In this document: one piece after another, positions 1-64,000 of the stretch
Layout: each line of letters opens with the position of its first letter
Position numbering within the stretch: position 1 is the stretch's first letter
NCBI GenBank assembly: GCA_965277805.1
Contig: OZ255842.1
Location: forward strand, 352,001 to 416,000
DNA from: Candidatus Lustribacter sp.
GTDB taxonomy: Bacteria > Vulcanimicrobiota > Vulcanimicrobiia > Vulcanimicrobiales > Vulcanimicrobiaceae
DNA length: 64,000 nt
Reading direction: 5' to 3'
The notes under the pieces: model-generated
What the model was told of the DNA's origin: nothing
Database searches by the model: none
What the model saw: the letters and a program-made list of their open reading frames with translations, nothing else
Translations under genes and position numbers: made by a program

Positions 1-497
<497 letters not shown>

Positions 498-501
<4 letters not shown>

Positions 502-755
502 GCTTCCTCGGTCGCGCGATCGTGCTCGCCGTCCGCAGCGTCGGCGCGGTCGCGGTCAACGCTGCGATGACGGAGCTGAAAAAGCCGGAAACGCAAGCCA
601 AGATCGGAGCCGGCATTGCCACCGTGCACCAGCATCTCAACGACCCCGAAAAGCGCGCCGACCTCGAACGCGCCGCCGGCACCGCCGGCAAAACCGCCGC
701 CCGCCTCCTAGGCCGCGCCGCCGGCACCCTAAAAAATAAAATCAGCGGCGACTAA
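498..755 (+). CDS. Small hypothetical protein (85 aa)
   Basis: ATGA overlap with the ettA stop; plausible codon usage; no motif recognised. Confidence 0.7.
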
Positions 756-773
756 CTCGCTTGTGTGTGTGTT

Positions 774-977
774 GTCATTCCGAGCGAAGTGCTGCAGGCA
801 CGTAGACGAGGAACGAGCCACGATTCTTGGCTATCGAGTGCGACCGCGAAGGCGGGAGCAGTGACTAAAAAAAAGCAAAAGATCATCCACTGCTCCCGCC
901 TTCGCGGTCGCACTCTAAATGCGAAGATGCTCTCGGATTCCTCGCCTACGTGCCTTCGGCACTTCGCTCGGAATGAC
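774..977. repeat. Nested palindromic element (REP/MITE-like), copy 1
   Basis: Outer imperfect IR 774-813 / 938-977 (GTCATTCCGAGCGAAGTGC...GCACTTCGCTCGGAATGAC). Inner perfect 28-bp IR 836-863 / 888-915 around an A-rich loop. Lies between convergent genes. Confidence 0.9.
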
Positions 978-985
978 TGGATCGG

Positions 986-2116
986 CTAATGACTGGATTG
1001 GTTGAGGAGCAGGGTCATTAGGGCGGATTGGATTCGTTCGAAGCCGGCTCGTTTGTAGGGGTAGAGGTCGGGGGGGTCGGTGCCGTGGACGAGCATGGCG
1101 GCGTCGGCTTCGAATAAGAGGAGGCGGCCGTCGTTTGCGATCGCGCAATCGATGCCGAAATATTCGAGCGGGATGGCAGCGCTGATTTCATCGAGCGCTG
1201 CGCGTAGGCGGCCGGTGAAGACGGCGTCGAGATCCGCGATGAAGCGCGCCTCTTCGTCGCGCATCCATTGGTGCTCGGCCATCGCGGCGTTGTAGTAGTG
1301 AATCATCCAGCGCGGCGAGATCGCGAGATGGCACGCGTACGGTTTTCCATCGACGAACATCACGCGGTACTTGCGGAAGAAGCCGTCGCCGTTGCGGTAA
1401 TCGGCGAACGGCATCACAAAGTATGCGGGATACACCTGTTCGGCCAGATACGCATGCAGTTCGTCGCGGTTCTCGACGCGCGCGAGGCCGATGCCGGCTT
1501 GCGAGCCGACCGGCCGCACGACGAGCGGTGTGTCGACCGCGCGCGCACGCAACGCAGCGGCTTCGACGCGCTCCACCGCCGGCGCGATGACGTTCGCCGA
1601 GCCCGCAAAACGTTGCGCGACGCCCGGCCGGCCGATGGTGGCGACGATCTCCGGCCGGTTGATCGGCTCCTGCGCCGCGCGTTCGGCGAAGAGTGCTGCC
1701 AGCTTCAGCGCCGATGCGGCCTTTTCGGATTCACCGATCGAGTTGAAGAGGACGTCGTAAGCGGGAACGGCGCCGGGCGGCAGATGCGCGTCGCCGTCAT
1801 CGATGTAATAGCGGTGCAGCGTTGTGTACCGCGTGTCGACGATCAGCTCGAGCGGCGTGTTCGCTTCCCACTGGGCGACGCGCGAGAGCGCGAGTACCGT
1901 GAGCTTTGCGGGAACTTCCAGTGCCGGCAGCGTGACGACGCGCGAGGTCTGCAGCGCGAGGCGCAGGTGCGCGATTCCGGCGGCGGGCTGCCCGAGCATC
2001 TGCTCGACTTCGTAGAGGCGCAGATGCGCGTCGCGGGCGGTCGGATCGCGCCGCAGCACGTTGTAGGCAAGTGCGCGGAGCGATTCGAGCTCGCCCGTCG
2101 TCTGAGGACGAGTCAC
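986..2116 (-). CDS. ATP-grasp-like protein with short N-terminal TPR-like segment
   Basis: VVRPVGSQAGIGL, FRKYRVMFVDG..YACHLAIS..WMIHY and YFGIDC...LLFEAD resemble the RimK/glutathione-synthetase ATP-grasp fold. Confidence 0.6.
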   Translation of the reverse strand: MTRPQTTGELESLRALAYNVLRRDPTARDAHLRLYEVEQMLGQPAAGIAHLRLALQTSRVVTLPALEVPAKLTVLALSRVAQWEANTPLELIVDTRYTTLHRYYIDDGDAHLPPGAVPAYDVLFNSIGESEKAASALKLAALFAERAAQEPINRPEIVATIGRPGVAQRFAGSANVIAPAVERVEAAALRARAVDTPLVVRPVGSQAGIGLARVENRDELHAYLAEQVYPAYFVMPFADYRNGDGFFRKYRVMFVDGKPYACHLAISPRWMIHYYNAAMAEHQWMRDEEARFIADLDAVFTGRLRAALDEISAAIPLEYFGIDCAIANDGRLLLFEADAAMLVHGTDPPDLYPYKRAGFERIQSALMTLLLNQSSH

Positions 2117-2130
2117 GGAGGACTCATTTG

Positions 2131-2529
2131 TCAGACGCTTTTGTCGAGTACCTTCCCGGCGTCTTTGTCGTACATCTGCGCCAGCGCGATCAGCGCCTGG
2201 CTGGGGAACTGCACGATTTCTTTGCCGGTCGACTTATCGGTAAAAACGGTCACGACTTCGTCGGGATCCGTCGTTACCTGGAATGAAACGGCGACGTTTT
2301 GCTCGGCGGCGTTGAAAAGCTTGGCGACGACAGGCGAAAGCGTGTTGTCCTGCGGCTGATTCGAGCCGGCGGCCGGAGCGCTGTCCGCAGTCGAATGAAC
2401 GGGAATCGGCCCGACGGTCGGACTCGGCGGCGCGGAGACGGCAACAGCGGGCGCGGCGGGGGCCGGATCGGGCGCGGGCTGGGGTGCGGGGGATAAGGTG
2501 GGGCCAATGGTGGCCGCCGGTACATCCAT
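2131..2529 (-). CDS. flaG: FlaG family flagellar protein with Pro/Ala-rich N-terminus
   Basis: C-terminal VVTVFTDKSTGKEIVQFPSQ...GKVLDKSV matches the FlaG pattern; AGGAGGA RBS; sigma-28 promoter upstream. Confidence 0.8.
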   Translation of the reverse strand: MDVPAATIGPTLSPAPQPAPDPAPAAPAVAVSAPPSPTVGPIPVHSTADSAPAAGSNQPQDNTLSPVVAKLFNAAEQNVAVSFQVTTDPDEVVTVFTDKSTGKEIVQFPSQALIALAQMYDKDAGKVLDKSV

Positions 2530-2551
2530 GTACGGAGTCCTCCTGCGCTGC

Positions 2552-2579
2552 TTATCGGCTCGTTGGTTATGAAACTTTA
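2552..2579 (-). promoter_or_regulatory. Sigma-28 (FliA/SigD) promoter
   Basis: Minus strand TAAAGTTT-N12-GCCGATAA, just upstream of the flaG RBS. Confidence 0.85.
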
Positions 2580-2611
2580 GGATTTTTAAAAATGGTGATT
2601 TGGAGCGAGGG

Positions 2612-3478
2612 CTAGCTATCCAGGAGTGCGGCTAAGCGTGGATAGACGTGCGCCGGCGCCGCGGTATACGTCGTGGGATCGATCACGTCATGTACCTTGC
2701 CGAGATCGCTCCACACGGTCAGCGCGTACGTTGCGCCGCGTGCTTGCCAGCGCGCGGCGAGTTCGCGGGCTGCGGCGTTGTTGACCGCAGGATCCTGCGC
2801 GTTGATGATCAGCGTGCAGTGCGGTGCGACCGGCGCTGCGCGGCCCGCCGCCGCGATCAGCGCTGCGCCGGCGAAGACGCAACGCGCGAGGCAGTGCGTC
2901 CAAAAGCCGGGATAGGCGTACACGGGCGTCATTTGTGCCTTGCGGCGCGGGTCCCACCACAAGAAGCGATTGGGAAGCTTGTCGAGCGCGTGCATCAGCA
3001 GCATTCCCGGAGCGCGCGGAATCAGCGGCACCATCAGAAACGGCGCGACGCCCACCGCGTTGTTGACCGAGCCCGTTTGCGCGAGCTGCAGCGCCATCGT
3101 TGCGCCGAGCGAAATGCCCAGGGCGTTCACGTTCGCACCGAGACTCGCGCCCAAATGGGCCGCATCGGACGCGGCAGTTTCGATGTCGGCGACCGTGATG
3201 CTGCCGATGGCGCGCGTCAGACGGTTCTTGTGTCCGTGATACGGCAGCCGCGGCACGTAAACGTTCTCGCCGCGCGCATGGAGCAGCCGCGCGAATTCAT
3301 CGAACTGCTGCGGGCAGTTCGTGAGGCCGTGGAAGAGCACGGTGCTGCGCTCGGCGCGCGCGCCGTGATGATAGAGGCGCGGATAGGCGCGCGGATCGAT
3401 CTCCGGGTCGGCGGCGTCGCGCGCGATCCGGGCTTCGATCTCGGCGCGCGCTTCGTCGAATGTGAGACGGGGAAACGT
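2612..3478 (-). CDS. Alpha/beta hydrolase (esterase/lipase-like), probable non-canonical ACG start
   Basis: LFHGLTNCP, PRLPYHGH, nucleophile motif GISLG, late D (QDP) and H (VHD). No ATG/GTG/TTG near the hom stop; an in-frame ACG overlaps the TAA. Confidence 0.75.
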   Translation of the reverse strand, partial: TFPRLTFDEARAEIEARIARDAADPEIDPRAYPRLYHHGARAERSTVLFHGLTNCPQQFDEFARLLHARGENVYVPRLPYHGHKNRLTRAIGSITVADIETAASDAAHLGASLGANVNALGISLGATMALQLAQTGSVNNAVGVAPFLMVPLIPRAPGMLLMHALDKLPNRFLWWDPRRKAQMTPVYAYPGFWTHCLARCVFAGAALIAAAGRAAPVAPHCTLIINAQDPAVNNAAARELAARWQARGATYALTVWSDLGKVHDVIDPTTYTAAPAHVYPRLAALLDS

Positions 3479-4794
3479 TAGACGAGGTCTTCGCGGCGAA
3501 TGCGGGCGTAGTGCGGCTTGACCGCCGGCAATTTCACCAGCGCGGCGATTGCGGCATCGAAGTTGCGCTCGCGCGTGCGGTGGGTGAGGATCACGATGTC
3601 GGTCTCGTTGTCCGCGCCGCCGGCGCCCTTTTGCAGCATTGCATCGATCGAGATGCCCGAGTCGGCCAGCGTGCGCGCGATATCGGCCAAGACGCCGACC
3701 TCGTCGGAGACGCGCACGCGCAGGTAATACGACGTTTCGACGTCGGCCATCGGCAGCACGCCCACGTCGCTGATCGCATCGGGCTGAAAGGCCAAGTAGG
3801 GCACGCGCTCTTCGGGCTCGGCACGTATCAACCGCGTGACCTCGATAACGTCTGCCAGCACGGCCGACGCGGTCGGTTCGGAACCGGCACCGGCGCCGTA
3901 GTACATCGTCACGCCGGCGGCGTCGCCCTTGATCAAGAGCGCGTTCATCGCGCCGTCGACGCTCGCGATGATGCGCTCGGCGGGAATGAGCGTGGGGTGC
4001 ACGCGCAGCTCGACGCCTTCGGGCGTGCGCCGTGTGAGGCCGAGCAGTTTGATGCGGTAGCCGAGTTCCTCGGCGTAGGTGATGTCCTTGGCTTCGAGTT
4101 TGGTGATGCCTTCGATGTAGGCGCGCTCGAACTGTACCGGAATGCCGAACGCGATCGCCGAGAGCAGCGTGACCTTGTGTCCCGCGTCGATGCCCTCGAT
4201 GTCGAAGGTCGGATCGGATTCCGCGTAGCCGAGGCGCTGCGCTTCGGCCAGCACCACGTCGAACGCGAGACCCTTGTTGCGCATTTCGGAAAGGATGAAG
4301 TTGCACGTACCGTTGATGATGCCGGCGATCCACTCGATGCGGTTGGCGGCGAGACCTTCGCGCAAGGCCTTGATCGTGGGGATGCAGCCGGCGACGGCGG
4401 CTTCGAACGCGACGATGACGTTGTGCTGGCGCGCGGCGGCGAAGATCTCGTTTCCGTGCAGTGCGAGCAGCGCTTTGTTGGCGGTGACGACGTGCTTGCC
4501 GCGCACGATCGCCGCTAAGATCGCTTCTTTCGCGATCGTCGTTCCGCCGATGACCTCGACCACGATGTCGATGTCGGGGTTGGTGACGACGGCGCGGACG
4601 TCGTCGACGACCGCGATGCCCGGACCGACGATCGCGCGCGCGCGCTCGACGTTGCGCGCGGCAACCATCGCGATCTCGATCTGACGCCCCGCGCGGCGGG
4701 TGATCTCCTCGCGGTTACGTTCGAGAACGTGAAAGGTTCCGCTCCCAACCGTTCCGATGCCGAGCAGACCGACCTTGACGGGTTTCATCTTCAT
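3478..4794 (-). CDS. hom: Homoserine dehydrogenase with C-terminal ACT domain
   Basis: GLLGIGTVG, HVVTANK, FEAAVAG, GIINGTCNFIL, GYAESDPTFDIEG; ACT region YYLRVRVSDEVGVLA. Confidence 0.95.
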   Translation of the reverse strand: MKMKPVKVGLLGIGTVGSGTFHVLERNREEITRRAGRQIEIAMVAARNVERARAIVGPGIAVVDDVRAVVTNPDIDIVVEVIGGTTIAKEAILAAIVRGKHVVTANKALLALHGNEIFAAARQHNVIVAFEAAVAGCIPTIKALREGLAANRIEWIAGIINGTCNFILSEMRNKGLAFDVVLAEAQRLGYAESDPTFDIEGIDAGHKVTLLSAIAFGIPVQFERAYIEGITKLEAKDITYAEELGYRIKLLGLTRRTPEGVELRVHPTLIPAERIIASVDGAMNALLIKGDAAGVTMYYGAGAGSEPTASAVLADVIEVTRLIRAEPEERVPYLAFQPDAISDVGVLPMADVETSYYLRVRVSDEVGVLADIARTLADSGISIDAMLQKGAGGADNETDIVILTHRTRERNFDAAIAALVKLPAVKPHYARIRREDLV

Positions 4795-4800
4795 GTGCCT

Positions 4801-6231
4801 TCAGCGCGTCCGATGCAGCCGCCCTGCGTCGAGGGCGAAGCGCCGTTCGATAAGTGACGGCAGATCGTCTTCGTGATGGGCGATGAGAAGCAGCGTCGTT
4901 CCGCTGCCGGCGAGTTGCTGCAGCTGCGCCTCGAGCAGGGTACGGAAGCTCGCGTCCAGACCGTTCCAGACCTCGTCGAGGATGAACAGCGCGGGCGGGC
5001 GGACCAAGCTGCGCGCGATCAGCACCTTGCGCCGCTCGCCGAACGAGAGTTGCATGAACGGCCGCCCGCGCAAGGCCGCGATTCCCAAATCGCCGATCAG
5101 CGCGGCGGCACGCTCGCGTTGCGCAACGTCCGGTTCGTGGAACAGGCCGACGCTCGATGCGAAGCCGGAGAGGACGACCTCCTCGGCCGTGTGGTTGACG
5201 TCGAACGCGACTTGCCACTCCTCGGACACGTGCGCGATCCGTTCCTTGATCTGCCAGACGTCGAAGGGGCCGCTGACGCCCGAGCGCAGCACGTCGGCGC
5301 CATACACCGGCGCGAGCGTTCCGGCGATCACCATCGCGAGCGTGCTCTTGCCCGAACCGTTCGCGCCGGTGATCGCGGTATGTTCGCCCGCGCGAATCGA
5401 CCAATCGATGTTGTGCAGCACGTGCGTTGCGCCGCGAAAGACGTCGGCATGACGCAGCTCGACGATCGGAACGGAGGCCGGCGCGCGTGGGCGAGCGGTG
5501 CGCGACGCGCGCAGCACGCGAACGGGCGGCTGCGGACGGCCCGCGTTGCGCTCGACGATGCGGCCGCCGCGCAGCGTCGCGTGGTGCGTGATCGCCGGAA
5601 CGAAATCGTCGTAGCGGTGCGAGGCGAGGATCAACTGCACCTCGGGCGCGAGCGTCTCCAAGAGCGCGAGGATGTCGCGGCGTGCCGCGCCGTCGAGCCC
5701 GTTGGTGAATTCATCGAGCACCAGCACCGCGGGCTTGCGCACGAGCGCGCGCGCGATCAGGAGCCGGCGCAGCTGTCCGAACGAGAGCGACCGCACGCGG
5801 CGGTGCGCGAACGCGCCGATATCGAGCCGGTCGATGATCGCTTCCACCGCCGCGCTGCGTTCGGGCGAGAGCGCGCCGTGCATGTAGAGCGTGTCGTCGA
5901 AACCGCTGGCGATCAAACTGCGTCCGTCGATCGGCAGTTCCAGCCGCGCGTAGCGTTCCTGCTGTTCGGGCGCAACGAAGCCGATGTGCGTGCCCGCCGA
6001 CATCGCGCCGCGCACGACGCCGTCAAAACCGTAGGCGCGTTGGCCGCCGTCGGGATCGATCCACTGCTGACCGCGGATGACGCGCAAGAGCGTGCTCTTG
6101 CCCGAACCGTTCGCGCCGACGAAGGCCCAGTGTTCGCCGGGATTGAGGCTCCACGTCACGTCGTCGAGTGCGCGATGACCATCGAGGGTAACGTTGACGT
6201 GGCGGAGATTGACCAGCGGAAGGTGGGCCAT
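4801..6231 (-). CDS. ModF-like ABC ATPase with two ABC domains
   Basis: Two GANGSGKSTL Walker A motifs, LSFGQ/LSFGE signatures, two LDE Walker B motifs. Start at MAHLPLVNL rather than the upstream ORF start. Confidence 0.8.
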   Translation of the reverse strand: MAHLPLVNLRHVNVTLDGHRALDDVTWSLNPGEHWAFVGANGSGKSTLLRVIRGQQWIDPDGGQRAYGFDGVVRGAMSAGTHIGFVAPEQQERYARLELPIDGRSLIASGFDDTLYMHGALSPERSAAVEAIIDRLDIGAFAHRRVRSLSFGQLRRLLIARALVRKPAVLVLDEFTNGLDGAARRDILALLETLAPEVQLILASHRYDDFVPAITHHATLRGGRIVERNAGRPQPPVRVLRASRTARPRAPASVPIVELRHADVFRGATHVLHNIDWSIRAGEHTAITGANGSGKSTLAMVIAGTLAPVYGADVLRSGVSGPFDVWQIKERIAHVSEEWQVAFDVNHTAEEVVLSGFASSVGLFHEPDVAQRERAAALIGDLGIAALRGRPFMQLSFGERRKVLIARSLVRPPALFILDEVWNGLDASFRTLLEAQLQQLAGSGTTLLLIAHHEDDLPSLIERRFALDAGRLHRTR

Positions 6232-6239
6232 CACGTTGT

Positions 6240-7013
6240 CTATGGAAAGTACCCCGCGATGCGCGTCGCCGCGCGACGCACTTCGCTGGCGAGCGCGAGC
6301 GTGACGGGCGGGGTGGCGCGCGCGAGCGGCGCAGCGAGGCTCAACGCGCCGTAGACGGTGCCGCTGGCGCCCTTGATGGCGGCGGCGACGGCATACACGC
6401 CGAGATTGCTCTCGCCCGAACTCGTCGCAAAGCCGGCCGCGCGCACTTCGGCCAGCGCGCGAAGCAGTTTGCGCTGCGAGGGGATCGTGTGGCTGGTCAA
6501 ACGCGGCAGCTTTTCCCCGGGGTGCAATCGCGCGATCTGTGCGTCGGACATCTCGGCCAAAATCGCCTTGCCGCCGGCGGTCGCGTGCGGTGCGCCGGCC
6601 GAACCGACGCGCGCCGCGACGCGCAGCACGTGCGGCCCCTCGAGCCCCTCGACGAACAGCGCCTTGCCTTCTTGCAGAACGATCAGGTTGGCCGTTTCGC
6701 CCGTGCGCTTGACCATCGCCGCCATTTCGGCGCGCGCGATCTCGCGCAGCTCGATGTCGCGCGAGAGCGAGCGGGCGAGTTCGAGCAAGGCCGGTCCGGC
6801 ATAGTAGGCCCTCGAGGCGCGGTCCTGGCGCACGAAATCCTGGGCCTGGAGCGTCGCCAGCAGTCGGTGCGTGGTGGAGCGGGCAAGCCCGGTCGCCGCG
6901 CTCGCCTCGGCGATGCGGACGGGGGTTTGGGCGCCGCGGAACAACGCGAGCAGGCGGACCGCCTTGCCGACCGATTCGGTCTGGCCCGGCGTTCCGGAAG
7001 CTTTCACCGGCAT
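6240..7013 (-). CDS. IclR family transcriptional regulator
   Basis: HTH TGLARSTTHRLLATL, TGETANL, HATAGGKAIL; divergent from the catabolic operon. Confidence 0.92.
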   Translation of the reverse strand: MPVKASGTPGQTESVGKAVRLLALFRGAQTPVRIAEASAATGLARSTTHRLLATLQAQDFVRQDRASRAYYAGPALLELARSLSRDIELREIARAEMAAMVKRTGETANLIVLQEGKALFVEGLEGPHVLRVAARVGSAGAPHATAGGKAILAEMSDAQIARLHPGEKLPRLTSHTIPSQRKLLRALAEVRAAGFATSSGESNLGVYAVAAAIKGASGTVYGALSLAAPLARATPPVTLALASEVRRAATRIAGYFP

Positions 7014-7098
7014 CCCCGGGCGTTTCCATGCACGGCGGACGGCCACCCATGCAGCGCGCCTGCGGGAATTCCGCCGGATGCGACGCTACATTCCATCT

Positions 7099-7770
7099 AT
7101 GACTGACCCCTATACGCAACGTTTGGCGCGGCTCGATTGCTGCGCCGTTTCGGACGCCCTCGATAAACTCAACCTCACCGGTGTGGTGACCGTGCTGCCG
7201 CAGCGCTCGTCGTCGCGCCGCATCGCCGGCCGCGCGATCACGGTGAAACTCGTCGCCAAAGAGCAAGCGCCGGTGACCACCGGTCCGCCACGCCATTTGG
7301 GCACGACGGCGATCGAGTCCGGCGGTCCCGGCGACATCATCGTCGTCGAACAGCGCAGCGGCATCGAGGCGGGTTCGTGGGGCGGTATCCTCTCGTGCGC
7401 GGCCAAGGTGCGCGGCATCGAAGGCGTGATCGCCGACGGTCCGGTGCGCGATATCGACGAAGCGCGCGCGTACGATCTGCCGATCTACTCGCGCGGCCTC
7501 ACCGCGCGCACGGCCCGCGGCCGCGTGGCCGAAGCCGCCACCAACGTCGACGTGCGCATCGACGAGATCACGGTCTCGCCCGGCGACTACGTGCTGGCCG
7601 ACAACAGCGCCGTGATCTTCATCGGCAAGGCCAACATCGAAGCAGTGCTCGCCGCTGCGGAAGACATCGCCGCGCGCGAAGCCGCGATGGCGAAAGCATT
7701 GCTCGCCGGTCAGCCGGTCGGCACCGTGATGGGCGCCAACTACGAGAACATGCTGGCGGTGCACGCGTGA
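7099..7770 (+). CDS. RraA/HMG-aldolase family protein 1
   Basis: VSDALD, GRAITV, PGDIIVV, WGGILS, DGPVRD, VSPGDYVLAD. Probably leaderless (TACATT 6 nt before ATG). Confidence 0.88.
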   Translation: MTDPYTQRLARLDCCAVSDALDKLNLTGVVTVLPQRSSSRRIAGRAITVKLVAKEQAPVTTGPPRHLGTTAIESGGPGDIIVVEQRSGIEAGSWGGILSCAAKVRGIEGVIADGPVRDIDEARAYDLPIYSRGLTARTARGRVAEAATNVDVRIDEITVSPGDYVLADNSAVIFIGKANIEAVLAAAEDIAAREAAMAKALLAGQPVGTVMGANYENMLAVHA

Positions 7771-8426
7771 GCGACAAGAACGTCGAACGGGCCGCGAAGC
7801 TCGACAACGCGACCATCAGCGATGCGCTCGACAAATTCGGGCTCAACGGCGCGTGCTACAAGATCGCGCCGCGCGACGGCTCGTTCCGGATGGCCGGGCG
7901 CGCGTACACGCTGCTCTACGAAGTGTGCGGGAACCCGCCAGGAACGGTCGGCGACTACATCGACGACATCGAACCCGGCACGGTGCTGGTGCTCGACAAT
8001 GCCGGTCGCGAAAGCGGCACGGTCTGGGGCGACATCCTCACCGAGGTCGCGCACCGGCGCGGCGTTGCCGGCACGGTGATCGACGGCCTTTGCCGCGACG
8101 TCGCGCTTTGCCGCCAGCTCGGCTATCCGGTGTATAGCAAAGATCACTGGATGCGCACCGGCAAAGACCGCGTGCAACTCGATCAAGTGCAAGTGCCGGT
8201 CAGCATCGGCGGCGTGCGCGTCTCGCCCGGCGACATCGTGCGCGGCGATGCCGACGGCGTATGCGTGATCCAGAAAGAGTTCGAAGACCAGGTGCTCGAC
8301 TGGGCCGAGCAAGTGACGCTGGTCGAAGATCGCATTCGCGAAGCCGCCCGCGGCGGAATGCGCTTGGTCGAAGCGCGCAAACAATTCGGCTACCACACGC
8401 TGCAAACGCGAGATAAAAAAGCATGA
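7767..8426 (+). CDS. RraA/HMG-aldolase family protein 2
   Basis: GTGA overlap start; ISDALD, GRAYT, WGDILT, DGLCRD, VSPGDIVRGDADGV. Confidence 0.88.
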   Translation: MSDKNVERAAKLDNATISDALDKFGLNGACYKIAPRDGSFRMAGRAYTLLYEVCGNPPGTVGDYIDDIEPGTVLVLDNAGRESGTVWGDILTEVAHRRGVAGTVIDGLCRDVALCRQLGYPVYSKDHWMRTGKDRVQLDQVQVPVSIGGVRVSPGDIVRGDADGVCVIQKEFEDQVLDWAEQVTLVEDRIREAARGGMRLVEARKQFGYHTLQTRDKKA

Positions 8427-9106
8427 CGACCACGGCCAAATCGTACAAGTTCTTCGATCTCCCCACCGTCAAGCTCGAGATCGAACGCCCGGATGCAGAA
8501 CTGGTGAAACGCGCCAAGACGTTCGGTACCGCGACGCTGCACGAAGCGGGCGGTAAGATCGGCGCGTTGCCCTCGGCGATCAAGCCGATGGATCCGAAGT
8601 TCATCATCTCGGGGCCGGCCTTCACCGTGCACTCGCCGCCGGGCGATAATCTCTGGCTGCACCGCGCGATCGCGGTGGCGAAGCCCGGCGACATCCTGGT
8701 GGTCTACACCGAGGGCGTCTACGAGCACGGCTACTGGGGCGAGATCATGTCGACCGCCGGCAACGCCGCGAAGCTCGGCGGACTCGTGATCGATGCGTGC
8801 GTGCGCGACGGCGCGCTGCTCGGCAAGGTCGGTTTTCCGGTGTTCGCGCGCGGGCTCTGCATCCGCGGCACCGGCAAGGACTTCGCCGCCCGCGGCTGGA
8901 TCAACGCGCCGCTGCTGCTCGGCGACGTCACGGTCGAACCGGGCGATCTGATCGTCGGCGATACCGACGGCGTCGTGGCGATCCCGCGCGCCAAGGTCGA
9001 GACCGTGCTGCAGAAATCGCGCGAACGCGAAGAAAAGGAAGCGGAAACGATGCGCCAGCTCGTCGCCGGAAATTCGTCGATCGATCTTTACGGGTGGGAC
9101 AAATGA
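8423..9106 (+). CDS. 4-carboxy-4-hydroxy-2-oxoadipate aldolase-like (LigK/GalC-like RraA protein 3)
   Basis: ATLHEAGGKIGALPSAIKP, PGDNLWLHRAI, WGEIM, DACVRD, PGDLIVGDTDGVV. Confidence 0.85.
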   Translation: MTTTAKSYKFFDLPTVKLEIERPDAELVKRAKTFGTATLHEAGGKIGALPSAIKPMDPKFIISGPAFTVHSPPGDNLWLHRAIAVAKPGDILVVYTEGVYEHGYWGEIMSTAGNAAKLGGLVIDACVRDGALLGKVGFPVFARGLCIRGTGKDFAARGWINAPLLLGDVTVEPGDLIVGDTDGVVAIPRAKVETVLQKSREREEKEAETMRQLVAGNSSIDLYGWDK

Positions 9107-10833
9107 TCGCGCCGGAGCGGGCCGGCGCCAAACGGCATCTGAACGTTCAGACGACGGCCGAGGCCCTGCTCGCGCACATCAAACGCAACGGCACCGAGTA
9201 TTTCTTCGTGAACGCCGGGACTGATTTCGCCTCGGTCGTCGAAGCGTATGCGCGGCTCGATGAATCGGGCCTCGACTTCCCCACGCCGATCGTCGCGACG
9301 CACGAAAACCTCGCCGTCGGCATGGCCCACGGGTATTACCTGATCGCGCGTACGCCGCAAGCGGTGATGTGTCACGTCAGCGTCGGCTCCGCCAACGCGA
9401 TCTGTGCGATCATGAACGCCTCGCGCGACCAGATCCCGATCATCTTCATGTCGGGCCGCACGCCGCTGTTCGAATCGGGCAAGTTCGGCAGCCGCAACGG
9501 CGACATCCATTGGCCGCAAGAGATGTTCGACCAGGGCGGCATGATGCGTGAAGTCGTCAAGTGGGACTACGAACTGCGCGACGGCCTCAACGTCGAACAA
9601 GTCGTCGATCGCGCCTATGGGATCGCGCAAGCGGCGCCCAGCGGTCCGATCTATTTGATGCTGCCGCGTGAAGTGCTCGCCGGCAAACTCGACGGCGCCG
9701 ACGTACGCGCCGAAGTTCCGGCCGTGCCGGCCCCGCCGTTCCCGAGTCCCGACCACGTCACCACGATCGCGCGCAAGCTGGCCACGGCCGAGTTCCCCGT
9801 GATCGTGACTTCGGCCAGCGGCGCCGACGCGTCGACCGTCGCGCCGCTTACCGCGCTTTGCGAACGCTTCGGCATCGCGCACGTCGACCGCAAAGCGCGT
9901 TTCGTGAACGTGCCGACCGGCAGCCCGATCCATCTCTCGCAAGGGCTCGAGGATCTGTTCGATGAGATCGACGCGCTGCTGTTCCTCGAAACCGACGTGC
10001 CGTGGATTCCCAGTCGCGGCAACCCGCGTCCGGAAACGTTCATCGCCGACGCCGGCACCGATCCGCTCTTCGGGCTCATTCCGATCCGCAGCTTTCCGGC
10101 CGACGTGTCGCTCACGACCACGGTCGCGGCGCTGCTTCCCGAACTCGAGCGGGCGCTGGAGACAGCCGGCGCCGAGCAAGGCGCGGCCGCGCGCCGCGAG
10201 CGCATCGCAACGAAGCGCGCTAGCGGTATCGCCGCGATCGAAGAACGCGTCGCGGCCGATGCCAAGCGCGGCGGACCGATCACCAAGATCTTTCTCTCGC
10301 GTGCGCTCGATAACGCGCGCGACAAACGCGACATCGTGGTGAACGAATACTCCGCGATGCCCGACTACATGGAGTTCAACCAACCCGCGACGTGGTTTCT
10401 CAACCCGCCGGCGGCCGGCCTCGGCTGGGGGATGCCGGCCGCGATCGGCGTGAAGCTCGCATCGCCCGACCGCAACGTCATCGCGGTGCTGGGCGACGGT
10501 GCGTACATTTTCGCCAACCCGGCGGCGTGTCATCACGCGATCGCGATGCACGACCTGCCGCTGCTCACGATCATCTACAACAACGCGCGCTGGGAAGCCG
10601 TTCAGAGCTCGGCGCGCGGCATGTACAAAGCGGAGTCGGCGCTCGGCAAACACAAGCTCGCGCCGCTTTCGTCGCTCGACCCGATCCCTGACTTCGAACG
10701 TTACGCCGAGGCCTCGAACGGCGTCGGCTTCCGCGTCACGGAACGCGCGGAACTCGAATCCACTATCCGGCGCGCGCTGAAGATCGTGCAAACGGAACGC
10801 AAACAAGTGCTGATCAACGTGATCGGTTCGTAA
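9103..10833 (+). CDS. Thiamine-diphosphate-dependent enzyme (acetolactate synthase / 2-oxo-acid decarboxylase-like)
   Basis: HENLAVGMAHGY with catalytic Glu; GDG-X-NN ThDP motif (LGDGAYIF...IIYNN); ATGA overlap. Confidence 0.9.
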   Translation: MIAPERAGAKRHLNVQTTAEALLAHIKRNGTEYFFVNAGTDFASVVEAYARLDESGLDFPTPIVATHENLAVGMAHGYYLIARTPQAVMCHVSVGSANAICAIMNASRDQIPIIFMSGRTPLFESGKFGSRNGDIHWPQEMFDQGGMMREVVKWDYELRDGLNVEQVVDRAYGIAQAAPSGPIYLMLPREVLAGKLDGADVRAEVPAVPAPPFPSPDHVTTIARKLATAEFPVIVTSASGADASTVAPLTALCERFGIAHVDRKARFVNVPTGSPIHLSQGLEDLFDEIDALLFLETDVPWIPSRGNPRPETFIADAGTDPLFGLIPIRSFPADVSLTTTVAALLPELERALETAGAEQGAAARRERIATKRASGIAAIEERVAADAKRGGPITKIFLSRALDNARDKRDIVVNEYSAMPDYMEFNQPATWFLNPPAAGLGWGMPAAIGVKLASPDRNVIAVLGDGAYIFANPAACHHAIAMHDLPLLTIIYNNARWEAVQSSARGMYKAESALGKHKLAPLSSLDPIPDFERYAEASNGVGFRVTERAELESTIRRALKIVQTERKQVLINVIGS

Positions 10834-10842
10834 GGAGTAGTC

Positions 10843-11868
10843 ATGCCAATCATCGATGCCCACGCGCACGTGAGCGTTCCCTCGGAAGTCTGGGCGTATA
10901 AAGCCGGCCTGCTCTCGCACCGCGGCGCGCACGGCAATCGCGGCCCGAAACTGAGCGACGACGAACTGATCGAGGCCTACCACAAGAAGGAGATGGCGCC
11001 GGTCGGACATCTCGAGTCGATGAAGCTCAACCAGATCGACGTCCAGCTGATTTCGCCGCGGCCCTTCCAGATGATGCACAGCGAGAAGTTCAAGCTCGTG
11101 CAGTGGTTCACCGAAGAAATCAACAACATCATCTACCGCGACACGCAGCTCTTCCCGGGCCAGTTCTACGGCGTTTGCTCGATGCCGCAAGCCGCCGGCG
11201 AGCCGATCGAAAAGTCGCTGCCCGAACTCGAGCGCTGCATCAAGGAACTCGGTTTCGTGGGCACGCTGCTCAACCCCGATCCCTACGAGAACACCGGCAC
11301 CGAAGCGCCGCCGCTCGGCGACAAGTACTGGTACCCGCTCTATGAGAAGCTGTGCGAACTCGACGTGCCGGCGCACATCCACGGCACGACCTCGCATTCC
11401 GAGCGCACGCCCTACACGCTGCACTTCATCAACGAAGAGACGATCGCGGTCTACGGCCTGATCAACTCGAACGTATTCAAGGATTTCCCGACACTGAAGA
11501 TCGTAGTCTCGCACGGCGGCGGCGCGATCCCGTATCAGTTCGGGCGCTTCCAGTCGGGCTCGATGCGCAACCCGCCCGGTCAGCGCTTCAGCGACGGGCT
11601 GAAGAAGCTCTACTTCGATACGGTGCTCTACACCGAATCGGCGATGAAGCTGCTGGTCGAAGTAATGGGTCCCGACAACCTCGTCTTCGGCGCGGAATGC
11701 CCGGGTGTCGGTTCATCCGTCAATCCCGACACGAACCACACCTTCGACGACATCGTGCCCTTCATCCAACGCATGGACACGCTCGACGACACGCAGCGTC
11801 AAAACATCCTCGAAAACAACGCCCGCCGCCTCTACAAAATCCCCGCCGCGAAGCCCGCCCTCGTGTAA
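10843..11868 (+). CDS. Amidohydrolase-2 protein, 4-oxalomesaconate hydratase (LigJ)-like
   Basis: IIDAHAH, SPRPFQMMH, ELERCIKELGFVG..LNPDP, WYPLYEKLCELDVPAHIH, SHGGGAIPY. Confidence 0.82.
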   Translation: MPIIDAHAHVSVPSEVWAYKAGLLSHRGAHGNRGPKLSDDELIEAYHKKEMAPVGHLESMKLNQIDVQLISPRPFQMMHSEKFKLVQWFTEEINNIIYRDTQLFPGQFYGVCSMPQAAGEPIEKSLPELERCIKELGFVGTLLNPDPYENTGTEAPPLGDKYWYPLYEKLCELDVPAHIHGTTSHSERTPYTLHFINEETIAVYGLINSNVFKDFPTLKIVVSHGGGAIPYQFGRFQSGSMRNPPGQRFSDGLKKLYFDTVLYTESAMKLLVEVMGPDNLVFGAECPGVGSSVNPDTNHTFDDIVPFIQRMDTLDDTQRQNILENNARRLYKIPAAKPALV

Positions 11869-11870
11869 CC

Positions 11871-11955
11871 CTGTCATCCCGAGCTTGTCGAGGGACCGCA
11901 CGAATTGTGGCGGTCCCTCGACGACGCACCTACGGTGCTTTGCTCGGGATGACAG
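11871..11955. repeat. Palindromic element, copy 2
   Basis: CTGTCATCCCGAGC...GCTCGGGATGACAG terminal IR; inner IR GTCGAGGGACCGC / GCGGTCCCTCGAC. Overlaps the 3' end of the SCO gene. Confidence 0.9.
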
Positions 11956-12679
11956 ACGTCAGTGCGGCAACTACGGCTGCCGGCTTCCAATCAGCGTTGT
12001 CGAAGAGTTGGGTTATCCGGCCGTCGGCGTTGACGACGGCGAGGCGTTCGCTGTGGACGATCGTGTCGGCGCCGGCGGAGCGTTCGAGGATGCGGAAGCG
12101 GGCGGCGAAGTCGAGGACCGTGCGCGGGTCGCCCGTTAGGAGATGCCAGCGCGCTGGATCGGCGTTGAAGAGCTTTCCATAGCGCGCAAGCACCGGCGGA
12201 CGGTCGTAGGCCGGATCGAGCGATACCTCGACCAGGTCGGCCGGCGTGCCCTTCGTGCGCGATTGCACTTGTTCGAGTTTGGCCGACACGAACGGACACA
12301 TCTTCGGATCGCGGCAGCGCGTGTAGATGAAGGTCAAGGCGTAGGGGTGGCCGTGTAAGGCGCTCAGGCGTGCGGGGCGGCCGCGTTCGTCGACGAACGG
12401 GATGTCGGGAACGGTATCGCCGGCGTTGACGAACTTCGGCAGCGTGTTTTTCTGTACGGTCGCGACGCTCGTAACGTGGAGCGCGGACAAACTCCACGGT
12501 TCGGTTTTTGTGTTGACGTCGGCCGCGATGTGATCGCCGGGATGGACGGCCGTGCCGGCGGGCACGCTGAACGTCATCGTCATCGCGGGCATGCCGTCGA
12601 AGGCTTCGTGATGCACGACGAGCGTCGTCGGGGTCAGCGTCATCAGCACGATGCCCGCCAGGTGCAGAAGATGATGCAC
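11930..12679 (-). CDS. SCO1/SenC family copper chaperone with N-terminal CusF-like domain
   Basis: VVHHEAFDGMPAMTMTF (CusF-type His/Met); TFIYTRC-x5-CP, SLDPAYD and IVHS (SCO). Confidence 0.85.
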   Translation of the reverse strand: MHHLLHLAGIVLMTLTPTTLVVHHEAFDGMPAMTMTFSVPAGTAVHPGDHIAADVNTKTEPWSLSALHVTSVATVQKNTLPKFVNAGDTVPDIPFVDERGRPARLSALHGHPYALTFIYTRCRDPKMCPFVSAKLEQVQSRTKGTPADLVEVSLDPAYDRPPVLARYGKLFNADPARWHLLTGDPRTVLDFAARFRILERSAGADTIVHSERLAVVNADGRITQLFDNADWKPAAVVAALTSVIPSKAP

Positions 12680-14290
12680 TTAGAGCACCGCGATCTTCGC
12701 CATCATTCCGCCGTCTTCATGATCGAGGATGTGGCAGTGGAACAGGAACGTGCCGCGGATCGTGGGATCGCGGAAGTCGATCAGCACCTTCATCTGCGAG
12801 GGGATGATTTGTCCCGTCACGCCGATACCGACCGGCGGCATGACCACCGTGTCGAGCCAGTGCTGGTTGGGCTGCGTCACGCCGTTGATGCTCTCGACGA
12901 TGAAGTGCGTCTGATGGATGTGGAAGTCGTGGATCTCCTGCGTATCGTTTTCGAGCGTCCACTCCTCGGTTGTGCCGGAGGCCGCGGTGAACATCGGCGG
13001 CGACGACGCGCTGTACTGCAGGCCGTTGATGTAGAACCCGTTGTCGTCCTCGGTGAAGTGCACGAGCCGCTCTTGCGCGGGCGCGGGCATCGACGAGTGA
13101 TAGTACTGCGAGTAGCGCACCGAGGCGAGCCGCTGCACGCGATGGGATTGCGTGACGGAGGTCGCGGCATTGGGCCAGTTCGTGTCGTCGGTCAGCACGC
13201 CGAGCGCGATCTCCGGGCTCGTGTCGCCGTCCGGGCCCGTCTGCACGCACTTCGAGATCAGGGCGGCCGGCGACGCCGAACCGGTGACGAGAAACTCGGC
13301 GCGCCCGGCGGGCGGAATCACGATGTCGCTCATTGCGATCGTCGCCGGCGCACCGGGATAGGTGTTGATCGGCACGCCGTCTTGCGCGACGAGCTGCAAT
13401 TGCTTGCCGTCGATAGCGAGGTCGAAGTGACGGTGGGCGGACGCGTTGACGACGCGGAAGAGTTCGGTTTCGCCGGGCTTGATCCCGATCGACGCGAGCG
13501 TTGCGCCGTTGATCATCGGCGTGGCGTCGGTTTCGGGCGAACACGCGTTGCCCCCGTTCGGCGAGTCGGCATCCTGCGCACCGCGGCGTGCGGCGCTCGT
13601 GCGGCGCACGACCGACGCGCCGCCCGAGCGGCGCAGAATCGAGCTCTCGCCGGCAGCGAACGATGAATCGTTCGGTACGTCGCCGAGAATGATCACGCGC
13701 TCGCGCAGGCCCGCCGTCTGCGGCACGACGTTGGCGATGCCTTCGACGATGATCGCGCCGGCCATACCGTTGCCGACTTCGTACGACGCGAGACCGTGCG
13801 CGTGCGGGTGGTACCAATACATGCCGGGCGGCTGATCGGGGTTGATCACGACGGTGTAGCTGACCGCGGCACCGGGCGAGGCATTGGTATCGATCGTGTC
13901 GTCGCCCGGCGCGTTCGGCGATGAGGAGAGGCCGTGGAAGTGGAGGTTGGCGTTCGAGACGACGCCGACGTCGCAAAATTCGGGCAGCTGGTTCTGGAAC
14001 GTGAGTTGGATCGTGTCGCCGGGATGCACGCGAATCGTCGGTGCGACCTGTTGGCCTTGCCAGTAGAACTCGGGGCGGCTGTTGGCATCGAACTTCGCTT
14101 GCAGCGTCAGCGATGCGACGCCGTTGACGCTGTCGACTTCGGGCAACGTGTTCAATGCGGCCGGGCCGCCGGGCACGGACACGCCGGTTGGAACCGGCGC
14201 CGGCACGGCGGACGACCCGCCCCCGCCGCACGCGATGAGGCCGAGAGCGATGATGATTGCCGCTGCAGCGGAGAGAGCAACGTAACGCAT
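12680..14290 (-). CDS. Multicopper oxidase, predicted lipoprotein
   Basis: All four Cu motifs: HFHG, WYHPH, HDFHIH, HCHILDHEDGGM. Lipobox LIA-C followed by a GGGGSS linker. Confidence 0.93.
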   Translation of the reverse strand: MRYVALSAAAAIIIALGLIACGGGGSSAVPAPVPTGVSVPGGPAALNTLPEVDSVNGVASLTLQAKFDANSRPEFYWQGQQVAPTIRVHPGDTIQLTFQNQLPEFCDVGVVSNANLHFHGLSSSPNAPGDDTIDTNASPGAAVSYTVVINPDQPPGMYWYHPHAHGLASYEVGNGMAGAIIVEGIANVVPQTAGLRERVIILGDVPNDSSFAAGESSILRRSGGASVVRRTSAARRGAQDADSPNGGNACSPETDATPMINGATLASIGIKPGETELFRVVNASAHRHFDLAIDGKQLQLVAQDGVPINTYPGAPATIAMSDIVIPPAGRAEFLVTGSASPAALISKCVQTGPDGDTSPEIALGVLTDDTNWPNAATSVTQSHRVQRLASVRYSQYYHSSMPAPAQERLVHFTEDDNGFYINGLQYSASSPPMFTAASGTTEEWTLENDTQEIHDFHIHQTHFIVESINGVTQPNQHWLDTVVMPPVGIGVTGQIIPSQMKVLIDFRDPTIRGTFLFHCHILDHEDGGMMAKIAVL

Positions 14291-14297
14291 CGGATCC

Positions 14298-15446
14298 TCA
14301 GTACGCGAACAGTAGCGATGACGAGATGATGTGGAGCAAGTTACCGTTGTAGTCGCGCTCGGCGGTTTCGAACAGCGTTAGGCGCGAGTTGGCGGAAAGA
14401 CGATAGCCGGCGCCGCCGGTGATCGAGCGCGCGAACGTCGCGCCGTTGGTCGCGTCCCAGCGCGCGATCGCGAACGCGCGACTGCCTAGCGCCTGCCGCA
14501 CTTGGAAGAAGCCGCCGCTCGTGACGAGTGCATCGCCGTACACGTCGGCCGAACTGTCGTTGCCGATCTGATAGACGCCGTCGATCTCGGTGCGGTTGTG
14601 CGCCCAGCCGAGGCCGAAACCGTTGCGCCAAAAGCGATCGGGAATGTTGCTGAAAAACGCCGAGTTATTGAACGCCGGGCCTTCGAGCGGGCGGCTTCCA
14701 TCGTAGCGATAGCTCGTGAGCCTGAACTTTCCGAGGTCGCGCTCGAGCGTCACCATCGTGTCGACGCCGTTGGACGGCAAGCCCGATTGCGTGTCGGCGC
14801 CCTTGAGGGCCGAGAGCGTCGCACCGATCTGACGCGATGGATTGCCGGCTTCCAATTCGAGGCCTTGCTTCGTATCGAAGAAGTTGAACGGGTTGCCGCC
14901 CGCGGTCTGGCTCCAGACGCCGTACGGCTGCGTCGTCTCACGGAACGTTTCCGGATCGAGCGGCAACGGCAGCGTGAATTGACCGGCGCGCAGGAGCAGC
15001 GGGAAGTTCGCGCCGTCGGGGGTGAGGCGATCGGCGAACCACGCATCGCGCACGACGCCCGGATAGCCGCCGTCGACCGCATACGGCTCGAGCCAGTACG
15101 AAGCGCGCGAACCGACCGAGCCGCCCATCAGGAACTCGACCTCGTTGACGATCGTTTTGGGCAGCGGCCCTTTGATCTCGTCGGGGTCGGCGGCGCCGGC
15201 GCTGGCGTAGTCGACCTCCACCCGGATCGCCACCGGGAAGGCCGGCTTCGGCGTGATCCCCGGGATCCGGTAACCGTTGGCCATGAATGTCTTTCCGAAC
15301 TGGGTGAGGTGGGGGACCTCGGTGTGGCACGCCTGGCACGTCAGGTTGAAGCGATGGGCGAACACGGGAATCGCCTCGGCGCGGCTCATGGTGAGCGCGG
15401 CGAACGCGACGACGGCTGCGCAGAACGGGAAGAAAGCGCGAAACAT
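14298..15446 (-). CDS. Cyc2-like monoheme cytochrome c fused to a predicted outer-membrane beta-barrel
   Basis: Signal peptide ending AEA, then IPVFAHRFNLTCQACHTEVPHLTQFGKTFMANGY (Cyc2-type PxFA...CxxCH...PxL..FG..F...GY); alternating beta-strand segments; C-terminal aromatic residue (LLFAY). Confidence 0.75.
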   Translation of the reverse strand: MFRAFFPFCAAVVAFAALTMSRAEAIPVFAHRFNLTCQACHTEVPHLTQFGKTFMANGYRIPGITPKPAFPVAIRVEVDYASAGAADPDEIKGPLPKTIVNEVEFLMGGSVGSRASYWLEPYAVDGGYPGVVRDAWFADRLTPDGANFPLLLRAGQFTLPLPLDPETFRETTQPYGVWSQTAGGNPFNFFDTKQGLELEAGNPSRQIGATLSALKGADTQSGLPSNGVDTMVTLERDLGKFRLTSYRYDGSRPLEGPAFNNSAFFSNIPDRFWRNGFGLGWAHNRTEIDGVYQIGNDSSADVYGDALVTSGGFFQVRQALGSRAFAIARWDATNGATFARSITGGAGYRLSANSRLTLFETAERDYNGNLLHIISSSLLFAY

Positions 15447-15508
15447 AGGTCTTCCTAAGCGACTGATTAGGTGATCCAACTTAGGCCGTCCTAATTAGGC
15501 ACTCCTCC
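15445..15508. promoter_or_regulatory. Array of TTAGG-N4-CCTAA boxes (DtxR/IdeR/MntR-like operator)
   Basis: ATAGGTCTTCCTAA 15445-15458, then three abutting 14-mers: TTAGGTGATCCAAC 15467-15480, TTAGGCCGTCCTAA 15481-15494, TTAGGCACTCCTCC 15495-15508. Confidence 0.7.
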
Positions 15509-15571
15509 AACCTGCTTAGAGAATTTTTAGAGCGCAGGTGCCCCCGAAGGGCTGCACCAAGGCTGCTCGCG

Positions 15572-16357
15572 ATGATCCATCGCACGCGCGCGGCCGAAAT
15601 CCGTGACCGGAAAGGTCGGCCGTTCGCGACGATCACCGCCTACGATGCGGCGTTCGGGCGCGCTGCCGAAGCCGCCGGCATCGATCTGATCCTGGTCGGC
15701 GATTCGCTCGGCAACGTCGTGCTCGGTTTTCCATCGACCGTGTCGGTGACGATCGAGGACATGGAGCGCCACGGCGCCGCCGTCGTGCGCGGTACGGAGC
15801 GCTCGCACGTATGTATCGACATGCCGTTCATGTCGTACGAAGCGTCGAATGAAGACGCGATCCGCAACGCCGGCCGGCTGATCCGCTGCGGCGCGCAGTC
15901 GGTGAAGCTCGAAGGCGGCGTCGAGCGGGCCGAACGGCTAGCGGCCGTCGCCGGCGCCGGAATTCCGGTGATCGCGCACATCGGCGTCGTGCCGCAAACG
16001 GCAGCGCTCGACCGCGGCTTCCGGCGGCGCAAGGATCGCGACCGTTTGATCGCCGACGCGGATGCGGTGGCCGCTGCCGGCGCGTTTGCCGTCGTGCTCG
16101 AGATGGTCGATGGCGACATCGCGCGCGAGATTACGCAGCGCATCTCGATTCCGACGATCGGCATCGGGAGCGGCGGCGGCTGCGACGCACAGATTCTCGT
16201 GCTCTACGATTTGCTCGGGTTCTCGGCGTTCATTCCGCCGTTTGCGAAACCGTACGTGAATCTCTTCGACGTCGTGACCGGCGTGATGCGCCACTACGCG
16301 GACGACGTCGCGGCCGGACGCGATCCCGCCGACGGACCATCGGAACGGGTGAGCTAG
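15572..16357 (+). CDS. panB: 3-methyl-2-oxobutanoate hydroxymethyltransferase
   Basis: ITAYDA, ILVGDSLG, DMPFMSY, VKLEGG, IPTIGIGSG..CDAQIL. Confidence 0.95.
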   Translation: MIHRTRAAEIRDRKGRPFATITAYDAAFGRAAEAAGIDLILVGDSLGNVVLGFPSTVSVTIEDMERHGAAVVRGTERSHVCIDMPFMSYEASNEDAIRNAGRLIRCGAQSVKLEGGVERAERLAAVAGAGIPVIAHIGVVPQTAALDRGFRRRKDRDRLIADADAVAAAGAFAVVLEMVDGDIAREITQRISIPTIGIGSGGGCDAQILVLYDLLGFSAFIPPFAKPYVNLFDVVTGVMRHYADDVAAGRDPADGPSERVS

Positions 16358-16360
16358 GCG

Positions 16361-16798
16361 ATGCTCGTGCTGGCAGCGGTCGCTGTCAACGCGTTTCTGA
16401 GCGCGTTCGGCGGCACGTGGGCGTGCACGCCGCATTTGCCGGGCGCCGTCTCCGCACCGGTGTCGACGTGGACGATCGCAGCCGAGCCGAAGAGTTCGTG
16501 GGTCGTCGTGCGCTGGTCGACGCGCGGCGAGCACGGCACGGCATTCGTTGGTTACATCGTACCCGAATCGCAGTGGATTTATGAAGATTTCCACAGCGAC
16601 GGCAGCTTTTCGTCTAACACGACGCCCGGGCCGCAGAACGGCGTGTGGACGTGGAGCGGTACGTTTACCTCACCGCAGCGCGAGCAGCACGGCGCGATTC
16701 AGTGGCGCCGGACCAACGGCGGTTTCCGTCAGGGTTTCGGCCGTCTGCTCGGCACGTCGTTTCGCGAATCCGCCTATTCGGAGTGCGAGGCCAGGTAG
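16361..16798 (+). CDS. Hypothetical Trp-rich beta protein, possibly exported
   Basis: Hydrophobic N-terminus, GTWAC motif, terminal Cys; starts 3 nt after panB. Confidence 0.65.
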   Translation: MLVLAAVAVNAFLSAFGGTWACTPHLPGAVSAPVSTWTIAAEPKSSWVVVRWSTRGEHGTAFVGYIVPESQWIYEDFHSDGSFSSNTTPGPQNGVWTWSGTFTSPQREQHGAIQWRRTNGGFRQGFGRLLGTSFRESAYSECEAR

Positions 16799-17772
16799 TC
16801 GTCCATCAAGTCGTCGAGGAAGAAGCGGTCGTAGGACGTCATCGATTGGCCCTGCGGAATGCCGCCGACGAAATGAAACAGGTTGGCATCTTCATCGACC
16901 CAGTCGTCGCCACGGCCGAACGCTTTGTGAAAGCGAATGCCGTTCGGGCTGCCGTGCATGAGCGTGCGCGCTCGAAGCTGCGTGCCGTCGCCGGCGAACT
17001 TGCGCGTTTCCATGTCGAACGGCCACTCCGGCAGCTCGGCCCACATGCGCTCGTGGTTCGGCCAGAAATCCGCTTCTGATACGAGCAGCGCGGTATGGCA
17101 ATCGGAGAAAACGCCGCGGCCGCTCGCGCGCAGGCCCGGTTCGGCCGCTGATTTGAAGACCAGCCGTCCGGCCGTTGCGAGCGGAAGCACGAGCGTGTCG
17201 CCGGCGATCTCCGCCGAACGCAGCGGCGTTAGGCCGCAGTAGCGGGCGAAGAAGTCCGCCGTCCGCTGCAGGTCGCGGCTCGCGTAAGTGATGTGGCTGA
17301 TGCGTCCGACGCGGTGTTTGGACGCATGGTCCATCGCGCCGTCCGGAATGCTTTGCGGCGCCCAGAATTCGAACTGATTGCCGTCGGGATCGAGCCAGTA
17401 GATCGCCGTGCCGTTCTCGCCGTCGGCCGCGGTTCGCACGGGTTCCGAGCGGGTCACGCCGTTCGCATCGAGACGCTGCAGATGCGAGCCGATGTCCTCG
17501 GGACGGATGAAGAGCGCATGCCGCGGATAGCCTTGGCCGGGCGGCTGCGCCGGCGGCAGCGGCTCGCGCATCACGAACAAGCCATGATGGCAGTGTCCGC
17601 CGCGCAGCTTCAGCTCCGGATGCGAAAACGCTTGAAACACGCCGCGTTCGCGTGGCAAGCCGGAGTCGGGGATCGTTTCGGCGCCGAGCACCCGTTCGTG
17701 AAAATCGATCGAACGCGCGAGATCATTTGTCGGAATGGTGTAATGATCGATCCAGTAGATCGTGCCCGCCAT
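16774..17772 (-). CDS. Two-domain VOC (glyoxalase/extradiol dioxygenase) family protein
   Basis: IDHYTI...RHAL...YWLDPDGNQFEF; second module ISHITY...CHTAL...DEDANLFHF. Divergent from a Rieske gene. Confidence 0.82.
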   Translation of the reverse strand: MAGTIYWIDHYTIPTNDLARSIDFHERVLGAETIPDSGLPRERGVFQAFSHPELKLRGGHCHHGLFVMREPLPPAQPPGQGYPRHALFIRPEDIGSHLQRLDANGVTRSEPVRTAADGENGTAIYWLDPDGNQFEFWAPQSIPDGAMDHASKHRVGRISHITYASRDLQRTADFFARYCGLTPLRSAEIAGDTLVLPLATAGRLVFKSAAEPGLRASGRGVFSDCHTALLVSEADFWPNHERMWAELPEWPFDMETRKFAGDGTQLRARTLMHGSPNGIRFHKAFGRGDDWVDEDANLFHFVGGIPQGQSMTSYDRFFLDDLMDDYLASHSE

Positions 17773-17827
17773 AGGCTTCAGCCTTAGCACGGAAGAATGT
17801 TTTACCCCTTCCGCACGGAGGCACCGC

Positions 17828-19024
17828 ATGGACGTCGTCGACGGCCGAACGCAAGTCACTAACGGGGATCTTTATTCCACCAAGCCCGGAACGCTGGCGG
17901 GCCGGTATTTGCGGCGTTTTTGGCAGCCTCTGGGCCGTTCGCAAGACGTGCACGTTGGCCGAGCGTATACGATGAAGATCATGTCCGAACTCCTCACCGT
18001 CTATCGCGGTGAGAACGGACGCGTACACGTCGTGCAATCGCACTGCCCGCATCGTGCGACGCTGCTCTCGACCGGCTGGGTCGAAGGTGACGCACTGCGC
18101 TGCCACTATCACGGCTGGAAGTATGACGAGACCGGACAGTGCGTCGAGCAGCCGGGCGAGGACGCGGGCTTTGCCGCGAAGATCTGCCTGCGCACGTATC
18201 CCGCGCAAGACTACCTCGGCCTCGTGTTTGTGTATTTGGGTGAAGGCGAGGCGCCGCCGATTCGTCGCTTCTCGGATTTCGAGGCGCCGGGCGTGGTCGA
18301 AGTACCGGCGTTGATCGAGTACTGGCCGTGCAATCTCTTCAACCGGATCGACAACGCCGGCGATCCGGGCCACATCGCATACACGCACAAAGAGTCGCTG
18401 CGCCGGAACACCGGCTTCAAACTTTCGCCGCCCAACTGCTCGGTCGAAGAGACGGAGTACGGTACGCGAGCGTTTGAAAAACTCCCCGACGGCACGACGA
18501 TCTACCCGTCGCACTTCCACATGCCGAACATCAACCAAGTCGGTGCGCGGGCGCAGTTCAAGAGCGCGAGCGGCGAGATGAAGTTCGTTACCGGCGAGCG
18601 TCTGTTTTTTCGCGTGCCGGTCGATGACGAACATTCGGTGAGTTATACGGTCGAGTATTTTCCGCTCGAACCCGACGATGCGTCGGCCTATCTCGCCACG
18701 CGGCCGGACCGTCAGGATCAGCGCCTGCCGGAGCTGCGCGCGCATAGCGAAGCCATCTTGCGCAACGAAACGACGGTCGAAGACGCCGACCCCACGTTCA
18801 CCACCCAGCAGATGTTCTGGATCGAAGATTATATGGTGCAGGTCGGACAGCTACCGATCTCCGACGATCGCGAAGAGCACTTGGGCCGCACCGACATGGG
18901 CATCATTCTCATCCGGAAGTTGTGGCGGCGCGAGCTGCAAGCGCTGGCCGATGGCCGCCCACTACAGAATTGGACCGCACCGGCGGGCCTGAATGCACTC
19001 GGTTTGACGGGAGGTACGAAATGA
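17828..19024 (+). CDS. Rieske non-heme iron oxygenase (phthalate 4,5-dioxygenase / LigX-like)
   Basis: GRYLRRFWQP, CPHR...CHYHGW Rieske motif, DPGHIAYTH iron site, EHLGRTD; GGAGG RBS. Confidence 0.9.
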   Translation: MDVVDGRTQVTNGDLYSTKPGTLAGRYLRRFWQPLGRSQDVHVGRAYTMKIMSELLTVYRGENGRVHVVQSHCPHRATLLSTGWVEGDALRCHYHGWKYDETGQCVEQPGEDAGFAAKICLRTYPAQDYLGLVFVYLGEGEAPPIRRFSDFEAPGVVEVPALIEYWPCNLFNRIDNAGDPGHIAYTHKESLRRNTGFKLSPPNCSVEETEYGTRAFEKLPDGTTIYPSHFHMPNINQVGARAQFKSASGEMKFVTGERLFFRVPVDDEHSVSYTVEYFPLEPDDASAYLATRPDRQDQRLPELRAHSEAILRNETTVEDADPTFTTQQMFWIEDYMVQVGQLPISDDREEHLGRTDMGIILIRKLWRRELQALADGRPLQNWTAPAGLNALGLTGGTK

Positions 19025-20196
19025 CAATTCGCCGCGCTGCGGTTGCGGTTTTCCTGGCGGTGCTGCTCACGGCCGCGTCGCCGTTTGCGCGCGCCGCGGA
19101 CCCGGTCGAGATCAACGTGCTCGTCGGCACCACCGGATATACCGCATTCGTCGGCCAGGAGCAGTTGCAGGCGCTCAAGGCGCTGCAAAGCTACGTCAAC
19201 GCGACCGGCGGCATTCGCGGCCGGCCCTTGTCGTTCGTCGTTGCCGATGACCAAAGCAATCCGAAGGTCTCCGTGCAACTCGCGCAAGGTCTCATTGCCA
19301 AACACGTGCCGTTGATTCTCGGCCCGTCGGGACCGGATGCGTGCGCGGCGATTTCGCCGCTGGTCGTACAGAACGGACCGGTGCTCTATTGCCTTTCACC
19401 CACGGCGCAGGCACAGGCCGGCGGCTACGTGTTCCTCACGCAGCTTTCCGGCGAGTCGGGAATGGCCGTCAACGTGCGCTACCTGCGCGAACGGGGCTTG
19501 CGTAAGATCGCGTTCGTGGCCTCCACCGATGCGACCGGGCAAGATGCGGAGCGCGCGCTGAACGCCGTGCTTGCGCGCCCGGAGAACGCGACGGTGCAGG
19601 TCGTCACCCGGCAGCACTTCGCACCGGCCGATCTCAGCATCGCGGCGCAAATGGCTGCGCTCAAAGCGGCAAGTCCCGATGCGCTGATCGCGTGGTCCGC
19701 GGGAACGCCGGCGGGAACGCTCTTCCGCAGCCTGCACGATAGCGGCATCGACCTCCCGACGGTGACGTCGGCCGCGAACCTCAACCCGCTCTTCTTCAAG
19801 CAGTACGGTCAGTTCGCACCGCGGGACCTGTACTTCAACGCGGTGCCGTATTATGGCGGTAAGATCGTGACGAACGCACCGACAAAAAATGCACTCGCAA
19901 CGCTGACGCGCGAGCTCGCGAAATCCGGTGCGAAGCCCGATCAGATCGAAATCAGCGCGTGGGATCCGGCAATGATCGTCGTCGATGCGTTGCGCAAACT
20001 CGGCCCGGATGCGACGGCGGCGCAGCTGCACGCGTATCTGTCGGGCTTGAACGGTTACGCGGGGGTCAACGGGCCTTATGATTTCAACCGTTTCCCGCAA
20101 CGCGGGCTCGGTGAAAACTCCGCGCTCGTGGTGCGCTGGGATACGGGGCGCGGCGAAGCTGCTGCAGTCAGCCGCTTCGGCGGCGAGCCGCTTTAG
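19021..20196 (+). CDS. ABC transporter substrate-binding protein (LivJ/K-like)
   Basis: Signal peptide, VNATGGIRGRPL..VVADDQSNP, GVNGPYDF. Confidence 0.88.
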   Translation: MTIRRAAVAVFLAVLLTAASPFARAADPVEINVLVGTTGYTAFVGQEQLQALKALQSYVNATGGIRGRPLSFVVADDQSNPKVSVQLAQGLIAKHVPLILGPSGPDACAAISPLVVQNGPVLYCLSPTAQAQAGGYVFLTQLSGESGMAVNVRYLRERGLRKIAFVASTDATGQDAERALNAVLARPENATVQVVTRQHFAPADLSIAAQMAALKAASPDALIAWSAGTPAGTLFRSLHDSGIDLPTVTSAANLNPLFFKQYGQFAPRDLYFNAVPYYGGKIVTNAPTKNALATLTRELAKSGAKPDQIEISAWDPAMIVVDALRKLGPDATAAQLHAYLSGLNGYAGVNGPYDFNRFPQRGLGENSALVVRWDTGRGEAAAVSRFGGEPL

Positions 20197-20204
20197 GTTC
20201 GATC

Positions 20205-21422
20205 GTGGAGCATTCCATTCGCCTAGGCATTGCCGGGGCCGGTATCGCCGCGCTGCAAATCGTCGGCAATCTCAACGAGCTCGCGGGCAAAATCGTCATC
20301 ACGGCCGTGGCGGACATCCGTCGCGACAATGCGGAGTATTTTGCCGCAGCGGTCAAGCGTGATTTGACCATTTTCGAAGACGTCGGCGAGATGTGCGCCA
20401 GCGGTACGGTTGACGCCATCTGGATCGCAACGCCGAACGTTCTGCATGCCGAGCACGCGATCGCGGCCGCCGAGAACCACGTCCACATGATCTGCGAGAA
20501 ACCGATGGCGGTGACGCTCGAGCAGTGCCGGGCGATGGTCGAAGCCGTCGAGCGCAACGGCGTGAAGTACGTTCAGGGCCACTCGAAGGTGTACGATGCA
20601 CCGGTTCAGGCGATGGCGGCCATCGTGCGCAGCGGCCAGCTTGGGCGGCTGACGTCAATTCAAACGTGGAACTATAACGACTGGATGATTCGTGCCGTCA
20701 TGCCGTGGGAAGTCGATACGGACCAGCACGGTACGGGCGTGATCTTCCGGCAGGGGCCGCATCAGACGGACATCGTCCGCTACATCGGTGGCGGCAAAGT
20801 GCGCAGCGTGCGTGCCATTGCCGGGCGGTTCGAGCCGAATTTCCCCGATTGTGAAAGCACCTACACCGCGCTGCTTGATTTCGAGAACGGTGCCGCCGCG
20901 ACGATGGTCTTCGACGGGAACGGCTATTGGGATGTGTGCGAACTGACGTGGGAAACCGGCGAGGCCGGCCTGGTGGCGAAAAACACCGGCTCGGCCTTAC
21001 CGCGGCATCGGCCCGACGGGCCGGTGACGGCGGATGAGAAGTTCGCGCTGGTTCGGGGCGGTAATCCCTACGGATATGGCGAGGGCAGCGGCTGGCGCGG
21101 AGACGCACCGCCGCGCAATCCGTTCTTTGGATTGACCGTGGTGAGTTGCGAACACGGCGTGGTTCGGCAGTCGGTCGATGGGATCTACGTCTACGATCGA
21201 AACGGGCGGCGCGAGATTCCGGTGCTGCCGAACAAAGGCCGGACTGCCGAGCTGACCGATCTATATGAGGCGGTCGTGCACGATCGCCCGACGATGCTCG
21301 ACGTGCGTTGGGGAATGGCAACTTCGGAGGTGTGCATGGCGATCTTGCAATCGTCGCGTGAGCGGCGTGAGATACTGTTGCAGCATCAAACGGAAGTGCG
21401 GGTTCCAACCCATGCCGGCTAA
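20205..21422 (+). CDS. Gfo/Idh/MocA oxidoreductase (phthalate cis-dihydrodiol dehydrogenase-like)
   Basis: GIAGAG, IATPNVLHAEH, CEKPMA, FRQGPHQTDIVR, FGLTVVSCEHG, WGMATSEVC. Confidence 0.85.
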   Translation: MEHSIRLGIAGAGIAALQIVGNLNELAGKIVITAVADIRRDNAEYFAAAVKRDLTIFEDVGEMCASGTVDAIWIATPNVLHAEHAIAAAENHVHMICEKPMAVTLEQCRAMVEAVERNGVKYVQGHSKVYDAPVQAMAAIVRSGQLGRLTSIQTWNYNDWMIRAVMPWEVDTDQHGTGVIFRQGPHQTDIVRYIGGGKVRSVRAIAGRFEPNFPDCESTYTALLDFENGAAATMVFDGNGYWDVCELTWETGEAGLVAKNTGSALPRHRPDGPVTADEKFALVRGGNPYGYGEGSGWRGDAPPRNPFFGLTVVSCEHGVVRQSVDGIYVYDRNGRREIPVLPNKGRTAELTDLYEAVVHDRPTMLDVRWGMATSEVCMAILQSSRERREILLQHQTEVRVPTHAG

Positions 21423-22590
21423 ACACATCGCGCGTATCGCCGCGCTCGTTCTCGTACTCGCACTCGCGCCGCTATCGTCGCCCGGCGCCGACGCGCCGCC
21501 GATCGAGATCGACGCGATGATTTCGATGACCGGACCGGCCGCGTTTTTTGGCACGACCTACGCGAAGTCACTCAGCGTGCTCGAAGAAACGACGAACGCG
21601 AGCGGCGGCATCGCGGGGCGCCGCGTGCACTTCAACATTCTCGACGACGCCTCGAATCCGCAAACTGCCGTACAGCTCACGAACGACCTGATCGCACGCA
21701 AGCGCCCGGCGGTGCTCGGACCGATCCTGACGGTGACGTGCCAAGCGATGGCGCCGCTCGTGGAGCGCAATGGGCCGGTAAGCTATTGCGGTTCGCCGCT
21801 CATCGCGCCCGCACCCGGCAGCTACGTCTTCGGAGCGAGCTCGACGGGCGATGACATGATGGCCGTCGTCTTGCGGTTTTTCCGCTTGCGCGGAATGACG
21901 CGCATCGCCGTTCTCCAAACCCCCGATGCAACGGGCCAAGCCATCGACAAATCGCTCGACGTCGCGTTCGCGTTGCCCGAAAACAAATCCATGACGATGG
22001 TCGGGCGCGAATACTATGCGCCCGCCGACGTCAGCGTCACGGCACAGCTCGCTAAACTCAAAGCGCTGCACCCCGACGCCCTGATTTCGTGGGCCGTCGG
22101 TTCGCCCTACGGCACGGTCCTCCACGGTATGAACGACACGGGCCTGGACATTCCGGTCGTCACCGGCGCCGGCAACGAAACGATCGGCCAAATGACGCAA
22201 TACGCTGCGTTCTTGCCCAAGCACGTCTACTTCAGCGGCGGACTCGGGACGGCGCTTGGCGCAGACGTTCCACGCGCCGTCGCTGCCGCGCAAGCAACCT
22301 ATGCGAAGGCATTTACCGCCGCCGGCCTCACCGCAGACGGAAGCTACGCCGGCATGTGGGACCTCGCCCTCGTGTACCTCGAGGCCTACAAGCACTACAA
22401 CGGCACGCCGACTGCCGCGAACGTCCGCGATTACCTCGAACAAATGCGCAACTTCGGCGGCGTCAACGGCACGTACGACTTCCGCGCCAACCCGCAGCGC
22501 GGCCTCGGTCAGAACGCCGACATCATCACGACGTGGGACGCGCAAAAGAAAGCGTTCGTCGCCGCCGGTAAGCCCGGCGGCTATCGATAG
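21412..22590 (+). CDS. ABC transporter substrate-binding protein (LivJ/K-like), paralogue of 19021-20196
   Basis: Signal peptide, NASGGIAGRRV..ILDDASNP, GVNGTYDF...PQRGLG. Confidence 0.88.
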   Translation: MPAKHIARIAALVLVLALAPLSSPGADAPPIEIDAMISMTGPAAFFGTTYAKSLSVLEETTNASGGIAGRRVHFNILDDASNPQTAVQLTNDLIARKRPAVLGPILTVTCQAMAPLVERNGPVSYCGSPLIAPAPGSYVFGASSTGDDMMAVVLRFFRLRGMTRIAVLQTPDATGQAIDKSLDVAFALPENKSMTMVGREYYAPADVSVTAQLAKLKALHPDALISWAVGSPYGTVLHGMNDTGLDIPVVTGAGNETIGQMTQYAAFLPKHVYFSGGLGTALGADVPRAVAAAQATYAKAFTAAGLTADGSYAGMWDLALVYLEAYKHYNGTPTAANVRDYLEQMRNFGGVNGTYDFRANPQRGLGQNADIITTWDAQKKAFVAAGKPGGYR

Positions 22591-22611
22591 CCCGGGCTCT
22601 GCGTCAAGGGT

Positions 22612-23340
22612 TTAATGGCGAGCATCGTGTCCGCCGAGATAGATTGCTTGCACGCGCGGGTCGGCGGCGAGCTCTGCGGCCCGGCCCGTGAGCGAGACCT
22701 CCCCGTGCTCGAGGATGTACGCGCGGTCGGCGAAGCGCAGCGTGAGATGGGCATTCTGCTCGACCAGCAAGATCGAGGTGCCTTCGGCGCGCAGCGATGC
22801 GATGATCGCAAAAATGCTTTCAACCACTCGCGGGGCGAGGCCGGTCGACGGTTCGTCGAGCATCAGCAGCGACGGTTTGGCGACGAGTGCGCGGCCGATT
22901 GCCAGCATCTGCTGTTCGCCGCCCGAAAGTGCAAATGCGATCGAGCGCCGGCGGGCCGTGAGCGCGGGAAAACGTTCGTAAACCTCGGTCACCGCGAGAT
23001 CGACCTCCGCCTTCGTTCGTAAGAATCCACCCAGCCGCAGGTTGTCGTCGACGGTTAGTTCGGTGAACAGCCGCCGTCCTTCCGGCACGTGCAACAGTCC
23101 GAGTTTGACGATCGCTTCGGTCGAGAGCGCAGTAATATCCCGTCCGTCGAAAACGACGCTGCCATTCAGCGTGCGAGCTTCGCTGCGCGAGATCGCGCGC
23201 AGTAGCGTCGTTTTGCCGGCACCGTTTGCGCCGAGGACGGCCACGAACTCGCCCGCAGCCACTTCGAGTGAAACCCCCCGCAGGATCTGCAGCCGGCCAT
23301 AGCCCGCGTCGAGTTCGCGGACGATGAGGCGTTCGGTCAC
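22612..23340 (-). CDS. Branched-chain-type ABC ATPase (LivF-like)
   Basis: GANGAGKTT, HVPEGRRLF, LSGGEQQMLAIGRAL, LDEPS. Confidence 0.92.
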   Translation of the reverse strand: MTERLIVRELDAGYGRLQILRGVSLEVAAGEFVAVLGANGAGKTTLLRAISRSEARTLNGSVVFDGRDITALSTEAIVKLGLLHVPEGRRLFTELTVDDNLRLGGFLRTKAEVDLAVTEVYERFPALTARRRSIAFALSGGEQQMLAIGRALVAKPSLLMLDEPSTGLAPRVVESIFAIIASLRAEGTSILLVEQNAHLTLRFADRAYILEHGEVSLTGRAAELAADPRVQAIYLGGHDARH

Positions 23341-25070
23341 GCGCTCGCACCGAGGTACGCTGCGATGACGAGCGGATCGGCTTGCACGTCGCGCGGCGAC
23401 CCATCGGCGATCACCGAGCCGAACTCCAGGACGACGACGCGGTCGCTGACCTCCATCACGAGCTGCATGTCGTGCTCGATGAGCAGCACGGTGATCCCGT
23501 CGCGTCGCAGTGAGCCGATGTCTTCACGCAGGCGTCGGCGTTCCTGCGCGTTCAACCCGGCGGCCGGCTCATCGAGCAACAGCAAATCGGGCCGCCCCGC
23601 TGCGGCCCGCGCCAACTCAACGCGCCGGCGATCGCCAAAAGCAAGATCGCGAGCCGCGGTCTCGCCGAGCGGTGCAATACCGAAGCGCGTCAGCGCCATT
23701 CTTGGATCGACGGTCCGGTCACGCGTCGCGAAGGCGCTCGTTGCAACGTTTTCGGCTACGGTCATGTCGCCGAACAGCCGCGCGCCCTGAAACGAGCGGG
23801 CTACGCCCAGCCGTGCGATGCGGTGCGGTTCCCACGCGGTGACGTCGTGCCCGGCAATGAGGATCGTGCCCGCGTCGGCGTGGATAACGCCGTCGATCGC
23901 GTTGAACAGGGTCGTCTTTCCCGCGCCGTTCGGGCCGATCAGCGCTGTTACCGTTCCGTTCTGCAGCGTGAGCGAAACATTGTCAACCGCGACCAGGCCT
24001 CCGAAGCGTTTGGAGACTCCGCGCACCTCGAGCCAGGGAGTCGAAGCCGGCGCTTTAACCGGTGTGGCCACTTCCGTTGCTGCGGGCGCACCGGCTGCGG
24101 CCGCGGCGGGCTTGGCGCCGCGCCGGTGCCAGAGCAGCCCGACGAGACCATGTGGAAGAAAAATCGCGACGCAAATGACGGCGACGCCGTACGTGATCGG
24201 GCGAAGATTCTCGTACGAGTGCCCATAGAGATTCGTGAACGCGATGACGGTCGCGCCGAGGATTGCACCCGAGACGGTACCGGCTCCGCCGAGGATGACC
24301 ATCAAGAGAATGTCGATGGACACGGTCACGCCCACGGCATCGGGAACGACGAGCCCGAGAAATGATGCATAGAACGTGCCTGCGAGGCCGGCGAGAGCTC
24401 CGGCATATGCGAATACGCCGACGGTATACCGGCGCACGGGAATGCCGGCGACTTCCGCAGCGAGCGGGTCGTTTCGAATCGCTTCCAACGCGCGCCCGAT
24501 GCGCCCGCGTAGTATCGCCGTGGTAACGATGGCGGCAACCGCGACCAGCGACCACGCGTACCAGTAGGCGTTCGGACCGTTCAAGGTAATCGATCCGAAC
24601 ACCGGGTAGGGGACGTTCGTAATACCGCTTACGCCACCGAATGCCGGTACGTACCGCAAGAGCCCGATGACGATCGCATCGAATGCCAGCGTCGCCATCG
24701 CCAAATAGGGTCCCGAGAACCGAAGCGCGATGATGCCGAGCGCGAGACCGAGTACGCCCGCAATGACGGTGCCGAGCACGCTCGCGCAGAGAAATTGCGT
24801 GCCCGGCGAGATACCGGCCGGCCACGTGACCGACGCCGTCAGATACGCAACCGCATAGGCGCCGATTGCGAAGAAGCCCGCTTGTCCGATCGAGATCAGG
24901 TTCGCGTTGCCGAGGAGCAGCGAGAGCCCGATGGCAACCACCGCATAAAGTGCTCCATAGGTTGCGGCTTGAATGAGGGGCGTGTCGTGAGCGCCGGCGA
25001 TTCCGAAGACGACGACCAGCGCAGCGAAGACGCACTGGAGCCGCAGGTCGACGCGCAGACGCGCTTTCAA
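23337..25070 (-). CDS. Fused LivM-type permease / LivG-type ATPase
   Basis: SIGQAGFFAIGAY, YLAMATLAF, MVILGG; then GPNGAGKTT, LLDEPAAG, EHDM. Confidence 0.9.
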   Translation of the reverse strand: MKARLRVDLRLQCVFAALVVVFGIAGAHDTPLIQAATYGALYAVVAIGLSLLLGNANLISIGQAGFFAIGAYAVAYLTASVTWPAGISPGTQFLCASVLGTVIAGVLGLALGIIALRFSGPYLAMATLAFDAIVIGLLRYVPAFGGVSGITNVPYPVFGSITLNGPNAYWYAWSLVAVAAIVTTAILRGRIGRALEAIRNDPLAAEVAGIPVRRYTVGVFAYAGALAGLAGTFYASFLGLVVPDAVGVTVSIDILLMVILGGAGTVSGAILGATVIAFTNLYGHSYENLRPITYGVAVICVAIFLPHGLVGLLWHRRGAKPAAAAAGAPAATEVATPVKAPASTPWLEVRGVSKRFGGLVAVDNVSLTLQNGTVTALIGPNGAGKTTLFNAIDGVIHADAGTILIAGHDVTAWEPHRIARLGVARSFQGARLFGDMTVAENVATSAFATRDRTVDPRMALTRFGIAPLGETAARDLAFGDRRRVELARAAAGRPDLLLLDEPAAGLNAQERRRLREDIGSLRRDGITVLLIEHDMQLVMEVSDRVVVLEFGSVIADGSPRDVQADPLVIAAYLGASA

Positions 25071-25933
25071 TCGCGGACGATCCGGCGTCCGCCGAAGAGA
25101 CCCTGCGGCCGCAGCAGAAGCACCACGAGCAGTATCGCGTAGACCAGCGGGTCGACGAGGTCGTGCGCGAATCGCGAGCCGAGCAGCGTTTCGAACAAGC
25201 CCACTAGTAGCCCACCTGCCGTGCAGCCGATCGGCGATGCCAGTCCGCCGAGAATTGCGCCGACAAAGCCCTTCACCGTTATCGTTATGCCGTTCGATCC
25301 CCCGACGAGGGTGATCGGACCGACGATGGTGCCCGCGAAGGTTGCCAGCGCGATCGAAATCGCGGCGCTCACGCTGCGGGCCCGGTCGACGTTGATTCCG
25401 GCGAGTCGCGCGCCCACGGGGTCGTTGGCCGCGGCGCGGATCGCCTTCCCATAGACGGTGCGTTCGAAGAAGACGTAGAGCAGCGCCAGCATGATTGCCA
25501 GCAATGCGATGACCCAGATGCTTTGTACGGCGATCGTCGCGCCGCCGAGCTGCACTTGTTGCGCGGTGCTGAACGTCGGTAAGGGCTGCGGCTCGTTACC
25601 CCAGATCAACGCGTGTCCGTACAACAAAACGTAGACCGTTCCGATGGACGCGATCATTACGGCGCCCTCACTCACGCGTGCCGCGGCACGCAGGATGAAG
25701 CGCTCGTAGAGCCCGCCGAGAGCGAACCCGAGCACGGTCGATCCCAGGAGCGCTACCCAAACGTTGACGTGAAGCTGCGTGACGAACGAGAGGGCAAAGA
25801 GGCCGCCCAGAACGACAAAATCGCCCTGGGCAAAATTGATTGCCCGGGTGGCACGCAAAATGATGTGAATGCCCAGCGCAACGAGAGCATAGGTGCTCCC
25901 GACAGTAAGGCCGGCAACCAGGAGCTGTATCAA
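25067..25933 (-). CDS. LivH-type permease
   Basis: YALVALG, INFAQG, GKAIRA, ILGGL, RPQGLFG. Confidence 0.9.
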   Translation of the reverse strand: MIQLLVAGLTVGSTYALVALGIHIILRATRAINFAQGDFVVLGGLFALSFVTQLHVNVWVALLGSTVLGFALGGLYERFILRAAARVSEGAVMIASIGTVYVLLYGHALIWGNEPQPLPTFSTAQQVQLGGATIAVQSIWVIALLAIMLALLYVFFERTVYGKAIRAAANDPVGARLAGINVDRARSVSAAISIALATFAGTIVGPITLVGGSNGITITVKGFVGAILGGLASPIGCTAGGLLVGLFETLLGSRFAHDLVDPLVYAILLVVLLLRPQGLFGGRRIVRD

Positions 25934-25943
25934 GGACCTTGAC
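25929..25943. promoter_or_regulatory. Palindromic operator ATCAAGG-A-CCTTGAC over the livH start codon
   Basis: Perfect TCAAGG/CCTTGA IR; near-identical site at 29372-29386. Confidence 0.55.
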
Positions 25944-26046
25944 TCGCCCGGTTCATCGGCGGTATCTCCAGTTTGGCGCCGAATGTTTCCTGCGCCGTTG
26001 TCATCGAAACAAGGGCTCGTCGAAGAAGCGCCGGAAGGCGCGCGTG

Positions 26047-28152
26047 ATGAGAAGTTCGGACGACGGCATCTGGCGTTTGCTGCGACCGCAATCGATCGCC
26101 ATCGTAGGCGTCTCGCCGCAGCCCTCGTCGCCGGCCGTCACGATTCTGGGTAACATCGAGCGGCTGGGCTATCCCGCCACCGTGCACTTGGTGAGCCGCG
26201 GCCGCACCGAGGTCATCGGCCGGCCATGTGTTCCCAGCATCGACGACTTGCCGTCGGATCTCGACTTGGTCTTACTCTTGCTGCCGCGAGCCGCGGTGGC
26301 CGATGCCGTGGCGGCGTGTGCACGGCGGAAAGCCGGCGCGGTAGTCGTATTTGCATCCGGGTTCACCGAACTCGACGAGGCGGGCCGCATCGCGCAAGAA
26401 GAGATCGCCGCAACTGCGCGCGCGGCCGGCATTGCGCTCCTCGGACCGAACTGCCTCGGCTTCGTGAACTACCTCGACGGACTTGCGGTCCCGTTTTCCC
26501 GGTTCGAAGTGGAAAGCGATCCGCCGCCGCCCAAGGTCGCTTTTATCAGCCAGAGCGGCGGCACGCCGACGGTCGCGCGCTACTCGCTGGCCACAAAACG
26601 CATCGGTATCAGTTATCAGATCTCGACCGGCAACGAGGCCGTGCTGGGCATCGAGGACTTTATCGACCCAATGGTCGACGACGAACGGAACGTCGTCATC
26701 GCCTTGTTTTGCGAGCAGATTCGTAACCCGCGCCGTTTCTTGGCGGGTGCCGAACGGGCGCGTGCTAAGGGTAAACCGATCGTTATGTTGCAGCCTGGTG
26801 CGAGCGAAGGCGCGCGGGCATCGGCGCTTTCGCACACCGGCGCGCTCGTTGGAGACCACGCGCTCGTCCGTATGCTCGCGGAGAACGCCGGCGTGATTGC
26901 CGTCGATACGATGGAAGAGCTGGTCGACGTGATCAGCATGCTGGCGACATTTTCTCAAATTCCTGCGCGCGGTCCGGCGCTGATCACTGACTCCGGGGCG
27001 CTCAAGGGCGTCGAGCTCGACTTTTGCGAACACGTTGGATTGCCGGTACCGATTTTCAGCGCCGCCGCCGTCGACGCGATTCGTGAGGTGGTGCCGGACT
27101 TCGTGGCAGTCGAGAACCCGCTCGACGTGACGGCACACGCTCTGGTGGATACGGAGCTCTACGCAAAGGCAATAGCTGCGTTGGCGAATGACACGGCGAC
27201 CGGCAGTACGGTGGTCTCGCCGATTTTCGGGCAGGCGAAGATGGGTATCCAAAAAATTCGTTCGGTCTTGCCGGCGCTCGCCGCGGGGCGCGATCGCCGG
27301 CCGGCGGTTCTCGCGCTGTTGGCGTACGACGTTCTCATTCCGGATGAGATCGAGCGCGAAGCGGCCGACGCCGGCGTGGCATTTTTCCGTTCACCCGAGC
27401 GTGCCTTGCGCGCTCTCGGACACGTTACGCGTTACGGAGTTCGCTGCGCGCAAGCGCCGCCTGCGGTTCGAACGCTGCCCCCCGGGCTCGTACTCGACGC
27501 GCCGGGAATCGTTCCGGAATATCGCGCGAAGGCGTTGCTCGCGGCGACCGGCATCGCATTTCCACGCAGCAAATTTGTGGTCGACCTCAGCAGCGCGCAA
27601 CGCGCGGCCGCCGAGATCGGGTTCCCCGTAGCGCTCAAGCTGCAGTCGGCCGGGCTCGCGCACAAGACGGACGCCGGCGCCCTTGCGCTCGGGCTTGAAA
27701 GCGCGCGGGAACTCGACGAAGCCTGGGCCCGATTGCACGCGAACGTCGCGGCCGGAAGACTCGGCGCCGCTATCGACGGCGCGTTGATCGAAGAAATGGC
27801 ACGCCCCGGAGTCGAGCTCATTGCCGGGGCGCGGCGCGATCCGCATTGGGGGACGACGCTGGTAGCGGGACTCGGCGGCATTTGGGCCGAGGCGCTTCAA
27901 GACACGGTCGTCATTCCGAGCGATGCGGGCGAAGACGCGATCGTCAGCGCGTTGTTGCGTCTACGCGCGGCACCCGTGCTTGCCGGTATGCGCGGCGCGC
28001 CGCCGCTGGATGTCCGCGGTGCGGCGCGCGTGCTCGCGACGCTGGGCGCGCTCATGGACGCAACACCGGGCATCATCGAGATCGAATTGAATCCGATCCG
28101 GATCTACCCGGACGGGGTGCTCGCCCTCGACGCGCTGATCGTTGCGTCTTAG
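26047..28152 (+). CDS. Acetate--CoA ligase (ADP-forming) family acyl-CoA synthetase
   Basis: PQSIAIVG, GPNCLG, SQSG, STGNEA, phospho-His SHTGAL, ENPLD, HKTD, ELNP. Confidence 0.9.
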   Translation: MRSSDDGIWRLLRPQSIAIVGVSPQPSSPAVTILGNIERLGYPATVHLVSRGRTEVIGRPCVPSIDDLPSDLDLVLLLLPRAAVADAVAACARRKAGAVVVFASGFTELDEAGRIAQEEIAATARAAGIALLGPNCLGFVNYLDGLAVPFSRFEVESDPPPPKVAFISQSGGTPTVARYSLATKRIGISYQISTGNEAVLGIEDFIDPMVDDERNVVIALFCEQIRNPRRFLAGAERARAKGKPIVMLQPGASEGARASALSHTGALVGDHALVRMLAENAGVIAVDTMEELVDVISMLATFSQIPARGPALITDSGALKGVELDFCEHVGLPVPIFSAAAVDAIREVVPDFVAVENPLDVTAHALVDTELYAKAIAALANDTATGSTVVSPIFGQAKMGIQKIRSVLPALAAGRDRRPAVLALLAYDVLIPDEIEREAADAGVAFFRSPERALRALGHVTRYGVRCAQAPPAVRTLPPGLVLDAPGIVPEYRAKALLAATGIAFPRSKFVVDLSSAQRAAAEIGFPVALKLQSAGLAHKTDAGALALGLESARELDEAWARLHANVAAGRLGAAIDGALIEEMARPGVELIAGARRDPHWGTTLVAGLGGIWAEALQDTVVIPSDAGEDAIVSALLRLRAAPVLAGMRGAPPLDVRGAARVLATLGALMDATPGIIEIELNPIRIYPDGVLALDALIVAS

Positions 28153-29297
28153 GGCGCCGCGTCCGTCCATACGCCGTTTTGGGGCACGATCATGTGGACC
28201 GCGTCGAGCGATTGGCCGTTATGATCCGCCGGCGAAAACTTGAACGTCGATTGAGTTGCCGGGATCGGCACGCCTTTCTCCAGCCAGTCGGAAAGGCTCT
28301 TGCCGTCGGTCTTTAGGCCGGTTCCCTTCAACGCGGCGACGATGATCTGCGTTGCGTCCCAGGCCTGAAGCGCAAACGTTACCGCCGGCACTTTGTAGGT
28401 TGCATCGTAGAGGCTGACAAAGGCTTTTTGGTTGGGGTTCTGTTGCGACTTCGATACGGAACCGGCTGCATAAACGCCGGCGGATGCCGGACCGGCAATT
28501 TTTAGGAAGGCCTCTGAGTCGACCCCGCCCGATGCGAGGATCGGCTTGGTGTAGCCAAGAGTGCGAATCGCTTTAGTCACGAGGGCCGGCGTGGTCGTTG
28601 CGCCCCATAACACGATGGCATCGGGATTGAGCGCCATCAGTTTCTGGATCTGCGGCGTGAAGTCGGTCGCGTCACTTGCGTACGCCTCGTTGCCGAGGAC
28701 GCCTATGCCGAGCGTCCCGGCCACACCGGTAACGATCTCGGCGCCGTTCGTGCCGAAGAAGTTCGCGTCGTGAATGAACGCGATTTTCTTCACGCCGAGT
28801 TTTCGTTTGCCGTACGTGAGCAGAGCGCGGCCTTCGAGTTCGTCGCTGGCCTGCGCCTCGAAGATCGTCTTCACGACCGCGCCGTTCTTGCTTTTCCACG
28901 TCGACACGGTTGGGGTGAGGATCACTTGCAAGACGCCGGCTTGCGCCGTGATGCGAGCGACGGCGTTGGTGGTGTCGACGCGCGTTCCGCAGATGATGGC
29001 AGCGACGCCGCTCGCGATTTGCTGAGTCGCAAGTTGCGAGGCGACATCCGCCTTTGCTTCATCATCGACGATGACGAAATGAATCGGCCGGCCGTTGACG
29101 CCCCCGTGCGAATTGATCTCCGTCTCTGCCAGCTTGAGGGCATTGACCTGCGGTTCGCCGAGCGGCGCCGACGGACCGGAGTAGGACAGGATCGCCCCGA
29201 TTTGGATCGGGTCGACCGCCCCGGCCGTACCCAATCCCGAGAAGCTGAGGATGGCAACCAAGACGGCGGTCACGACCGCCCGCGTCGCTGTAGTCAT
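28149..29297 (-). CDS. ABC transporter substrate-binding protein (LivJ/K-like)
   Basis: Signal peptide, IGAILSYSGP, INSHGGVNGRPI..VDDE, FKFSPADHNG. Confidence 0.9.
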   Translation of the reverse strand: MTTATRAVVTAVLVAILSFSGLGTAGAVDPIQIGAILSYSGPSAPLGEPQVNALKLAETEINSHGGVNGRPIHFVIVDDEAKADVASQLATQQIASGVAAIICGTRVDTTNAVARITAQAGVLQVILTPTVSTWKSKNGAVVKTIFEAQASDELEGRALLTYGKRKLGVKKIAFIHDANFFGTNGAEIVTGVAGTLGIGVLGNEAYASDATDFTPQIQKLMALNPDAIVLWGATTTPALVTKAIRTLGYTKPILASGGVDSEAFLKIAGPASAGVYAAGSVSKSQQNPNQKAFVSLYDATYKVPAVTFALQAWDATQIIVAALKGTGLKTDGKSLSDWLEKGVPIPATQSTFKFSPADHNGQSLDAVHMIVPQNGVWTDAAP

Positions 29298-29371
29298 CAG
29301 AGCGAGTCTCCCTATAGAAAGCTCGAAAAGTGTCTCCCGAGGGGGCCTCAAAGGCTGGAAGTTAGTTGCAT

Positions 29372-29386
29372 GTCAGGGCCCTTGAC
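29372..29386. promoter_or_regulatory. Palindromic operator GTCAGGG-C-CCTTGAC upstream of the SBP gene
   Basis: Matches 25929-25943 at 12 of 15 positions; directly downstream of the marR gene. Confidence 0.55.
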
Positions 29387-29393
29387 TCCCCCG

Positions 29394-29825
29394 TCATTCG
29401 ATCAAAATTTCGATCGTGCGCCGCAGTGCGACCAGGCGCGTCGCGCTGATTTTTTCATAGAATCGGCGCTCGCTCCGGTCGACGGCGAGATCGCACCCGC
29501 GTAAGACGGCGCGGCCTGCGCGCGTAAGCTTGATGCGCAGGATCCGCCGGTTCTCACCGTCGGCCGCGCGGGAAATGAGCTTCTTGCGCTCGAGTGCGTT
29601 GATGATCTCATTGGTCGCCTGTTTCGTGACGCTGGATCTCCGGGCTACGTCAGCCGAAGACATCCCGTCGACGTCCGAAACCATGCTGAGGATGGTGTAT
29701 TGGGCGAGAGTTACCCCGCGGAGCACCAGCGCTTCTTCAAGAAACTCGCGCACCGCGGTGTCCAGCCGCTTGACCAAATACGAAGTGCGTCGGTATTTAT
29801 GCGCTGGACGGCTGCGCGTCGTCAT
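29394..29825 (-). CDS. MarR family transcriptional regulator
   Basis: GVTLAQYTIL, SSADVAR...VTKQ, LERKKLISR, NRR...LTRAG. Confidence 0.9.
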   Translation of the reverse strand: MTTRSRPAHKYRRTSYLVKRLDTAVREFLEEALVLRGVTLAQYTILSMVSDVDGMSSADVARRSSVTKQATNEIINALERKKLISRAADGENRRILRIKLTRAGRAVLRGCDLAVDRSERRFYEKISATRLVALRRTIEILIE

Positions 29826-29832
29826 GGTTTTT

Positions 29833-30549
29833 TTAACTGGGACTACCCGAAACCAGACGCGCGAGCGCGAATGCGACGGCAGCGGCAACGCCGCCGATCG
29901 CGGCCGTCTCGATTGCGGAGCGCACGATCGGTGCCCCGGTGAATTTGCCTTTCAGCGCGCCGAAGACGACCAGCGCGAAGAACGTCACGATGATCGATCC
30001 CCACAGCGCCATTTGCGATTGCGGAACGAGCATGTAGGGCAGAAGCGGCAGCAAGCCCCCGATGACGTACGAGCCGCCGATGCGCGCGGCGCTCAGCGGT
30101 GCGCGCCGCGGGTCCGGTTTCTCCAAGCCCAATTCGAAGCGCATCATGAAGTCAACCCAGTGCCGCTTGTCGGCCGTCACCGTATCGACGAGTTGTCTGA
30201 GCGCATCGCCCTCGATGCCGTAGCCGGCGAAGATCGCCTCGATCTCGCGCCGTTCCTCGTCGGGAACATCGTTGGTCTCCGCGTATTCGCGGCGCCGTTC
30301 GCTCTCGTAGTGGTCGACGTCGGAGCGGGCGGCGAGGTAGCCCCCGAGTCCCATCGAGATGCCGCCGGCCGCTAGCTCCGCAATGCCCGCGGTGACGACG
30401 ATGTGCGAAGCCGCGATCGCGCCGCTGATTCCGGCCGCTAATGCGAACGGCACGGTAAGTCCGTCGGACATCCCGATGATAACGTCGCGCACGTCGTCGC
30501 TCGCATCGAAGTGATGCTCGTTGTGCGTCCGGCGAGCCGGCCGGCGCAT
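29833..30549 (-). CDS. VIT1/CCC1 family Fe2+/Mn2+ transporter
   Basis: VRDVIIGMSDGLTVPFALAAG, GISMGLGGYLA, FMMRFELG, GGLLPLLPY. Confidence 0.92.
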   Translation of the reverse strand: MRRPARRTHNEHHFDASDDVRDVIIGMSDGLTVPFALAAGISGAIAASHIVVTAGIAELAAGGISMGLGGYLAARSDVDHYESERRREYAETNDVPDEERREIEAIFAGYGIEGDALRQLVDTVTADKRHWVDFMMRFELGLEKPDPRRAPLSAARIGGSYVIGGLLPLLPYMLVPQSQMALWGSIIVTFFALVVFGALKGKFTGAPIVRSAIETAAIGGVAAAVAFALARLVSGSPS

Positions 30550-30638
30550 GCCGGTGCGTGACGGTGCCGTCTGAAAATCGGTCACGACGCTAGGTTGCCC
30601 GGGCCGGTACGCGTTCCTGTACGCCGAACGAAGTAGGC

Positions 30639-32309
30639 ATGCCTCATTTGATCGACGCCGGAATTCCCGCGGCTCCCGACATGGATGCGGTCGCCGGCCG
30701 CTACCGCGCCTTCGAGCAGGCACTGCAATCTGCATCGCCGGCGACGTGGCTCCCGACGTTTCGCGAATGGGACGATTTGCGCCGCGAACTCGATGCGTGG
30801 GCGGCGCTCACGCACGTACGCTTCACGCAGGACACGCGCGACGAGCAGGCGCGCGCGGCGCTCAAGCATCGTGATGAGTTGCTACCCGCGCTGACCGCAC
30901 TCGAAGTGGAAATGAAACGCCGTTTCGTCATCGAGCGCAGGCAACTCGCTCCGGAGCTGGGCGAGCACGCGTTCCGTCTGTGGGAAACCGATCTCTCGAC
31001 GTTCGACCCGGTGGTCGAGCCGGATCTCATCGCGGAGTCGAAGCTCAGGACGGAATATACGCAGCTGCTCTCCGGAATTTCGGTCGAGTTCGACGGCGAG
31101 ACGCTCAACCTCTCAGCACTGGCGCGTTACGCCAGCGATCCCGATCGTTCGCGCCGTCACGGAGCGGCTGCGGCGCGCTGGAACGCGATGAATGAAAACG
31201 GCGCGGAGCTCGACCGCATCTACGACGAACTCGTGCACTTGCGCGACGGCATTGCGCGCAAACTCGGCTTCCGCAGCTTCGTCGAACTCGGCTACGCGCG
31301 CATGCAGCGCGTCGACTACGACCGGGCAGCCGTCGAGCGGTATCGCGATGCGGTCGCGGCCGAGGTGGTGCCGCTGGCGAACGCGATCGCGCAGCGGGCG
31401 GCGAAACGGCACGGCGTCGCGCAGCTCGCGCTCTGGGACGAGCACTTGCTTGCGGCCGCGCCGGCCCCGCGTCCGCTCGGCGATGCGTCGTGGACCATGG
31501 CACGCACGATCGAAACGTTCACCGATCTCGACCCGCGCCTCGGTGACTTCGCGCGCATGATGGATGAGAACGAACTCACCGATCTCGTCGCGCGCACCGG
31601 CAAAGCCGGCGGCGGCTACTGCACGAACGTCGGCAATGGCGTCCCGTTCGTTTTCAGCAACTTCAACGGCACTAAGAGCGACATCGTCGTGCTGATGCAC
31701 GAGCTGGGCCACGCGTTCCAGAATTACAGTAGCCGCGACAAGTCCGTCGTCGACTACCTCGTTCCGACGATGGAGTCGGCCGAGATCCATTCGATGAGCC
31801 TCGAATATTTGAGCTGGCCGTTCATGGAGCGCTTCTTCGGTGACGGGGCGCAAACGTATCGCGAGGGACATCTCTCGGAGGGACTGCTGTTCTTGCCGTA
31901 TGGCGTCGCGGTGGATCACTTCCAGCATCTCGTGTATGAAAACCCGAACGCGACGCCGGCCGAACGCCACGCGATGTGGCAATTGATGGAACGCCGCTAC
32001 TTACCGTGGCGCACCTACGGCGATCTCGAACGACCCGCGTCTGGCGCGTTCTGGCAAACGCAGCAGCACATCTACCGCTCGCCGTTCTACTACATCGACT
32101 ACACGCTCGCGCTTTGCTGCGCGCTGCAGATGTGGGCGTCATCCTACGACGATCCGGCCGGCACGCTCGAACGCTACGTCGCGCTCTGCGCGCGCGGTGG
32201 CGAAGCAGCATTCCGCAACCTCGTCAGTGGCGCAGGCCTGACGAGCCCGTTCGAACCGGGCGCCCTCGCTCGCGTCGTTGCCCGCGCAAAAGACGTGCTT
32301 GCTATTTAG
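30639..32309 (+). CDS. M3 family oligoendopeptidase
   Basis: HELGHAFQ zinc motif, ESAEIHSMSLE, WQTQQHIY..PFYYIDY. Confidence 0.92.
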   Translation: MPHLIDAGIPAAPDMDAVAGRYRAFEQALQSASPATWLPTFREWDDLRRELDAWAALTHVRFTQDTRDEQARAALKHRDELLPALTALEVEMKRRFVIERRQLAPELGEHAFRLWETDLSTFDPVVEPDLIAESKLRTEYTQLLSGISVEFDGETLNLSALARYASDPDRSRRHGAAAARWNAMNENGAELDRIYDELVHLRDGIARKLGFRSFVELGYARMQRVDYDRAAVERYRDAVAAEVVPLANAIAQRAAKRHGVAQLALWDEHLLAAAPAPRPLGDASWTMARTIETFTDLDPRLGDFARMMDENELTDLVARTGKAGGGYCTNVGNGVPFVFSNFNGTKSDIVVLMHELGHAFQNYSSRDKSVVDYLVPTMESAEIHSMSLEYLSWPFMERFFGDGAQTYREGHLSEGLLFLPYGVAVDHFQHLVYENPNATPAERHAMWQLMERRYLPWRTYGDLERPASGAFWQTQQHIYRSPFYYIDYTLALCCALQMWASSYDDPAGTLERYVALCARGGEAAFRNLVSGAGLTSPFEPGALARVVARAKDVLAI

Positions 32310-32365
32310 CATGGTCCGGGTATCGCCCGTCGGGCCAGCGAAGGTTTGTGTATCGGAGGTGCCCC

Positions 32366-33562
32366 GTGACGAAAGTTGACAGCCGAACCGTGCGCCAAGC
32401 GCGCTTGACCTATGTCGACCGCGGGACGCCGATGGGCGAGTACCAGCGCCGCTTTTGGCAGCCGGTCGCGGCAACGATCGAGTTCGAGAAATGGCCCGTC
32501 AAGAAAGTCCGTCTGCTGGGCGAAGACCTGGCATTGTTCCGGACGGAGAACGGCACGCTTGGGCTCGTCGGCGATCGGTGCCCGCACCGCGGCGCATCGC
32601 TTTCGTGCGCGATGACCGACGGCGACGGTATCCGCTGCGCTTATCACGGCTGGCTCTATGACACGACCGGCGCCTGCGTAGACATGCCGACCGAACCCGC
32701 GACGAGCCGGCTCAAGAATCGTGTCAAGGTCGACGGTTATCCGGTTGAAGAGATGGGCGGACTCGTGTGGGCATATCTCGGCCCGCAACCGGCGCCGCTC
32801 TTACCGCGCTTCGAACATCTGGTTGCCGACGGCTGGAACCGCAGTACCGGCTTCACGTCGATCCCGTGCAACTGGCTGCAGATCGCCGAGAATACGCTCG
32901 ACCCGTTGCACGTCGAACAGCTGCACATGAAGTACACGAATTGGGTGCGAGCGCGCGCGGGAGAAGCGCCGGTCAAGGTGCGGCATCATGCGAAAGTCGA
33001 CTACCAGCTCTTCGAGTACGGGATTCTCAAGAAGCGGCTCTGGGAGGGCGATCCTAAAGACTCCGACGAGTGGCAGGTCGGCCACCCGCTGATCTTTCCG
33101 GGCACGCTGCTCTTTCCATACAACGCCGACTACGTGCAATACCAGTTTCGCGTGCCGGTCGATAATGAGAACACGATCGTCTACTGGTATCACGCGAAGC
33201 GCCCGCCTGCCGGCGAAGCGCCGACCGGCACTGTGCCCGTCTGGGACAATCCGTTCGCGTCACCCGACGGCGAGTTTCTGCGCGGGAACATCAACGCGCA
33301 AGACATGATGGTGTGGATCACGCAAGGCCCCATCACCGATCATTCCCGCGAACATCTGGGCGAGAACGACCGTGGCGTTGCGCTGTATCGGAAAACACTC
33401 CTCGAGCAGGTGGCGTGCGTCGAACGCGGCGAGGATCCGCTGGGCGTCATTCGCGATCCGGCCAAAAACACGCCGTACGTTCGGATGCCGATCGAACGGC
33501 ACGTCGGCTACGACCTTAGCGCAGCGAATATGCGCAAGCACGCATTCAGCGAATCACGGTGA
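32366..33562 (+). CDS. Second Rieske non-heme iron oxygenase (LigX/phthalate dioxygenase-like)
   Basis: GTPMGEYQRRFWQP, CPHR...CAYHGW, ENTLDPLHVEQLH, AQDMMVW, EHLGENDRG; GGAGGT RBS before GTG. Confidence 0.9.
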   Translation: MTKVDSRTVRQARLTYVDRGTPMGEYQRRFWQPVAATIEFEKWPVKKVRLLGEDLALFRTENGTLGLVGDRCPHRGASLSCAMTDGDGIRCAYHGWLYDTTGACVDMPTEPATSRLKNRVKVDGYPVEEMGGLVWAYLGPQPAPLLPRFEHLVADGWNRSTGFTSIPCNWLQIAENTLDPLHVEQLHMKYTNWVRARAGEAPVKVRHHAKVDYQLFEYGILKKRLWEGDPKDSDEWQVGHPLIFPGTLLFPYNADYVQYQFRVPVDNENTIVYWYHAKRPPAGEAPTGTVPVWDNPFASPDGEFLRGNINAQDMMVWITQGPITDHSREHLGENDRGVALYRKTLLEQVACVERGEDPLGVIRDPAKNTPYVRMPIERHVGYDLSAANMRKHAFSESR

Positions 33563-34502
33563 CGATCTCGGCGGCTTTGATCGGCCGCTTGATTAGACCG
33601 TAGGTTGCTGCAACGTCGAGCAAGGGCTGGATGTCGCGCAGGTCGAGCGATGTCGCGTAAGCGGTTCGGGTCATCGCCCGCGCGGTCGCGTCATCGAGTT
33701 TCGCGTATTTTGCGATGATCGGTCCGGATTCGTTGTGGTGGGTGTTCGCCCAGCGGGCAATGGTGTACGCGACGTCGACGAGCCGCCGGGCGGTATCGGG
33801 ATTAGCGCTGAGAAAATCGGGCGATGCGATCCAGCCGGTCTGGTAGAACGCCGGCGCGATCGCATCGAACACGTTCCCGACGGCAAGCTCGCCCGCGAGT
33901 TTTGCCGCGGTAAAGAAGGGCTCCGCGATTACTGCGCCGTCGATCGTCCCGCGTTCGAGTGAGATCGCCATTTGGGCGAACGGGATCTCGACGATCTTGA
34001 TGTTGGCGATGCTCACGCCCGAACGCGTGAGCCAGGCGCGCGTCGCCGCGTCACTGAGGCCATGCAGCGTCGAGACGGCGATCGTCTTCCCGGCAAAGTC
34101 GCGCGGCGCGCGCAGCGGCGACGCCTTTGCCACGCAGAGCATTGCCGTGGGCGTTGCGGTGGCGAAGAGCGAACCGGCAGCGAACATCGTGATCGGGACA
34201 CCCTCTTCGACCGCCGCGCCGGTTCCGACGACGTCGTAGATGCCCACGTCTACTGCGTGGGCGGCAACGGCTGTGCCCACGGCGCCGGAGTTCGTAAAGA
34301 CCGACAGTTCGACGTTCAAGCCGGCTCGTCTGAACAGTCCCGCCTCTTGCCCGTAGAACGGCTCGCCGAAGATATCGCTCGAAATCGTTGCGATTCGCAC
34401 GGTCGGCGCCGGCGTCTGCGCGGTGGCCGGCCGCGTCATCGCACCTAGCGCGAGCATCCCAACGGTTGCCTTGATGCCGGCGCGGCGAGAGATGTTGTTC
34501 AT
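33546..34502 (-). CDS. NitT/TauT-type ABC substrate-binding protein with Tat-like signal
   Basis: ISRRAG N-terminus, GLFRRAGLNVE, GKTIAV, IDGAVIAEPF. Confidence 0.85.
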   Translation of the reverse strand: MNNISRRAGIKATVGMLALGAMTRPATAQTPAPTVRIATISSDIFGEPFYGQEAGLFRRAGLNVELSVFTNSGAVGTAVAAHAVDVGIYDVVGTGAAVEEGVPITMFAAGSLFATATPTAMLCVAKASPLRAPRDFAGKTIAVSTLHGLSDAATRAWLTRSGVSIANIKIVEIPFAQMAISLERGTIDGAVIAEPFFTAAKLAGELAVGNVFDAIAPAFYQTGWIASPDFLSANPDTARRLVDVAYTIARWANTHHNESGPIIAKYAKLDDATARAMTRTAYATSLDLRDIQPLLDVAATYGLIKRPIKAAEIVTVIR

Positions 34503-34593
34503 GGTCTCATCACGCTCCGTTAAAACGTTACGAGTAAAACGCTCAGGGTTTTCTCAGAGAAGGGCCGGCCAAAAATCCGAGAAACCTCGACGC

Positions 34594-35163
34594 ATGATTC
34601 GTTTGACGCTCACTGTCGCGGCCTTGCTTCTGTCGCTAAGCGTGCCAGTGTCGGCAGCTGATTTCGTGCTCGACAAGCCGCATACGCAGGCAGAATTCGT
34701 CGCCGTTCACTTGGCGGTAAGCCAGGTTCACGGTCAAATTCCGCTGGTATCGGGCACGGCGACGATCGGTCCGAACGATCTGCCGACAGCCCTCAACGCG
34801 ACGTTCGACGTCACGGCGGTCGCAACGAACGATGCTAACCGCGACAAATCGCTGCGCGACAGCTACTTCGAAGCGACGAAGTATCCGACGATCACATTCG
34901 TCGAAACGCAAGCCAAAGGAACGCCGGCGGCTTTCACGCTGACCGGCAATTTGACGATCCACGGCGTCACGAAGCCGGTCACGCTGAAATCTTCGATGGT
35001 CGGCAGTGCCGTAATCAAGGGGAAGAAGCAGATCGGCTACACCGGCACGACGACGATCGACCGCCGCGATTTCGGCATGACCTTCGGCCCGCTGCTCGAC
35101 GGCTCGCTGATCGTCGGCTACCCGGTCACGATCAACATCGAAACCGACGCGATCGAAGAGTAG
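34594..35163 (+). CDS. YceI family protein
   Basis: Signal peptide, LDKPHTQAEF, RDKSLR..YFEATKYPTITF, GNLTIHGVTKPV, IDRRDFG. Confidence 0.92.
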   Translation: MIRLTLTVAALLLSLSVPVSAADFVLDKPHTQAEFVAVHLAVSQVHGQIPLVSGTATIGPNDLPTALNATFDVTAVATNDANRDKSLRDSYFEATKYPTITFVETQAKGTPAAFTLTGNLTIHGVTKPVTLKSSMVGSAVIKGKKQIGYTGTTTIDRRDFGMTFGPLLDGSLIVGYPVTINIETDAIEE

Positions 35164-35166
35164 AGT

Positions 35167-35673
35167 TCACGGCGGGGAGAGATTCTGTAAGTCCACCGCG
35201 CTCACGTTGCGGATCCAGCGTGCTTGGCGCTTCTCAAAGGGAACGATCAGGCGATAGGGACCGGCGTCCTTGAACGGTGCGCCATCGACTTGATCCGCGA
35301 TCACCGCCACGTGATCGGTGTACGACGGATCGAGTTCGGCCAGCGTGAAGAGCACGTGGTAGCCGTCGGATGCGCTGATCAGGATGTAGCTGAGCATCGC
35401 GAGCGCGCGCACGTTCTCGCCGGTCGGCGCGCCTTGCTTAACCAACAGATCGTGAAGCGAGACGCCCGTGTACTTGTTCGTGTGGCCGGCTTCGTCGGTG
35501 GCGGGAATCGTGATGCGCGGTAAACCGGCCAACGTCGTCGCGTTGATGAGCACGTGGAACGGCGCGGGGGACGGGGCCGGAGTCCGCTTTGGCGGCGCAG
35601 ATGTCTGCGCCGCGGCGGCGGACCAACTCGCGAACGCGAGTGCGAGGGCGAGGACCGCGGCCTTGCGTGTCAC
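35167..35673 (-). CDS. Small exported molybdopterin-oxidoreductase-domain protein
   Basis: YTGVSLHDLL, ASDGY, GPYRLIVP...ARWIRNV; co-oriented with modA. Confidence 0.75.
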   Translation of the reverse strand: MTRKAAVLALALAFASWSAAAAQTSAPPKRTPAPSPAPFHVLINATTLAGLPRITIPATDEAGHTNKYTGVSLHDLLVKQGAPTGENVRALAMLSYILISASDGYHVLFTLAELDPSYTDHVAVIADQVDGAPFKDAGPYRLIVPFEKRQARWIRNVSAVDLQNLSPP

Positions 35674-36464
35674 GAGGGTGAGATGAAGCCCTGCGCTTTG
35701 AGAAATGCTTGCCCGTCGGGCGAGAGGATGTAGTCGACGAACGCTTGCGCGCCCTTAGCATCCGGTGCGTTTTTCAGCGTCGCGATCGGGTACTCGATGT
35801 CGGGTGCAAACGACGACGGGAACGGCAGCACGTTGAGCTTCGGCGCGACGGATGACGTCACGTCGGTGCTGTACACGACGCCGGCATCGCCCTCGCCGAG
35901 CGCGATCTTCGTGACGACCGCTTTCACGTCGAGTTCGTTCGAGACGACGTTCTTCTCAACCGAGGCCGGGAAGTCGGCCGGATATCCCGGCGTGTTGCTC
36001 ATCTTGCCGAACGTCGCGCGCGCGTAGCCGCCGACCGGAACGGTTGCCGCAGCCAGCACGACCTTGGTGCCCGGTTTCGCTAAATCGGCCGGGCTCGTAA
36101 ACTTCATCGAACCGCTTTTGGGCGAAATCAGCACGAGGCGGTTCTTGGCGAACGTCTTTTGCGCGCCGCCGAGGAGGCCCGCGTCGCTGACGACTTTCAT
36201 TTGCGCGAGGTTCGCGGACGCGAATAAGTCGGCCGGTGCGCCTTGTTTGATCTGCGTCGCCAGCGTGTCCGAACCGCCGAAGTTGAACGTCACCGCGATA
36301 CCGGTTTTCTTGGTGAAGGCGGAGCCCGCGGCGTTGTAGGCTTCGGTCAACGATGCCGCGGCGAACACGATGATTTTCTCTTGGCTCTGCGCCTGTGCAG
36401 ATGATGAGAGGGCTGCGCCCGACAAAATCGCGGCGAGCGCGAGGCAAAATAGCGAACGTATCAT
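35670..36464 (-). CDS. modA: Molybdate ABC substrate-binding protein
   Basis: VFAAASL, NFGGS..LATQI..GAPADLFASA, VPVGGYA, GEGDAGVVYSTD. Confidence 0.92.
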   Translation of the reverse strand: MIRSLFCLALAAILSGAALSSSAQAQSQEKIIVFAAASLTEAYNAAGSAFTKKTGIAVTFNFGGSDTLATQIKQGAPADLFASANLAQMKVVSDAGLLGGAQKTFAKNRLVLISPKSGSMKFTSPADLAKPGTKVVLAAATVPVGGYARATFGKMSNTPGYPADFPASVEKNVVSNELDVKAVVTKIALGEGDAGVVYSTDVTSSVAPKLNVLPFPSSFAPDIEYPIATLKNAPDAKGAQAFVDYILSPDGQAFLKAQGFISPS

Positions 36465-36488
36465 GCCCAGCCATTCCGGGAGGCATTG

Positions 36489-36512
36489 CGCTATATCCTA
36501 CTAAACCGAACG
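36489..36512. promoter_or_regulatory. Degenerate ModE box
   Basis: CGCTATAT-N8-ACCGAACG, about 25 bp upstream of the modA start. Confidence 0.6.
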
Positions 36513-36570
36513 GTTCAAGGGGACACAACGCCGGGGGCCGGTCGGGCCTCCTGGCGTATCTAGGCGGGCG

Positions 36571-36942
36571 ATGGCACGCATATCGTTGCGTCTGGGTTTT
36601 GCCGGCGATCACGCGCTCGGGCCCGGCAAGATCCGGCTTCTGGAACTCATCGGTGAGACCGGTTCAATTTCGGCGGCCGGCCGCGCAATGAAGATGTCGT
36701 ACCGCCGGGCCTGGATGCTGGTGGACGAGCTCAACCACATGTTCCGCGAGGTGCTGGTGGAGGCGCGACCGGGCGGTGCCCGCGGGGGCGGTGCACGCCT
36801 GACCGAAATCGGCACCGATGTCGTGCGGCGCTACCGCGCGATCGAGTCGAACATCGAGAGCGACTCGAACGCGAACATCGCCGCGCTCGAGCAGCTGATC
36901 ACGACGAAACCGCGCGTCAAGCCGGACGCTAAAGGGAACTGA
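36571..36942 (+). CDS. modE: ModE-family winged-helix regulator (no TOBE/Mop domain)
   Basis: LGPGKIRLLELIGETGSISAAGRAMKMSYRRAW...GGARLT. Confidence 0.88.
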   Translation: MARISLRLGFAGDHALGPGKIRLLELIGETGSISAAGRAMKMSYRRAWMLVDELNHMFREVLVEARPGGARGGGARLTEIGTDVVRRYRAIESNIESDSNANIAALEQLITTKPRVKPDAKGN

Positions 36943-37759
36943 AACCGTACCGCTGCAGAATCGACTGCCCGGCCGGTGAGAGAATGAACGCGCGCAACGT
37001 TGCGGCCGCCGGCGGAGCGCCGGTGCGCACGGTGAGCCCGTAATTCGCGCTGACCGCGAGATCGGCGGGCATGTCGAGCGAACGCAACGCGCCCGCGCTC
37101 TGGGCGATCGTGGCGACGAATCCCGAACAGTACGCGAGAAACGCATCGCCGCGGTTTACCGTCAGCAGCAGATAGACGCCGATGTCTGCGCCGGCCGGAA
37201 TCCTTACCGCGTCGGTGCCGCCGATCAAGCGTAGCGCTTTCGCATCGAGCACGGCCAAACTGCCCGGCCGTTGCGCGTCGACCTTGCCGAAGATCGTTTC
37301 GGCGTAGTCGCCGGCCGGATCGGCTTTCGGCGTCGAGGTGATGAGCCGCACCGCCGGATCGAGCATGATCGCGGCCGGGGCGCGTGTTCCGGCCACAGCC
37401 GTTTTCACGGCCAGACACATCCGGTTGCGCGTGAACACCGTCACCGGACCGCCTTTGCCTTCACGCGCCAACCGTTCCGGACTCGATGTGTCGGCGGATG
37501 CAAACACATCGGCGACTTCGCCGTTCTCGATGCGTTGCCGCAGCAAGCCCGACGAGCCGTACGTTTGATCAACCACGATCCCCGTTGACGCGGTGAACGC
37601 TTTCGCGATGTCGGCCATCGCCTCGTGCAAACTGCCGGCCGCATAGAGCGAGACGTGCTGCGGAGTCTGCGCCGCCGCCGGTGCCATCGCACCGATCACA
37701 AAGGCAAGTACCACTGTCACCGCCGGGAGGCGGTCATGACGTCGAGCAGGGTTGCGCAT
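36929..37759 (-). CDS. Second ModA-like oxyanion-binding protein
   Basis: YAAGSL, GSSGLLRQRIENGE.ADVFASA, TSTPKADPAGDYA, LAVSANYGL. Confidence 0.85.
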   Translation of the reverse strand: MRNPARRHDRLPAVTVVLAFVIGAMAPAAAQTPQHVSLYAAGSLHEAMADIAKAFTASTGIVVDQTYGSSGLLRQRIENGEVADVFASADTSSPERLAREGKGGPVTVFTRNRMCLAVKTAVAGTRAPAAIMLDPAVRLITSTPKADPAGDYAETIFGKVDAQRPGSLAVLDAKALRLIGGTDAVRIPAGADIGVYLLLTVNRGDAFLAYCSGFVATIAQSAGALRSLDMPADLAVSANYGLTVRTGAPPAAATLRAFILSPAGQSILQRYGFSSL

Positions 37760-37789
37760 CCGGTGGGTGGGCCTCGCAGTTCGGCAGAT

Positions 37790-37813
37790 CGTTATGTTTA
37801 ATTAGATATAACG
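37790..37813. promoter_or_regulatory. ModE box
   Basis: Minus strand CGTTATAT-CTAATTAA-ACATAACG, matching the ModE consensus, about 30 bp upstream of the second modA. Confidence 0.85.
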
Positions 37814-37851
37814 TGGCGACTGCGCCGGCTCCTCCGCGCCGGCAGGTTGTA

Positions 37852-37894
37852 TTGACATCGAACGATACAGCCGCTAATATCGAAAAATGTCGAT
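37852..37894 (+). promoter_or_regulatory. Sigma-70 promoter and ArsR-type operator of the ars operon
   Basis: TTGACA(37852)-N17-TAATAT(37875); IR ATCGA-N6-TCGAT at 37879-37894 covering the start codon. Confidence 0.75.
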
Positions 37895-38219
37895 GCAGAG
37901 ATGTTGCCCTCCGGCTCAAATAGAGACGACGGATCGCAGCGAGCAAGCCGTGCTCTTCAAGGCCTTGGGCGATCCGCACCGGCTCACGATGCTCGCCACC
38001 CTCGCGCGCGCCGACGATGAGGTTTGCGTTTGCGACTTCACGTCGGCGTTGCCGCTCAATCAGCCGACCGTTTCGCACCATTTAAAGATTCTCCGAGATG
38101 CGGAGCTTGTGACGTGGGAGCGTCGCGGGACCTGGGTCTACTACCGGCTCGCGCCCCGTACACAAGATCGCCTCGCGGCGGCGTTGACCTCGTTGATTCC
38201 GGAACCGGCGCTCGCATGA
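37887..38219 (+). CDS. arsR: ArsR/SmtB family repressor
   Basis: FKALGDPHRL, EVCVCD, QPTVSHHLKIL, RRGTWVYY; N-terminal CC. Confidence 0.92.
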   Translation: MSMQRCCPPAQIETTDRSEQAVLFKALGDPHRLTMLATLARADDEVCVCDFTSALPLNQPTVSHHLKILRDAELVTWERRGTWVYYRLAPRTQDRLAAALTSLIPEPALA

Positions 38220-38232
38220 ACCTGCATCCGAA

Positions 38233-38916
38233 GTGATGCGGAGCGCGGCCGTTGCGGAATTCGTCGGCACGGCCTTTCTGTTGCTCGCGGTTGCCGGTTC
38301 GGGCATCATGGCACAGCGAATCTGCGGCGGAAATACCGGTCTTGCACTGCTCGCGAATGCGCTCGCGACGGGCGGCGCACTTATCGCGCTCATCCTCGCA
38401 TTCGGATCCGTTTCCGGTGCCCACTTCAACCCGGTCGTCACGCTCGCATCGGCCGTCCGCGAAAAGACGTGGGGCAGAGTGGGGCCGTACATCTGCGCCC
38501 AGCTGCTCGGTGGGTTCGCCGGCGTCGCGCTGGCAAACGTGATGTTCGGCCTGCCCGTGTTCACCCCGTCGCATCACGAGCGCAGCGGCGCTGCGATGAT
38601 CGCTTCCGAATTCGTCGCGACTTTCGGGCTGCTCGCCGTCATTTGGGGATGCGCTCGTTCGCGACCCGCTGCTGCGCCGTACGCGGTCGCGGCGTACATC
38701 GTGGGCGCCTATTGGTTCACGCCCTCGACATCATTTGCGAATCCGGCCGTCACGGCCGCGCGCTCCCTCACCGACACGTTCTCCGGAATCCGTCCGCTCG
38801 ACGTGCCGGCGTTTGTCGTAGTGCAAATCCTGGCAGGCCTCGCCGCGACGCTGCTCTTCGCGTGGTTCGAACGTTCCGCCGCGGAGAACCTCGCCGTTGC
38901 CTCCGAAGCGGCATGA
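38233..38916 (+). CDS. MIP/aquaporin arsenite channel (AqpS-like)
   Basis: AEFVGT, SGAHFNPVVT, AYWFTPSTSFANPAVT; in ars context. Confidence 0.88.
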   Translation: MMRSAAVAEFVGTAFLLLAVAGSGIMAQRICGGNTGLALLANALATGGALIALILAFGSVSGAHFNPVVTLASAVREKTWGRVGPYICAQLLGGFAGVALANVMFGLPVFTPSHHERSGAAMIASEFVATFGLLAVIWGCARSRPAAAPYAVAAYIVGAYWFTPSTSFANPAVTAARSLTDTFSGIRPLDVPAFVVVQILAGLAATLLFAWFERSAAENLAVASEAA

Positions 38917-39323
38917 AGGAAGCAGTGAAGGCATCAGTCCTGTTCGTTTGCCGGCATAACACCGGCCGCTCGCAAATGGCCGAAGCCTACTTGCGGTATT
39001 TCGCCGCCGACACCGTCGACGTCGCCTCAGCGGGCACGATCGCGGCGGATGTGCCCGATCCCGGCGTCGTTGCCGTCATGGCGGAAGACGGGATCGACAT
39101 CAGCGCGGCTCGCCCGAAATTACTCGATCCGATACGCGCGCAGCGGGCGGATCGAATCATTACGATGGGATGCGATGTCGAGGGCTTGCAGCGCATTGAC
39201 GCCGATTGGGGACTGCCCGATCCAAAGGGTCAGCCGCCGGAGCGAGTTCGTGAAATTCGCGACGAGGTCAAGGCCAAGGCGAAAGCGCTGGCGGAAGAGA
39301 TCGCTCTCACGATCGTTACGTAA
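38913..39323 (+). CDS. arsC: Arsenate reductase, LMW-PTP fold
   Basis: CRHNTGRSQMAE (CX5R), ITMGC, DWGLPDPKG...VREIRD. Confidence 0.88.
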   Translation: MKEAVKASVLFVCRHNTGRSQMAEAYLRYFAADTVDVASAGTIAADVPDPGVVAVMAEDGIDISAARPKLLDPIRAQRADRIITMGCDVEGLQRIDADWGLPDPKGQPPERVREIRDEVKAKAKALAEEIALTIVT

Positions 39324-39332
39324 GGAGCTTAC

Positions 39333-39669
39333 GTGAACCCGGGAATGACCGCTCTGCTCCTACTTGCCGCCGCGATTCTCGAGGTTGGCGGCGACGCGAT
39401 CGTACGGTTCGGCCTTCGCGCGCCGGGCCTCGGCAGCAAGGTTCTGCTGTTTGTAGGCGGGGCGGTCGTGCTCTTCGCCTACGGCATTTTCGTCAACACC
39501 GCACCGGCTTGATTTCGGGCGGCTGCTCGGCATCTACGTCGTCCTGTTCTTCATCGTTGCCCAGATCGTGAATCGCCTCGCATTCGGGATCGTCCCGAGC
39601 ATGCCGATCATCGTCGGCGGCGCGTTCATCGTGATCGGCGGCTCGATCATGACGCTCTGGAAGGTTTAG
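39333..39669 (+). pseudogene. Frameshifted small 4-TM membrane protein (YnfA/SMR-like)
   Basis: AAGGAG RBS then GTG; LEVGGD...YGIFVNTAP ends at TGA 39510-39512. The +1 frame continues DFGRLLGIYVVLFF...WKV to TAG 39669. One extra G at 39506-39507. Confidence 0.75.
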
Positions 39670-39677
39670 CTTTGGCT

Positions 39678-40136
39678 TTAATCCGTTAGCTTGAGCGTCA
39701 TCTCGTCGGCGGCTTCGAATCCAAGGGCGGCATAGAGCGGGCGCGCCGGATCCGACGGATGCAGCGAAAGCGAGATCAAGTTCGACTCGCGCGCAAAGGC
39801 GAGGATCCGTTCCATGATCGCGCGGGCCACGCCGCTGTGGCGCTCCGCCGGCTCGACGTAGACCGACTGCACCCGCCCGGCCCGGTCGGAACGCAAGCCG
39901 GGCCGCGGGATGCTCAGGTGCACGAGCACCGCGCCGCTGCCGGCGATACGGGCCTCCCGTTCGGCGATGAATGCAACGTACGTACCGGCTGCGACGGCGG
40001 CCCGAAAGAATTCCGTCCAAACGGGAATCTGCGGGCCGACGTCTTCGAGGCTCCAGTCCCCGACTTCATGCCAGACGGCGGCGCGATGAGTTGCGAGCAA
40101 CTCCGCGTCAGCCGGTTCGGCCGGCCGGATCCTCAC
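39678..40136 (-). CDS. GNAT family N-acetyltransferase
   Basis: GTGA overlap; IRPAEPAD, VYVEPAERHSGVA, LYAALGF. Confidence 0.85.
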   Translation of the reverse strand: MRIRPAEPADAELLATHRAAVWHEVGDWSLEDVGPQIPVWTEFFRAAVAAGTYVAFIAEREARIAGSGAVLVHLSIPRPGLRSDRAGRVQSVYVEPAERHSGVARAIMERILAFARESNLISLSLHPSDPARPLYAALGFEAADEMTLKLTD

Positions 40137-40846
40137 TCGTCCAGCAGGCTGACGTAATAGCGCCAGCGGCCTTCCATGCCGAAACCGTCGGCGGCCTGGG
40201 CCTGCAGATCGTCGTTGCTCATCCCGCGCGGCGTGCCGATCATCGATGCTTGCCAGGTGAGCTTCGCCTGATGTTCGAGCCAGATCGCGTTGACCACGAC
40301 TTCTTGCACGGTTTGCCCGGCGATGGTGACGCCGTGGTTCTGCAAGTGAACGATCTCTTTCTCGCCGAGCACTTTCGCGACTTCGGCGCCTTGTTCGGTC
40401 GTCGTGACCTTGCGCGCCGAGCGGTAGATCGGAATCGCGCCTTGCTTGACGACTTGCGCCATCACGCCTTGCATCGGTAAGATCGGCCGTTCGAGATCGC
40501 CGAAGATCGTCGCCAGCGGCTGATGCGTGTGCACGACCGCTTGCACGTCGGGCCGCGCACGATAGATTTCGGTGTGCAGTTTCGTTTCGTCGGGCACCGG
40601 ATAGTCGCCGCCGATCTTGACCGCATCGATGTTCACGAGCGAGACCTGTTTGTAGGTCATGTGCAGCTGGTTGCCCTGTTCGGATCCGCGGGCACGGATC
40701 AGCACGTTGTCGGTGCCGGGCACGCGCGCGCTCACGTGGCCGAGATAATCGACGAGCTCGAGCTTCGCCAAAATGCGGCAGCCGAGGGCGATCAGTTCGC
40801 GCAGCGCGCGGATGTCGGGTGATTCGAGGTCGATGGGCGCGGTCAT
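40133..40846 (-). CDS. Class II aldolase/adducin family protein (3,4-dihydroxyphthalate decarboxylase-like)
   Basis: GHVSAR, E..LHTEIYRARPDVQAVVHTH, LQNHG. Confidence 0.85.
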   Translation of the reverse strand: MTAPIDLESPDIRALRELIALGCRILAKLELVDYLGHVSARVPGTDNVLIRARGSEQGNQLHMTYKQVSLVNIDAVKIGGDYPVPDETKLHTEIYRARPDVQAVVHTHQPLATIFGDLERPILPMQGVMAQVVKQGAIPIYRSARKVTTTEQGAEVAKVLGEKEIVHLQNHGVTIAGQTVQEVVVNAIWLEHQAKLTWQASMIGTPRGMSNDDLQAQAADGFGMEGRWRYYVSLLDE

Positions 40847-40914
40847 GAGTCCTCCAGCGGGATCGTCGTTGCTTTGCAGTGATGCTCACTGCCCGGCAAG
40901 AAAACTCCTGGCCT

Positions 40915-41826
40915 ATGGCATTATCTTGTAGTTTGATCGACTCTGCATTGACGCGGCCAATCCTCGACGGCGCCGTTCCGGTCAAAGGCCTCGATCTGGC
41001 CATCTCCACCGCGACCGTCGACGAGAACAGCCGGGCCATGATCGCTGGCAAACTCGACATCGCCGAGATGTCGATGGCGACCTTCGTTCAAGGTCTCGCG
41101 CACGGGAAACAATGGCTCGCCATCCCCGTGTTCATGGGCCGGCGCTTTCTGCAACCGTGCGTCGCGTTCGCCAAGGGTTCGACCATCGCATCGCCCAGTG
41201 ATCTGCGCGGGAAACGTATCGGATTGCCGCAGTTCTGGATGACGTCGAGCATGTGGCATCGCGGTTTGCTCGAACACGAGTACGGCGTGCCGGCCACGCA
41301 AGTTGCATGGGTCACCAACCAGCCCGAACGGCTCGACGCGGGATTCACCCCCGGCGCGCAAGTGACCAACGTCGGCGATCAGCCGCTCTCGGCACTGCCG
41401 AAATTGCTCGGCGACGGCATCGTCGACGTGCTGTTCGCGCCGCGGCCGCTGGAGCGGGACGGCTCGCTCGGTTTTCTCTTCGACGATCCGGTAGGCACGG
41501 CGCTCGAGTATCGCGCGCGGACAGGAATCTACCCGTTGCTGCACACGATCGTGCTCAAGGCCGAGCACAAGGATCTCGCGCCGGCGCTCTACGAGCTCTT
41601 CACCCGCTCCAAAGAGTACGCATACGAGCATCCGGGCAAGGTCGAGATCGAGTCGCCGATCGCCGGGCTCTCGTTCGAAGAAGCGCGCGAACGCCTGGGG
41701 GAACCCTACCCGTACGGCGTACGTGCCAATTCCGCGGCGATCGACGCGTTCATGACGTATTCGCTGGAACAGGCCCTGACCGCCAAGCGCGTCAGCGCCG
41801 CGGAGGCATTCCTCGCTCTGGACTGA
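40915..41826 (+). CDS. 4,5-dihydroxyphthalate decarboxylase (Pht5)-like periplasmic-binding-fold protein
   Basis: TRPILDGAV, DIAEMS, IPVF..RRF, DLRGKRIG, WHRGLL.HEYGV, TGIYPLLHTIV, PYPYGVRAN; no signal peptide. Confidence 0.75.
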   Translation: MALSCSLIDSALTRPILDGAVPVKGLDLAISTATVDENSRAMIAGKLDIAEMSMATFVQGLAHGKQWLAIPVFMGRRFLQPCVAFAKGSTIASPSDLRGKRIGLPQFWMTSSMWHRGLLEHEYGVPATQVAWVTNQPERLDAGFTPGAQVTNVGDQPLSALPKLLGDGIVDVLFAPRPLERDGSLGFLFDDPVGTALEYRARTGIYPLLHTIVLKAEHKDLAPALYELFTRSKEYAYEHPGKVEIESPIAGLSFEEARERLGEPYPYGVRANSAAIDAFMTYSLEQALTAKRVSAAEAFLALD

Positions 41827-41841
41827 TCGCGGGAGACATCG

Positions 41842-42666
41842 ATGATCGCTGCGCAAGCGGCACCGGCCAAAATCCGCTTCGAGGACGTCGGCAAGACGTT
41901 CGAGATCCGCACGGGCCCGCTCGTTGCGCTCGAGCAGATCAATCTCGATATCCCGGCCGGTTCGTTCTTCGTGATCGTGGGTCCGAGCGGTTGCGGTAAG
42001 ACGACGTTACTGCGTATGGCCGCCGGCCTCGAGACGCCGACGTCGGGCACGATCACGATCGGCCGCGAACGCGTCGACCGGCCCGCCAACTCGATGATCT
42101 TTCAGGGCGAGTCGATCTTTCCGTGGATGACCGTGTTCGACAACGCCGCCTACGGTTTGCGCATGCGCAACGCGCCGAAGCGCGAGATCGGCGATGTGGT
42201 CGGTCACTACCTCGACCGCACCGGACTGACGAAGTTCGCCAAGGCCTATCCGCACCAGCTCTCGGGCGGCATGAAGCAGCGCGTTTCGATCGCGCGCGCG
42301 TTCGCTAACGATCCCGAAGTGTTGCTGATGGACGAACCGTTCTCGGCGCTCGACGAACAGAACAAAACGCTGCTGCAAGAAGAACTCTTGCGCATTTGGG
42401 AAGAGACGAAGAAGACCGTGCTCTTCATCACGCACAGCGTCGATGAAGCCGTGACGCTTGGCGATCAGATCATGGTGATGACCGCGCAGCCCGGCCGTGC
42501 AAAGGCGATCATCGACGTGCCGTTTCCGCGCCCGCGCAAAGTGCTGGAATTGCGTGCGGAGCCGGCCTACGGCGAGCTGGTCTACCACATTTGGGGCCAG
42601 CTGCGCGACGAGGTGCTCGCGGCCAAAGCCGGTGAAGCGGCCGAAGTTGCGGGAGCGCTGCGATGA
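41842..42666 (+). CDS. NitT/TauT-type ABC ATPase
   Basis: GPSGCGKTT, YPHQLSGGMKQR, LMDEPFSALD, FITH. Confidence 0.92.
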   Translation: MIAAQAAPAKIRFEDVGKTFEIRTGPLVALEQINLDIPAGSFFVIVGPSGCGKTTLLRMAAGLETPTSGTITIGRERVDRPANSMIFQGESIFPWMTVFDNAAYGLRMRNAPKREIGDVVGHYLDRTGLTKFAKAYPHQLSGGMKQRVSIARAFANDPEVLLMDEPFSALDEQNKTLLQEELLRIWEETKKTVLFITHSVDEAVTLGDQIMVMTAQPGRAKAIIDVPFPRPRKVLELRAEPAYGELVYHIWGQLRDEVLAAKAGEAAEVAGALR

Positions 42667-43508
42667 TTGCAACGTCGACGGATCCGGCACCGGCGAACGA
42701 ACCGAACGCAATCGTCATTCGCGGAAGTTCGTCGGCGAAGCGCGGGTTCTCGCGCGACACCTCCGATCGCCTGATGGGGCTGATCGCGCCGGTCGGGCTG
42801 TTCGTGTTGTGGGAACTCCTGGCCGACATCCACGTGATCGATACGCGTTTTTTCCCCGCGCCATCGAGTATCGCGGGCACGTTCGGCGTGCTGATCAAGA
42901 ACGGTCAACTGCTCGCCAACACGACGATCAGCCTCGAGCGGCTGTTCTTCGGCTTCTTGCTGGGCGCGATTCCGGCGCTGATCATCGGCCTCACGATGGG
43001 ACTCTACCGGCCCATCCGCGCGCTCGTCGAGCCGCTGATTCAAGGCACGTATCCGATCCCGAAAAGCGCGATTTTGCCGTTGATTTTGCTGATTTTCGGC
43101 CTCGGCGAACCATCGAAGATCGTAATGGTCGCGATCGGCGTCTTCTATCCGGTCGTCATCAACACGGTCTCGGGCGTGATGCAGATCCCCAAGATCTATC
43201 TCGACGTCGGCCACAACTTCGGCGCCAACCGCTGGAACATGTTCACCACGATCGCGCTGCCCGGCGCGCTGCCGTTCATCATGACCGGGATCAAGCTGGG
43301 AGCCGGTCTCGGACTGATCCTGATCGCGATCGCCGAGATGATCGGCGCGCAGAGCGGCCTGGGCTACATGATCTGGAACGCGTGGCAGATTCTCTCGGTC
43401 AACACGATGTACGTCGGCCTGATCATGATCGCACTGGTCGGCTTCGCCCTCACGGCAATCCTCAACGAAGTCGAGCGCTTGCTCATCCCCGCCAGGCAAG
43501 ACCGCTAA
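42663..43508 (+). CDS. NitT/TauT-type ABC permease
   Basis: FFPAPSSI, PIPKSAILPL, LPGALP, IAEMIGA.SGLGY. Confidence 0.92.
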   Translation: MIATSTDPAPANEPNAIVIRGSSSAKRGFSRDTSDRLMGLIAPVGLFVLWELLADIHVIDTRFFPAPSSIAGTFGVLIKNGQLLANTTISLERLFFGFLLGAIPALIIGLTMGLYRPIRALVEPLIQGTYPIPKSAILPLILLIFGLGEPSKIVMVAIGVFYPVVINTVSGVMQIPKIYLDVGHNFGANRWNMFTTIALPGALPFIMTGIKLGAGLGLILIAIAEMIGAQSGLGYMIWNAWQILSVNTMYVGLIMIALVGFALTAILNEVERLLIPARQDR

Positions 43509-43586
43509 CTGTCATCCCGAGCTTGTCGAGGGACCGCCTCAATCGACTTCTCTGAGCGGCGGCCCCTCGACAAGCTCGGGGTGGCA
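43509..43586. repeat. Palindromic element, copy 3
   Basis: First 29 nt identical to 11871-11899; imperfect right arm GCGGCCCCTCGACAAGCTCGGGGTGGCA; begins directly after the permease stop. Confidence 0.88.
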
Positions 43587-43601
43587 TGATATTGTCGGCC
43601 C

Positions 43602-43685
43602 ATGTCCGCAGTTCGCGCGATTATGACCACGACGATTATGACCATTCCCCTCGGCGAGGGCGAGTGTCGGTCGGTGCTGGTCTAG
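43602..43685 (+). CDS. Thr/Ile/Met leader peptide (27 aa)
   Basis: MSAVRAIMTTTIMTIPLGEGECRSVLV, upstream of hom; TGA-TATTGT extended -10 6 nt before ATG. Confidence 0.82.
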   Translation: MSAVRAIMTTTIMTIPLGEGECRSVLV

Positions 43686-43709
43686 ACGCGAACCACGGCA
43701 CCAGATGAC

Positions 43710-43745
43710 ACGGCCCTCGCCAGTAGGCGGGGGCCGTTTTTATTG
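43710..43745 (+). terminator. Attenuator terminator upstream of the second hom
   Basis: Stem ACGGCCCTCGCC-AGTA-GGCGGGGGCCGT then T-tract; antiterminator GGCGAGGGC at 43653-43661 in the leader. Confidence 0.85.
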
Positions 43746-43754
43746 GAGGATCCC

Positions 43755-44915
43755 ATGGCTGCCCTCTCTCTCCACGAACTCCAAGAACGCTCGAGCGTGC
43801 CGGCTCCCGCGCGTCCCGGCGTCGGCCTGCTCGGCTGCGGGGTCGTGGGCGCCGCGGTGGCGCGCCGCCTGCTGCTGGCCCACCCCGGCCTCTTGCGGGC
43901 CGTGGCCGTGCGCGATCCGCACAAGGCGCGCGACGTCGATTGGGAAGCGTGGGACGGCGATCCGTTTGCGGTGGTCGACGATCCGAACGTGAGCGTCGTC
44001 GTGGAGTGCATCGGCGGCGTGCGGCTGGCGCGCGAACTCGTGCTGCGCGCGATCGCACACGGCAAGGACGTCGTCACCGCCAACAAGGAGCTCATCGCGC
44101 AAGACGGTCCGTGGCTGCGCGCGTTCGCCGCTCGCACCGGCGCGACGCTGCACTACGAGGCGTCGGTGGGCGGCGCGATCCCGATCTTACGCGCGTTGGA
44201 AACCTCGCTCGCCGACGAGCCGATTCTCGAAGTCGGCGGCGTGGTCAACGGCACGACGAACTTCGTGCTCTCGCAGATGGAGAACGGCGCGAGTTACGCG
44301 GCGGCACTGGCACAAGCGCAGCAGCGCGGCTTCGCCGAAGCGGATCCGCGCAACGATGTCGACGGCATCGATGCCGCGCACAAACTCGCGATCCTCGCGA
44401 CGCTGGCGTTTCATCGCCCGGTCGCCTCGGCCGAACTCTCGCGTTGCGGCATCACTGCGATCCTGCCCGAGGACGTTGCGCTTGCGGCCGAACGCGGCTG
44501 GCGCCTCAAGCTCGTCGCGTTGGCGCGGCGCGCGAACGACGGCATCGAAGCGGGCGTCACGCCGGCGTTCGTCGCCCGCAGCCATGCCTTCGCCCGGCCC
44601 AACGATGCCGAGAACGTCGTGCGCGTGGTCGGTGTAGATTCGGGCGCGCTCGAATTCTTCGGCCTCGGCGCAGGCGGCGCGGCATCGGCGTCTAGCGTCG
44701 TCGGCGACATCCTCAGCGCGATCGACCTGCGCGCGCGCGGCATCACCGCTCACCGCGGCGTGGTCGGCGATCCGCAACGCGCCGGTGCGCTGCGTTTGCC
44801 GGTCGTGTTGCGCTCGGCGGACAGCGTGCGCATCAGCGAACCGCACGCGCTCGACGATCTCGCAACCCTCGCGGCGCAACCCGGCGTGCTCGCCGCGATC
44901 CCGCTGCTCGTTTAG
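43755..44915 (+). CDS. hom: Second homoserine dehydrogenase (no clear ACT domain)
   Basis: GLLGCGVVG, DVVTANK, YEASVGGAIPI, NGTTNFVL, GFAEADP..DVDG.DAAHK; GGAGGA RBS. Confidence 0.92.
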   Translation: MAALSLHELQERSSVPAPARPGVGLLGCGVVGAAVARRLLLAHPGLLRAVAVRDPHKARDVDWEAWDGDPFAVVDDPNVSVVVECIGGVRLARELVLRAIAHGKDVVTANKELIAQDGPWLRAFAARTGATLHYEASVGGAIPILRALETSLADEPILEVGGVVNGTTNFVLSQMENGASYAAALAQAQQRGFAEADPRNDVDGIDAAHKLAILATLAFHRPVASAELSRCGITAILPEDVALAAERGWRLKLVALARRANDGIEAGVTPAFVARSHAFARPNDAENVVRVVGVDSGALEFFGLGAGGAASASSVVGDILSAIDLRARGITAHRGVVGDPQRAGALRLPVVLRSADSVRISEPHALDDLATLAAQPGVLAAIPLLV

Positions 44916-45147
44916 GATTTCCTCAGCCGGCGGCTTCCTCGAGCGTGTCGAACTGAGCGCGCGCCTGCAGCACCGCGGGGTGGCTGCGCTCCGTCCACTC
45001 CACGAGGGAGCTCATCGATTCGAGGGTCGACGAACCATGGGCGCGACGCCTCGCCTCTGCGGACCCGCAGAATCTACCACTCGTCCGCAACGCCTTTGGC
45101 TCTCCATTGTCTGGCTCATGATTACCAAGCCATCCCTGTGATGGGAA

Positions 45148-46488
45148 TTATTGCGAGGCGGACGCGCTCTCTTTGGTGGAGAGGGTGTGGCCTTGGCCGG
45201 GCTGGTTGCCGCCGCCGTCGACGAGCAGCGAGAGGTTGGCGAGGCGCTCGATGATCTCGGCCTCGTTTTCGTTGCGCGGTTCCATCGGCTGCAGGCCGCG
45301 GTCTTCGCGCAGCGCTGCGCGGTGCTGGCCGTAGAGTTCTTCGGCCTTGTCTTGATTGCGCCAGCAGGCTTTGAAGTGATCCGCCACGCGGAAGGCGGTG
45401 CCGTTGTCGTTGCGTTTGAGTTTCGCCGCGACCGCGCCGGCCACCGAATAAACATCGAAGACGCAGTTGCGCAGTGGATCGAGCCGCGGGTCGTAGCTGA
45501 GCAGCGATTCTTTCTTTTCCAGATCGCGCAGCTGGAAGTACGAGAGCTTGCCGAAGCGCGCGACCTTCCCGATGATCGCGCCCATGATCGGCAGTTCGGT
45601 CGGCGAGAGGTTTTGTTCGCCCATCGCGCGATCGCGCTGTTCTTCGTCGGAGACGACGCCGCGTTCCAAACGTTTGGCGTAGTCGGCGCGTTCTTTCTTG
45701 ATCTTTTCGATGCGCTTGAAGACGGGCTTGATCTCGGGCCGCTCGTGGAACTCGTTAAGGCCGGCGTCGCTCTCCATCGCCTTCTTGATCGACTCTTCTT
45801 TGAGGTAGATCGCGCGCTTCATCTGCTCGTCCAGCGCGCCGAGTTGTTCCTCACGCTTGCGCATCGCCGCGCGTAATTCGCTCAGCGATTCGGCCGCGAC
45901 GTAGGCCGCGCGGTAGAGTTTGCCGGCCCGACCGAAAGAGAAGACGTTCTCCCAGAACGTCGGCGGGTTGACGCCCTTCTTGTCGACGTGCATCGGATAG
46001 GCCGACGCGTATTGGCGCGTCGTGACCATGGCGGTTGCCCGGCGTTCGTCCTCGAACGTGCGGCCGTTCTTGATCTCGCGCAACAGCCCCTCACGTTTCT
46101 GCGCGAACGAGGTCTGGATTGCGGTCTCGGCCGACGCCATCTGCTGCCGCTGGTAGCGGCGCTTCGCGTCCTCGTAGGTCTCGAGGTCTCTCGCGTCTTG
46201 CGCGAAGTCCGGAATATTGTAGGGCGAGGCCTCGATGCCGCCCGGCGGGAGATTCGTGTCCTCGTCGTCGTGCAAGCTCAGCGCGCGCGGGCGTTCGAGC
46301 GGCGCTAGCGCCGGCGGTTCTTCGCGTTGCTCTTCCTCAACGCCGAGTGCCGCGTAGAGCTCCGAGGCGACGTCGGGTTCACCGAACGCATCGCCTGCGT
46401 CGGTTTCGGGTTCGCCGGTGAGTGGCGACCCAATGGGGGATTCCGCCTCGTCGGCGCCATCGCCGAAGCTTTCAAAGAGACGGGACAA
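45148..46488 (-). CDS. Hypothetical protein (446 aa): acidic disordered N-terminus, coiled-coil core
   Basis: Long ORF with coding-like GC3 bias; no family recognised. Confidence 0.75.
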   Translation of the reverse strand: MSRLFESFGDGADEAESPIGSPLTGEPETDAGDAFGEPDVASELYAALGVEEEQREEPPALAPLERPRALSLHDDEDTNLPPGGIEASPYNIPDFAQDARDLETYEDAKRRYQRQQMASAETAIQTSFAQKREGLLREIKNGRTFEDERRATAMVTTRQYASAYPMHVDKKGVNPPTFWENVFSFGRAGKLYRAAYVAAESLSELRAAMRKREEQLGALDEQMKRAIYLKEESIKKAMESDAGLNEFHERPEIKPVFKRIEKIKKERADYAKRLERGVVSDEEQRDRAMGEQNLSPTELPIMGAIIGKVARFGKLSYFQLRDLEKKESLLSYDPRLDPLRNCVFDVYSVAGAVAAKLKRNDNGTAFRVADHFKACWRNQDKAEELYGQHRAALREDRGLQPMEPRNENEAEIIERLANLSLLVDGGGNQPGQGHTLSTKESASASQ

Positions 46489-46634
46489 GCCGCTACCGAA
46501 ACGCCTCGGCGCGGCCGTCGGATCGGCGCACCCAGCTTACCACGGCAGGAAACTCGTTCCTTAAGAGCACGCTTGACGCCTTTCTTTACGGCGGAGTAGA
46601 GACTCAGTGGTACGTCGAATACGGTATTCCCAAC

Positions 46635-47132
46635 ATGCGAGCCACGCGCGCCGTCGCCTTGGTCCTGTTGTTGGTCGCCGTCGCCGCCGCCTCATGGTGG
46701 TTCTTCGGCCGGCACACAAACGAGCCGTCTTCCATTGCCGTCTACTATACCAAGTCGGACGGCACCACGCTCGTGCCATGGACGGTTTCGCTCGGTCCCG
46801 CGCGCGACCGGGGTTCGGTAGCCTTCTATGCGGCCGTACAAGCGGTCGCCGGGCCACCGGCCGGGGTCGACGCGGTACGCTTTCCGCCCGGAACTACCGT
46901 CCTTTCAGCCCACGTTGACGGGTCGACGGCCGACGTCGATCTGTCCAAAGACGTGGGCGTTGCCGTTGAGGGCAGCTTCAACGAGGCGGCAGAGTTTAAG
47001 GCGCTGGTGTACACGCTGACCGCCCTCCCCGGCATCTCGTCCGTGCGCGTGAGCGTTGCGGGCCAGACGCTCGCGACGCTTCCCGGAGGTCACCTCGAAC
47101 TCGATGAACCGCTTTCGCGTCAGAGTTTTTAG
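46635..47132 (+). CDS. GerMN domain membrane-anchored protein
   Basis: N-terminal TM, FPPGT.VL, ADVDLS, LVYTLT.LPGI..V.V.V.G, LDEPL. Confidence 0.85.
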   Translation: MRATRAVALVLLLVAVAAASWWFFGRHTNEPSSIAVYYTKSDGTTLVPWTVSLGPARDRGSVAFYAAVQAVAGPPAGVDAVRFPPGTTVLSAHVDGSTADVDLSKDVGVAVEGSFNEAAEFKALVYTLTALPGISSVRVSVAGQTLATLPGGHLELDEPLSRQSF

Positions 47133-49146
47133 CGCGCTCGCGACGCTCGCCGTCGCGCTTGCCGTTCTGGTCCCGGCCGGCGCTCAGTCGACCGATACGT
47201 CGAACTTCTGGTTTGCCGGCACCCGGCTGATCTTCGAGCGGGCAGTGCCGCTCGACGGCGACGTCGCGGTGTCGATCAAAGATACCGGCCTGCAGCGCTT
47301 TCTCGCCAAACTCGGCGCAACGGTCGCGTTCCAGCCGCAGCAACGCTACATCGTGATTACGGCGGCCGATCACCGCACGATCACCTTCACGATCGGGTCG
47401 GCGCAGTATCTGGCCGGCGGCGTCGCCGCGCGTGCAACCTTCGCCCCGTTCATCGACGGCTCGGAACCGATTTTGCCGCTGTTCGCACTCGCGCACGCGC
47501 TCTATGTCGAGCCGGTCGCGGGCGCCGGCGAAACGATCTTGCAGCCGCAGATCGGCGCGCTCGACATCCGCACGCAGGGCACGAAAACGACGGTCGTCAT
47601 CCGCGGAGCGACCGCGCTCGCGTACGTCAAGCGCGTCGATACGCCGACCCACGTCGAGTTCGCGTTCGCCGGCGTCGCCTCGCCGTTGAGCGGCACGCGC
47701 AAGGTCGGAGCAAACGTGACGGCGACGATTTCGAGCGGCGGCGTGCCGCGCAATCCCTCGACGATCGTGGCCCTCGACGGTCCGCGCGGCTTTACGTACG
47801 ACCTCACTCCGGCCGCGTCGCCGTTCGAACTCGGGCTGACGGTGACCGAGGCGCCGGCCGGATCCCCGGTGGCGGCCAATCCGCCCGCGGCGGCGTTGCC
47901 GAATCCGCCCGCCACGCCGCCGGCTCCGCTGCCGCCGGTTGCCCAGTCGACACCCGGGGCCTACGCGATGCCCTCGCCGCCGGCGCTGGGGGCAGCACCG
48001 CCCGCCGGCGCGTCGCAAACGCCCGAACAGAGCGCGCCGCTGGCCCAGTCGACCACGCCCGCGGTGATCGGTGCGATCACGATGCAGCCGCTCAACGACG
48101 GGCTCACGATCCACGTCGCGATCACCGGCGCGTCGGCGTACGATTGGCACCGCTTGGCCGATCAGCGCTGGTACGTCGATCTGCACAACGCAACGTTGAC
48201 CGACGCCGGGCGCGACGAGCGGCCGGGCGTGGCCGCGGTCGACAGCGTGCGCGTGCGCCAAATCGGGACGCCCGATGCGCCGGTGGTGCGCATCGCGCTG
48301 ACGTTGCGCGGTGAAAAGGAAGTCGACATCACGCCGGTGGCCGACGGGCTTTCGATCGCCGCGACCAACGTCGATGCGATCGCGGCGGTGAAAACCGGCA
48401 GCGGCCGCTTCGGTTCGGCGGCGATCGGCGATGCCGGCGCGCTCGCCGCGGCTCCGCTCCCGGCCGCAATGCCGTTCGGTCTCGCAACGCCGAGCATTCC
48501 GGCCGCGCCGTGGAAGTTCGGCGGAGGTCGCACGATCGTGCTCGATCCGGGCCACGGTGGTGATGACTTCGGCACCGCGCACAACGGGCTCATCGAAAAA
48601 AATCTGACGATCGACATCGCACGCCGGCTGCGGATCTTGCTCACCGCGGCCGGCTGGAACGTGCGGATGACGCGCGATAGCGATATCGATCCGGTCTCGC
48701 AAGCGAACCTCGCGGCGATGCGCGCCGACGGCAAGCCGAATCCCGACGATCGCGCCTACCTGCAGACGCGCTGCGACGTCGCCAACTCGATCAACGCGAA
48801 GTTGTTCATCAGCATTCACGTGAACTATTCCGACAGCCCGAGCATCAACGGCACGACGTTCTACTGGTACAAGCCCGACTCCGAACAATTCGCCGCGGCG
48901 CTGGAAAAGGCCGTGATTCCGGTCGCCGGCACGAGCGACGTCGGTCCGCGGCACGAAAACTTCTACGTGATTCGCCACACCACGATGCCGTCGGTGCTGA
49001 TCGAAACGGCGTTCATCTCAAACCCGCACGACGCAGCCTTGCTGCGCACGCCGGAGTTCTTGCAGAACATGGCCCAGGGAATCGCCAACGGCGTGAAAGC
49101 CTACGCCGGCATTCCGCCCGCGCAAGCGTCGAAAGCCGATCAGTGA
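47104..49146 (+). CDS. N-acetylmuramoyl-L-alanine amidase (Amidase_3) with N-terminal stalk, Pro-rich linker and AMIN-like domain
   Basis: IVLDPGHGG, EKNLT, MTRDSD, FISIHVN, MPSVLIETAFISN. Confidence 0.9.
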   Translation: MNRFRVRVFSALATLAVALAVLVPAGAQSTDTSNFWFAGTRLIFERAVPLDGDVAVSIKDTGLQRFLAKLGATVAFQPQQRYIVITAADHRTITFTIGSAQYLAGGVAARATFAPFIDGSEPILPLFALAHALYVEPVAGAGETILQPQIGALDIRTQGTKTTVVIRGATALAYVKRVDTPTHVEFAFAGVASPLSGTRKVGANVTATISSGGVPRNPSTIVALDGPRGFTYDLTPAASPFELGLTVTEAPAGSPVAANPPAAALPNPPATPPAPLPPVAQSTPGAYAMPSPPALGAAPPAGASQTPEQSAPLAQSTTPAVIGAITMQPLNDGLTIHVAITGASAYDWHRLADQRWYVDLHNATLTDAGRDERPGVAAVDSVRVRQIGTPDAPVVRIALTLRGEKEVDITPVADGLSIAATNVDAIAAVKTGSGRFGSAAIGDAGALAAAPLPAAMPFGLATPSIPAAPWKFGGGRTIVLDPGHGGDDFGTAHNGLIEKNLTIDIARRLRILLTAAGWNVRMTRDSDIDPVSQANLAAMRADGKPNPDDRAYLQTRCDVANSINAKLFISIHVNYSDSPSINGTTFYWYKPDSEQFAAALEKAVIPVAGTSDVGPRHENFYVIRHTTMPSVLIETAFISNPHDAALLRTPEFLQNMAQGIANGVKAYAGIPPAQASKADQ

Positions 49147-49907
49147 TCGGCGTTTACGACTCGGGACTCGGCGGCCTGACCGTGCTCGCTGCGCTGCGCG
49201 CGGCCGGCATCGGTGACGACGTCGTCTACTTCGCCGATCAAGCCCACGTGCCGTACGGCGAACGCACCGATGCCGATCTGCACGGCTTGCTCACCGCGAA
49301 CCTCGCGTGGCTCGCGGAACACGGCGTCGATCTGGTCGTGATGGGCTGCAACACGTCGTGCGCGGTCGCGGCGAAACTCGGCTGGCCCGCGCAGCGTTTC
49401 GTGCTGCCGATCCAAGACCTGATCGTCAACGGCGCGCGCGCCTTCGCGAGTGCGCCGTATCGCCGCGTGGCAGTCGTCGCTACGCCGGCCACGGTGCGCA
49501 GTCACGCGTACGCCCACGCGATCGCGGCGCAAGCTCCGCACATCGAGGTGGTCGAGATCGCCGCGCCCGCGCTCGTGCCGCTGGTCGAAGCCGGTGCGAG
49601 CGAAAGCGCCGAAGGGCTTGCCGCCGTGCGGGAAGTCGTGGCCGAGTTTCCGGCCGGCGTCGATGCGCTCGTGTACGGCTGCACGCATTATCCGCTGCTC
49701 GACGCGCACTTCGCCGCGCTCGCGCCGAACGTGGCCCGCATCGATCCGGCGGCCGAACAAGCGCGCGCCGTGCTTGCACTGAAGCTGCCTGCTGCATCGG
49801 GATCGACAACGTACGTCACCAACGGTGACGTGGCGAAGTTCGAACGCAACGTGCGCCATTGGACGAACGACCACGCCGGCCGCGTGATGGGCTTGGCGGC
49901 TCGCTAG
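49143..49907 (+). CDS. murI: Glutamate racemase
   Basis: IGVYDSGLGGLTV, D.AHVPYG, GCNTS, GCTHYP. Confidence 0.95.
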   Translation: MIGVYDSGLGGLTVLAALRAAGIGDDVVYFADQAHVPYGERTDADLHGLLTANLAWLAEHGVDLVVMGCNTSCAVAAKLGWPAQRFVLPIQDLIVNGARAFASAPYRRVAVVATPATVRSHAYAHAIAAQAPHIEVVEIAAPALVPLVEAGASESAEGLAAVREVVAEFPAGVDALVYGCTHYPLLDAHFAALAPNVARIDPAAEQARAVLALKLPAASGSTTYVTNGDVAKFERNVRHWTNDHAGRVMGLAAR

Positions 49908-49939
49908 CGGACGCAGCGACTGTGAGCTGACGCAGGGCT

Positions 49940-50578
49940 TCAGATCACGTGAAAGAGCCGGAAAACGGTAAGCGTTGAGACGGTTGCGAGTCCGACGCCG
50001 GCAATGACTTGCAGCACGGTGTGCGCGCGCAAGTAGACACGGGCCCAGCATACGATCGGGATCAGAATCAAGAACGGCAGCGGGCGCGGTCCGTAGATCA
50101 CGCACAGGGCGATGAGCGGTGCGGTGATGCCGAGCGCGTGGGTGGAAATCTTCCAATAACGCGTGATCCACTGCACGACCATCGATGAGACGGCATAGCC
50201 GGCCATTGAGGCGGTGACGATCGCCGGCGCGCCGATGAGCCACAGATCGATCGTGCCGAGCACGAAGAAGATCACGAACACCACGAATACGTGCTCGCGT
50301 TCTTCGCGCTTGGACATATCGAGGTCGGAGATGCGGTCGGTGGCGTAGAGCCAGAAGACGTAGAGCATCGGCCCGATCGAGGTGAAGAACGCGCTGTTAC
50401 CCAGCAGCACCCAGAACTCGGCGTTGGTCCGCGACCGGGCGCCCGCCAAAATCACGAACAGGAGCAAGGCCGTCAGGAACGGGTTGCAGACCGTCGAGAA
50501 GATCCGAGCGACGTCGGTCCAGACCCGGGGCCGGACGCGCAGCGGGATCGGCGGCGGGAGGCCCTGCGGAGCTTGCAC
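49940..50578 (-). CDS. PAP2-superfamily integral membrane protein
   Basis: Multiple TMs, WKISTHA, WARVYLRAHT..QVIAG; start (GTG 50578) uncertain. Confidence 0.75.
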   Translation of the reverse strand: MQAPQGLPPPIPLRVRPRVWTDVARIFSTVCNPFLTALLLFVILAGARSRTNAEFWVLLGNSAFFTSIGPMLYVFWLYATDRISDLDMSKREEREHVFVVFVIFFVLGTIDLWLIGAPAIVTASMAGYAVSSMVVQWITRYWKISTHALGITAPLIALCVIYGPRPLPFLILIPIVCWARVYLRAHTVLQVIAGVGLATVSTLTVFRLFHVI

Positions 50579-50611
50579 GGGCTTCGCGTTCGCGGCGTCG
50601 AAAAGCGGGAC

Positions 50612-52504
50612 ATGCTCGAACGACTGGGGACGCCGGCCGATCTGAGCGGCCTGAGCCGCACCGAGATCGACAGCCTCGCCAAAGAAATCCGCAACGTCCT
50701 CATCCAGGTCTGTGCCGTCAACGGCGGCCACCTCGCGCCGAATCTCGGCGTCGTGGAACTGACGCTGGCCCTGCACCGCGTGCTCGACATGCGCAGCGAC
50801 AAGGTCGTGTGGGACGTCAGCCATCAGTCCTACGTCCACAAGCTGCTCACCGGCCGCGCCCAGCAGATCGAAACGCTGCGCCAAGGCGGCGGCGTGTCGG
50901 GCTTCGCGATGCGCAGCGAATCGGAATACGATCCGTTCGGTGCCGGCCATGCCTCGACGTCGATCTCGGCCGCACTCGGCATGGCGACGGCGCGCGATCT
51001 GCAGGGCGGCAAAGAAACGGTCGTGGCGGTCATCGGCGACGGCGCGCTGACCGGTGGCCTCGCATACGAAGCGATCAACAACGCCGGACCGATGAAGACC
51101 AACTTCATCGTGATCCTCAACGACAACGAGATGTCGATCGCGCCCAACGTCGGCTCGATCGCGTCGTATCTCTCGGTGCTGCGTTCGAAGCCGTGGTCGA
51201 ACAGCGCGCGCACGCTGACCAAGGACGTCCTCGGTCACGTGCCGTTCGGAACGACCGCGCGCCGCGCGCTGTCGACGGCGGAAACCGCGGCGATGAAGTT
51301 CGTTTCGCCCGAGGGCAAGACGGCCGTGATCTTCGAGGAGATGGGCTTCCGCTACATCGGCCCGATCGACGGCCACGACTACGATGCGCTATGCGACATC
51401 CTCTCGAACGCGCGCCGCATTCCGGGCCCCGTGCTGCTGCACGTGCGCACGGTCAAGGGCAAGGGCTTCGAGCCAGCCGAGACCGACGCGCGCACGTTCC
51501 ACGGCGTGGGCCCGAACGTCTATTCACCCGATGAAGGAAAGCTCGAGAAGAAGAGTGGCCGGCCGACGTTCGCGCAGGCGTTCGCCGATGCGCTGATCGC
51601 GGTTGCCGCGCGCGACGAGCGCGTCATCGGCATCACCGCGGCGATGCCCGACGGCACGGGTCTGGCGAAATTCGCCAAGGCCTTCCCGGCGCGCTATTTC
51701 GACGTCGGGATCGCCGAAGCGCACGCGGTGTGTTTCGCCGCCGGCGCATCGACCAGCAACATCAAACCGGTGTGCGCGATCTACTCGACGTTCTTGCAAC
51801 GCGCCTACGATCAGATCGTCCACGACGTGGCGGTGCAGAACTTGCCGGTCGTGTTCGCGCTCGATCGCGCCGGATTCGTCGGTGACGACGGCCCGACGCA
51901 CATGGGCCTTTACGATATCGCCTACCTGCGCACGCTTCCGAACATGGTGCTGATGGCGCCGCGCAACGAAGCCGAGATCACGCCGATGCTCGACGTGGCC
52001 TTGGCCATCGACGGGCCGGCCGCGATGCGCTATCCGCGCGGCAGCTCGAGCGGCAAATGGGACGAACCGCTGGCGCCCGTCGTCGTCGGTCGCGCGGAGG
52101 TCTTACGCCGCGGTCACGGCATCGCGATTCTGGCGCTCGGCATCACGGTCGACGCCGCGCTCGACGCCTATGCGCTGCTCGATGACGACGCTAAACCGAC
52201 CGTCGTCAACATGCGCTTCGTCAAGCCGCTCGATGAAAACCTGATCCTCGAATTGGCCGAAACGCACACCCGTTTCATCACGCTGGAAGAGCATTCGCTG
52301 GCCGGCGGCTTCGGCTCGGCGGTGGTGGAATTCATCAACGACCGGGGACTGTCGGTTCGGGTCGAGCGCATCGGCGTGCCCAACGTCCTCGTCCACCATG
52401 CCAAGCCCGAGGCCCAGCGCGCTCAGTTCGGCCTGACCGGCGAACACGTTGCGGCCCGGGTAAACGCCCTGCGCGACAAGGTTCGTTCGGTCCCCGGGGC
52501 GTAG
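50612..52504 (+). CDS. dxs: 1-deoxy-D-xylulose-5-phosphate synthase
   Basis: GGHLAPNLGVVELT, WDVSHQSYVHKLLTGR, GDGALTGG, DVGIAEAHAV, DGPTH. Confidence 0.97.
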   Translation: MLERLGTPADLSGLSRTEIDSLAKEIRNVLIQVCAVNGGHLAPNLGVVELTLALHRVLDMRSDKVVWDVSHQSYVHKLLTGRAQQIETLRQGGGVSGFAMRSESEYDPFGAGHASTSISAALGMATARDLQGGKETVVAVIGDGALTGGLAYEAINNAGPMKTNFIVILNDNEMSIAPNVGSIASYLSVLRSKPWSNSARTLTKDVLGHVPFGTTARRALSTAETAAMKFVSPEGKTAVIFEEMGFRYIGPIDGHDYDALCDILSNARRIPGPVLLHVRTVKGKGFEPAETDARTFHGVGPNVYSPDEGKLEKKSGRPTFAQAFADALIAVAARDERVIGITAAMPDGTGLAKFAKAFPARYFDVGIAEAHAVCFAAGASTSNIKPVCAIYSTFLQRAYDQIVHDVAVQNLPVVFALDRAGFVGDDGPTHMGLYDIAYLRTLPNMVLMAPRNEAEITPMLDVALAIDGPAAMRYPRGSSSGKWDEPLAPVVVGRAEVLRRGHGIAILALGITVDAALDAYALLDDDAKPTVVNMRFVKPLDENLILELAETHTRFITLEEHSLAGGFGSAVVEFINDRGLSVRVERIGVPNVLVHHAKPEAQRAQFGLTGEHVAARVNALRDKVRSVPGA

Positions 52505-52547
52505 TCGACGGGTTGATTTTGCCGCTTTCCGAGGAGTCTGAATTCAC

Positions 52548-52928
52548 GTGTTAACCGTTCTGCTTGCGGCGACGACGCCGGTCGCCAAGGCGACCGCCGC
52601 GGCCATCAAGCTGACCCCCCAGCAACTCCAGCAGATGCTGCAAAATCAGCCCGCCCTCAACTACCAGCACCAGACAGCACTGCAGCAGCACGCGGGCTGG
52701 CTCACCCATACGCTGGCCGGTTTCTTCGTCGTCGCGGCGATCTCGTTGATCGGTTTGCTCGCTGTGCAGACCACGAAGCAAGAGGGCCTCTCGGGCACGA
52801 TCGGAGGCCGCGTCGATTCGGCCTACCGCGGGCGGCTCGGCTTCGAGGGCCAGATCGCGCGGGTCACCGGAGTCGTCGCGGTCACGTTCGTCGTCGTCGC
52901 GACGCTCGTCTCGCTCTCGGGAATCTAG
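52548..52928 (+). CDS. secG: Preprotein translocase subunit SecG with N-terminal extension
   Basis: [21 protein letters not shown]...[10 protein letters not shown] pattern with two TMs; GAGGAG RBS. Confidence 0.8.
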
Positions 52929-52930
52929 AC

Positions 52931-53964
<1,034 letters not shown>

Positions 53965-53965
<1 letters not shown>

Positions 53966-54990
53966 TGGCGGAAGACCTGGTCGTCGTCCGCGACCTCAAG
54001 AAGTACTTCCCGATCACGGCAGGCCTCTTGCAGAACAAGGTCGGCGACGTCAAAGCCGTCGACGGCATCGACTTCGACATCCGCCGCGGCGAGACGCTGG
54101 GGCTCGTCGGCGAATCCGGTTCCGGCAAGACGACGGCAGGCCGCGTGATTTTGCGCTTGACCGACGCCACCGCCGGGAGCATCACGTTCGACGGCCGCGA
54201 TATCACGAATCTCAGCCGGTCCGAATTGCGCCCGCTGCGCAAAGAGATGCAGATCATCTTTCAGGATCCCTACGCCTCGCTCAATCCGCGCATGACGGTC
54301 GGCGACATCATCCGCGAGCCGCTGCAGATCCACAACCTGGCGTCCGGTAAAGCGGCCGAGAAGCGGGTGCAAGAGCTCCTCTCGATGGTCGGTTTACAGC
54401 CCTACCACGCGAACCGCTACCCGCATGAATTCTCCGGTGGGCAGCGCCAGCGCGTCGGCATCGCGCGCGCCTTGGCGGTCAATCCGAAGTTCATCGTCGC
54501 GGACGAGCCGGTCTCCGCACTCGACGTCTCGATTCAGGCTCAGGTCATCAACCTGCTCCAGGATCTGCAGAAGCAGCTCGGGCTCACCTTCCTATTCATC
54601 GCGCACGATCTGTCGGTCGTGCGCCACATTTCCAACCGCGTGGCGGTGATGTACGTCGGCAAGATCATCGAGATCGCCGATCGCGACCGGCTCTACGCAA
54701 ATCCGCTCCACCCCTACACCCAGGCGCTGCTCTCGGCGATCCCGATCCCCGATCCCGATGTCGAGCGCCGCCGCAAACGCATCGTCCTCACCGGCGACAT
54801 TCCCTCGCCGGTGAATCCGCCGGCAGGCTGCCGCTTTCACACCCGCTGCCCGATCGCGTTCGAGCGCTGCAAGGTCGAGGTGCCGGCCTTCAACCTCTAC
54901 GAAGACGGCCATCGCGCGGCATGCCATTGGGTCGAAGAGCACAACGGCCAAGCCCCCGATCTCGCCAACGGCCCGGCCGTCATAGCATAA
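53965..54990 (+). CDS. oppF: Oligopeptide ABC ATPase OppF/DppF
   Basis: TGATG overlap; [39 protein letters not shown]. Confidence 0.92.
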
Positions 54991-55020
54991 AAAAAGAGCG
55001 GCCCGAGGGTCGCTCTTTTC
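54989..55020. terminator. Bidirectional intrinsic terminator
   Basis: AAAAAAAGAGCGGCC-CGAG-GGTCGCTCTTTT between convergent genes. Confidence 0.85.
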
Positions 55021-55038
55021 GAAGTCCAGGCGCTGGAG

Positions 55039-55395
55039 TTACTTCTTTTTCTTGCGGCTGGATTTCTTTTTGGCGGTCTTTTTAGCGGTTTTCTTGGACT
55101 TTTTGGCTCCGCTCTTCTTGGCTTTCTTCTTAGAAGACTTCTTCGCGGTTTTCTTGCGACTGGTCTTCTTCGCCGTTTTCTTTTTGGCGGTCTTTTTGGC
55201 AGATTTCTTAGCAGTCGACTTTTTCGCTGCCTTCTTACGGGTGGTCTTTTTGGCCGTCTTCTTGGCGGTTTTCTTCTTCGCTACCGACTTTTTGGCGGCA
55301 GACTTTTTCGCGCCGGCCTTCTTTTTACGGGCCTTTTTGCGGGCCTTCTTCGGCGCCGGTGCTGCGGGCATGATGCCCATGGTTTCCGGGTCCAT
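55039..55395 (-). CDS. Histone H1-like Lys/Ala-rich basic protein
   Basis: Repeated KK(T/S)AKK units over about 100 aa; GGAGG RBS upstream. Confidence 0.82.
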   Translation of the reverse strand: MDPETMGIMPAAPAPKKARKKARKKKAGAKKSAAKKSVAKKKTAKKTAKKTTRKKAAKKSTAKKSAKKTAKKKTAKKTSRKKTAKKSSKKKAKKSGAKKSKKTAKKTAKKKSSRKKKK

Positions 55396-55604
55396 TCAAC
55401 CTCCTCGTCCGCGCGGACGATTGTTGCGGATGTGCGTCGCGCGGATGGCGACGCATCGTTGAGAGCATCGTACAAGGAATTCGCATTTTGCGCAACTCGG
55501 CTGACCGGCCGAGCGGTTAAATCGCAGGCCCGCGAGACCCAACTTTGGCCTAGGGCTTGACGAGCCGTACTATACTGAAGGCGTTTACTCTCCGAAGGAC
55601 CAGC

Positions 55605-57758
55605 GTGGCTAACAAACCGCTCATCATCGTCGAATCGCCGACGAAAGCCAAAACCATCAAGAAATTCTTGCCGCCGCGCTACGTTGTTAAGGCGTCGGTC
55701 GGGCACGTCCGCGACCTGCCCAAATCGACGCTCGGAGTGGACGTCGATCACGATTTCACGCCCAAATATCTGACGATCAAGGGCAAGGGCGACATCATCA
55801 AGGAGCTCAAGGCAGCGGCGAAATCGGCCAGCGAAGTCTACCTCGCGACCGACCCTGATCGCGAAGGCGAAGCGATCGCCTGGCATTTGGCCGAGATCCT
55901 GAAGCTGGAAAATCCGAAGCGGATCGAGCTGCACGAAATCACCAAAGACGCAGCGCTGGCGGCAATCGCCGATCCGCACGCGATCGATATGCCGCGCGTC
56001 AACGCCCAGCAAGCGCGGCGCATTCTCGACCGCCTGGTGGGCTATAAGATCTCCCCGCTGCTATGGGCGAAGGTCCGCGGCGGCCTCTCGGCCGGCCGTG
56101 TGCAATCGGTCGCAGTCCGGATGATCGTCGACCGCGAACGCGAGATCAACGCGTTCGTTCCGCGCGAATACTGGTCGATCACGGCACGGCTCGCAAAGCA
56201 GCACGTCAACGGCACGCCGCCGGTGATCTTCCCGGCGGAGCTCTACCAAATCGATGGCGCCAAGGCCGAAGTGGCCGACGGCAAGACCGCGGCCGAAGTG
56301 GTTGATGCCGTCAAGGATGCGCCGTGGCGCGTGTCTTCGGTCAAAGAACGCGAGACGCGGCGCAATGCGGCCGCCCCGTTCACAACCTCGACGATTCAGC
56401 AAGAAGCTTCGCGCAAGCTGAAGTTCCGCGTTCGCAAGACGATGCAACTGGCGCAGGCGCTCTACGAGGGCGTCGATCTTGGCGCCGAGGGCACCCAAGG
56501 TCTGATCACCTACATGCGCACCGACTCGACCCGCGTCGCCGACTCGGCGCGCGAGGCAGCGCGCGAGTTCATCGAGACGACCTACGGCAAAGAGTTTGCC
56601 GGCAGCGGGCGGCAGTTCAAGATGCGCGAGGGCGCGCAAGATGCGCACGAAGCGATCCGGCCGACGTCGGTGTTCCGCACCCCGGATTCCGTGGCCGGCG
56701 TGCTCAAGCGCGACGAGCTGCGGCTCTATCGCCTGATCTGGGAGCGCTTCGTCGCTTCGCAGATGGCGCCGGCGATCTTCGATCAGACGACGGTCGACTT
56801 CGTCATCGGCCGCTACACGTTCCGTTCCACCGGCTCGGTGCTGAAATTCGCCGGCTTCACCCGGGTGTATGAAGAAGGTCGCGACGACGCGCAGGCGGCG
56901 CCCGCCGAGGAACTTACCGACGGCAAGAAACCTCTGCTGCCGAAGCTGATCGTCGATGAGCCGCTCGACCTCAAGGGCATCGATCCCAAGCAGCACTTCA
57001 CCGAGCCGCCGCCGCGCTTCACCGAAGCCTCGCTCGTGCGCGTGCTCGAAGAGAACGGGATCGGCCGGCCCTCGACCTACAGCTCGATCGTCGAGACGAT
57101 TCAGGCGCGCGGGTACGTCGAGCAAATCGAACGCCGCTTCCATCCGACCGACATCGGGATTCAGGTCAACGACCTGCTGGCCGAGCACTTCAAGGACGTG
57201 GTCGATCCGGGCTTCACCGCGCAGATGGAGCGCGATCTCGACGGCGTTGCCGATTCGGGCGGCGACTGGGTTGGCGTGCTGCGCACGTTCTACGACAAGT
57301 TTTCGCTCGAGCTCACCGCGGCCGAAGAGAAGCTGCCGAAGTTCGAACAGCGCGACGAGCCGACCGACGACATCTGCCCGACCTGCGGCAAGCCGATGGT
57401 CATCAAGACCGGCCGCTTCGGAAAGTTCATCTCGTGCACCGGCTATCCGGAGTGCAAGACGACGCGCCCGATCCTCAAAGACACCGGCGCCATCTGTCCC
57501 AAAGACGGCGGCATGGTCGTCGAGCGCAAATCGCGCAAGGGCCGCACGTTCTTCGGCTGCGCCAACTACCCGAAGTGCGACTTCGTCTCGTGGGACCGCG
57601 TCGTGCCCGAACCGTGCCCCGTCTGCGGCGACTACGTGGTCGTAAAGACGAAACGCGGCGGCGTGTCCTCGTTCGAGTGCCACACCGACAAGACGCACGA
57701 TACCTCCAAAATGGGCGGGGCGCCGCAGGCCGAAGAAGAGGAGCTTGAGCCAGTCTGA
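55605..57758 (+). CDS. topA: DNA topoisomerase I with C-terminal zinc ribbons
   Basis: IIVESPTKAKTI, ATDPDREGE, SAGRVQS, ITYMRTD, CxxC ribbons. Confidence 0.97.
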   Translation: MANKPLIIVESPTKAKTIKKFLPPRYVVKASVGHVRDLPKSTLGVDVDHDFTPKYLTIKGKGDIIKELKAAAKSASEVYLATDPDREGEAIAWHLAEILKLENPKRIELHEITKDAALAAIADPHAIDMPRVNAQQARRILDRLVGYKISPLLWAKVRGGLSAGRVQSVAVRMIVDREREINAFVPREYWSITARLAKQHVNGTPPVIFPAELYQIDGAKAEVADGKTAAEVVDAVKDAPWRVSSVKERETRRNAAAPFTTSTIQQEASRKLKFRVRKTMQLAQALYEGVDLGAEGTQGLITYMRTDSTRVADSAREAAREFIETTYGKEFAGSGRQFKMREGAQDAHEAIRPTSVFRTPDSVAGVLKRDELRLYRLIWERFVASQMAPAIFDQTTVDFVIGRYTFRSTGSVLKFAGFTRVYEEGRDDAQAAPAEELTDGKKPLLPKLIVDEPLDLKGIDPKQHFTEPPPRFTEASLVRVLEENGIGRPSTYSSIVETIQARGYVEQIERRFHPTDIGIQVNDLLAEHFKDVVDPGFTAQMERDLDGVADSGGDWVGVLRTFYDKFSLELTAAEEKLPKFEQRDEPTDDICPTCGKPMVIKTGRFGKFISCTGYPECKTTRPILKDTGAICPKDGGMVVERKSRKGRTFFGCANYPKCDFVSWDRVVPEPCPVCGDYVVVKTKRGGVSSFECHTDKTHDTSKMGGAPQAEEEELEPV

Positions 57759-59139
57759 CGCGACGGTAACGGTTATTGGCGGTGGTCTCGCCGGTTGCGA
57801 GGCTGCGTGGCAGCTCGCACGGCGCGGCGTGCGCGTGCGATTGTACGAACGCCGGCCGCATTCCAGCGGTCCGGCGCACCACACCGACATGCTGGCCGAA
57901 CTCGTTTGCAGCAATTCGCTGCGCGGCGTTGCGCTCGAGAACTGCGTCGGCTTGCTCAAGGAAGAACTGGCGCGGCTCGATTCGCTGATCGTCACGTCGG
58001 CGCGTGAAGCGGCGGTGCCGGCCGGAGGGGCGCTCGCCGTCGACCGCGAGCACTTCAGCGCGATCGTCGAGTCGCGGCTGCTCGGGCTGCCGAATCTCGA
58101 GATCGAGCGCGAAGAAGTGCCGGCAATCCCCGCCACGGGGATCGTGATCGTCGCCTGCGGCCCGCTGCCTTCGCCGGCGCTGGCCGCGCAAATCGACGCG
58201 CTCGTCGGCGGCGGACGCCTGCACTACTACGACGCCGCGGCGCCGATCGTCGCGACCGATTCGATCGATATGGCGGCCACGTACCGCAAGTCGCGCTACG
58301 ATAAGGGCGACGGCGATGACTATCTCAATATTCCGCTGGAGAAAGAGCAGTACCAGCAATTCATCGCCGACCTGCGCGATCTGCCGCGGCACGATCCGAA
58401 AGATTTCGAACTCGATGCCGCCGCCGGCAAGGTGCCGTACTTCGAGGGCTGTCTGCCGATCGAAGAGATGGCAGCACGCGGCGAGGATACGCTGCGCTAT
58501 GGTCCGCTCAAACCGGTCGGGCTGCGCGATCCGCGTACCGGCAAGACGCCGTACGCGGTCGTGCAGCTGCGCAACGAAGATGCGGACGGCAAATCGCTCA
58601 ACCTGGTCGGCTTCCAAACGCGGTTGACGTGGCCGGCGCAAAAAGAAGCGTTCGGCAAATTGCCGGGCCTCGCGAACGCGGAGTGGCTGCGCCTGGGCGT
58701 GATGCACCGCAATACGTTCATCGATTCGCCGCGCTTGCTCGACGCGCAACTCCAGCTGCGCGCGCGCCCGGGACTCTTCTTCGCAGGCCAAATCACCGGC
58801 GCCGAAGGCTACGTGGAAGCGGCCGCGTGCGGAGCGATGGCGGGCATCGCTGCCGCCTATGCCGCGATCGGCAACGTCGCGCCGGCCATTCCGTCCGACA
58901 CCGCGCTCGGCGCCGTAGTCGCGCACTTGCAGAATGCCGCGTCGCCGGATTTTCAGCCGGCCAACGTGACGTGGACGTGGTTCTCGCCGTTGCCGGGCAA
59001 GCCGATCCGGGAAAAGCGACTGCGCCGCGCGGCCCTCGCAGCCCGCGCGCTCGAACGCATCGACGCATTTGCCAGGGCCGTGGCCGTAACGCCCGGCAGA
59101 GAAAGCGCGCTTGCAACTGCGGGTGCTCTCCCGGAGTAA
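57745..59139 (+). CDS. trmFO: Folate-dependent tRNA m5U54 methyltransferase
   Basis: GGGLAGCEAA, ELVCSNS, YFEGCLPIE, GFQTRL, GVMHRNTF, AGQITG.EGY. Confidence 0.96.
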   Translation: MSQSDATVTVIGGGLAGCEAAWQLARRGVRVRLYERRPHSSGPAHHTDMLAELVCSNSLRGVALENCVGLLKEELARLDSLIVTSAREAAVPAGGALAVDREHFSAIVESRLLGLPNLEIEREEVPAIPATGIVIVACGPLPSPALAAQIDALVGGGRLHYYDAAAPIVATDSIDMAATYRKSRYDKGDGDDYLNIPLEKEQYQQFIADLRDLPRHDPKDFELDAAAGKVPYFEGCLPIEEMAARGEDTLRYGPLKPVGLRDPRTGKTPYAVVQLRNEDADGKSLNLVGFQTRLTWPAQKEAFGKLPGLANAEWLRLGVMHRNTFIDSPRLLDAQLQLRARPGLFFAGQITGAEGYVEAAACGAMAGIAAAYAAIGNVAPAIPSDTALGAVVAHLQNAASPDFQPANVTWTWFSPLPGKPIREKRLRRAALAARALERIDAFARAVAVTPGRESALATAGALPE

Positions 59140-59148
59140 AGGGTTCGG

Positions 59149-59679
59149 ATGCGCATTCGATCGACCACGATCGTCGCGGTCCTTCGCGACGGTAAGATCG
59201 CGATGGCCGGCGACGGACAAGTCACCCTCGACAAGACCGTCATGAAACACGGCGCCCGCAAGGTGCGCCGGATCGCCGGGGGTGCCGTGATTGCGGGCTT
59301 CGCCGGCAGCGCTGCCGACGGCATCACGCTGCTCGAGAAATTCGAGGGCAAGCTCAACGCGTCGGGCAGCAACCTGATGCGCGCCGCCGTCGAGCTTGCC
59401 AAGGACTGGCGCCAAGATCGCGCGCTGCGCCGGCTCGAAGCGCTGCTGCTGGTCGGCAACCCGGAACATCTGCTGGTGCTCAGCGGCACGGGCGACGTGA
59501 TCGAACCCGACGAGGGCATCGCGGCGATCGGCAGCGGCGGACCGTATGCGCAAGCGGCAGCGATGGCGCTGCTTTCGAACTCCACGCTCGATGCCGAGGC
59601 GATCGCGCGCGAGGCGTTGCGCATCGCTTCGAAAATCTGCATTTACACCAACGACGACATTACCGTCGAGACCGCCTGA
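59149..59679 (+). CDS. hslV: ATP-dependent protease peptidase subunit
   Basis: [33 protein letters not shown]. Confidence 0.96.
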
Positions 59680-61121
59680 TGCCCGAACTGCAAGATCTCA
59701 CCCCGCGCCAGATCGTCGCGGAACTCGATAAGTACATCGTCGGACAGGCGAAGGCCAAGCGCGCCGTAGCGATCGCGCTGCGCAACCGCTTCCGGCGCGA
59801 ACAACTGCCCGAAGAACTGCGCCGCGAAGTGATTCCGAAGAACATCCTGATGATCGGGCCGACCGGCGTCGGCAAGACCGAGATCGCCCGCCGGCTGGCA
59901 TCGCTCGCCGGCGCGCCGTTCGTCAAGGTCGAGGCGACGAAGTACACCGAGGTCGGCTACGTCGGCCGCGACGTCGAGTCGATGGTGCGCGACCTGGCCG
60001 AAGCCGCGATCCGGATGGTGAAAGAAGAACGCCGCGGCGACGTCAAGGAAGCGGCCGAACATGCCGCGATCGAACGGATCATCGACGTGCTGCATCCGGA
60101 GACGCGCGCGCCGCAAGCATCGCAGAACAACCCGTTTGCCGCGACGCTCGGATCCATCTTCGGCAACTCGTTCGGCCAACAGGCGAACCAGCCGCAGCAA
60201 ACGCCGCAGCCGGCGGCGCAGCCGGCGCCGCCACACGAATCGGAACGCATCCGCACCGAAGCGCGGGCCGACATCGAGCGCGGCTTCTACGACGTGCGCT
60301 TGATCGAGATCGAGGTCGAAGAGACGCCGAATCTGCCGATGGGCATGATGGGCGGCGGCGACGGCGCGGGCATGGGCGGCGCCGGCGACATGAGCGAGAT
60401 GCTCTCCGGCCTCTTACCGAAGAAGAAAGCGCAGAAGCGCGTCACGGTGGCCGATGCGCGCCGCGTCTTCGCGCAAGAAGAAGAAGCGAAGCTGATCGAC
60501 ATGGACGCCGTCAAGCGCGAGGCGCTGCGGCGGGCCGGTGAACGCGGGATCATCTTCATCGACGAGATCGACAAGATCGCCACGCGCGAAGGCCGCGGCG
60601 TCGACGTCTCACGCGAAGGCGTGCAGCGCGACATCCTCCCGATCGTCGAAGGCAGCACCGTCAACACGAAGTACGGGCCGCTGGCGACCGACCACGTGCT
60701 ATTCGTCGCGGCCGGCGCGTTCCACATGAGCAAGCCGTCCGATCTGATTCCGGAACTTCAGGGACGCTTCCCGATTCGCGTCGAGCTCGACAGCCTGACC
60801 GCGGCCGATTTCGAAACGATCCTCACCCAACCGAAGAACGCGTTGATGACGCAGTACACTGCGCTGCTCGCGGCCGACGGCGTGAAGCTCGACATTCGTC
60901 CCGAGGGCATCGCGGCAATCGCGCGCATCGCGACCGAAGTGAACGAACGCGACGAAAACATCGGCGCGCGCCGTTTGCACACGGTGCTCGAACGCGTCTT
61001 CGAAGAGATCGGTTATGCCGCACCGGAAGTCGCGGAAACCGTCGTCATCGATGCTGCGTACGTGTCCGATCGTCTGGGCGAAATCGCCGCCAGCGCCGAT
61101 CTCTCGAACTTCATCCTGTAG
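59679..61121 (+). CDS. hslU: ATP-dependent protease ATPase subunit
   Basis: GPTGVGKTEIARR, TEVGYVGRDVE, FIDEIDK, ELQGRFPIRV, ENIGARRL. Confidence 0.96.
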   Translation: MPELQDLTPRQIVAELDKYIVGQAKAKRAVAIALRNRFRREQLPEELRREVIPKNILMIGPTGVGKTEIARRLASLAGAPFVKVEATKYTEVGYVGRDVESMVRDLAEAAIRMVKEERRGDVKEAAEHAAIERIIDVLHPETRAPQASQNNPFAATLGSIFGNSFGQQANQPQQTPQPAAQPAPPHESERIRTEARADIERGFYDVRLIEIEVEETPNLPMGMMGGGDGAGMGGAGDMSEMLSGLLPKKKAQKRVTVADARRVFAQEEEAKLIDMDAVKREALRRAGERGIIFIDEIDKIATREGRGVDVSREGVQRDILPIVEGSTVNTKYGPLATDHVLFVAAGAFHMSKPSDLIPELQGRFPIRVELDSLTAADFETILTQPKNALMTQYTALLAADGVKLDIRPEGIAAIARIATEVNERDENIGARRLHTVLERVFEEIGYAAPEVAETVVIDAAYVSDRLGEIAASADLSNFIL

Positions 61122-61229
61122 CGGTCATCGTAAGGCGTCCCTAAGCGCGGGGTTCGTGTTGCCTCATCGAGTTCGCAAGTGCATCATGCGGGGAATAGCC
61201 AGGCACTACGTCCATCTGGAGGATTCATC

Positions 61230-61493
61230 ATGGCTGACCGCATCTCGCGCGGCGAGATCATCTCGCTGCTCGCCGGCATTCCCGCCGCCGTAGCCGTAAC
61301 CACGACCATCGCTTCCGCCGCCGACGATTCGAGCGGCACCAAGGCTCAGTACAAGTACCAGAGCAAGCCCGGACCCAAGGGTCAGGTCTGTGGCGGCTGC
61401 GCCCTCTTCAAGGCTCCCGCAGCGTGCCAACTCGTCAAGGGCAAGATCAGCCCCAAAGGCTACTGCATCGCCTACGCCCCCAAAGCGCACTAG
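61230..61493 (+). CDS. High-potential iron-sulfur protein (HiPIP)
   Basis: YQSKP...CGGCALF...CQLVKGKISPKGYCIAY, a four-Cys HiPIP pattern; Tat-like signal; GGAGGA RBS. Confidence 0.88.
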   Translation: MADRISRGEIISLLAGIPAAVAVTTTIASAADDSSGTKAQYKYQSKPGPKGQVCGGCALFKAPAACQLVKGKISPKGYCIAYAPKAH

Positions 61494-61507
61494 GATTCAC
61501 GGTCCAA

Positions 61508-61537
61508 TTGACAGCCCTAGGGGCGGCGTGATACAAC
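61508..61537 (+). promoter_or_regulatory. Sigma-70 promoter of the aromatic amino acid operon
   Basis: TTGACA-N18-TACAAC with TG extension, 8 nt before the leader ATG. Confidence 0.65.
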
Positions 61538-61545
61538 CCAACCTG

Positions 61546-61623
61546 ATGCTCGTGAACGGTTTTGGGTATTTTGGCTTTTTTAGCTGGGCGATTTCGCGCC
61601 GGCGAGCCGACTCTTTGCCGTAA
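61546..61623 (+). CDS. Phe/Tyr/Trp leader peptide (25 aa)
   Basis: MLVNGFGYFGFFSWAISRRRADSLP: 4 Phe, 1 Tyr and 1 Trp clustered. Confidence 0.85.
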   Translation: MLVNGFGYFGFFSWAISRRRADSLP

Positions 61624-61648
61624 CGTCCACGACCAGGACGACAACTGC

Positions 61649-61684
61649 AAGAGCCCCTCGCCGGCGCGAGGGGCTTTTCTTATT
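61649..61684 (+). terminator. Attenuator terminator
   Basis: AAGAGCCCCTCGC-CGGC-GCGAGGGGCTTTT plus T-rich tail; 13-bp antiterminator 61594-61606 / 61657-61669. Confidence 0.88.
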
Positions 61685-61717
61685 CCGGTCACGCTTGACC
61701 GATGTGATGGAGACGCG

Positions 61718-63505
61718 ATGACGACCGCCCAGACGCAAGCCCCGACTCCCGCTACCCCTGCCCTGACCATGACCGCTGCCTTCGAGGGAATCGAGGGCGC
61801 GTACTCACACGTGGTGCTCGAAGCCTATGCGGGCCGGCGCGGCGTGACGTTCCAGCCGTTGGGCTGCCCGACGTTCCGCGCGGTCGCCCACGCCGTGCTC
61901 GGCGGCCGGGCCGACGTCGGTTTGCTGCCGATCGACAACGCGATCGCCGGTACGATCCGCGAAGGCTACGACATCCTGGCCGAATACGAGCTCGACCCGC
62001 TGGCGGAAATCACGCTGCGGCTCGAGCATCGCCTCGTCGGCCTGCCGGGTGCCACGCTCGAGGGCGTGCGCGAGATCGAGTCGCACGCGATCGTCCTGGC
62101 CGAGTGCGGCCGTTTTCTCGCCTCGCTGCCCGACGTGAAACGCGTTCCTGTCGGCGATACCGCGATCGCGGCCCGCAATGTGGCCGCGGCCAAGGATCCG
62201 ACGCACGCGGCGATCTGCTCCAAAGAAGCCGCGGAGCGCTACGGCCTCGTCGAACTGGCCGGTTCGATCGCCGATCATCCCGATAACACCACACGCTTCT
62301 TGCTCTTCCGCGCCCCGGTTGCGGCCGGGGTGGCCGCCGAGTTCGAACCGGCTGCGGCGGGTACCGACCGCAAGACCTCGCTCGTCTTCTCCGTCGCCGA
62401 CAAACCCGGCGCGCTCGCGCGTTCGCTCGATGCGTTCGGCAAGCACGGCCTCAACGTCTCGAAGCTCGACTCGAAGTCGCGGCTGGGCACGAGCGAGTTC
62501 GCGTTCTATGCCGACATCGACGGCGACGTGCGCGAAGAGCGTTTCGCCGACGCGCTCCACGATCTCAAGGAATACACCTCGTCGCTGCACATCATCGGTT
62601 CCTACGATGCCGGCACGGCGCCGGCACGCGTGCGCCGGCCCATCGACGTGGTGATCGACAACGCGCCGGCCGTCGTGCCGAGCGTGAGCAAGCAGAAGCA
62701 GAACTTCCCGAAGGTCACCCGCGAACCGGGCCAGCCGCGCTCCAAAGTGCGCGTCGGCAACGTCGTGCTCGAAGACGGGACGTTCATCATCGCCGCCGGA
62801 CCGTGCAGCGTCGAATCGCGCGAGCAGCTCTTCGCGGTCGCGCACGAGATCAAAGATCACGGCGCGGTCATGATGCGCGGCGGCGCGTTCAAGCCTCGCA
62901 CCTCGCCATACGCCTTCCAAGGCATGGGCTGGGAAGGCTTGGCACTGCTGGCCGAAGCCGGCCGCGAAACCGGCATGCCGATCGTCAGCGAAGTGATGAG
63001 CATCGACCAAGTCGAGCGCATGGGCCAGTCGGTCGATATGTATCAGATCGGCGCGCGCAACATGCAGAACTTCGATTTGCTCAAGGCCGTCGGCAAGACG
63101 CAGATTCCGGTGCTGCTCAAACGCGGGATGTCGGCGAGCCTCGACGAGCTGCTCAGCGCAGCCGAATACATCCTCTCCGAAGGCAACCCGGACGTCGTGC
63201 TCTGCGAGCGCGGCATCCGCACGTTCGAAACGGCGACGCGCAACACGCTCGATCTCTCGGCGGTCGCGGTGCTGCGCGAGAAGACGCATCTGCCGATCAT
63301 GGTCGATCCGTCGCACGGCGTCGGCGTGCGGCGCTGGATCCGCCCGCTGTGCCGCGCGGCCAAGGCCGTCGGCGCGAACGGCATCCTGATCGAAGTGCAT
63401 CCGAATCCGGCCGTCGCGAAGAGCGACGCGGAACAGGCGCTCACGTTCCAGGATTACGAAGACATCGTCAACGATCTGGCGCAGATCCCGTTCATTCAGG
63501 ACTAG
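61718..63505 (+). CDS. Fused prephenate dehydratase (PDT+ACT) / type I-beta DAHP synthase
   Basis: GIEGAYS, LPIDNAIAG, NTTRF and ACT DKPGAL; then AGPCSVES, RGGAFKPRTSPY, IGARNMQN, LCERGIRTF, DPSH. Confidence 0.9.
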   Translation: MTTAQTQAPTPATPALTMTAAFEGIEGAYSHVVLEAYAGRRGVTFQPLGCPTFRAVAHAVLGGRADVGLLPIDNAIAGTIREGYDILAEYELDPLAEITLRLEHRLVGLPGATLEGVREIESHAIVLAECGRFLASLPDVKRVPVGDTAIAARNVAAAKDPTHAAICSKEAAERYGLVELAGSIADHPDNTTRFLLFRAPVAAGVAAEFEPAAAGTDRKTSLVFSVADKPGALARSLDAFGKHGLNVSKLDSKSRLGTSEFAFYADIDGDVREERFADALHDLKEYTSSLHIIGSYDAGTAPARVRRPIDVVIDNAPAVVPSVSKQKQNFPKVTREPGQPRSKVRVGNVVLEDGTFIIAAGPCSVESREQLFAVAHEIKDHGAVMMRGGAFKPRTSPYAFQGMGWEGLALLAEAGRETGMPIVSEVMSIDQVERMGQSVDMYQIGARNMQNFDLLKAVGKTQIPVLLKRGMSASLDELLSAAEYILSEGNPDVVLCERGIRTFETATRNTLDLSAVAVLREKTHLPIMVDPSHGVGVRRWIRPLCRAAKAVGANGILIEVHPNPAVAKSDAEQALTFQDYEDIVNDLAQIPFIQD

Positions 63506-63515
63506 CGCTTCCGCG

Positions 63516-64000
63516 ATGATGAACACGCAAGCCCGGAGCGAGACGGTCGCTCCGGCGCGCGTACTCGGGCACCAAGCGCCGCACATTCCGGGCGACAAAT
63601 CGATCTCGCACCGGGCGGTGATTTTCGCCGCGATGGCCGAGGGCGAATCGCACATCACCAACGTCGCTCCGGGCGAAGATGTCGCATCGTCGATGCGCTG
63701 CGTCGCCGCGCTCGGTGCGAGCGTGCAGCGCGACGGCCTCAACGTGCGCATTCGCGGTGGCGCGTGGCGCGATCCGGCAGAGCCGCTCGACTGCGGCAAT
63801 TCCGGGACGACGATGCGCTTCCTGATCGGTGCGCTCGCGGGCCGCGGGATTGCCGCGACCCTGATCGGCGATGAATCGCTCAGCCGCCGGCCGATGCTGC
63901 GGGTGGCCGAACCGATGCGCGAACTCGGCGCGGTCGTCGATACTGCCGCGGGCGGCACCGCGCCAGTGCACGCGCGCGGCGGTCATCCGCTGCACGGCGG
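63516..64000 (+). CDS. aroA: EPSP synthase (3' end outside window)
   Basis: PGDKSISHRA, LDCGNSGTTMRF, GDESLSRRPM.RVAEP. Confidence 0.95.
   Translation, partial: MMNTQARSETVAPARVLGHQAPHIPGDKSISHRAVIFAAMAEGESHITNVAPGEDVASSMRCVAALGASVQRDGLNVRIRGGAWRDPAEPLDCGNSGTTMRFLIGALAGRGIAATLIGDESLSRRPMLRVAEPMRELGAVVDTAAGGTAPVHARGGHPLHG

Follow-up and report, generated by a model that had tools for sequence, protein, structure and literature searches.

A Cyc2-like cytochrome-porin encoded with a multicopper oxidase in an uncultured soil Eremiobacterota bacterium: a candidate route for electrons from dissolved metals to oxygen

Results and discussion

In a 64,000-nucleotide stretch of the 5.5-Mb genome of an uncultured soil bacterium of the Eremiobacterota (the window, to whose first letter all positions refer), we identified an operon of three co-oriented minus-strand genes that looks like a candidate route by which electrons from dissolved extracellular metals would reach oxygen directly. 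The first gene (14298..15446), delimited by its open reading frame and by homologue and profile searches, encodes a Cyc2-like monohaem cytochrome-porin of 382 aa; the second (12680..14290), assigned by Pfam and conserved ligands, a three-domain multicopper oxidase (MCO) lipoprotein of 536 aa; and the third (11930..12679), assigned by Pfam, a PDB match, its model and Foldseek, a CusF-like plus SCO1/SenC protein of 249 aa. In the reading we prefer, to which we give a probability of roughly 45%, the haem would accept electrons from Fe(II), or from a donor like it, and hand them to the MCO, which would reduce O2.

The gaps between the genes, 7 nt (14291-14297) and 0 nt in the list of open reading frames, are those given in an earlier sequence-only reading of this DNA, and such spacing indicates one transcription unit. 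All three genes are real, since a search with gene 1 gave 341 homologues at E ≤ 1e-3 and dN/dS is low for each of the three (0.11 to 0.19, against a relative 95 to 97% identical); the junction of genes 2 and 3 is bridged by contigs from three runs of one sample with zero differences. Ahead of gene 1, on the same strand, lies a 5' leader or promoter-proximal block (15447..15512) with TTAGG/CCTAA repeats, which is conserved in six orthologous loci while sequence farther upstream diverges. It holds the palindrome CCTAATTAGG (15490-15499) and a ribosome-binding site, AGGAAG (15451-15456), 5 nt before the ATG, and its core motif occurs at this site alone in the 5.5-Mb genome. RNAalifold gave a weak structure for the block (17 pairs, two with compensatory change), and an Rfam search of it returned no match.

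Gene 1 encodes a predicted Cyc2-like haem-porin

Translation from the ATG at 15446 gives the 382-aa product (the alternative TTG at 15479 would give 393 aa), which begins MFRAFFPFCAAVVAFAALTMSRAEA followed by IPVFAHRFNLTCQACHTEVPHLTQFGKTFMANGYRIPG and ends SSSLLFAY. Its putative signal peptide (residues 1-25, 15372..15446), read from the sequence, has hydrophobic residues 4-20 and then AEA before I, with probable cleavage at AEA/IPV; the mature N-terminus of Cyt572, YPGFARKYNF in the excerpted text of PMC13741234, begins at the equivalent position. There follows a haem-binding segment (residues 25-60, 15267..15374), delimited by conservation in 27 sequences and reading AIPVFAHRF-NLT-CQACH-TEV-PHL-TQFGKTFMANGYR, in which the only CXXCH of the product, CQACH (residues 37-41, 15324-15338), would attach the haem. 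Invariant in all 27 are A25, I26, P27, F29, A30, R32, C37, Q38, C40, H41, P45, L47, F50, G51, F54, G58, Y59 and R60. The remainder (residues 73-381, 14301..15230, with C-terminal LLFAY) is modelled by AlphaFold2 as a 16-strand beta-barrel (mean pLDDT of the product 69.6), and its invariant columns include the loop PLPLDPETFRET at about residues 158-171. The best Foldseek matches of the model are likewise 16-strand porins, Omp32 (2fgq, 3.5e-10), OprP (2o4v) and OprO (4rjw), the latter two being the porin templates named in the Cyc2 paper (PMC8406198). The signal peptide, CQACH haem motif, PHL and terminal aromatic residue reported by the sequence-only reading are all present in gene 1, and the barrel fold that it suspected is borne out by model and structural matches. 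A CopB/PcoB identity is not supported: a Pfam search at E ≤ 0.1 returned zero families for gene 1, the CopB family included, and NCBIfam gave no match.

Set beside Cyc2 as delimited by Keffer et al. 2021 (PMC8406198), with A. ferrooxidans Cyc2, Mariprofundus Cyc2PV-1 and Leptospirillum Cyt572 as examples, gene 1 shares the signal peptide (as read from its sequence), the single CXXCH near the mature N-terminus, PXL four residues later (CQACH-TEV-PHL), then FG..F..NGY, and a 16-strand porin domain in a protein of at least 365 aa. It differs in the segment before CXXCH, for which those authors use AXPXFAR[Q/K][T/Y] as a screening filter: gene 1 has AIPVFAHRF, with H for R, R for Q/K and F for T/Y, and the consensus of its family is AIPVFAHRY. 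Because of these three differences we call the product Cyc2-like and refrain from classing it as Cyc2 proper. Its barrel is also short (382 aa in all), and its partner gene encodes an MCO in place of a cytochrome c/oxidase set.

A profile built from 27 family members reached 3121 proteins at E ≤ 1e-3, canonical-motif proteins among them, with full-length alignments to P0175 (ATPVFARQY..CAMCH, 1.4e-31), P0178 (AIPAFARKY..CNTCH, 3.9e-30) and P0185 (1.1e-25), all three of which carry the canonical motif. By tblastn the gene 1 protein matches 78 of 79 metagenome loci with canonical-motif genes, and canonical and intermediate forms of the motif are present among its more distant homologues. Judged by these alignments, homology of the barrel protein to proteins with the published Cyc2 motif spans its entire length, so that the Cyc2-type identity first claimed holds as homology and fails at three positions of the motif itself. 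We propose that the gene 1 product is a member of a divergent branch of the Cyc2 superfamily in Eremiobacterota; the authors who described the family regard what its divergent homologues do as uncertain (PMC8406198). Within what was searched, the gene 1 family is confined to Eremiobacterota, and of 113 genomes sampled from the host's taxonomic family, 110 have Cyc2-like genes. To our knowledge, members of that taxonomic family are not known as iron oxidisers.

The multicopper oxidase and the SCO protein

Gene 2 matches Cu-oxidase_3 (6.5e-17), Cu-oxidase (2.5e-14) and Cu-oxidase_2 (6.7e-17) in Pfam, and its copper motifs HFHG, WYHPHAHG, HDFHIHQTH and HCHILDHEDGGMM supply, beside the three cupredoxin domains, the HXH, HXH, HXXHXH and HCHXXXHXXXXM of a three-domain MCO; the copper-ligand residues are invariant in 16 sequences, in which xxCGGG is conserved too. 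A lipobox, LIAC (C21; 14228-14239), accompanies a Sec-type signal without twin arginine, and the protein is predicted to be lipid-anchored, in agreement with the complete four-site lipoprotein oxidase described earlier. Its nearest solved structures are the laccase-like MCO of Thermus thermophilus (2xu9, 1.1e-34) and CueO. CueO, PcoA and CopA typically have a Met-rich segment and a Tat signal; the gene 2 oxidase has neither (11 of 536 residues are Met, 2.1%), and with NCBIfam scores of 115.9 bits against a cut-off of 525 for the CueO equivalog and 79.9 against 478.95 for copper_res_A we rejected a CueO/CopA-type cuprous oxidase identity. Given its Sec/lipobox signal and the lack of a Tat signal, the MCO would be exported unfolded and must therefore receive its copper outside the cytoplasm. 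A PF03548 search of the genome did not find LolA, and the MCO may thus remain in the inner membrane, apart from the barrel.

The GTG start of gene 3 lies in frame directly 3' of the TAA of the MCO gene. Its SCO1/SenC domain (about residues 86-240, 11960-12424) is supported by Pfam (2.3e-16; 60.4 against 22.8 bits), by a sequence match to B. subtilis Sco1 in the PDB (3.4e-12) and by Foldseek, where the best matches of the model are Sco proteins (1xzo, 4.4e-11; BsSco, human and yeast SCO1). The thioredoxin-like fold, the Cys pair before Pro and the distal His of SCO1/SenC proteins are all present; the pair is C-x5-CP and not CxxxCP, and both it and H209, which aligns with the His of B. subtilis Sco1, are invariant in seven sequences. 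The CusF-like domain (about residues 5-71, 12467-12667) has five modelled strands and no fold match of its own, with CusF Pfam scores below the 27-bit cut-off (20.4 in gene 3 and 26.3 in locus L056) and an HH...MPAMTM (general form HH...MPAMxM) that is invariant in the seven sequences. Of the proposed CusF-SCO chaperone, the SCO part is well supported and the CusF part is a candidate domain. The three copper-handling domains of the operon also fit copper homeostasis.

Such a protein would be the obvious candidate to supply the MCO with copper. In the host genome, however, gene 3 has no recognisable signal peptide, which some orthologues have and which it would need to reach the compartment of the MCO by the usual route, and the idea that the oxidase comes with its own metallation factor is weakened accordingly. 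Gene 3 shows an N-terminal deletion relative to L005, L007 and L056, and is under purifying selection (dN/dS 0.13 against L010). The genome encodes Omp85/BamA, LpxC, a cytochrome c assembly protein and Lgt, gene content by which the host cell appears able to build the module; in the single cultured member of the phylum, according to an excerpt of PMC9758169, the envelope is Gram-negative and includes an outer membrane.

Linkage and possible contact of barrel and oxidase

The pairing of barrel and MCO is conserved and recurrent. An MCO gene is linked to the Cyc2-like gene in 18 of 53 related loci (16 directly downstream, two after a YceI gene), and same-strand pairs less than 800 nt apart occur in at least 18 of 201 sampled Eremiobacterota genomes, as counted among the 150 of 299 Cyc2-like matches listed. 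The identities of the two genes fall together, from 97/96% to 44/44%, and on the tree 14 MCO-adjacent members need four changes against a mean of 12.4 after shuffling (0 of 500 shuffles were as low). In seven of the eight loci fetched, a different Cyc2-like paralogue, with cytochrome c domains fused to the barrel, precedes an MCO of another type (about 23% identical). No MCO was found at any of the 79 metagenome loci with canonical-motif genes; of the 78 with a measured position, 52 extend at least 1.6 kb downstream. Most Cyc2-like copies in the phylum have no adjacent MCO, and some MCO-less orthologues (L014, L019-L022) are nested within the MCO-linked clade. Just 7 of the 18 MCO-linked loci have an SCO gene after the MCO, and its form varies; of the three-part unit put forward by the sequence-only reading, a two-part core survives.

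Elsewhere in the host genome, a second locus has a cupredoxin lipoprotein gene followed by a Cyc2-like gene and, divergently, a cupredoxin-like lipoprotein gene followed by SCO1. The Cyc2-like gene of many relatives is found four genes downstream of a two-component pair; for that pair, the heavy-metal sensor kinase and regulator subfamilies rank best or near-best in NCBIfam, both below cut-off (237.5 against 292.55 and 222.3 against 279.2 bits). Many relatives come from assemblies with bog or SPRUCE isolate labels in their record titles.

Co-folding of the barrel and haem with the MCO scored 0.57 (runs 0.57, 0.67 and 0.50) against 0.10 for the best of three controls, with runs agreeing in at least 87% of contacts and partner pLDDT of at least 86. 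Among solved complexes 116 of 157 reach the pass mark, as do 2 of 215 mismatched pairs, but only 18 of those complexes, and both passing mismatches, have a passing score of 0.60 or less; 7 of 44 blindly picked neighbours also passed, and such a low pass is likelier to be wrong than right if the guess was not already probable. The co-fold hence weakly supports the contact envisaged earlier.

Proposed electron route and alternatives

We propose that one c-type haem sits on the mature N-terminus of the 16-strand outer-membrane porin, which would accept electrons singly from a small reductant reaching the pore, most likely dissolved Fe(II). From the haem, electrons would pass to the type-1 copper of the lipid-anchored periplasmic MCO, which would reduce O2 to water at its trinuclear centre, forming a short circuit from cell exterior to oxygen that bypasses the respiratory chain. 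We infer both the transfer, of electrons or possibly of metal, and the substrate. Parts of such a route have precedents in excerpts of PMC13741234, namely Cyc2 to rusticyanin in A. ferrooxidans and Mco as an electron shuttle in Metallosphaera. The rus operon of A. ferrooxidans (Cyc2 to rusticyanin to Cyc1 to aa3 oxidase) likewise encodes an outer-membrane haem-porin with a periplasmic type-1 copper protein, and the second locus of our host, with its cupredoxin, is even closer to it; in the present operon the copper protein would itself be an O2-reducing oxidase, so that it encodes no cytochrome c, no haem-copper oxidase and no energy-conserving step. In Thioclava electrotropha, as far as the excerpted text of PMC13488337 goes, a cytochrome c-MCO operon is up-regulated in extracellular electron uptake and deletion of the cytochrome gene lowers that uptake. 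There too a monohaem c-type cytochrome gene directly precedes the MCO gene, though two more cytochromes follow it, unlike here, and PmcA is described as a soluble periplasmic cytochrome and not as a porin fusion.

The operon could instead serve copper homeostasis in the manner of CopA/CopB and PcoA/PcoB, which we consider unlikely: the MCO would oxidise periplasmic Cu(I) to less toxic Cu(II), the barrel would be an outer-membrane copper channel, the CusF-like plus SCO protein would buffer or deliver Cu(I), and the haem would adjust copper redox state or be incidental. The known CopAB/PcoAB layout also pairs an MCO with an outer-membrane protein, here again with CusF- and SCO-type copper-chaperone domains, and three of the four domains handle copper (MCO, CusF-like and SCO). 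The ranking of CueO first and CopA-type oxidases next among NCBIfam models, though far below cut-off, and the heavy-metal-type two-component pair of many relatives, its models also below cut-off, point the same way. The barrel, however, lacks a CopB family match, is homologous to Cyc2-type haem-porins and carries a predicted haem whose invariant motif would be left without a role; the MCO lacks the Met-rich region and the Tat signal, no CopC/CopD, P-type ATPase or Cus genes were found among the neighbours examined, and most MCO-linked loci have no SCO/CusF gene.

Comparably improbable, in our judgement, is a porin-fed periplasmic oxidase, in which the barrel would mainly admit a small substrate for the MCO to oxidise directly at its own type-1 site, be it Fe(II) in ferroxidase-coupled uptake, Mn(II), or small phenolics and hydroquinones from peat, with the haem as plug, gate or sensor and not as electron donor. 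An MCO alone can oxidise metals and needs no haem donor, which counts against electron transfer from the barrel. The invariant charged internal loop DPETFRET is typical of a porin constriction, the bog and SPRUCE labels would suit a peat substrate, and substrate channelling explains gene linkage equally well. MCOs are documented, in excerpts of PMC11412304 and PMC9040806, as oxidases of Fe(II), Mn(II) and phenols that pass electrons straight to O2. Such feeding nevertheless leaves unexplained why haem-porins pair recurrently with two unrelated MCO types and also with cupredoxins, which are pure electron carriers without a substrate site, and why cytochrome c domains are fused to the barrel in some paralogues; the weak co-fold signal, too, favours contact. 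That the genes adjoin but share no mechanism, the porin using other periplasmic carriers with MCO and SCO genes as passengers, would fit the many Cyc2-like genes of the phylum without an MCO, the MCO-less orthologues in the same genomic context (L014, L020-L022) and the co-fold passes among blindly picked neighbours, but is very improbable given the 7-nt and 0-nt spacing, the joint move of barrel and MCO to a new genomic context in the host's lineage, their divergence together from 97% to 44% identity, and a link that arose with three paralogue groups and two MCO types.

Conclusions

We therefore keep electron transfer from haem-porin to oxidase as the preferred reading. As the respiratory chain would be bypassed, the module would serve at the cell surface to oxidise or remove Fe(II), or some other donor of single electrons, and would not conserve energy. 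The wiring of the operon would then be the Cyc2-to-copper-protein theme, with an MCO as the copper protein.

A stand-alone operon with a conserved leader

The three genes occupy the minus strand of the window, with gene 1, encoding a Cyc2-like haem-porin (382 aa), at 14298-15446, gene 2, encoding a multicopper oxidase (MCO) lipoprotein (536 aa), at 12680-14290, and gene 3, encoding a CusF-like and SCO1 protein (249 aa), at 11930-12679. Reading of these frames bore out an initial description of three co-oriented genes, separated by gaps of 7 nt and then 0 nt. Both flanking genes, a panB-like frame at 15572-16357 (so called on the basis of its translation) and a frame at 10843-11868, lie on the plus strand, divergent on one side and convergent on the other, and the trio therefore constitutes a stand-alone unit. 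The ATG at 15446, with AGGAAG just before it, is the most likely start codon of gene 1. The adjoining ~65 nt 5' of this start codon (15447-15512, minus strand) are kept in six orthologous loci, among which the sequence upstream of the block diverges. This leader contains TTAGG/CCTAA repeats, including the palindrome CCTAATTAGG, one repeat overlaps the ribosome-binding site, and a motif search placed the sole occurrence of the core motif in the genome at the gene 1 locus. The leader could act as an operator, or as a hairpin hiding the ribosome-binding site. Rfam gave 0 matches across 11800-15700, leader included, and in a consensus scan no sigma-70-like promoter appeared, while sites resembling terminators occurred at chance frequency.

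The genome comprises 5.53 Mb in a single contig, and the records of relatives are mostly labelled Eremiobacterota/Vulcanimicrobiota. Titles of 53 related loci comprised 48 Eremiobacterota-type names, four "uncultured bacterium" and one "Limnocylindria", while the seven rows with an organism label in the gene 1 homologue search carried four Eremiobacterota names, the others being Sulfotelmatobacter, Limnocylindria and Acidoferrum. In the locus titled Candidatus Limnocylindria (Chloroflexota; L016), the Cyc2-like gene, MCO and neighbours nest within the Eremiobacterota clade in typical gene context, so the record was probably binned or named wrongly.

A divergent Cyc2-like haem-porin

Gene 1 matched no family in Pfam or NCBIfam. 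Its translation begins with a signal-like segment ending in AEA, followed by IPVFAHRFNLTCQACHTEVPHLTQFGKTFMANGYR, and terminates in ...LLFAY; in a 27-member family alignment the haem segment is near-invariant, as is an internal stretch, PLPLDPETFRET. The beta-barrel character first suggested by the sequence was upheld by structure prediction: an AlphaFold2 model built on this alignment has 16 strands across residues 73-381 (mean pLDDT 69.6), and its top Foldseek matches are 16-strand porins, among them OprP and OprO, which are named as templates in the Cyc2 literature (PMC8406198). The haem segment was modelled at low confidence, as expected without haem.

Keffer et al. (PMC8406198) characterize Cyc2 by a signal peptide, a single CXXCH, an upstream AXPXFAR[Q/K][T/Y], a PXL four residues downstream of CXXCH, a length of at least 365 aa and a 16-strand porin. 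Gene 1 shares five of these six features, but has AIPVFAHRF as its upstream motif. When 1.84 billion representatives were searched with the family profile, 3121 proteins were returned at E<=1e-3 (415 at E<=1e-10), and their N-termini grade continuously from AIPVFAHRY..CQACH..PHL into AIPAFARKY..C.TCH..PKL. Alignments of the family profile to proteins with the canonical motif were full-length (E 1e-25 to 1e-31), and in tblastn the gene 1 protein matched 78 of the 79 metagenome loci that carry the canonical motif (median best E 3.8e-9), for the most part in the haem segment. Taken together, the continuum, the full-length alignments and the tblastn matches place gene 1 in the Cyc2 superfamily, where by its sequence it would belong as a divergent branch. 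The sequence-only reading of a Cyc2-type haem protein thus stands as regards homology, but because its upstream sequence departs from the defining motif we do not file gene 1 as Cyc2. The mature N-terminus of Cyt572, given as YPGFARKYNF in a review (PMC13741234), agrees with cleavage of gene 1 just before IPVFAHR.

A PDB sequence search gave nothing meaningful for gene 1 (best E 0.057), the ESM Atlas returned only "hypothetical protein" and porin clusters, and a search from the canonical-motif alignment recovered only unnamed or "hypothetical" proteins and no labelled Cyc2, the labelled rows being Ignavibacteriales-type MAGs. Against plasmids, tblastn found no match for the gene 1 protein and one match of 55 residues for the protein P0239. 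Two proteins of ~1040 aa (P0128 and P0139) combine a methyl-accepting chemotaxis protein with a Cyc2-like domain; these fusions are probably products of read-through gene calling, or else separate neighbouring genes. Gene 1 of the 97% identical relative L010 (L010:5001-6146) seems split between two frames (285 + 145 aa), which may reflect a frameshift or an assembly error.

A lipobox copper oxidase and a copper-chaperone-like protein

Pfam and alignment identify gene 2 as a complete three-domain multicopper oxidase, and its N-terminus carries a conserved lipobox (xxCGGG) with a Gly/Ser/Pro/Ala-rich tether behind it, confirming the four-site MCO with a lipobox proposed earlier. The nearest solved relatives of gene 2 are the Thermus thermophilus laccase-like MCO (1.1e-34) and CueO; it scores far under the CueO and CopA model cut-offs, and a Met-rich stretch is absent, Met accounting for 11 of its 536 residues. 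Gene 2 contains no twin-arginine motif, and we infer that the MCO, being Sec-exported, must obtain its copper outside the cytoplasm. Several MCO relatives lie in open frames of ~1040-1075 aa in other Eremiobacterota genomes (e.g., G194:C7:770568-772055 and G124:C5:1013958-1015388), suggesting fusion of the MCO to another large domain.

Gene 3 had been described as a CusF-SCO protein; the SCO1/SenC domain is clear, but the CusF-like domain is a match under the Pfam cut-off, with an invariant HH...MPAMxM site. The SCO Cys pair reads C-x5-CP in all seven gene 3 sequences. Orthologues at three related loci (L005, L007 and L056) have a normal signal peptide and an ATG overlapping the MCO stop (TGATG), while that of L029 has a lipoprotein signal and that of L031 is SCO only. 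In the window, in its 95-97% identical relative L010 and in L006, ~25 residues of the orthologues' signal peptide are missing, corresponding to an in-frame deletion of ~25 codons (window 12679-12682 and 12590-12679; L010:7771-7860; L006:5725-5770), and the GTG start of the window's gene 3 stands directly after the TAA of the MCO, in frame. An assembly error at this junction was rejected, since three runs of a single sample each yielded contigs that cross it with zero differences and a relative from another sample also has a direct junction, one base shorter, giving a TAATG overlap. A pseudogene was likewise rejected, as the frame is unbroken and a comparison of two genomes that both lack the signal peptide gives a dN/dS of 0.13 (window and L010; MCO 0.11, gene 1 0.19). 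At this ratio the short form is maintained, evidently under purifying selection. On the gene 1 tree no relative stands closer to the window than L005, yet L005 retains the gene 3 signal peptide, which suggests either two independent losses or recombination.

A proposed electron path from the cell surface to oxygen

Among the proteins encoded in the genome are Omp85/BamA, LpxC, a cytochrome c assembly protein and Lgt. A search with PF03548 found no LolA, so that either membrane may anchor the MCO; in cultured Vulcanimicrobium alpinus, the cell envelope is of the Gram-negative type and includes an outer membrane (PMC9758169). Co-folding of barrel and MCO had been suggested beforehand as a check, and was performed on barrel residues 26-382 with haem and MCO residues 45-536. 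The score of 0.57 (runs 0.57, 0.67 and 0.50) stood above a best control of 0.10, and the runs shared at least 87% of contacts with partner pLDDT of at least 86. Of 157 solved complexes 116 attained the mark, as did 2 of 215 mismatches; passing scores of 0.60 or less occurred in only 18 of the 157 complexes and in both of the passing mismatches. The model lends weak support to a contact between barrel and MCO.

We propose, with a probability of roughly 0.45, that an outside donor, probably Fe(II), would give electrons to the gene 1 haem, from which they would pass to the type-1 copper of the MCO and through its trinuclear centre to O2. Precedents include Cyc2 to rusticyanin and the Metallosphaera Mco shuttle (PMC13741234), as well as a cytochrome c-MCO operon that has been tied to electron uptake in Thioclava (PMC13488337). 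Two other readings are unlikely, and to a similar degree: one is a CopAB-like copper system, the other a porin that does no more than supply the MCO with substrate.

Linkage of haem-porin and multicopper oxidase across genomes

Among the 53 related loci, the MCO directly follows the Cyc2-like gene in 16 and follows an intervening YceI gene in 2, so that the conserved synteny anticipated for the trio holds for the porin-MCO pair (18 of 53) but extends to a SCO gene after the MCO in only 7. Identities of the Cyc2-like protein and MCO drop in step, from 97/96% down to 44/44%. In a maximum-likelihood tree of 49 Cyc2-like rows, with 7 partial rows left out, all 14 directly MCO-linked rows fall within one starred 21-row clade, the linkage needs 4 changes versus a shuffled mean of 12.4, and the YceI-linked MCO pair sits in the other main clade. 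The view that the genes are mere neighbours is very improbable. The Cyc2-like gene of relatives usually has an MBL-fold gene on one side and a tricorn-like protease gene on the other, whether or not the MCO is present, and in the window's lineage the whole trio occupies a different neighbourhood from most relatives.

Across 201 sampled genomes of the phylum, a Cyc2-like match occurs in 135, a total that takes in the unpublished G128 and G178, and in 110 of the 113 genomes of the window's family; a close relative of the MCO occurs in 61, all within that family. Same-strand pairs less than 800 nt apart were found in at least 18 of the 201 genomes, with 150 of 299 Cyc2-like rows compared. No MCO was found beside canonical AIPAFARK-type genes in 79 metagenome loci; the position could be measured in 78 of these, and in 52 of them the downstream sequence extends for 1.6 kb or more.

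The window's genome holds two further Cyc2-like paralogues. One (L002:1480-3155) belongs to a paralogue that always has a YceI-family gene directly after it; in its counterparts in L040 and L042, an MCO then follows the YceI gene. In the other (L140:4927-7727; G000:C1:5235926-5238726), a cupredoxin lipoprotein gene precedes a Cyc2-like gene with the motif AIPLFAQRY, faced by a divergent pair encoding a cupredoxin-like lipoprotein and a SCO1 protein with canonical CxxxCP; haem-porin, blue-copper lipoprotein and SCO are therefore combined twice in one genome. A different paralogue, found in eight other Eremiobacterota genomes (L141-L148), has the Cyc2-like barrel fused to cytochrome c domains in open frames of ~600 aa, and in 7 of the 8 loci fetched is followed by a second MCO type (~23% identical; signature HCHN..HMM.GM).

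More tentatively than the electron path itself, we suggest that Eremiobacteria may run a two-protein "outside-to-oxygen" short circuit, in which a Cyc2-type haem-porin would pass electrons from dissolved Fe(II), or from Mn(II) or reduced humics, directly to a lipoprotein MCO serving as a nonrespiratory terminal oxidase. Different porin paralogues and two MCO types would then have come together in such a module on three or more occasions.

Implications for Eremiobacteria and for Cyc2 as a marker

Cyc2 is a marker gene in use for microbial iron oxidation, and Eremiobacteria form an uncultured lineage that is abundant in acidic soils and peat. FeGenie annotation has already yielded Cyc2 homologues from Eremiobacterota, and on such calls Eremiobacterota have been labelled predicted iron oxidisers (PMC8357290, PMC13594681). 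Full-text searches turned up no description of a Cyc2-type porin encoded with an MCO. The Eremiobacterota Cyc2-like proteins appear to be a divergent branch with copper proteins as conserved partners, one of them an enzyme able to reduce O2 alone, and the two-gene porin-MCO core is small enough for a direct test by heterologous expression. If the wiring is real, these very common soil and peat bacteria would oxidise metals at the cell surface independently of the respiratory chain, and the reading of Cyc2 matches in metagenomes would change. Should the short circuit prove true, Cyc2 counts in metagenomes would not equal lithotrophic iron oxidation, and cytochrome-to-MCO wiring would be a general route, so far overlooked, by which microbes oxidise metals.
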